NCBI RefSeq assembly: GCF_004010195.1
Contig: NC_057719.1
Span: 41,503,679-41,542,512 of the forward strand
From: Chiloscyllium plagiosum
Taxonomy: Eukaryota
Length of the DNA stretch: 38,834 nucleotides
Reading direction: 5' to 3'
Position 1 is the stretch's first letter, and every line of letters begins with the position of its first letter. A program made the translations under genes and the position numbers. Positions 1 through 38,834 of this stretch are shown in pieces. Below the pieces are notes generated by a model. The model made no database searches. It worked only from the letters and a program-made list of their open reading frames with translations, and was not told where the DNA came from.

Positions 1-505
1 ATTGTGTGCAATTTTGGTCGCCATACTATAGGTAGGATGTGGAGGCACTGGAATGGGTGCAGAGGAGGTTTACCAGGATGTTGCCTGGTATGGTAGGAAG
101 ATCGTATGAGGAAAGGCTGAGGCACTTGGGTTTGTTTTCATTGGAGAAAAGAAGGTTTAGGGGTGACTTGATAGAGGTGTACAAGATGATTAGGGGTTTA
201 GATAGGGTTGACCGTGAGAACCTTTTTCCACGTATGGAGTCAGCTATTACGAGGGGCATTGCTTTAAATTAAGGGGTGGTAGGTATAGGACAGATGTTAG
301 GGGTAGGTTCTTTACTCAGCGAGTCAAGAGTTCATGGAATGCCCTGCCAGTAGCAGTGGTGGACTCTCCCTGTTTATGGGCATTTAAGCGGGCATTGGAT
401 AGGCATATGGAGGATAGTGGGCTAGTGTAGGTTAGGTGGGCTTGGATCGGCGCAACATCGAGGGCCAAAGGGCCTATACTGCGCTATATTCTTCTATGTT
501 CTATG
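1..505 (+). mobile_element. CR1 LINE 3' end (ORF2 C-terminus, 3'UTR, (TTCTATG)n tail), cut by window start
   Basis: ORF 39-272 (LEWVQRRFTRMLPGM..YEERLRHLGLFSLEKRRFRGDLIEVYKM) is the typical CR1 ORF2 C-terminus; ends in ttctatgttctatg. Confidence 0.93.
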
Positions 506-713
506 AAGGATTAAAAAAGATGTTATATTGTGAAAGGTAATGAGAAAGTACAACAAAGGGGAAGACTATTTGTCAATACTGAAGGATCAACTATTCATTT
601 TTTCACCCTGTAATGTTTAGGGCTATATTTTCTTGCCTTAATTTTAATGAAAAAGAAGGCACAAACAAGACTACCAGCCGAAAACACGTATTTTAAGATT
701 TAACTATGCATGA

Positions 714-821
714 TGTGAAGGTGCTGGTGCTGGGCCAGGGTGGACAAAGCTATAAAATCATACATCACCAAGTTATAGTCCAACCTGTTGGACTATAACC
801 TGATGTTGTGTGATTTTTAAC
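714..821. mobile_element. Fold-back fragment of PLE family A pLTR
   Basis: aaaatcatacatcaccaagttatagtccaac / gttggactataacctgatgttgtgtgatttt inverted pair; degenerate TSD tttaactatgcatga (699-713) / tttaaccatgtatga (822-836). Confidence 0.8.
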
Positions 822-1588
822 TTTAACCATGTATGACACTGTCCTTTAATTAATTGATTAAACAATCCCCCCAAAAAATGCTGCGCTTCATTTGTTAATG
901 TTATTACCAGTAACTTACACATTATTTACAACAGTGAAATTGAGAAGCAAGTTTCCTACTCAACTGGACTACTGAAAGACAAAATTGTATCACTGCAGTT
1001 AAAAAGTGAATTGCATGAAAGTGTCTGGATGATACCATGGACTTAATGTTATTTGGTGAAAAATTATAGCTTCAAATTTCCTGTTATACTGAAACCTGGC
1101 CTTCACCATTATCTATAAACCTTTATCAAGTAAATGAAACATAGATACAAGTTGCTGAGATTTTCCCTTGTTCAGGCTAAGTGTAAGGGGGGATTGCATT
1201 AGGTGTTGACAAATTCATGACATCATCAAGAAAGCACGCCTTATCTTGTGCCAATCAGGTTGTCAAGAGCTGAACATCAAATTTCAAGGCCTCTGAGCTG
1301 AAATTCCAGCTTGCTAACTCATGCCAAATCTTGTTCTCAAGCACTACCATTTAACATTACACCTGGTAAATTCACATGGTATCAATCACAAACAGATCTT
1401 AGATTCATGCCAAAATGTAATAGGATACAGTTCTAAGTGTACATTGATGAAATCACTATTTTTTAAGGAGAGATGTAATTAAACGCCTGTTCACTACATT
1501 TAACTTCCTTCGACTTCCTTATCCCTTTAAAAAATAAATTTAAAAATCACACAACACCAGGTTATAGTCCAACAGATTTATTTGGAAG

Positions 1589-1624
1589 CACTAGCTTTTC
1601 GGAGCACTGCTCTTTCATCAGGTG
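1589..1624 (-). ncRNA. Minimal hammerhead ribozyme motif in pLTR (slightly degenerate)
   Basis: Reverse complement cacCTGATGAaagagcagtgctccGAAAAgctagtg (extra A, one stem II mismatch). Confidence 0.65.
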
Positions 1625-2211
1625 ATTGTGGAGAATAAGATTGTAAGACACAGAATTTAGAGCAAAATTTTACAGTATGATGTAACTGAAATTATATATT
1701 GAAAAAGACCTGGATTGTTTGTTAAGTCTCTCATCTTTTAGAATGACTATGTTGGTTTCAGTTCTTTCACATATAAATCGCAAAACTTTTTTTAAAAGTT
1801 ACATTTTCAAGTGAACTATGACAATTGTTGTCATGTTGGCACAGACAAGGTATTGAAAGTGTAAACTCCCTGTGAGGCTGTCTGTGCCACAATAGTGAGA
1901 TTAAATCTAATCTAAAAAAATGGATATACTGAATCATACATGTATTCATGCAGTTTTTGAGCAAAGTAAAATGTAATTCTGCAAGTGCAAATTCACCCCT
2001 CATACTTATATGTGTATGTGTGCATGTGGATGTGTGTGGTTGGGGGGATGGTGGGGGGTTATGAGTGTCTGTGAGAGGGCGTGTGCGTGTGTGTGTGTCC
2101 CTGTCCGTCTGTCTGTGTGCCCGTTGTATCATGCAATGGACTCATCTATAGTGTGACATGAACACAAGGGGTACTGAACTTGGCTAACAGCACCTGCTTG
2201 ACCATTTTTCA

Positions 2212-2563
2212 TTGCTGCCTGTCCCGAAGTCTGCCTTGGAGGATGGTCACCAGAAGGTCCGAGATCGAATGTCCCAGGCCGCTAATGTGGTCTCCGACTT
2301 GGAGGGAACACTCCTCTCTGTTGATTATTCTGCAGTGTCCATTTATCCGTTGCCGTTAACTCTGTTTGAGCTTGCTAATGTACCATGCCTCAGGGCATCC
2401 TTGCCTGCAGCGTATTAGATAGACAACTTTGGCTGAGTCCCATGAGTACCTGCCACGTACATGATGGGAAGTATGCCCACGCATAATGGTGGTATCCGTG
2501 TTGACACTCTGACACGTCTTGCAGCGTCTACCGTAACTAGGTTGTATGGTATTGTCCTGAAAG
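2212..2563 (-). pseudogene. PLE GIY-YIG endonuclease fragment (inverted arm)
   Basis: RRCKTCQ..HHVRGRYSWDSAKVVYLIRCRQGCPEAWYI in ORF 2356-2739(-); mirrors the plus-arm copy. Confidence 0.85.
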
Positions 2564-3066
2564 CCCACACCTCCACTTCTCGCCTTTAAACAGCCACCAA
2601 ACCACAAACAGATCATGTTTGTAGCAAATTGCCCAGCTTTCAGGACAATACCATACAACCTAGTCACAGTAGACGCTGCAAGATGTGTCAGAGTGTCAAC
2701 ATGGATGCCACCATTACGTGTGGGGACACCTCCCACCATGTACGTGACTCAGCCAATGTTGTCTATCTCATATGCTGCAGGCTTGAATACCCTGAAGCAT
2801 GGTACATTGGCGAGACCAAACGAAGGCTACGGCAAAGCATGAATGGACACCGCAGAACTGTCAACAGACAGGAGTGTTCCCTCCCAGTCGGAGAACACTT
2901 CAATGGTCCAGGACATTCGACCTCGGACCTTCAGGTGACCATCCTGCAAGGCAGACTTCGTGACAGGCAGCAGCGAAAAATGGCCGGGCAGAGACTGATA
3001 GCCAAGTTTGGTACTCAAAGGGAGGGCCTTAACCGGGACCTTGGGTTCATGTTACACTATAGGTGA
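2564..3066 (+). pseudogene. PLE Cys linker plus GIY-YIG endonuclease C-terminus
   Basis: RCKMC..NVVYLICC..WYIGETKRRLRQSMNGHR..VGEHFNGPGHS..GLNRD, native stop at 3064-3066. Confidence 0.9.
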
Positions 3067-3085
3067 CCCCATTGCACTATACACA

Positions 3086-3292
3086 TGATTTGGAAATGCC
3101 GGTGTTGGACTGGGGTGTACAAAGTTAAAAATCACACAACACCAGGTTATAGTCCAACAGGTTTAATTGGAAGCACTAGCTTTCGGAGCGACGCTCCTTC
3201 ATCAGGTCTGATGAAGGAGCAGCACTTCGAAAGCTAGTCCTTCTAATTAAACCTGTTGGACTATAACCTAGTGCTGTGTGATTTTTAACTTA
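3086..3292. mobile_element. Fold-back pLTR-only PLE insertion with two back-to-back hammerhead motifs
   Basis: Inverted repeat centred at 3207 (catcaggt|ctgatgaagg); perfect 12-bp TSD gcactatacaca at 3074-3085 and 3293-3304. Confidence 0.9.
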
Positions 3293-3441
3293 GCACTATA
3301 CACACAGACACGCGGACACACACGGACACACACGGACACACATATCGACACTCCTACAGACACACACTCCTACACACATACACACACACCCTTTCTCGTA
3401 CACTCACACATACACTTCCACACACACCCTCTCACAGACTT

Positions 3442-3756
3442 AAACCCCTTCACCTTAAATTTATGTCCCCTTGTAACACTCTGTTGTACCCGGGGAAAAA
3501 GTTTCTGACTGTCTACTCTATCTATTCCTCTGATCATCTTATAAACCTCTATCAAGTCACCCCTCATCCTTCGCCGTTCCAACGAGAAAAGGCCTAGCAT
3601 TCTCAACCTATCCTCGTACGACCTATTCTCCATTCCAGGCAACATCCTGGTAAATCTTCTCTGCACCCGCTCCAAAGCTTCCACATCTTTCCTAAAGTGA
3701 GGCGACCAGAACTGCACACAGTACTCCAAATGTGGGCTAACCAAAGTCCTCTACAG
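3442..3756 (-). mobile_element. CR1 LINE ORF2 C-terminal fragment
   Basis: PHLEYCVQFWSPHFRKDVEALERVQRRFTRMLPG in ORF 3370-3744(-). Confidence 0.92.
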
Positions 3757-3758
3757 TT

Positions 3759-4537
3759 TGTTGGGGAGATTTCACTGGGGTGTTTAATGTAGGGCTAGGG
3801 AGGGTGACACTAGTTCTGCAACAGACACTTCTAGTTCCAGCCCTGAAATGGTTAACAACAGCCAAGCGAGCTGCTGCTGGCGACTGCATGACTACCTGGC
3901 TGGAGCTTGTAAGGGAAATGCATCATGTTAATTAAATCTTGGAGCCTGTAAATACCAGCCAGTATCAATTGCCCCATCGAAACTCGGGATTAATAAAGAA
4001 ACCGATCGGAATCTTAACTGTCAGACAAGTGTGAATTGCTCTATCGGAACCTGTAACTATTGAGTGTGAATGGCTCTATTTAAGTCTAAAGTTGGTAAGT
4101 GTAATTGTCAATTTAGTTAAACTGAAACTATTGAAAATGGCTAGCCTGTCAGATGCATAGTAATTCCTTGAAACAATGAACTATTGAATACGGGATCGGA
4201 ACCGCTCCCGGGGATGGCTGAGCCATTGTCAAGCACAGCAGGAGCTGGACAGGCACTTCGATGTGGCCAATAGGAGGACGGATCCCCAGCGCGCGCAGAT
4301 GAATGGACCAATGGGGAAGGTGAACTGACCAGGGACTCCTGGCAGCGCGAAGTATAATTGTGTCAAGTTTGAACGGGAAGGAGAACGCCTTCTCCAACGA
4401 ATGCATGCTTGTAGATTCGTTGTACCAGTTAAGATTCTGTGAATAAACGGCTGTCTGCGTCTAACCATAGTTGCCAGTGTGAGTCTCTCCTTCCGAAAGA
4501 ACACGCAAAGACGGGACCCCGCGGGTCCGTCTTAACA
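3759..4537 (+). mobile_element. Probable solo LTR (ERV or Gypsy type)
   Basis: TGTT...AACA termini, repeated aactattga motifs, AATAAA at 4442-4447, CpG-retaining 3' part with terminal hairpin; PLE pLTR resumes immediately after; no TSD seen. Confidence 0.55.
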
Positions 4538-5240
4538 GACTATAACCTGGTGTTGTGTGATTTTTAACTTTGTACACCCCAGTCAACACCGGTGTCTCCA
4601 AATCTTGACTTTTAAAAATAAGCATTAACTTTCCTAGCCCCACTTCAAATGCTTCATGTGTACTTGAAGCTGTCAATTGAACTGTGAACTGATAGACACC
4701 CACTGTGATAAAGATACCTTGTAAAATCAGTCATTGTAAGAGAAGTCCTTTAATGATAGCCCTCAAGCTTGCCTCAACAGACAGAGTGGAGATATTTTTA
4801 AACTACATTTGTTTGTTGTCTCCACGAACACAGACCTTCAAAATAGAACCAGCCCTCTTTTCTGGACCTGTGAATTGTCAGACTTTGGGTCAGGACTTCT
4901 GTTCTGATTAAAATTAAGGCTGAAGACTCTAAAACAGTAGTACATGTTTTTTTTAAAAAAGGCTCCTCTTCTGCCTATCAATTGAACAACTGGATCTCCA
5001 CCGTGAATGCGATCAGTGACTTCCCCTTCCTTAGTGGAAAACTCTAATGCAAATAACAGTTAACATAGTGCAGAGATATAGGAGATGGCATTGGATATCA
5101 TTATTATGGACACCTACAACCTTTGCAATGCACCATTATGGAGTATGTCCAATATTGCTTTTTCAACATCTTTCAAAGGAATTTCACGCTACTCTTCATC
5201 AAAAATAAGGCAAGGGATGGAAATGTCACATTGACACATA

Positions 5241-5550
5241 AGATGTATAAGAGTAAAATTAGGTCACTCGGCCCATTGAGTCTGTTCTGCCTTTCAATCA
5301 TGGTTAATACGTTCTCAACCCCATTCTCTAGCCTTCTCCCCATAATCTGATCCCCTTACTAATTTTGACACTGAATCACATGAACATGTTGAAGGTATAC
5401 ACAATGCATATTTCTGAAATACACACAATGGCTTAGGCTCCACAGCCTCCGTGGCAATGTGGATTCACTGTCCTATAGCTGAAGAAATTCCTCCTTGGAT
5501 CAGTTCTAAAGGGTCATCCTTTCAGTCTGACGTTGTGCCTTAGGTTACTT
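5241..5550 (-). mobile_element. Old CR1-type LINE 3' end
   Basis: ggtcactcggcccattgagtctgttctgcc..ctcaaccccattctc and gaagaaattcctcct resemble reverse-strand shark CR1 3' ends. Confidence 0.55.
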
Positions 5551-5627
5551 GCAGTGAATCTATGAAAATGGGACTGAACCTCATTATTGGGGCAGAATTG
5601 AAAATACCCCTTGTGCTTCATGGAAAA

Positions 5628-5730
5628 TGTCTTGCATTTCAATAGTACCTTTCATGACCACTGAATATCTCAAAATGTTTTACATCCAATGAAGTACTTT
5701 TAAATTGTGGATACCATTGTAATTTAGGAA
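5628..5730 (-). repeat. Ancient SINE 3' tail (DeuSINE/AmnSINE1-like); related copies at ~20283-20395 (+) and ~36130-36218 (-)
   Basis: Shared motif cttgcat..cctttca..caaa..ttta..ccaatgaa.tactttt at three places; family name from memory. Confidence 0.5.
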
Positions 5731-7085
5731 ATCTCTCCAAAGCTAGAGGGTAGGCACAATGGATCCTAACACATGATGCCTGAATTGTTACACTCTCTGC
5801 TATAATTTGTTCAGTCAAGGACAGAATTCAGTATCAAAAATGCTGTAAAAATGTTTTTTTTTAAATGCTGCCACCATAATTTTTTGGATGTAAACCTGCA
5901 GCCTATTTTGAAACATATATGTGTCTTCAACATGTTCATATGATTCAGTAAGTGTCAAAATTTGGCTGATGATCACTAGTTTTTATATCACTGGGGGATC
6001 AAATCCCCATGACACACGTGAACTGAAATACAAAATGTGATTGGGTAAAATGTGATGACATGAAAACAGTATTAAATCCAGCCTGATAATTGACAGCAGT
6101 ATTCCGAGATTGATGCTGGTGGGTCATGCAAGACAGTCTATTGACTACTGAAGTTATAAACCTTTAGCCGTAATGTTCGTAAAACAAATCAAAGGTCATT
6201 CAGTACTAAAACTAAATTAACTAATCCTATAACAAAATAAATATTGACCATAGTTTTCAGCCTATAAGACAAACCTTTGTCCTTTTGATTTGATTACATT
6301 GGACTGGATATTTTATTATTTATCATACCCTCACTCTTAATTATCTTTGCTGGAGTAAATTGATCGCAAGCAAAAAGCTGACAAAAGAGTGAGAATTCTT
6401 AAGCAGGCCCACTGCACTTATCACAACTGCTGTACAAAAGCCATGCACACCCACTGATGGACAAAGTCACAGTGAATAATACTTGAATAAAGATTAAAGA
6501 AGAAGATTCTTTTCGAGAAAGAAAAGATTAAAGGGAATGCCCCATTAAAATACATCAAGTATAATTACTCTTGATAAGGGGTGTGCCCAGATTGTTACTG
6601 TAATGCTTGCAAAGAAAGAAGAATTAAAGGATATAAAATAGAAAATAATTAATAGGGAATCTGAAGAAAACAGCGTTCAGAATACATTACTTTAATGGAA
6701 CAGGATAATATTGTTTAAACATTAGTAGTTTTCAAAGTTCAATTTGTTGTTCTGATTTGAGAGTTGATGCATTAGGGCAATGAAAGCAAAAATTAACTAT
6801 TTTGTCTGATTTAACTTGCTCATCATCCTTTAATTCAATATTTGAGTTGAAAATAATTGAATTGAAAACCATGTCCTGACCTTATTGCAAACATTATAGC
6901 ATGGTTTTGATTGACATTAATGTTACATATTTGAAGGAGAAACCCAATCATCTTAGAAACAATAATAATGATGCAGTAGTTGAGTGAGTACAGGAGCTTA
7001 GCTTGAAATGCATTTCCACACTGAAATATTGCTCTCTGTTATTTGGCTTTCTTGAGGCAATTTTACTTACAACAAGCCTGAAATC

Positions 7086-7471
7086 TGAAACAAAAACAAA
7101 AATTGCTGGAAGACCTCAGCAAGTCTGGCAGTGTCTGTGCAGAAAAATCAGAGTTTATGTTTTTTTTAGATTAGATTCCCTACAGTGTGGAAACAGGCCC
7201 TTCATTCACACCGACCCTCCAAAGAGCAATCCACCCAGACCCATTTCCCTCTTACCAACGTACCTAACACTATGGGCAATTCACCTAACCTGCACATCTT
7301 TGGACTGTGGGAGGAAACTGGAGCACCCGGAGAAAACCCACGCAGACACGGGGAGAATGTGCAAACTCAACACAGACAGTCGTCTGAGGCTGGAATCGAA
7401 CCTGGGACCCTGGTGCTAACCACTGAGCCATTGTGCGACCCAATTGGGGTCCAGTAACTCTTCCTCAGAAT
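7086..7471 (-). mobile_element. Old PLE pLTR remnant, split by a SINE within its hammerhead region
   Basis: attgctggaagacctcagcaagtctggcag..cagagtttatgttt, then after the SINE gggtccagtaactcttcctcagaa (reverse complement ttCTGAGGAagagttactggaccc). Confidence 0.55.
7168..7440 (-). mobile_element. tRNA-derived HE1/V-SINE-like element
   Basis: V-domain (ggagcacccggagaaaacccacgcagacacggggagaatgtgcaaact), B-box ggaatcgaacc, CR1-like tail with agatt repeats. Confidence 0.85.
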
Positions 7472-7959
7472 TGGAAACCTGTGCTGTTCAAAATATGTAT
7501 AGCCAGGCATATGACTTGGAGGTAAAGTGTTTCATTATCTTTGACCTGAAATCTTATGGACCCTTGTTATGCTGATGGCATCCACTTTTATCCATCAGCT
7601 CAAATAACAATACAAGCCAGTTAATGATCAGCCAATTAAAAAAATATGATTTCTAGTTGCCGTAAGTGGAAATGTTGGTTCTTCTGTCTTCAAGTGCCTC
7701 TATCCAATCCTTGAGTGGCCTGGGTGGGTCTTCTGGGCAGACTCTGGATATTGAGTAGAGTCTGCAAAACAAGTCTCCAGGTAGATGCCAACCATCAGTA
7801 TAGGTAGAATTTAAATACAAAGGAGTCCCTTTGGATTAAGAGGGGTATGGGTTAACAATGCAGGTAAAATAGTAAGGATGTGTCTTTTTCAAAAATGGAC
7901 TGAAATTGAAGAATGGTTTGAGTGGTGAGAAAAAAGACTTTGCAAATGAATATATTCTT

Positions 7960-8250
7960 GAGTCAAACAGTGTGGTGCTGGAAAAGCACAGCAGGTCAGG
8001 TAGCATCTGAGGTGCAGGAGAGTCAACGTCTGAGGCATAAGCCCTTCATCAGGAATGAGGCTTGTGGGCCAAGGGAGCTGAGAGATAAATGGGAGGGGGT
8101 GGGGCTGGGGTAAACGTAACTGAGAATAGGATAGGTAGATGAAGATGAGGACGAAAGTGATACGTCAGAGAGGGGGATGCAACAGATAGGTGGGAAGGAA
8201 GCTGGACAGGTAGGATCATACAAGAGAGCGGTGTTGAGTTGGAAGGTTGT
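7960..8250 (-). mobile_element. PLE family B 3' end/pLTR with degenerate hammerhead
   Basis: Reverse complement ttcCTGATGAagggcttatgcctcagacgttgac..gatgctacctgacctgctgtgcttttccagca; homologous to 12560-12880. Confidence 0.8.
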
Positions 8251-8349
8251 GCAGTCCTCACTTTCTCCTAATGAATATTTCTGTTTGGGCTTGGGTCCTA
8301 TGGACAATTAGTTTGCATCGTGTTTAAAATGGAAAACTATAATACATGC

Positions 8350-8518
8350 CATGATTTGTAAATGCTGGTGTTGGACTGGGGTGTACAAAGTTAAAAATCA
8401 CACAACACAAGGTTATATCTATCTCCTCTATCACCTGATGAAGGAGCAGTGCTCCGAAAGCTAATGTGCTTCCAATTAAATCTGTTGGACTATAACCTAG
8501 TGTTATGTGATTTTTAAC
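8350..8518. mobile_element. Fold-back pLTR-only PLE family A insertion; hammerhead at 8432-8466 (+)
   Basis: cacCTGATGAaggagcagtgctccGAAAGCTA; inverted arms; TSD ataatacatgc (8339-8349) / ataatatgtgc (8519-8529). Confidence 0.85.
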
Positions 8519-9203
8519 ATAATATGTGCACCACAGATAATTTAAAAATATATAAAAAGGCATCATAAAAATCCTAAAAAAATGTTATTAAGCTAAGAAA
8601 AGACATGATATAATATTGCTGAAAAGAAAATCAGAAGACAATGGAGTTTTCTGGAAGGCACAGTAGCAGTAAGGAGATAGTCAATGCTAGGGTTTGAGCA
8701 GTAGGAGATTAATGGTGTAATGATAAAACAGAAATAGAAGCAATATTAAATAGCAACTTTCCCTTAGTTTTCAAACAGGAATCATCAAATCATTGAGGAT
8801 TACAACACAGTGGAAACCTGTTCAGCCTGCTGTTCTGACGTTGGTTTTGTGAAGAGCTACCAAAAGCTAATCCCCTTGCTCTACTCTCCCTCGAGGTCAG
8901 TTCCTTCTTCTGTATTAAATATTTATGTACTCTGTTCTTGAGATCCAATGGCCTCTGGGTCAACCATTCTATGTGGAATCACAGATCAATCTCCAACAAT
9001 TTTGGGCTTAAAGAAATTTGAGCTAAATTTCTGCCCTTGCTTTCCATTTTAAATTGATGATCATCTCCTCACTGGTCAATCAGAAAAAAAAATTTCCTTA
9101 TTTATTAAAACACATTTAATTGTGTCCTCTGAAAAGAGTATCAGAATGTCAAGTATCACGTCAATTTAATGATTCATCCACAATTTCATTTTGGTAAATC
9201 CAA

Positions 9204-9450
9204 AGTAATGAGGTCAGCCAGGTTGACATCATAGGATATGAGTTCCTTGATTGGAGCAGATTAACAGCCCGAATCAGGGAGCCCTGATTGACAGACATAA
9301 ACATGAGTGGTAGAGGTCCTGTTCTCTCTGAGAGCTGGCTCTGTCGTAACTGGACAAGTGTCAAGGTCATTCCACATGAAAATAAAGGGTGACTGGGTGA
9401 TGGGATGCTGGACTCTGTGGAGTTCATTCATTGGCAGCGACAGTGGGATT
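9204..9450 (+). promoter_or_regulatory. Probable Gypsy 5' LTR (~9204-9430) and primer-binding site (9432-9450)
   Basis: AATAAA at 9381, ends ..ttca, followed by tggcagcgacagtgggatt, which resembles the complement of a tRNA-Leu 3' end (mismatches are all transitions). Confidence 0.55.
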
Positions 9451-9785
9451 AATAATGTAACCATGCAAAAGTGCTTACTAGCTGAAACCCAACCGGCTTC
9501 CAACAAGCATTAGAGCTGGTTTTGTCATTGGAAAATGTGGCAAGTGGAGCATATGTTTTGCAAGGTATTCCAATGAAAGTGGACACACTTGTCAGCCCAA
9601 CTGACTTGGGGAACACTTGGGTGAAGGCAATTACATAGCCTCACTCAGGACATATCCAAACTGTAGGTCAGCCCACAGCAACACCCCAAAACAAAGCCAA
9701 GCCTCGCCCAAATGGTTAACATTTTTTTCAGGATCTGGACCTGCAAGCCATTGAAATTGCTGCCAGTATGTTGGCTTGAGACAGC

Positions 9786-10177
9786 CTAGGAACCCTCCAA
9801 CCACAAGGGATGAACTCGGATTTCACCAGTTTCCTCATTTCCCCTCCCCCCACCCTGTCTCAGTCAAATCCATCGAATTCAGCACCGCCTTCCTAACCTG
9901 CAATCTTCTTCCTGACCTCTCCGCCCCCACCCTAGTCTGACCTATCACCCTCACCTTGACCTCTTTCCACCTATCACATTTCCGACGCCCCTCCCCCAAG
10001 TCCCTCCTCCCTACCTTTTATCTTAGCCTGCTGGACAAACTTTCCTCATTCCTGAAGAAGGGCTTATGCCCGAAACGTCGATTCTCCTGTTCCCTGGATG
10101 CTGCCTGACCTGCTGCGCTTTTCCAGCAACACATTTCCAGCTTTGATCTCCAGCATCTGCAGACCTCACTTTCTCCT
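9786..10177 (+). mobile_element. PLE family B 5'-truncated copy (GIY-YIG end plus pLTR)
   Basis: LGTLQPQGMNSDF end of ORF; perfect TSD ttgagacagc at 9776-9785 and 10178-10187. Confidence 0.9.
10049..10082 (+). ncRNA. Minimal type-I hammerhead ribozyme, intact core
   Basis: tc-CTGAAGA-a-gggc ttat gccc-GAAAC-GTC-ga; predicted cleavage after GUC (10079). Confidence 0.8.
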
Positions 10178-10727
10178 TTGAGACAGCAAGAGTCCCATCA
10201 GATCCAAACTGAATAAGAGAATTCATAGGCCAATATCCAGAAGAATTCACACTCTGGAAAGTTCCCTACATCTGGTATGGAACAGTTAAATTGTTTAGCA
10301 ACATCCAAATCAGAACCAATCAAAATAAATGTCTGGTTTAATGGTCACCTGGGTTCTAATGGTGGGAGCTACAAGTGTGGCCATTTCAATGATCACAGAA
10401 CTGGTCTTTAACAAAATTTTCTCAGGACTCCAGCCCTTATGTTTGCACAAGGCCTTGACTAGACTTGAACCTAGACCAAGGAACCTTTACAGATTAACGG
10501 TAAAACTTCAGTTCTAGTCTCTTATGAGAAGCAGTTGGTTCAGTTACCACTGATTGTAGTAAAAGGCTCGGGCCCAAGCCCGATTGGGTGAAATTGATTA
10601 CCAAAGTTTCACCTGGGTTGGCTCAACATTTTTCAATCAGAAAATGGCTGCCTGAGTGAAGTCATAATTAAACACCCAGAAATTTGTTGAGAAGGTCTAG
10701 ACACTATCAAAGGAGGCAAGCAGCCCT

Positions 10728-12880
10728 CCACTCCCTCTGCTCCAATCCCAACCTCACCATCAAACCAGCAGATAAAGGGGTACAGTGGTAGTTTGATGCA
10801 CTGACCGCCAAACCACTGAAGCCAGACGCCAACTTGAGGACACCTCCTCCTACCGCCAACCTCGACCATGACCCCACCCCCCATCACCAAACCATCTTCC
10901 AGACCATACAGAACCTCGTCACCTCAGGAGATCTCCCACCCACAGCTTCAAATCTCATAGTCCGGGAATCCCGCACGGCCTGATTATACCTCCTTCCTAA
11001 GATCCACAAGCCTGACCACCCTGGCCGACCCAGTGTGCTCCTGCCTCACTGAACTCACCTCCACCTACCTCAACACTGTCTTATACCCCCTAGTCCAGGA
11101 ACTCCCCACATACGTTCGAGACACCACCCACACCGTCCACCTCCTCCAAGACTTCCGTTTCCCCGGCCTCCAATGCCTCATCTTCACCATGGACATCCAA
11201 CCCCTCTACACCTCCGTCTGCCATGACCAGGGCCTCCAAGCCCTCCATTTCATCCTCTCCTGACATCCCCAACAGTACCCCTCCACTGACACCTCATTTG
11301 TTTGGCTGAACTGGTCCTCACCCTCAACAATTTCTCCTTCAAATCCTCCCACTTCCTCCAGACGAAAGGGGTAGCCATGGGAACCCGTATGGGCCCCAAC
11401 TATGCCTGTCTCTTTGTTGGCTACGTAGAACAGTCCATCTTCCGTAATTACACCGGCACCACTCCCCACCTCTTCCTCTGCTACATTGATGACTGCATCG
11501 GTGCCACCCCCTCAGGCTCCCGCGAGGAGGTTGAGCAATTCATCAACTTCACCAACACATTCTACCCCAACCTTAAATTTACCTGGACCATCTCTGACAC
11601 CTCCCTCCCTTTCCTGGGCCTCTCCATCTCCATTAATGATGACCGACTTGACACTGACATTTTTTACAAACCCACCGACTCCCACAGCTATCTGGATTAC
11701 ACCTCTTCCCACCTTACCTCTTGCAAAAATGCCATCCCGTATTCCCAATTCCTCCACCTCCGCTGTATCTGCTCCCAGGAGGACCAGTTCCACCACAGAA
11801 CACACCAGATGGCCTCCTTCTTTAGAGACCACAATTTCCCTTCCCACGTGGTTAAAGATGCCCGCTAATGCATCTCATCCACATCCCGCACATCCGCCCT
11901 CAAATCCGACCCCTCCAACCGTAACAAGAACAGAACGCCCCTGGTGCTCACTTTCCACCCTAACAACCTTTGCGTAAACCACACCATCCGCCGACATTTC
12001 CGCCACCTCCAAACGGACCCCACCACCAGGGATATATTTCCCTCCCCACCCTTTTCCGCTTTCTGCAAAGACCGTTCCCTCCGTGATTACCTGGTCAGGT
12101 CCACGCCCCCCAACAACTAACCCTCCGTCCTGGCATCTTCCCCTGCCACCACAGGAATTGCAAAACCTGCGCCCACACCTCCTCCCTCACCTCCATCCAA
12201 GGCCCTAAAGGTGCCTTCCACATCCATCAAAGTTTTACTTGCACATCACCAATATCATTTATTGTATCCGTTGCTCCCACTGTGGTCTCCTCTACACTGG
12301 AGAGACTGGATGCCTCCTCACAGAACGCTTTCGGGAACATCTCTGGGACACCCGCACCAATCCACCCCACCGCACCGTGGCCCAACATTTCAACTCCACC
12401 TCCCACTCTGCCAAGGACATGGAGGTCCTGGGCCTCCTCCACCACCGTTCTCTCACCACCTGGCGTCTGGAGGAAGAACATCTCATCTTCCACCTCGGAA
12501 CACTTTAACCCCAGGGCATCAATGTGGACTTCACCAGTTTCCTCATTTCCCCTCCCCCCACCTTACCCCAGTTCCAACCTTCCAGCTCAGCACTGTCCTC
12601 ATGACCTGTCCTACCTGCCAATCTCCCTTCCCACCTATCTACTCCACCCTCCCCTCTGACTTATCACCTCCATCCCTACCCCCATTCAGCTATTTTACTC
12701 TTTGCTACCGTCTCCCCAGCCTCCCCCCTTATCTCTCCTCCCTGTCTCCATTCCTGATGAAGGACTTTTGCCCGTAGCGTCGATTTTCCTACTCCACGGA
12801 TGCTGCCTGACCTGCTGTGCTTTGCCAGCACCACTCTAATATAGACTCTGGTTTCCAGCATCTGCAGTCCTCACTTTTGC
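10728..12880 (+). mobile_element. PLE (Neptune-like) copy with RT, GIY-YIG and pLTR; disrupted ORF
   Basis: GVAMGTRMGPNYACLF, YIDD, FYKPTDSHSYLDYTSSH; Cys-rich linker; NIIYCIRCSHCGLLYTGET; degenerate hammerhead ~12753-12783. Confidence 0.93.
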
Positions 12881-13453
12881 CTGTATTGACCAGGAAGTAA
12901 TTCCATGATTCTGCAATGCCCACCCAGTGCCATTTGCCTTACGGGCAAAATTAGAGGCAGAAATCAGAAGGCTGGAGGGTGAAAGAATCATCAAGCCAGT
13001 CCAGTTTCCAGAATGGTCAGCACTGGTTGTACCAATGGTGAAGTCCGATAGATTGATTTGCCTTTGTGGGGATTTTAAACAAATGATAAATTGCTTCTCA
13101 CAGCTGGATAAATACTTAATTCCTTGCATAGAAGATTTATATGTAAACCCGGCTGGGGGTGCTGTCCTTCACGAAGCTGGACTTGAGCTATGTGTACTTG
13201 CAATTGTGATTGGATGAGGATTCCCAGAAGTATGCTACAGTTAAAAGCCATAAGGGTTTGTACCAATATTTACAAGACTGTCATTTGGGGTAGTGTCAGC
13301 CTGTGCCATTTTCCAGTGGACGATGAAGAACATTTTACACTGTCAATCCCAGGTCACCATTTATGTAGATGACATGCTAATAACAGGAATAACCAATAAG
13401 GAGCACTTAAAGAACTTAGACATCATCCTTAGATGTTTCTCCAAGGTAGGTGT

Positions 13454-13969
13454 ATGCCTTGCAAAACCAACGTAGTGTACAAAATCCCATGCAAGGATTG
13501 CACAAAACACTACATAGGACAAACAGGAAGACAGCTAACGATCTGCATCCACGAACACCAACTAGCCACGAAACGACACGACCAGCTATCCTTAGTAGCC
13601 ACATACGCAGATGACAAGCAACATGAATTTGACTGGGACAGCACTACTATTATAGGACAAGCCAAACAGAGAACAGCCAGGGAATTCCTAGAGGCATGGC
13701 ACTCATCCACAGATTCAATCAATAAGCACATCGACCTGGACCCAATATACTGACCACTGCGGCGGACAGCTGGAACTGACAATCGGAAGTGGCAGATTCA
13801 AACCACTACAAATGCCGGAGGAAAGATGACTGAAGTGCTTCACAGGAGGCTCCCAAGCACCAGGATGTCACCTAGACAGGGGACGAAACGTCTGCAACAC
13901 AAATTCCCAGCTCGGCGAACAGAACCACAACAACGAGCACCCAAGCTACAAATCTTCTCACAAACTTTG
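13454..13969 (+). mobile_element. PLE family C (Poseidon-like) 3' end with degenerate hammerhead ~13857-13894
   Basis: NVVYKIPCKDCTKHYIGQTGR..REFLEAWHS; gca-ccagga-tgtcacctagacaggggac-GAAACGTC-tgc. Confidence 0.88.
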
Positions 13970-14689
13970 AGTTCCATCAATAGGTTTATGGTTGTAAATT
14001 TGTAATAATAACAGATCACAAACCCCTGCGAGGTCTACTTAAAGAGAACAAGGCAGTGCCGCCCATAGCTTCAGGCCAATTTCAATGATCGGCTCTAATA
14101 CTAAATGTATACAATTACAAGTTGGAACACTGTCCTGGAGGCTACGTAGCAAATGTGGACGTATTGAGCTGCCTCTCACTGGCAGGTACGCCATTGGTAT
14201 TACCATTACTGAATCAGGCAGGAATGGTTTTAAATTTTCTGAACACATCCCTGGTGATTGGGAAATCAAAGGGTCATCGCAATCAGAATTGCAGCATTTT
14301 TGGATTCAGAGAGACCAGATCACAGTAGTGCATGGCAAATTATTGTGGGGAGCAAGAGTGATTGTCCTGAGTAAAAGTCGCTACCAGACACTGGCTGAAC
14401 CCCACCAGGGTCATCCAGGGGTTTCCAAAATGACGATGATGGTAAGATGTCATATGTAGTGGCCAGGACTCGATGCAGACATAGCTGCTTTGGTGGGGCA
14501 GTGCCCAGAGAACCAACAAGGATAAAAATTATTGCCAGCAGCTCCCCACGTTGTGGGCATGGGCAGGTAAACCCTAGACTTGGTTACACATCAGCAATTT
14601 CATGGGCTCAATTGTCCACTCCCACTCAAGTTGGCTGCATGGAGCTTATTTGTCAAACATGGGGATGACAATAGAAAAACTGTGCTTTG

Positions 14690-15480
14690 CCAGCATCAGT
14701 GCTACCATCTCCGTTCCAATACCTTACACTCACTTTATTTCTGTAACAGCATCCACCTCCCAGCAAGGCTCAAGCTCTCCCATTCTCATTATTGCCTGCA
14801 ACCCCTTCTCTCAGGGTTATCCCCCACCCCAATCCTCAACATTACTCATCTTACACACCCACTGTGCTGCCTACTCACTCACTCGGAAACCTCCCCAGCT
14901 GTGGGAATTGTAATAGCTATGCCACTCACTTTCACCTCCCTTAATACTTGCTCCTCCCTCACCCAGGAGGAAAATAATCCACAATAGGAAAGAAATGCTC
15001 AAGACAGTCAGTGAGCTGCCAATCTTTGGCTCCTCACACGTTATGTGGACGGCATCCTGACCGTGATTGTACTGAATAGGTAACTGACTTTATCCCCTGG
15101 ACTGATAGCAGAGGCAGACCTTAGCTTGTTGTGCCAGGACCCCCTGAATGAAGGCTATCTCTTTTGATTTTACTGAGAACAGCTGTCAACTATGACAAAC
15201 TCCTTGGTTTTTTTATCTGAGCTGGATGATAGTAACATGACTCTGTAGCTCTGGCTGAAGGGGCAAATCACACACAGGCTATGCAGGTCAGGGAGGCTGC
15301 ACGTATCCAATAGGATCAGATGAAGCAAGCACGAAGAGAGCAGCTGAACAGGCGAGAGCTGCAGCCTGGTCCAGTCCACGAGCTGGATGTTTGTCCCTAA
15401 GTGCACAGAGTGCTTGCTGCAGCATTACAATGCTAGATGCTGTTATATCCCAAAGTGTAGTGCTGAAGGACATCAGCAAA
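14690..15480 (+). mobile_element. Possible Harbinger Myb/SANT gene relic (intron plus second exon)
   Basis: cag|gaggaaataatccacaataggaaagaaatgctcaagaca (EEIIHNRKEMLKT) parallels the second exon at ~28510. Confidence 0.3.
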
Positions 15481-15487
15481 ACAGATG

Positions 15488-15660
15488 AGTTTTTGCAACA
15501 ATCAGTAGTGGTTATATGATCACCATTCAGCTAATATGTTTTATTCCAGACTTTTTATTGAATTCAAACTTCACCTTGGTGAGATTGAAACCCGTTTCTC
15601 CAGAACATTAATCTGATTTTCTAGATTACTAATCCAGTGATATTACCATCATAACTTCGC
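15488..15660 (-). mobile_element. tRNA-head SINE 5' fragment
   Basis: Reverse-complement similarity to 38425-38603 (ttgaattcaa, ccagtgata..acca). Confidence 0.6.
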
Positions 15661-16473
15661 TTCTCCGTGGAAGCACAAGTGACAAGCTGATGTCAGCAGC
15701 AACCCGTTCTGATTTTCATGTCAAATTGTCTTAATCTCTGTCTATCACATTTGATAGTAAGGTGAATATAAATGAGTTAAATTGTGGCATTAGTAAGGCA
15801 TTTAACAAGCTATAATCCCTGTCAGTTGACAAGTTTAAACTGAGGATCTCACCTCAGTGGTCGGTGAAGCATCTCAGATGGAGTGAGCTGCTCTTGATGT
15901 CAAGACGGACCTCAGTGGACTTCTTATCCAATTCCACCACAAATCTCACTATAGCCATGTCACTCCCATCCATACAAGAATACGAACATTAATTCCAACC
16001 CTTTGTGACGTTTCTTACACATTTGACAGTGATAATTGTAATTTTAGTTCAATAATGAGACTTGTTTGGCTTTCTAAAACGTTTTTAGAAATCATAACGC
16101 TTACCATAGCCACTTTAGATAGGCAGCTTCTCCTAATTGTGAAAACAATTAACCAGCCAAGTTTGGAATCAGTGTTGACTGATGTCACAAGATTATTGTG
16201 ATATTCCATCTTCATCTTTAAATATAGTCAAGCAATTCAATTACAGTACATGTAAATGAAATCAGACTAATAGATCTGCAGTTACCTATGTTTGTGCTAC
16301 ATTAGTCTGTTTTTGATTTACTGATAGCTGTCAATGATCGAGAGATAGACAGAACTTGGGTAGACGAAAAAGTGAAGATCTTGGAATGGAAAGATGAGGT
16401 TAGTGATGTTCTGGATTGGAGTTGCCTTTTTTTGTTATTTAGTGCCAAGCTATGGTGGGATTGAAATGGTAGC

Positions 16474-18848
16474 TAGAACATACAACAGTATAGCACAGAA
16501 CAGGCCCTTCAGCCCACGATGTTGTGCCGACCACTGATCCTCATGTATGCACCCTCAAATTTCTGTGACCATATGCATGTCCAGTAGTCTCTTAAATGTC
16601 CCCAATGACCTGGCTTCCACAACTGCTGCTGGCAACGCATTCCATACTCTCACAACTCTCTGAGTAAAGAACCCGCCTCTGACATCCTCTCTATACTTTC
16701 CTCCAACCAGCTTAAAACTATGACCCCTCATGTTAGTCATTTTTGCCCTGGGAAATAGAGTCGATAGCCAGAGACTATCTATGCCTCTCATTATCTTGTA
16801 TCTCCAATGAAAAAAGTCCGAGCTCAGTCAACCTCTCTTCATAAGACATGCCCTCCAGTCCAGGCAGCATCCTGGAAACCTCCTCTGAACCCTCTCCAAA
16901 GCATCCACATCTTTCCTATAATAGGGCGACCAGAACTGGACGCAGTATTCCAAGTGCGGTCTAACCAAAGTTTTATAGAGCTGCAACAAGATCTTACGAT
17001 TCTTAAACTCAATCCCCCTGTTAATGAAAGCCAAAACACCATATGCTTTCTTAACAACCCTGTCCACTTGGGTGGCCATGTTAAGGGATCTATGTACCTG
17101 CACACCAAGATCCCACTGTTCCTCCACACTGCCAAGAATCCTATCCTTAATCCTGTACTCAGCTTTCAAATTCTCTGTTGGCCAGCCAATTCTGTATCCA
17201 GACAGCTAAGTTCCCCGTATCCCATTCCTCCTGACCTTTTGAATGAGCCTACCATGGGGAACCTCATCAAATGCCTTGCTGAAGTCCATATACACCACAT
17301 CCACAGCTCGACCCTCAACAACCTTTCTAGTCACATCCTCAAATAACTCAATAAGGTTTGTAAGGCATGACCTGCCCCTCACAAAGCCGTGTGGACTGCA
17401 TTTAATCAAGCCATGCTCTTCCAGATGGTCATAAATCCTATCCCTCAGAATCCTTTCTAACACATTGCAGACGACAGATGTGAGACTTACTGGTCTGTAA
17501 TTGCCGGGAATTTCCCTATTTCCTTTCTTGAAGAGAGGAATTACATTTGCCTCTCTCCAGTCCTCAGGCACGACTCCAGTGGAGAGTGAGGATGCAAAGA
17601 TCTTTGCAAGTGGCGAAGCAATTGCATTTCTCATTTCCCAAAGCAGCCGAGGACAAATCTGGTCCGGGCCTGGCAACTTGTCAATCTTAATGTTTGACAA
17701 AAGTTTCAGCACATCAGCCTCCTCTATCTCTATCTATTCCAGCATGCACACCTGCTCTTCGAAGGTTTCATTCACTACAAAGTTCATTTCTTTCATAAAG
17801 ACAGAAGCAAAAAACTCATTTAGGGCTTCCCCTACCTCCTCAGACTCCACACACAAATTCCCTATGCTATCCCTGATCGGCCCTACTCTTTCTTTGACCA
17901 TTCTCTTATTCCTCACATAAATGTAAAATGCCTTTGTGCTCTCCTTAATCCGTTCTGCTAAGCCTTTCTTGTGCCCCCTCCTGGCTCTCCTCAGACCATT
18001 TTTGAGCTCCTTCCTCGCCTGCCTGTAATCCTCTAGAGTTGAGCTTGACCCTAGCTTCCTTCACCTTATGTAAGCTACCTTTTTTCTTTTGACAAGAAGC
18101 TCCACTGCTCTCGTCATCCAAGGTTCCTTTATCTTACCACTTTTTGCCTGTCTCAGAGGGACATATTTATTCATCACTTGCAACAACTGTTTCTTAAACA
18201 GTCTCCACATGTCTATAGTGCCTTTACCATGGAACAATTGCTCCCAATCCATGCTTCCTAACTCATATCTAATCGCATCATAGTTTCCTCTTCCCCAATT
18301 AAATATCCTCCCATTTTGCCTAACCCTCTCCTTCTCCATAGCTGTGTAGAATGTGAGGCAGTTGTGGTCACTATCACCAAAAAGCTCTCCCACCACAAGA
18401 TCTGATACCTGCCCCGGCTCGTTTCCGAGCAAGTCTAGAGGCTAAGTCTAGAATGGCCTCTCCCCTCGTCGGCCTGTCATCGTACTGAGTTCGGAAACCC
18501 TCCTGAACACATCTTACAAAAACAGTTCCATTCAAATCTTCTGCTTGAAGGAGGTTCCAATCAATATTGGGAAAGTTGAAGTCACCCATCACAACAACCC
18601 TACTACGTCCACTGTTTTCCAAAATCTGCCGACCTATGCTTTCTTCCATCTCCCTGCTGCTATTGGGGGGCCTGTAGTAAACCCCTAACGAGGTGACTGC
18701 TTCCTTACTGTTCCTAATTTCCACCCATACTAACTCGGTAGGCAGATCTTCCTCGACAATGGAAGCTTCTGTAGCTGTGATACCCTCTCTGATTAGTAGT
18801 GCTACATCCCCTCCTCTTCCCCCCCCCCCCCAAACTCTTTTTAAATGC
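16474..18848 (-). mobile_element. CR1 LINE, 5'-truncated with internal deletions (APE, RT, 3' end)
   Basis: GVYYRPPNS..VVMGDFNFPNIDW, SDHN, PGNYRPVSLTSVV, VYMDFSKAFD, PHLEYCVQFWSP. Confidence 0.95.
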
Positions 18849-20721
18849 TCAGTGGAGAAGGAGAGTGTGTTTAGCCATGATACTGAAGCCTTAAGAGATA
18901 GGGGCAGGCTTAATGAACCAACTATTCATTAATTTTGCCTATTCTTTCCTATTTATTAATTATGAGTAAATTTAAGGTTTGAGGCACAATATCAACATTT
19001 GCTGGTAACATCAAATTTGCAGCAGCTGCCGAAAATTGTAAAAACTGCAATTGTGAAGACCACAGGGAGGTTGAAAGAGGTGAGTGGAGTGATGTAGATA
19101 AGAGACATTAATACTCAATTGAAACAAATTGTACTGAAACTATGACTAAGGAAATTCTCCAACACCAGCCTTTGCACTACCTTAGGGGATTGTTACTTTT
19201 AAAGTTTTAACAACAGTATCAATTTTTCTTTGAAGAAATGTCAGTTCCACATTCCTCAGTTCTACTGAGGTTCTGCTGCACTTTCAATAACTGCCTGATG
19301 TCAGACAAATAACTCTGATTTCTAATCTGGAAGGGGGACAGTAGGTCACAACACTTGAGCTGAGCTATTCTGAGAAAGAAAAGGTCCATTATAAATCAGG
19401 AAAACGTAGAGAGATCTTAGTCGCTTGTTAAAATTAAAGCAAAAGTTTGTTCAAAGGAAGGAAAACCTCAACTTACAACACTAAATGGACAGCATGAAAA
19501 TCGCTAAGTATAAAGAGACAGTTCAAAATAGGTTCAGTTGACTTGAGATTAGCAAGAATCAGAGACGAATGGTGAACTAAGTATTAACATGAAACGACTT
19601 ATGAATATCTTGCGAGCAGCAACTTCAGCAAGCACCCCTTCTGTGAAATCATTCTTCAGCAATTAATTCTCATTTAAACTCATTTTACATAATTTCTTGG
19701 TGACCTTGAGAGCAGCATACAGTTAATTATTTTCAATAATTATATTGAAAACATTATATGTTGGCAATGATTTGTTCACTTTAGTAAGTTGCTGTGAAAC
19801 TTAAGATACTTATTATTCTTTTTTTGCCAGACTTCTGTGCTCTACCCATTTGCTCTGAAGAGTAAAAGGAACTAGACAAGCATTTTGGATAACTCAGGTT
19901 GAATACAAATAATTTGAAGAATTCACTATGTTCTTTTTCATAGTGTTACTGGAGTGTGCTTCATTTTACTCTCATTATACATGGCTGAACTTCCATATGG
20001 TAGTGCAGCCAGCAGAGCTCAGGAAGTTAGCTATCTCTAGTGTCATTAGGGCTTTATTTTGATATGGTGAGTGTGTTCTCAGAACTGACACCTCAAATGC
20101 TGATGGAACTTGAATTGGCAATAAGCTCAAAGTACAGCTGCAGCTTCTCCAAGACACATTTTCACTTCCTTTGTGGGAGAATGCCTTTGAATTAGACAAC
20201 CTATCTCTCAACCTATTTCCTCAATGGATGATCTGCTCCCTTATTTCACTACTTTTGTGGGCCCTATCTCTGAACAAAATAGTTGCTGCATTTTCACTAA
20301 ATCACAGCAACTATACTTCAAAATAACTTAGTTGGCTGGAAGGAGCTTTGGGACCTCCTGTGGTTGTGATATATTAATGCAAATTTATTTTATTTTAAGA
20401 TTACTTCATACAACTTAACGTCATCCTGAACAAAGTCATCTTATATTAATAGCGCTTTGCAATTTGCATTTCCATCTTGTTGCTGCTTTCCTCTTAAGAC
20501 CATTTGTACCTCTGACCCCAAATGCTTCGATATTCCCACATTACTCCCATACTGAACTTGACAGATATTGTTCTTGGGTGAGATGGAGAGCAGGCAATCT
20601 TGAGAGGGCTATTATGAGCCTCAGATAGCTGGAAGCAGCCTGAAGTTTTAGTTCTGCTGGGTTCATGTTGCAGTGTTCTGTTGAGTTCTCCAGTAGTCTC
20701 ATTGTAAGCCCCTGATTAAAC

Positions 20722-21392
20722 CTCCCCCCTCACCTCCCTCCAAGGCCCCAAAGGAAACTTCCATATCCGCCACAGATTCACCTGCACCTCCACACATATC
20801 ATCTATTGCATCCTCTGCACCCGATGTGGCCTCCTCTATATTGGGGAGACAGGCCGCCTACTTGCGGAGTGTTTCAGAGAACACCTCTGGGACACCCGGA
20901 CCAACCAACCCAACCACCCTGTAGCTCAACATTTCAATTCCCCCTCCCACTCCACCAAGGATATGCAGGTCTTTGGACTCCTCCATCGTCAGACCACAAC
21001 AAAACGACGGTTGGAGGAAGAACGCCTCATCTTCCAGCTAGGAACCCTCCAACCACAAGGGATGAACTCAGATTTCACCAGTTTCCTCATTTCCCCTCCC
21101 CCCAGCCTGTCTCAGTCAAATCCATCAAACTCAGCACCGCCTTCCTAACCTGCAATCTTCTTCCCGACCTCTCCGCCCCCACCCCAGTCTGACCTATCAC
21201 CCTCACCTTGACCTCTTTCCACCTATCACATTTCCGACGCCCCTCCCCCAAGTCCCTCCTCCCTACCTTTTATCTTCGCCTGCTGGACAAACTTTCCTCA
21301 TTCCTGAAGAAGGGCTTATGCCCAAAACATCGATTCTGCTGTTCCCTGGATGCTGCCTGACCTGCTGCGCTTTTCCAGCAACACATTTCCAG
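20722..21392 (+). mobile_element. PLE family B 5'-truncated copy; CpG-decayed hammerhead ~21304-21332
   Basis: GIY-YIG end RRLEEERLIFQLGTLQPQGMN; near identical to 9786-10177; TSD ccctgattaaac at 20710-20721 and 21393-21404. Confidence 0.92.
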
Positions 21393-22828
21393 CCCTGATT
21401 AAACACTGACCATCTTGGATTGAATGATTAGAGTGTACACCATATCTATTTGGAACTCAACACTGCAATCAGGTGAATCACACAAAACAGCAGTTACCTC
21501 TTGTCACCATTCTGGCAGCTTTGAATCATTTTGCTTTTAGTCATTAATTCTACCCATAACGTTAGTCCATAATGTGTTGGCTGGGTGAATCCCCAAGCTC
21601 AGAGTCACAGCGTCAGAGAGATGTACAGCACAGAAACAGATCCTTCAGTCCAACTTGTCCATGCCGACCAGATATCCCAACCCAACCTAGTCCCATCTGC
21701 CAGAACCCATCCAAATGCCTTTTAAATGTTGCAATTGTACTAGCCTCTGGAAGCCCATTCCAAACATGCACCACCATCTGTATGAAAAAGTTGCCCCTTA
21801 GGTCTCTTTTATATTTTCCACTCTCAACCTAAACCTATGCCCTCTAGTTCTGGTCTCCCCAACCTCAGGGAAAAGATCTTGTCTATTCACGTTATCCATG
21901 TCCCTCGTGATCTTATAAACCTCTATAAGGTCACCCCTCAGCCTCCAACGCTCCAGGGAAAACAGTCTTAACCTACTTAACCTCTCCCTATAGCTCAAAT
22001 CCTCCAACCCTGGCAACATCCTTGTAAATCTTTTCTGAACCCTTTCAACAACATCCTTCCGATAGGAAGGGGACCAGAATTGCATGGAATATTCCAAAAC
22101 CGACCTAACCAACATCCTGTGCAGTTCCTACACTCAATGCTCTTACCAATAAAGGAAAGCATATCAAACACCTTCTTCACTATCCTATCTACCTGTGACT
22201 CCACTTTCAAGGAGCTATGCATCTGCACAGCAAGGTCTCTTTCTTCAGCAACACTCCCTAGGACCTTGCCATTAAGTGTATAAGTCCTGCTAAGATTTGC
22301 TTTCCCAAAATGCAGCACCTCACATTTATCTAAATTAAACTCCATCTGCCACTCCTCAGCCCATTGGCTCATCTGATCAAGATCCCATTGTAAACTGAGG
22401 TAACCTTCTTCGCTGTCCACTGCACTTCCAATTTTGGTGTCATCTGCAAACTTACTAACAATACTTCTTAAGCTTACATCTAAATCATTTATATAAATGA
22501 CAAAAAGACAAGGACCCAGTACCGATCCTTGTGGCACTCCACTGGTCACAAGCCTCCAGTCTGAAAAACAATCCTCCACCACCATCCTCTATCTTCTACC
22601 TTTGAGCCACTTCTGTATCCAAATGGTTAGTTCTCCCTGTATTTCATGAGATGTAACCTTGTTAACCAAGATCTAATGCCTTACTAAAGTCCATATAGAT
22701 CACGTCAACAGCTATGCCCTCATCAATCCTCTTTGTTGTTTCTTGAAAAAAACTTAAACATGTTTGTGAGACATTGCCTTTCCAAATACATGAACATCCT
22801 GTCCCTCAGGATTCCCTCCAACAACTTG

Positions 22829-22974
22829 GGCGGCACGGTGGCACAGTGGTTAGCACTGCTGCCTCACAGCGCCAGAGGGGGTGGGGTGGGTTTCGCTTCG
22901 GCGGGTCGGTGTGGACTTGTTGGGCTGAAGGGCCTGTTTCCACACTGTAATCTAATCTAATCTAATCTAATCTA
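22829..22974 (+). mobile_element. Internally deleted HE1/V-SINE-like element inside CR1
   Basis: tRNA head ggcggcacggtggcacagtggttagcactgc joined to CR1-like tail and (TAATC)n; TSD aacttg at 22823-22828 and 22975-22980. Confidence 0.88.
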
Positions 22975-23585
22975 AACTTGCCCACCACCGAGGTCAGGCT
23001 CACTGGCCTATAGTTCCCTGGCTTGTCCTTACCACCTTTCTTAAACCGTGGCACCGCGGTAGCCAACCTCCAGTCTTCCAGCACCTCACTTGTGACTATC
23101 AATTATACAAATATCTCAGTAAGGTGCCCAGCAAGCATTTCCCTAGCTTCTCACAGAGTTCTAGGGTATACCTGAGAAGGTCCTGGGGATTTATCCACTT
23201 TTATGCGTTTCAAGACAACCTGCACTTCCTCCTCTGTAATCTGGACTTTTTCAGGATGTCACCATCTATTTCCCTACATTCTATATCTTCCATGTCCTTT
23301 TCAACAGTAAACACTGATACAAAATACTCTTTTAGTATCTCCCCCATCACCAGCGCCTCCACACAAAGGCCGCCTTGCTGATCTTTGAGGGGCCCTAGTC
23401 TCTCCCTCGTTACTCTTTTGTCCTTAGTGTATTTGTAAAAACCCTTTGGGTTCACCTATATTATATTTGCCAAAACTATCTCATGTCCTCTTTTTGCCCT
23501 CCTGATTTCCCTCTTAAGTATCCTCCTACAGCCCTTTGTACTCTTCTAAGGATTCAGTCAATCTATCCTGTCTATACCTTACATA

Positions 23586-23718
23586 GGAGAAAGTGAGGAC
23601 TGCAGATGCTGGAGATCAGAGCTGAAAATGTGTTGCTGGACAAGCGCAGCAGGTCAGGCAGCAGAAGAAGGGCTTATGCCCGAAATGTCGGAAGAAGGGC
23701 TCACGCCCGAAATGTCGA
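23586..23718. mobile_element. PLE family B pLTR micro-insertion with duplicated, inverted hammerhead core
   Basis: Minus-strand pLTR end followed by 2 x 27-nt gaagaagggc(ttat/tcac)gcccgaaatgtcg; 13-bp TSD tataccttacata at 23573-23585 and 23719-23731. Confidence 0.9.
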
Positions 23719-24699
23719 TATACCTTACATATGCTTCCTTCTTTTTCTCAAACAAACTCTTCATTTCTTTCGTCATCCAGCATTCCCTATACCTACCAGC
23801 CTTTCCTTTCACCTGAACAGGAATATACTTTCTCTGGACTCTCATTATCTCATTTCTGAAGGCTTTCCATTTTCCAGCCATCCCTTTACCAGTGAACATC
23901 TGCCCCCAATCAGGTTTTGAAAGTTCTTGCCTAATACCATCAAAATTGGCCTTTCTCCAATTTAGAACTTCAACTTTTAGATCTGGTCTATCCTTTTCCA
24001 TCACTATTTTAAAACAAATAGAATTATAGTCACTGACCCCAAAGTGCTCCCCTGCTGACACCTCAGTCACCTTCCCTGCCTTATTTCCCAAGAGTAGGTC
24101 AAGTTTTGCACCTTCTCTAGTAGGTACATCCACATACTGAATCAGAAAACTGGCTTGTACACAATTAACAAATTCCTCTCCATCCAAACCCTTAACACTA
24201 TGGCAGTCCCAGTCAATGTTTGGAAAGTTAAAATCTCCTACCATAACCACCCTATTATTCTTACAGATAGCTGAGATCTCCTTACAAATTTGTTTCTCAT
24301 TTTCTTTCTGACTATTAGGGGGTTTATAATACAATCCCAATAAGGTGATCAACCCTTTCTTATTTCTCAGTTCCACTCAAATAACTTCTCCTGACATATT
24401 TCAGGGAATATCGTCCCTCAGTACAGCTGTAATACTATCTCTTATTAAAAACGCCACTCCCCCTCCTCTCTTGCCTTCCTTTCTGTCCTTCCTGTAGCAT
24501 TTGTATCCTGGAACAATAAGCTGCTAGTGCTGTCCATCCCTGAACCATGTTTCTGGAATTGCTACGATATCACAGTCCCATGTTCCTAACCATGCCCTGA
24601 GTTAATTTGCCTTCCTTGTTAGGCCCCTTGCATTGAAATAAATGCAGTTTAATTTATTAGTCCTACCTTGTTCCTTGCTTTCTCTTTGCCTGCCCTGAC

Positions 24700-25678
24700 T
24701 GTTTGGCTCACTTCTTTTCCCAACTGTACCAGTCTCAGATTGATCTATTTCCTCACTATCTCCCTGGATCCCACACACCCCAGCCCCATCTTACTAGTTT
24801 ACGTCCTCCGAGCAGCTCGAGCAAATCTCCCTGCCAGTATGTTAGTCCCCTTCCAATTTCGGTTCAATCCATCCTTATTGGAATCTCTTTTACCCCAAAA
24901 GAGATTCCAATAATCCAAAAGTGTCAGTCCTTCTCCCACACACCAGCTCCTCAGCCATGCATTCATCTGCTCTATCCTCCTATTCCTACCCTCACTAGCT
25001 CATAGCACCAGGAGTAATGCAGATATTACTACTTTCGAGGACCTCCTTCTTACGTTTCTGCCTAACTCTCTGTATTCTCCCTTCAGAATCTTAACCTTTT
25101 CCCTTCCTATGTCGTTGGTTCCGATGTGGACAATGACTTCCTGCTGGCCCCTCTTTCCCTTCTGCACCCTCTCTGAGACATCCTTGATCCTGGCACCAGG
25201 GAAGCAACACACCATTCTGATTTTTCGCTGCTGGCCACAGAAATATCTGTCTGTGTCTTGGACTAGAAAGTCCCCTATCACAATTGAATTCTTGGAACCC
25301 ACTGTACCCTCATTGCATTCAAGCCAGTATCAATGCCAGAAATTTGGCTTTCGTGCTACATTCCCCTGAGAATCCTAAACCCTCTACATTTTCCAAAACA
25401 GCATACCTGTTTGAAATGTGAATAGCCACAGAACACTCCTGCACTACCTTTCCTGGAGTTAACCCATCTATGTGACTGTATCTGCGATGTTTCTCCCTTC
25501 CTATAACTTCCCCCTTGCTCTTGTAAATTCCTCATTACCTCTAACTCCAACCGTTCCATTTGATCTAATAGAATTCGCAACCAATGGCATTTATTGCAGA
25601 TATAATCCTCAGTAACATGCAAACTCTCCCTAAACTCCCCCATCTGACAAAAGAGTGTATCACTCTACTCTGGGCCAT
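24700..25678 (-). pseudogene. CR1 ORF1 (Cys-knuckle plus SGNH esterase-like domain)
   Basis: DYICNKC; VIGDFLV..CFPGARIKDV..VHIGTNDIGR; ATG at 25678; 3' limit approximate. Confidence 0.85.
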
Positions 25679-26609
25679 TTTTGCTTCTTCCAATCTGCAG
25701 ACCCAAAAAATAGCATATTACTCTACAAAACACTGCTCAAGACTAACTTAACACTTATGGCTTATATTTTTAAGTTTAATCAAAAGACATATCTCAATTA
25801 AACATATAATCAAGAAAGAACCCACTCTATTCACTACTGCAGAGTCCCCAAGGCCACACTTAAACTATTCACTTACCTGTCTCTGTGCTGTGACCTCTCC
25901 CAAACAGGTTCCTCCAAGATCAGTTGTGAATTTCACTGTTTGTTAATTTTCCCAGATGCACTCCAATGTCCAGCGATACATGAATTCAAACAGCAAAGGC
26001 AGTAACTGCACAGGTTCACTGCTGTGTTAGGGAGCAGTGTGGGTTCCTTACTCTCTCTCTCTCCGGCACTGACCTCACCATGTGCTGCCTTTGCCTGTTC
26101 CCCTCCCTTTTAAAAGTGCTGTTGTTTTGACTCTTTTTTTTTTCAAAGTTCCAAAACAATGCAACAGCATATTAAACAGTAATTGCTGCTCCTGGAATTC
26201 AAGGAAATCACCTCCAACACCTAAAATACCTCAAAAAAAAGAGCAACCTGTTACAGCCAGAAATGTTTCCCGTCCTCCATCTTGGATGACCCAGAATGCA
26301 TGTTGATGTGTTCTAATTTTCTTAACTTTATAATTCTAATATACATGTTTATATGTTCAAAAAAGTCTTACTTCAGTCTCATAATTTCCATTTATAACAT
26401 ATTGTCCATGGGAAATTATATTTTGCATAATGTCTTTCACATAACTTTATATTTTCCAGGAACCAATTAATGTTGTAAGGCAAGAACTTTCAGTACAAAT
26501 TCTTCCAAAAGCATTCTTTCCACTCTTCATCTTTCTTTATTGGGAGTGCTATTCCTCATGTTGATTGCTCTCATGTGCTTTATCCACCTGAAACTTGGCA
26601 GTGACTATT

Positions 26610-26800
26610 GACTGGCTGTTCTACAACGGGAGGCATTGGGGTCATGGGCAGTGTCCACACACACAGTCGGGAGTGACCATTGGGACTGAGTTTTCTTCTG
26701 TTATCACAGGGTTACCGATCCAGACAATTACTGACACCCTGGCTGTGATCAGATAGGTCAGCCCCTGCCCCTCCCACCCAGTAAGGAATCAAAGCTATTT
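26610..26800 (-). repeat. Possible LF-SINE-like ancient SINE remnant
   Basis: ctggctgtgatcagataggtcagc..ggaatcaaa resembles the reverse LF-SINE head; weak, from memory. Confidence 0.25.
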
Positions 26801-27701
26801 ACTTTGAACATTCTCTGCACCATCAGGTCAGTTGCTTCATTTGAGTTACTGCATAGAGAATAAAAAGAGATTTTAATATGGTGCTGCAGAATGATGTAAT
26901 ATATATTCAGGAGCAACACAAATATGACTACTGCACTACAGCTGAGAAAGTGCTATTACTAACAACAATAGAAGGTGCCATTCTTGTCAGAGCTTACATC
27001 CTCATGAAAAATCATTGTAATTTTCTTAAAGCATTACCTTTTAAACATTACATTCTTATCCTTAAGCATGCAATGTTTTTCGATTTACTGCATATAAGAT
27101 TTTCCACAAAGCTACTCACAAGCACTTCCTGCATAAATATTATAAACACTATTTACACATTGACTGTGCCCTCAGGAACAGTATGGGAACACTAGACATA
27201 TCACTTTCTGACAGAACTATTTTTGTCAGCCATGACTGTGTGCTATGTGACCCACAAGTACAATAATGCTATCTTATCTGTTATCCATTTAAAGACTGGA
27301 AAATAAAAGTAGGCAATGTAAATTTAAACATGCATGTATAACATCAAGAACCTGTCATAAACCAAAGTAATCTGAATATGATCCCCTATACCGAGGTGCA
27401 GCAGCATCATAAACTTCAAATGTCTTTTTGTTAACATACATGACTCTTAGGGGCATACTATATGTTGTTTTTATTTAGGTGATACCAATTACTTAGTGTA
27501 TAAGTGGAACATAGCAATAGACTAAAAGGAGCAAGAAAGCCTTAAGTTTCATCATAAATTAGCTTGGGTAGTGGGATAGCTCAACATCCCTGAGATAGGA
27601 GAAAGAATGATCAGCAGAGCTTGGTATATTACATCCTGTTAACTTTTATCTATTTATTTCCTTACTTTTCTAGCGACTTGGAGAAGGGAATGAAATCCAT
27701 G

Positions 27702-28760
27702 GGTTGAATCTTATGTTTCTTTGGATAAGTGTGAATTGCATCGTGTATTTTGGAAAGATGCTTGCCATAAGGCCGAATGAGATCGACCACCTTATCTTAC
27801 CAAACTGGCCTGATTAACTCCTTACCCCAGCTCTATGGCCTCCATTACATTCAATTCCAGTCCTATTTTATCATGCACTGTTCTCAGAACAACTGGCCAC
27901 TCAGTGCATACCTGCTGAAACATTGGCACCCCTTATATCTGTGCCATTTTGAAAAGTTCGCCACTGGTATTCAGAAGCTGCCCTGTTTGCTCAAGAGTGC
28001 TTCCAGAAGATGTCAGAGAAGGGGAAGATGGTACTGCATTTTTGTAACAGGGACGAGAAGGTCCTAGTTGAGGGGATGGCGTAAAGGAACGATGTCTTCC
28101 TGGAGGACTGGCAGAGGAGGTCATGCCACCAGCCCCAGACAACCTGTTCTGAGGTCACTGTCCAGGTCTGTGCCATCTCCATTGTGTGGAGGAATGGCCA
28201 ATAATGCTGTAAGAAGATCAATGACATCATTCACTGTCCCAGTGGAAGGCTACATTTTTCTCTCTGCTCCTTCTCACTCACCTTGTCTCTGCTGCTACAG
28301 CCAACTTTTACCAAGGCTCAAGGTCAACCACTCTCAATATTGCCTGCAACATCTTACCCCATATGCTCTCACTTACTGCAGCCCCCCACTCCACTACCCC
28401 TGCAATGGAATGTGCGCTGTCTACTCATTCGCCTGGGACACCTTGACAATTGCAGCTGGTCGAACAGCCATGCCACCCACTTACATCTCAATTAATCCCT
28501 CATTACAAGGAAAAACAGCCCATGGCAGAGCAGGAACGTGCTGTGTCAGTGGAAGGATTGCCAGCCACTGGGCTCCTCACCCCTGACAAGGAGGCAATCC
28601 TGGCCCTGGCTGGAGAAGACTGGGACCACTCCTGCAAGAATGTCAATGCATCCACCTCACAGGAACTCAGTAAATTACCACTCTTCATTCTACTGCAACA
28701 CTATTGCTGTATCCATGCTGTTATGGCATATTTTACTCCATGACCTTCAATTTTGTGACT
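27702..28760 (+). mobile_element. Harbinger/PIF transposon relic with decayed two-exon Myb/SANT-like gene
   Basis: From ATG 28010: ..FCNRDEKVLVEGMA*RNDVF..SEVTVQVCAISIVWRNGQ*CCKKINDI; second exon ~28510-28660 ..LLTPDKEAILALAGED. Confidence 0.6.
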
Positions 28761-29083
28761 AAGCCCAACGTACGGTACATTTTCAAATGCCTTTTCAATT
28801 GCAGCAGGTTCAGCCAATTATATCAATAATTTGAATTCTCAGTTCAATAAAATGGAAAACGTTCATGAGTTAAATTTTAAATATGGGAAAACAAAGAGTA
28901 TTAGATATCAATTATTTAATCTATATACATCCTATTCAGGAGAATCGTACAGGGCCTCTTTCCCAAAAATAATGTTCACATTTGGCAGGACTATCATTCC
29001 ACAAGCAGCAAGCAGCTAATTACAGTTGTTAAAGACAATTAAGGCCTATTTTCAAATGTCACCTAGAAATTTACAGTCAACAG

Positions 29084-29608
29084 TCAGGTTCTCCGCAGCA
29101 TAGAGACAAAGTCAGGCAGCTGGAGGTTGTCCTGTGGAGGTGCATGTTTCACAATAGTGCCTTAGTTGCTGAGCATTTTTAAAAAGATTTTGAAGTTTAA
29201 AATGTTGGAGAGAGTGTGCCTCAAAATGGAGGTGCGCTTTTTCTCTCTTACTGTATCTGCAGGCTGCTGCTTCTTCTTCAGTGCTGGAGGGTCTGCTATC
29301 AACCCCCTGGCTTCATAATGAATATCGTAAATGCTCAGAATCTTAGAAGTCACTGGTTTCTTGGATTTTAATATTGGACCAGATTTTGTTTTCAAACTGA
29401 TGGTGAGGCTCATGGAACTCTCAGTGTGTTCAAGAGCCACTGCAACTTCAGACAAAGGACAATTATATGGTTGAACACAAATATCTGTCAATGTCTGAAT
29501 TGTGGCATTCGGTGTTAAGTTTAATGAAAATTGCAACTCTTCATTGAAATGCATTGAACCACCTGAGGTGGCTATACTTGCATGACAGGTATGCACTAAA
29601 GTCTCCAC
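29084..29608 (-). other. Unassigned long reading frame (148 open codons, then ~25 more after one stop)
   Basis: ORF track 29162-29608; frame continues GTIVKHAPPQDNLQLPDFVSMLRRT; possible GTAAGA donor at 29251; no recognised homology. Confidence 0.3.
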
Positions 29609-30626
29609 AGAAAGTTATGTTTCATTTATTCCAGTCTAAATGTCTAGTTAACCGTAGAATGAGCAGTAATTGCGGCCAGCCATATATTCTAAAGGTGGAG
29701 TCTCATTCCTTCAGATTTTAATAACTGTTGGTAATTTTAAAAGCGTCAACATTAAAATACAGGTTTCTTACTTTCCTATACTGCCTCCTCACTTGTCGTT
29801 CTTAATTCAATATCTGTTTCCTTTTTTATTTTTCTTTTGTATCTAATTTAGCATGAACTCAGTTACTTTAATTCCTGCTCATCCTTGCAGTATTTATTTC
29901 ACAATCCTTCAGTTGGATTGGATACAAAGAGCTACATTTGCCTGTTAACTATGCTACCAAATGCTGGTTTCCTTCATCATGCTGTTATCAACTCACACAC
30001 TACCAGTGACTTGCCAGGGGAAAAAAAGATATAAACCTACATGTGAAAGAACCATTATGTAATGTATTTTAACATTTAGCTTTAAAAGAGACTGCTGAAA
30101 AATAGAAAGTGTGTTGAACTGTTTCAGTCAATTGTTTCATGATTGCATATTAAGGAAGACGCACCAGAAGCAGTCTAGGAGTGTCAGTTAATTCAGAAAA
30201 CCTTAAGAGCCATGGAGATATAATCCTCAGTGCTTGCGGAAACCATGGTATTGAATCAAAATCTTCCTCTGGTGCACAAGAAAAGGAATCAAGATCAGCG
30301 TGAATGACTGAGAAATTCTTGGAGGGAACAAGTTATGACAAGTTTCAGCAAGATAAAAGAAAAAGGATGATAATGGAGCTGCAGTTAAAGTCTTAATGCA
30401 TTATGTATGTGGTGAATATGTGGAGTTGTTGCCTAAGGTTATCAATTTATAGAAAGAAATTCAGTGGTCTTCAGGAGCAAACCAATGAGACTATGGGTCA
30501 AAGATTCCACCTGAAGGAAAAGTTTTTCAAATGGCTTTGAAAGGCTTGTGCAATTAAATATGGAGGTTCAAGTGTAAGATTCATCACCCACTGATTTAAG
30601 ATTTCTTGGCTATTGCTGAAAAGAAA

Positions 30627-31347
30627 GACTGATTTGATTTTGACTTTATTGTCACATATATTTCACAGTAGGAATACAATGAAATACAGTGAAAAGCTTT
30701 CATTTGTCCCCACGAAATGATGCTATTTTGAATAATTTAAAAATAAGGAAAAAAAAAGAAAGCTAGAGCGTGAAGAAAGTCCATCAGTCCTGAGCCAGCT
30801 CATCACCGTCAGTGATGCCTGCATTGCCCTCTCTCTTTGTCATCGTCTACAGGAGACCCAAACAACATCAAAGTCACTGATCCGCAGGTGCCATCTTTGC
30901 CGCTGGGTCAATACTCCTCTGCCATCTACACTGAACCAATCAACGTCAAAGCTGCATCACTTGCTGCTGGGCTCCCCCTCCCCACCAGTGTTGCTGTGGT
31001 GCCCTTCTGCCACCGCTTTGCCACCAATTCACTGCCAACACCGCTGGCAACAACAAATTATTCAATCCTCCTCTTCTTTTGATGCTGGGCCGACCGATAT
31101 CGCCTCTGCTGAGTTAGCAGCCAAGTCCTGTATTTGCTCCGGAAAAATAACCAGAGTATCACTCGAGGTGCTCACCCTGGGCCTGACTCGAGATCCGTGT
31201 GCCGTGCTCTCACTACAGCTGATGTTGTCCAAGCTCAGGACAAGGTAAGTAAGTTTTAAAAAAAAGAAAAAAATGAGGGGAAAAGAAAAGCTGTCAGAGT
31301 AGACGAGCATCGGCACAGGAGCCCTACTCCGCCACCATCTTGGATCA
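30627..31347 (-). mobile_element. Non-autonomous LINE-like element
   Basis: 5' gatccaagatggtggcgg start, GC-rich body, 3' tail tgtgacaataaag with (AAATC)n-like repeats. Confidence 0.45.
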
Positions 31348-31609
31348 GAGTGCACATTCTGTTGAAGTTTGATATTTTGTAATCATCAAGATATTTGCAT
31401 AAAAAATGCAAAGTAGAATGACATATTATATCATATGAGTGGGGAATATTAATGTTACACAGTGAAATGTGTTGGATTCTGGTCTTGCGATAGAGAATGC
31501 ACCAGTAAGAAATTGACAGAAAATTAACTGTCAAGTTTGTTTAAATTTAAACTAGCTATGTTAACTCTCATTCATCAAGTCATTGGCTGAAGAATAAACC
31601 AATAATGGC

Positions 31610-31765
31610 TGCCATATGGCAGCATCTGTGGAAAGACAAATGGTATTATTATTTTGGACTTTAAATGTTAACTCTGTTTCTCTTCCTATAGATGCTGCCA
31701 GACTTGTTGAGTTTCTCCAGCAATTTATGTTTGTTTCAGATTTCTAACATCCACAGAATTTCACT
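31610..31765. mobile_element. Old PLE pLTR remnant with short inverted arm
   Basis: ggcagcatctgtggaaaga / tcttcctatagatgctgccagacttgttgagtttctccagca; similar to 7086-7160. Confidence 0.55.
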
Positions 31766-32094
31766 TTTATTAACCAGTTGTCATATATTTAAGTTAAGAC
31801 AGACACAATCTTTGTATACTTTTCTTCTGTCTGCAAAGGATGGGATATGTGCATTATGTGGAGCTACTAGTCTTCATGAGTTTGTCACACTGCCAATTCA
31901 ATTGACAGTGTGACAAATTGTCAACATATTTCTTAGCACATTCGGGAGCATTTAGCAAATGCTTTCCAGTTGTAGAATAACATCTAATGTTGAACACCAT
32001 GTATTGAGTTTTACAACCATTGGCTGGTTAGGTACAGTCTACACTTTGCCTGTTGAGAACAGCCAAAGGGATATGTTATTTAATACAATTCACA

Positions 32095-34700
32095 TTCATA
32101 GAGATGTATGAATTCGGAGGAGGAATCGGATATTCAGCTCTTTGAATCAGCTTCACCATTAAATAAAATCATTGCTATAAAATCATTGCTGATCTAATTG
32201 AAACATTAAAAGTGCATTCTGCCTACTGTGATAATCTTTCACTGCCTTACTTAATAAAATCAATTTACACTCGCCTTAAAAAAAACTCTTCCTACACTTT
32301 TCAGAAAGAGAATTCCAAAGACTCATGTCCTCAGAGGGAAAGTAGAAATTCTCTGTTTAGATGGGCAACCTTTAATTCTTAAAGAGTGAACCCCTTAGGT
32401 CTACATTCTCCCATCCTTTCTATACCTACCCTGCCAAGACCACTCAGGACTTTACATGTTTCCATCAAGTGGCCTCTTACTCTAAACTCCAGTGGAGAGA
32501 AGCAACGTCTGTTCATTCTTCCTTTCTAAAGCATTCTCCCCACCCCATCCTCCATTGCAGGTATTAAACCCTCTCTCAAATGCCCTAATACATTTAAGTA
32601 TTTCTTTATATAAGATGACCAATACTGGACGTAGTACCACAGAATATGGTCTCGCTAGTCTCTATAAAATGAAGCATGTCCTTCCAGTTTTGCATTAAAC
32701 ACCCTCACGATGAATGATGATATTATGTTAGCTCTCCTAATTATTTGTTGTACTCACATGCAAACCTACTGCCATTTATGCAGAAAGACACACAAATCCT
32801 TCTGTATCTCAAAGCTCTATAATCTCTCATCAGTCAGATAATATATCTTTTATTTGCTGAAACTGAAATTTCACCACTTCCCACATTATGCTCTCTTTAT
32901 CACATTGCCCCCTCACTTAATCCATCTGTATCTTCTTGTAATTTCTTTGCGTTCTCTACGTGACTTACTTTCCTACCCAACCTTATTTCAGTTGGAAACC
33001 CTATCTTCCATCCATTCATCTAAGTCATTTCTATTCATTGTCAGCAGTTGAGGTACCAGCACCATTTCTTTTGACACAATACTTGTTACATTTTGCTAAT
33101 TTGAAAAATACCCATTTATACCTTCACCCTGTTACCTAGTCAATCTTCTGTCATGGCAATATGCCACCCCTATTTTCTGCAATAACCTTTGAGGTGGCTC
33201 TTTATCAAAAGTCTTCTGGAAATCTAAGTACAGTAGTATGTCCACTGATTTCCTTTTATTGATTGTGTGCATTATCTTCTCTAAGTACTCTAAGAGATTG
33301 GTTTAATATGCTCTCCTTTTCACAAATCCATGCTCATTCAGTTTAACTATTTTGAATTTATCGATGTGTCCTACTATAACTTCTTTAACAATGGCTTCCA
33401 AAATTTTTCTAATAACATATTAAGTCAACTGGCCTGCAATTTCTTGCTTTCTGTCTCCCCTCCCTTCTGAGTAAATGGGTTATACTTGATAACTTCCAAT
33501 CTAATGGGACAATCCCTAAATCAAGGGAGTTTTGGAAAATTAAAAGTATCAACTATGCATCAACTATCTCAGCGGTTATTTTACCACCCTAGGATAAAAT
33601 TGATCAGGAACTGGGCACTTGTCAACCTATAGTTCCATCAACCTATTGAGTACAATTTCTCTGAGATTTGTAATTTTCCTGGATTCCTCCTTTTCTTCTA
33701 TTTCCTGATGTATTACCGATGCAAGATACCCCTTCAACTCATCTGTCATCTCTTTATTTTCCATTACTAATTTCCCAGTCTTACTTGCTATTCTGCTTTT
33801 GTTAATTTTTTTCTTCTTTAAATATTTTTAGAAACATTTATGATTTGTTTTTACATTCTGGCTAGCTTTCCTTTATGCTCAAATGCTTTCCCTTTTTATG
33901 AATGTTTTGGTATTTTTTTCCAATTTTTTTTTGGAAGTATTCCATCCAATCTTCTGACCTGTCACCTATCTTTACAGAGCTGAATTCTTTTTCTCTTAGT
34001 TTGATACAATTTTTAATGATTCTAGTTAATCACAGAAGACAGGCCCACCCCTTGAAATCTTTCTCACGTATTGCAATGTTGCAATTCTGTGCATTCTGAA
34101 ATACCTCCTTATATGACTGCCACTGAATCTCTTCCTGATCAACAACTTAACCTAATTTGCCAATTCATTGTAGCCAGCTCTGCTTTAGTGGCCTCACAAT
34201 TTTCTTTATTTAAATGTAAACACTTTCTCAGACTCATACCACTCTTCTTGCAATTTATTAAATTTTACAATCATAATATGCTTGCTGTTACTTATGGGTG
34301 CCTCCGATAGGAGATAATTAAATAGTCTTATCTCATTTTATAAAATTAAAAATCACATGACACCAGGTTATAGTCCAACAGGTTGAATTGGAAGTACTAG
34401 CTTTCCGAGCGCTGCTCCTTAATCAGGTAGTCAACTAGCTTCAAAAGCTAGTGCTTCCAATTCAACCTGTTTGACTATAGCCTGGTATCGTGTGATTTTT
34501 AATTTTGTACACCCCAGTTCAACACCGGAATCTCCAAATCATGACTCCCATTGTATAATACATAGTCTAAGAAAGCTTGCTCTCACAGAACGTGTTGTTG
34601 TAAGAAACCATCCCAGAAACATTCTATGAACTCCTCATTGACTCTCTTGGCCTACCTGACTTTTCCAGTTGATATATAGATTATAATCTCTTATGAATAT
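32095..34700 (-). mobile_element. Highly decayed CR1 LINE
   Basis: Reverse complement of ~33190-33235 reads YLDFQKTFDKEP (CR1 YLDFQKAFDKVP); CR1-like 3' end near 32100. Confidence 0.7.
34344..34545. mobile_element. Fold-back pLTR-only PLE family A insertion
   Basis: Inverted arms around ~34430-34440; degenerate hammerhead; candidate TSD tctcattttataa / tcccattgtataa. Confidence 0.85.
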
Positions 34701-35323
34701 CACCACTGGGAGTTGTGGCCTATATAATTGCATCATATTAACACTTAGCTTCTGCAACACTTAACCTCCATGTTATTACATTTTTGTTGCTATCTTGTAG
34801 TTAAATTTTCCTTAAGACTTCATTTAGTTAAACCATTATAATCAGGATTTGGAGATGCCGGTGTTGGACTAGGGTGTACAAAGTTAAAAATCACACAACA
34901 CCAGGTTGTAGGCCAACAGGTTTAATTGGAAGCACACGAGCTTTCGGAGCGACTTTCCTTCATCAGGTGATAGTGGAGGGCTCAATCGTAACACAGAATT
35001 TATACCAAAAATTATGAGATGATTGAGAAGTTTACGAGAGGTGCGGTGGCAAAGTCTCTCTGCGTGGTCTGTGTTGTAGATCGACCTAAGCGGGTTCGTG
35101 ATCCGTAATCCTTTCGGGATCTTTCCTGCTTGCCTGCATTCCTGTAGAAACTTGATGTCTGTGTCGACATGTGCAATCTTCTTGGAGATCCTCTCCACTT
35201 TAAGCCAGCGGTTAGTGGTGTCAATAGTAGTCATGATTTGGAGATGTCGGTGTTGGACTGGGATGTACAACGTTAAAAATCACACCACACCAGGTTATAG
35301 TCCAACAGGTTTAATTGGAAGCA

Positions 35324-35358
35324 CACTAGCTTTCAGAGCGACGTTCCTTCATCAGGTG
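35324..35358 (-). ncRNA. Minimal hammerhead ribozyme motif (second minus copy at ~34935-34969)
   Basis: Reverse complement cacCTGATGAaggaacgtcgctctGAAAGCTAgtg; stem II partly mutated. Confidence 0.65.
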
Positions 35359-35540
35359 ATAGTGGAGGGCAAACAGGCAAGCAGGAAAGATCCCGAAAGG
35401 ATTACGGATCACGAACCCGCTTAGGTCAACCTACAACACAGACCACGCAGAAAGACTTTGCCACCGCACCTCTCGTAAACTTCTCAATCATCTCATAATT
35501 TTTGCTATAAATTCTGTGTTATAATCGAGCCCTCCACTAT

Positions 35541-35575
35541 CACCTGATGAAGGAGCGTCGCTCTGAAAGCTAGTG
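35541..35575 (+). ncRNA. Minimal hammerhead ribozyme motif
   Basis: cac-CTGATGA-a-ggagc gtc gctct-GAAA-GCTA-gtg; predicted cleavage after 35572. Confidence 0.8.
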
Positions 35576-35664
35576 TGCTTCCAATTAAACCTGTTGGCCT
35601 ACAACCTGGTGTTGTGTGATTTTTAACGTTGTACATCCCAGTCCAACACCGACATCTCCAAATC

Positions 35665-35913
35665 ATGACTACTATCAACACCACTAACCGCTGGCTTAAA
35701 GTGGAGAGGATCTCCAAGAAGATTGCACATGTCGACACAGACATCAAGTTTCTACAGGAATGCAGGCAAGCAGGAAAGATCCCAAAAGGATTACGGATCA
35801 CGAACCCGCTTAGGTCAATCTACAACACAGACCACGCAGAGAGAATTTGCCACCGCACCTCTCGTAAACTTCTCAATCATCTCATAATTTTTGCTATAAA
35901 TTCTGTGTTATGA
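35665..35913 (+). CDS. 82-aa ORF: PLE N-terminal domain only; second open copy on minus strand from ATG at 35234
   Basis: MTTINTTNRWLKVERISKKIAHVDTDIKFLQECRQAGKIPKGLRITNPL..; FLxxCxxxxxIPKGL is typical of PLE N-termini; ATG at the pLTR end (ccaaatcATGact). Confidence 0.6.
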   Translation: MTTINTTNRWLKVERISKKIAHVDTDIKFLQECRQAGKIPKGLRITNPLRSIYNTDHAERICHRTSRKLLNHLIIFAINSVL

Positions 35914-35929
35914 TCGAGCCCTCCACTAT

Positions 35930-35964
35930 CACCTGATGAGGGAGCGTCGTTCCGAAAGCTAGTG
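35930..35964 (+). ncRNA. Minimal hammerhead ribozyme motif
   Basis: cac-CTGATGA-g-ggagc gtc gttcc-GAAA-GCTA-gtg; predicted cleavage after 35961. Confidence 0.8.
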
Positions 35965-38112
35965 TGCTTCCAATTAAACACTATAATCAGAATTAAGATG
36001 TTGTTCCCCATATAGCTGCTATTTTCAATATGGTTCCAAACACAAGGCTTTATTAAATGTTTGAGGAACTGTATGGAACCAAGACTTTAATGTGCCCATC
36101 TACTTTCTCACTACTTTCAGAATAAAACAAAGAACTTGCAATGGAACCTTTCACAACCCAAGGGTATCACAAAGCACTTTATGGCCAATGAATTACTTTT
36201 CAATTGTAATCACTGTGAAAGAAAATAAAATATAACTGAATTCAGATAGCACTTCAAGATTCTCAACAGATTTACTTAGGTTGATTTATTGATTTATAAG
36301 GATAAGGGAGCTCATTTAGAATCTGTTTACTGATACCTGGGGACAAACAAAAGACCTGTGGTAGACATATCTCTCTTCAAGAGGCACTTGCTCCAGTATT
36401 CGCAATGTGCCTTGTGAGATAATAGATAATTTCACAAAATGAAATACAGTATAAACTTTTATATTTACACATGCTTACACTCATTCCAAACTTTGTTCAT
36501 TCTAGCTTGGATATTGCCTCTTTTACATGGGAGATATGGTATCCATGAAATGTAGAAAAAATTTCTTTATGATCGCCAATTGTCATAAGAGCCAGTGGAA
36601 TGTAATCAACTCACTCACATCAGCTTCCCTGCCAATTAACTGTCACTAAAGATGGAGGTGGTGAGATGGGAGTGTCAATATAATTAACCTTAAGGATCCA
36701 TGGTAGAAATATTGCTTCACACTTATGACCCTTTCAAGCACCTCTTTTAGTGAAAGAGTTTGCAGTGGATAACAGTATGTTCATTAGCAGTTTAACAACA
36801 AAATGCTTTTGTATGCTTCGTACAGCTGCTGTGGATTTTATTCCCTTAATTTCCCTGTGGATTGATAGTCTAAAAGGTTCCAGTAACATGTTGACAAGTT
36901 GAAATAATATTTCTTTTCAAAGATTCATTAGGATACCAAATTAGTATAATTTTCAAAATTATTAATGTCATTATTAACTTGTTGATGTCCATTTTCTGAC
37001 AAGTAAAAGTGAGAGATTATAAAGACTGCCCAGGGCAAAGAATGACAATAATGTCCAAACAAAATGCTATAGAATGAATAGTTTCTGCTAATGACATATG
37101 ACATTTCCCTTTTTAAGGTCAAAAATGGAAATACTTGTCAGTAGGAAATAGCAGAAAATGCATAATGGCTTCAAATGAATCTACGGATACAATCTATTTG
37201 TGCCATAGTGATTAGTAGTAGAGAAGTTGCAACAGTGAGTAATTTCCTCAAAGAATGCATAAATAATTAATTATCTCACACAAAGTCTCATCTGGTTGCT
37301 CCAGAGCCAAAGCAATTTTAAAGAAACATTTCTCATCTTTTGTAGCTTTTATGGTTTTATATTTGATCTGCTTCATGACATAGTTGTTAATAGCACTCAT
37401 CATACCAACATCAATACTTTGTTCAAAATATGGAAATTCCAGGTGGTTCTATGTTGGTAGGCTGTTGTGTAAGTAGTATCAAAAGATGAGAAAGATTTAT
37501 GCACAACATATTCTGACAGATCAGTTAGTTTTGCGGAGAATATTATTGAAATACTGTGGCTTAATCTGTGCAAATGCGCTTTCAGGAACAATATAGATAA
37601 TGTAACAATGATAAATGAACAACCCTTGGTTGGGAATGGGATAAATGAAGATAATTTGCAGGCATGAGGCAATTGTTACAACAACAAAATGTAATGTATG
37701 TTGTATTTAGTGTTTTAAGAGTTAATGAGCCAGTAAGTAAAACTAAATGGTCTCCAGGGCCTATTAGACAGCCTCATGTGTTTTTTTTGAAAGGGAACAA
37801 TAGACTTCCAAGTAATGCCATATGACTATTTATCATTTACCGTTTTTAATTCATGGCAGAACTCAAAGATGGACAATGAAATGAATCTGTTCATCATAAT
37901 CCTGGAGAATGGATCAATTGTCTTCATTCACGAGCAAACGCCAGTGAGAAAGCTTCTGTTTCTGAAACATAATCACAGCACATTCTATGAACAGAATATT
38001 CTAGTCCCAAAGAAATCTTATGCCCTGAATTTGTAAACATTGTATTGATTATTTATTTTGAATAAAATGTGATGATTTGTCACAGTTACATTGAAGAAAT
38101 TCTCAATTTTAC

Positions 38113-38424
38113 CTAATTACAGCCCATTAAAATAAAAGCTTCTAAACATTCATAGTTTGTTGTATTCAGTGTAGCATCCATCTCAATTAAAACACAATCT
38201 AATGGAATCCAATGAGTTTCCATATTACGCACAACAATGTTGAATATTTCATGCCATGACATCCTATCTAACATTAAAGTATCATTGAGCAGTCCAGGCA
38301 CTGAGGCGAGATTTTTCTTGAACAAAACTAGTTTCTTAATAAGAGGATTATTGCTTGTTAAGAACCTCATTAACTGCATATCTTGCCTCAGTATTTTGCT
38401 GATTCCTATCCTGTCAACCAACTG
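38113..38424 (-). other. Unassigned 102-codon open frame abutting a SINE insertion
   Basis: Open frame in AT-rich DNA; no recognised homology. Confidence 0.25.
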
Positions 38425-38603
38425 CTGAGGTGATGGCCTTGTGGTATTATCACTGGACTGTTAATGCAGAGACCCACATAGTCTTATGGGACCTGGGTTT
38501 GAATCCTGCAATGGCAGATGGTGGAATTTGAATTCAATAAACATCTGGTGTTAAGAATCTAATGACTACTCTGAATCCATTGCCAATTGTTGGAAAAACC
38601 CAT
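38425..38603 (+). mobile_element. tRNA-head SINE 5' part, interrupted by CR1
   Basis: A-box tggccttgtgg, B-box gggtttgaatcc. Confidence 0.7.
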
Positions 38604-38834
38604 TAGAACATAGAACATAGAACAATACAGCACAGAACAGGCCATTCGGCCCACGATGTTGTGCCGAACATTTGTCCTAGCTTAAGCACCTATCCAATTG
38701 CCGCTTAAAGGTCACCAAAGATTCTGACTCTATCACTCCCACAGGCAGCGCATTCCATTCCCCCACCACTCTCTGGGTAAAGAACCTCCCCTGACATCCC
38801 CCCTATACCTTCCACCCTTCACCTTAAATTTATG
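38604..38834 (-). mobile_element. CR1 LINE 3' end, cut by window end
   Basis: (CATAGAA)n tail; similar to 16474-16720 and to the reverse complement of 270-505. Confidence 0.92.

Follow-up and report, generated by a model that had tools for sequence, protein, structure and literature searches.

Architecture of the insertion

The window, i.e. the whole stretch of 38,834 nucleotides of Chiloscyllium plagiosum DNA that was analysed, carries an insert of about 1.1 kb with a period of 389 nt, built of two head-to-head arms: arm A on the minus strand (34846-35370) and arm B on the plus strand (35374-35979). Arm A is 525 nt long (1.35 units) and arm B 606 nt (1.56 units), i.e. fewer than two full units in either arm, close to the 1.35 and 1.55 units of the initial annotation. 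Repeat comparison identified direct repeats at a spacing of 389 in both arm B (35374-35590 and 35763-35979, 96%) and arm A (34839-34981 and 35228-35370, 92%), and the arms form an inverted repeat of 451 nt (96%); values of 92-96% across 140-450 nt are far beyond chance. The insert is bounded by a 12-nt TSD, CA(T/C)TATAATCAG, at 34834-34845 and 35979-35990, and contains four hammerhead cores, starting at +35544, +35933, -35355 and -34966, 389 apart in each arm. The repeats, core positions and TSD bear out the original description of a TSD-bounded inverted insertion of period 389 with four hammerheads. The features are collected in Table 1.

Table 1. Features of the insert and its flanks, in window coordinates.
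Feature	Position	Strand	Remarks
Left TSD, CATTATAATCAG	34834..34845	+	TTAAAC just before, also present in the element at its right-hand end
Arm A, distal pLTR copy (A2, version 'b')	34846..35013	-	3'UTR end, TATA box, decayed hammerhead (core 34966, cut triplet CUC)
Arm A, ORF start (first 221 nt of parent ORF)	35014..35234	-	3'UTR junction 35014/35013
Arm A, proximal pLTR copy (A1, version 'a')	35235..35370	-	Hammerhead core 35355
Central inversion point, AAA	35371..35373	.	Matches the parent sequence of neither arm
Arm B, 5'-truncated ORF-start copy (B0, nt 99-221 of parent ORF)	35374..35496	+	Junction 35496/35497
Arm B, full pLTR copy (B1)	35497..35664	+	TATAAAT 35506-35512; putative transcription start near 35536, placed from DNA ends only; hammerhead core 35544-35568, cut predicted after 35572
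Arm B, ORF start (first 221 nt of parent ORF)	35665..35885	+	Open for 82 codons, to a stop at 35913
Arm B, terminal partial pLTR (B2)	35886..35979	+	Hammerhead core 35933-35957
Right TSD, CACTATAATCAG	35979..35990	+	Alignment of the organism B contig starts at 35979

The GC content of the unit is 45%. TRF reported no array of period 389 at the locus, and an Rfam scan of 33000-38834 gave no hammerhead model above threshold; the Rfam miRNA matches in this region correspond to an older palindrome (34370-34479) and lie below the gathering score. A sigma-70 promoter scan found nothing, this model not being relevant to a eukaryote.

Parent family and deletion junction

In the parent family, represented by copies L087-L090, the distance from one hammerhead to the next is 3.0-3.7 kb. 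A Pfam RVT_1 match was found in L089, and an endonuclease-type (GIY-YIG-type) segment, without a Pfam match, was read by eye in the parent translation, preceded by a C-x4-C-x2-C linker (PCHGGRCKTC in L089). The parent thus has the expected make-up of an EN+ Penelope-like element (PLE), with one predicted ORF for RT and a C-terminal endonuclease between pLTRs. A CX2-5CxxC linker before the endonuclease is a trait of Neptune/Nematis-type PLEs (PMC8557442), and by this motif the parent is of that type; Neptune is preferred to Nematis on the grounds of vertebrate distribution (10.64898/2026.07.22.740005) rather than of an RT tree.

Comparison with the parent copies supports the proposed PLE origin of the insert and the loss of RT and endonuclease. 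About 3 kb is missing internally, and only nt 1-221 of the ORF are retained. The junction, CATCTCAT/AATTTTTG, is indeed the same in all three copies, as first noted, but is placed one base further left than before, since the parent reads on as GCACC in the ORF and has TGYA-AATTTTTG in the 3'UTR. A search of the 3.56-Gb assembly returned three matches to the junction, all at this locus. The suggestion of a satellite family therefore fails on the very outcome that had been named beforehand as its refutation. The junctions of L117/L103, L124/L145 and L141 have four, two and two genome matches, respectively, so no amplified family is seen there either, and L141 and L102 are two other single loci, each with one junction of its own repeated on both arms.

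Among 99 other copies holding the ORF start of the parent, which constitute our census, 22 are short ORF-start fusions, nearly all with their own junctions, and 31 have a head-to-head inverted pLTR. Since the rest of the assembly lacks this junction and stubs of the kind are frequent, we regard the insert as a by-product and not as a new mobile family. A scan for hammerhead pairs at a spacing of 354-414 gave eight matches, two of them here; none of the six elsewhere has the present unit. The parts joined in L103 resemble different subfamilies, two in number, as expected of an RNA-to-RNA jump; L085 is a 369-nt tandem that includes an inversion junction, and L117 and L175 have a flank in common (98.6%). 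L083 and L086, which are 95% alike, appear to be a single locus or a duplicate.

At the 5' side of family copies, 20 of 103 ends fall at unit positions 3303-3311 (4.2 expected), about 30 nt after TATAAAT; the hammerhead cut shows no excess (7/103, expected 4.2, P = 0.13). At the 3' side, 60 of 63 ends lie within two clusters about 37 nt apart. The 5' end of arm A (in A1) is at 3303, in the main cluster and 7 nt upstream of both the modal position 3310 and the inferred transcription start, and its 3' end (in A2) is one of the two standard ends, the long-tail end immediately before the ATG. The 3' end of arm B (3364, in B2) is non-standard and lies at the TTAAAC match to the target. The ends earlier described as permuted are thus largely normal PLE ends.

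Hammerheads and ORF stub

All four cores contain CUGANGA and GAAA, and by these motifs are assigned to the minimal PLE type (for the minimal and canonical definitions see PMC4209133 and PMC7229834). The features of this type are CUGANGA and GAAA, stem II, a palindromic 15.2/16.2 pair and an NUH cut triplet. The two plus-arm hammerheads have intact stems and a palindromic G-C at positions 15.2/16.2; stem II is broken in both minus-arm copies, so that only the plus-arm copies retain an intact fold. In the monomer helix III is not closed, as it would be in a canonical type I hammerhead. The initial assignment to dimer-type minimal hammerheads stands, except that the CUA cut triplet is replaced in the distal minus-arm copy. 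In vitro, minimal hammerheads show weak cleavage (PMC4209133); those of the insert likely ride along uncleaved. The predicted 389-nt circle is 53-59% paired, no better than shuffled sequences (folding z of -1.2 for the plus-arm unit and +0.56 for the minus-arm unit against 60 shuffles).

The reading frame, put at about 75 codons initially, comprises about 73 codons of parental origin, in agreement with that figure, but actually runs for 82 codons in the plus arm and, extending to 34884, for 116 in the minus arm. A Pfam search of the stub gave no family. Four of the five shared ORF changes alter the amino acid, so the coding capacity ascribed to the unit bears no sign of selection. The stub is presumably passive, although its RNA may help to bind the parent protein.

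Shared variants and the apparent empty site

All three ORF copies carry 35808G and 35833C, each of which is absent from the 27 other aligned copies (0/27 and 0/27); a pattern with both letters has three genome matches at one mismatch, all at this locus. Rare non-CpG variants common to both arms number 4 in 189 nt here versus 10 in 4191 nt in 37 other inverted pairs (Fisher test, p = 0.002). These other inverted loci show almost no homogenisation, with 10 shared versus 134 private variants. To the right of the cut, A1 and A2 differ at 7 of 92 non-CpG sites, whereas the ORF copies of arms A and B differ at 1 of 221 (p = 0.001 for the contrast). B1 is A2-like at 35598 and 35602 and A1-like at 35628, 35636 and 35652, i.e. 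b-type up to 35602 and a-type from 35628. One switch in this b-then-a mosaic explains five of the seven non-CpG variants shared by some copies only, leaving 35555A (in A1 and A2) and 35819C (in B0 only). The b-type pLTR pattern has 12 genome matches, two here and ten in divergent copies, the latter being read as probable chance matches. The three left pLTR parts adjacent to the junction have no rare variant in common. Total rare non-CpG divergence is 2-4%, the family median being 1.8%. Private non-CpG changes, counted by hand, are more frequent in the two terminal pLTR copies (6/262) than in the internal copies (4/869; p = 0.013).

In a second organism, organism B, one single-depth contig matches 35979-36300 with 6 substitutions and 1 indel in 322 nt, and its 306 upstream letters are unlike the element. 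Organism B hence appears to have an empty site, these 306 letters being known only as non-element. The shared rare variants and the apparent empty site suggest that an aged deleted copy, now missing, was likely re-mobilised in trans; they also support, as had been proposed, that the junction predates the present insertion. Searches of the assembly for the junction and the 35808G/35833C pattern gave no source locus, which is assumed to be lost, unfixed or unassembled. Non-family letters at 35833 and 35808 occur in organism B at depths of about 39-99, perhaps by chance or from a related copy. Among the run X1 contigs, covering 84% of the run with some records filtered, none has the window letters at 35808, 35819, 35833 or 35845, and the contig of the right junction has a low depth (8.7); we draw no conclusion from these contigs. 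The X16 contigs are family copies.

Proposed history

We slightly favour the reading that the insert is one insertion of an internally deleted Neptune-type PLE (pLTR, 221 nt of ORF start, pLTR), for which linear transcripts of a deleted copy, older and already mutated, served as template in trans. Fusions of this class are present in the census; for their origin we propose that the RT, after copying a pLTR, halted within the 3'UTR and took up synthesis again on a read-through RNA, at a point 221 nt into its ORF, which would create the junction. The shared variants suggest that this copy then aged by about 2% before being transcribed from its own pLTR promoter. The parent protein would subsequently have nicked both target strands and primed one cDNA on each, as the TSD, the arm ends and published biochemistry indicate. 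Arm A could be the product of a single complete pass that began at the standard 3' start and ended near the transcription start. In arm B, the copying of a unit would have been followed by a switch, placed between 35603 and 35627, that took the RT from pLTR a to pLTR b, and then by a further part-unit; the other standard start of the family lies where this interval ends. The template looks linear because A1 and A2 differ at 7/92 sites, the switch lies 30-55 nt from the cut, 5' ends lie behind the TATA box and the circle would fold in an ordinary way. It has been reported that both target strands are cut and extended and that uncleaved RNA is the main substrate (PMC11167929), that the minimal RNA of an anole PLE needs the first 172 nt of the ORF (PMC11167929), and that pLTRs suffice for mobilisation in trans (PMC3846280). 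The excess of private changes in the terminal pLTRs is not predicted by this linear re-copying, nor does the single switch account for 35555A and 35819C. The missing source locus, the lack of a common rare variant in the three left pLTR parts, the 5' end of arm A ahead of the modal position and the non-standard 3' end of arm B likewise count against it.

Alternative explanations

A one-step fold-back would need no deleted source at all: the junction would have arisen during insertion by an RNA-to-RNA jump, and arm B would have been copied from the first-strand cDNA of arm A with one a/b switch. It predicts the same mosaic in B1 and a locus-unique junction, arm A has a counterpart for every base of arm B, and PLE inverted repeats have been suggested to involve self-priming (PMC3846280); L141 and L102, too, are single loci with their own junction on both arms, in L141 without aged shared variants. 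We nevertheless regard it as unlikely, since it requires two separately aged donor RNAs (one with pLTR a and the ORF start, one with pLTR b), neither of which was found: the 35808G/35833C pattern has no other match, and the b-type matches (nine of ten compared) are only 80-92% like A2. Moreover, the three unmatched central bases offer no overlap for self-priming, and at L141 an extra switch would be needed for either arm to be contained in the other. The excess of private changes, which suggests a greater age for the terminal pLTRs than for the internal copies, fits better with a later DNA rearrangement, in which an inverted insertion with one deletion aged in place and arm A sequence was later copied into arm B by replication template-switching or gene conversion within the inverted repeat. 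The total divergence near the family median and the duplication of PLE junctions at the DNA level elsewhere (L085 and L117/L175) agree with it. An age of 2-3%, however, should predate the split from organism B, whose flank is 1-2% apart pairwise and which seems empty, and the near-absence of homogenisation at the other inverted loci also makes this rearrangement rather unlikely.

The initial annotation raised the possibility of rolling reverse transcription of a circle: a self-cleaved 389-nt monomer would have been circularised and the PLE RT rolled round it on both target strands. Such a route has been proposed for PLE tandems by Cervera and De la Pena (PMC4209133), and the exact 389-nt core spacing, the intact plus-arm stems with their palindromic G-C and a unit size within the animal retrozyme range (PMC7229834; mean 363 bp in one cartilaginous fish, 10.64898/2026.07.22.740005) would suit it. 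We consider it quite improbable. A circle holds each position once, so all copies should start identical, and the seven partly shared non-CpG variants would require at least three later conversion events; the pLTR copies differ, the a/b switch lies off the cut, where 5' ends show no excess, the fold is ordinary, and the assembly holds no daughter copies. In addition, minimal hammerheads cleave weakly, and insertion in vitro is independent of cleavage (PMC11167929). Equally improbable in our judgement is the extended version, a trace of retrozyme birth, in which a deleted PLE was cut by dimeric hammerheads, circularised and rolled on both strands, with the copies blurred by gene conversion; the retained ORF start would then be a likely binding site for the parent protein. 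Mis-assembly of the tandem or inverted copies is very improbable. PLE structures of this kind are known to trouble assemblies (PMC8557442), and among the contig pieces listed none bridged the junction or the central inversion. Several observations argue against an artefact: private substitutions set the copies 4-8% apart, the insert has a clean TSD, the stretch in the window is gap-free, this architecture recurs at other loci with different junctions, and a run X1 contig carries the right flank with 28 nt of the element end, below the 31-letter bridging rule.

Significance

The locus itself is a dead-end by-product. Its interest lies in the aged template, whose mutations had accumulated before copying and so make the RT path readable; this natural barcode favours, as template, a linear RNA whose two pLTRs differ, rather than a circle. 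Together with the 5'-end census it has a modest bearing on the open question whether PLE tandems come from circles. In this sample from one genome, short pLTR-ORF-start units arise often and rarely spread, a step left unspecified by the published model of PLE-to-retrozyme evolution. If the retrozyme-birth reading were true, short ORF-start fusions, about one in five, would be a nursery for occasional retrozyme families.

Comparison with known systems

Neptune-type EN+ PLEs form partial-tandem and inverted pLTR insertions with a tail of 30-40 nt (PMC8557442; PMC3846280). The insert shares with them direct and inverted pLTRs, a TSD at an AT-rich site, a minimal hammerhead in the pLTR, 5' truncation and two 3' ends about 37 nt apart. 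Internally deleted copies with inverted pLTRs and a TSD, as well as trans-mobilisation by pLTRs, have been described (PMC3846280). In contrast to those elements, the repeated unit here is the deleted form, so that the deletion junction occurs three times, and rare template variants allow the copying path to be read. A non-autonomous PLE derivative lacks RT and endonuclease but has been mobilised after the deletion; the insert has the deletion, and its re-mobilisation is suggested by the rare variants and the apparent empty site, the assembly having yielded no source or sister locus. The putative non-autonomous PLEs of Chlamys, e.g. MRC1 (PMC8557442), are likewise pLTR-bearing with multicopy head-to-tail insertions, but are dispersed, active families, whereas the present junction never spread in the assembly.

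Animal non-LTR retrozymes (PMC7229834; Li, Clavereau and Pollet 2026, 10.64898/2026.07.22.740005) resemble the insert in their type I hammerheads spaced 300-400 nt, a GC content of 45%, PLE-related terminal sequence and non-autonomy. They are defined by canonical type I hammerheads, at least two consecutive hammerhead units, multiple genomic copies, a highly self-paired circle, a non-coding unit, and self-cleavage with accumulation of circular RNA; the insert has two minimal hammerheads per arm in 1.35 and 1.56 units, a single locus, a predicted circle not self-paired above chance, and a retained ORF start with a frame of 82-116 codons. PLE-derived tandem hammerhead units are already published, as is a proposed link from PLEs to retrozymes (10.64898/2026.07.22.740005; PMC4209133). 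Our literature searches brought up no paper on the repetition of a deletion junction in shark PLEs; the cartilaginous-fish retrozymes of 10.64898/2026.07.22.740005 may include the present locus or similar ones.

As in the Poseidon element PAc of the green anole (PMC11167929), reverse transcription appears to start internally at two neighbouring sites, with both target strands probably nicked and extended and with hammerhead cleavage probably dispensable. PAc starts inside the ORF, whereas the two standard ends here lie just before the ATG, and one end of the insert has a target match of 6-7 nt, whereas PAc priming is reported to be non-homologous (PMC11167929).

Structure of the insertion and its parent family

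The feature is real. It consists of two inverted arms, parted by three unmatched bases, with a repeat period of 389 nt and four minimal hammerhead cores, of which only the two in the plus arm retain an intact stem II. The initial annotation described this structure accurately overall, although it placed the junction (the ORF start fused at nt 221 to the 3'UTR) one base off and the minus-arm ribozymes have decayed.

Anatomy of the insertion (window coordinates)
Feature	Position	Strand	Description
Whole insertion	34846-35979		flanked by copies of a 12-nt target duplication
Target duplication, 12 nt	34834-34845 and 35979-35990		one mismatch between copies
Arm A	35370 -> 34846	minus	partial pLTR, ORF start, junction, pLTR
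Arm B	35374-35979	plus	partial ORF start, junction, pLTR, ORF start, junction, partial pLTR

The ORF start is part of an abundant Penelope-like element (PLE) family (689 candidates, 40 of them scored), near-complete copies of which measure 3438 (L089), 3702 (L088) and 3044 nt (L090) from hammerhead to hammerhead. These parent copies encode an RT domain and have a C-x4-C-x2-C linker, a type presented as a Neptune/Nematis trait in PMC8557442. Compared with L089, about 3.05 kb is missing from the 389-nt unit, in which ORF nt 221 is fused to position 3271.

The mini-ORF of the unit comprises the first ~73 parent codons plus read-through. Four of the five shared changes in this mini-ORF are non-synonymous, its stop varies between copies and no Pfam match was obtained; it is treated here as passive. 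In the anole PLE an RNA template had to include ORF nt 1-172 (PMC11167929), and by analogy with this different clade the ORF-start RNA may aid recruitment.

Several other PLE pieces lie in the window. A small, older insertion with inverted pLTRs, from a related subfamily (34339-34558), is located 290 nt to the left of the main insertion; miRNA matches found there were rejected as spurious, caused by its palindrome. Further PLE ends and endonuclease fragments occur at 719-824, 1536-3291, 4538-4604 and 8353-8518, several of them as inverted pairs with hammerhead cores.

Age of the junction

A query of 71 nt spanning the junction gave full-length matches only to the three copies at the window locus (40 of 596 candidates scored), and a 21-nt pattern of the junction, searched with up to one mismatch, gave three matches in 3.56 Gb, all at this locus (control, 0). 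The junction is confined to this locus, the very finding that the proposal of a satellite family had itself named as refuting it.

The junction is probably older than the insertion, as had been proposed. All three ORF copies carry both 35808G and 35833C, each of which is present in 0 of 27 other aligned copies, and a pattern with both had no match away from the window locus. The two arms share proportionally more rare non-CpG variants (4 in 189 nt) than do the arms of 37 other inverted pairs (10 in 4191 nt; p=0.002), and private changes are sparse (about 10 in 1131 nt, hand count). Among the sequencing-run sources compared with the window, organism B yielded one contig at single-copy depth that aligns to the right flank starting at 35979 and has 306 upstream letters that are not element-like. 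Over 322 nt this flank differs by 6 substitutions and 1 indel; two of these differences also occur in a run of organism A. We read the contig as the apparent empty site. If the insertion is young, its old shared mutations imply an aged template elsewhere; none was found in the assembly.

Template of the insertion

A circle cut by a hammerhead contains each position once, so that copies made from it should start out identical. However, on the right of the cut, which is predicted after 35572, the proximal and distal pLTR copies of arm A (A1 and A2) differ at 7 of 92 non-CpG sites, whereas the ORF copies of arms A and B differ at 1 of 221 (p=0.001 for the contrast). At 35628, 35636 and 35652 the family letter is in A2 and the derived letter is common to A1 and B1 (the full pLTR copy of arm B), while at 35598 and 35602 the family letter is in A1 and the derived letter common to A2 and B1. 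A linear template, running from one pLTR version (a) through the ORF start and junction to a second version (b), could have been copied with a single switch from a to b, in the interval 35603-35627. This switch accounts for five of the seven subset-shared variants, leaving 35555 and 35819 unaccounted for; its interval lies 30-55 nt from the cut, and its end is the short standard 3' end of the family.

The family ends say the same as the variants, favouring a linear template over a circle. Among 103 5' ends in the pLTR region (five from the window locus; BLAST edges accurate to a few bases), the unit positions 3303-3311, about 30 nt past TATAAAT, account for 20, against 4.2 expected (P=2e-8, uncorrected for window choice), and the 5' end of arm A is at 3303. 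No cluster was seen at the hammerhead cut (7 of 103, P=0.13). The 5' ends and rejoin points concentrate at 3309-3311, 30 nt past TATAAAT and ~8 nt before the hammerhead core (window 35506-35536), making this a candidate pLTR transcription start. Two clusters, 3400-3416 and 3436-3445, take in 60 of the 63 3' ends, and the second includes that of arm A; arm B ends atypically at 3364, where TTAAAC matches the target.

On balance we favour, with moderate confidence, a reading in which an already deleted PLE was copied again, with linear RNA as the most likely template. An origin by fold-back is unlikely. Private changes are denser in terminal than in internal copies (6/262 versus 4/869, p=0.013), so that later DNA-level copying has to be reckoned with; a later DNA rearrangement as the source of the arrangement is also unlikely. 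The hammerhead circle suggested by the initial annotation is a very unlikely template: the pLTR copies are unlike each other, the switch is off the cut, the 5' ends of the family show no excess at the cut, and circular folding of the cut-to-cut unit gives no greater stability than that of its shuffles (z -1.2 and +0.56). An assembly artefact is scarcely credible.

Recurrence of short fusions

A census was seeded with all 98 exact matches of a 21-nt ORF-start pattern (two at the window locus) plus loci from the earlier family search, and comprised 100 distinct loci after eight duplicate fetches had been discarded (99 once the yardstick's own place was removed); it sees only copies that keep ORF nt 98-118 or were top-scoring in that search. 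The ORF start (<=350 nt) is fused to the 3' end in 22 of the 99 loci (hand-listed), and 31 have an upstream head-to-head inverted pLTR. Both inverted arms carry an identical junction at L141 (C20; 158 to 3122) and L102 (C3; 154 to 3239). L141 is young, and aged shared variants are absent there. At L117/L176 (C6) a 327-nt unit with a repeated tandem junction is followed by a third unit with a different junction; L175, 142 kb away on C6, has the same upstream flank as L117 (98.6%), and the tandem junction of L117 may have originated by DNA duplication. L103 (C3) has the L117 junction with a 3' part resembling another subfamily, suggesting an independent origin.

One composite junction is common to two chromosomes, at L124 (1358-1682; C9) and L145 (C22), its only two matches genome-wide. 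These loci have different flanks and swapped long and short tails, but share derived variants, an ORF scrap of 26 nt and the complex inversion junction at their centre. It seems that an entire inverted PLE composite moved again as one unit, MITE-like. The short fusions, inverted pLTRs and repeated junctions in the census indicate that this architecture arises repeatedly as a by-product; among the loci seen, the window locus is the longest example with a repeated junction.

Related arrangements occur in other loci. In another PLE subfamily, L085 (1247-1941; C44) has a 369-nt tandem duplication (97%) that spans an inversion junction and is likely a DNA-level duplication. A 365-nt repeat is found in L084 (1113-1957; C31), where four pLTR pieces alternate in orientation; one of these pieces stops a few bases past the hammerhead cut.

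Comparison with known elements

Cervera and De la Pena describe minimal PLE hammerheads, weak dimer cleavage and a circle hypothesis (PMC4209133), and Frangieh et al. report that both strands are cut and extended, with internal initiation and with cleavage dispensable (PMC11167929). Between them, Craig et al. and Arkhipova et al. (PMC8557442; PMC3846280) cover PLEs in tandem and inverted arrangement, copies with deletions, non-autonomous PLEs joined head-to-tail and trans mobilisation. Li et al. argue that PLE pLTRs are the source of animal retrozymes, and give a mean unit of 363 bp for one cartilaginous fish and cleavage of 1 of 9 dimers assayed (10.64898/2026.07.22.740005). PMC7229834 describes the circles of retrozymes as having a high degree of self-pairing. 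The window insertion resembles retrozymes in layout alone, but differs from them in the tests of family, hammerhead type and fold.
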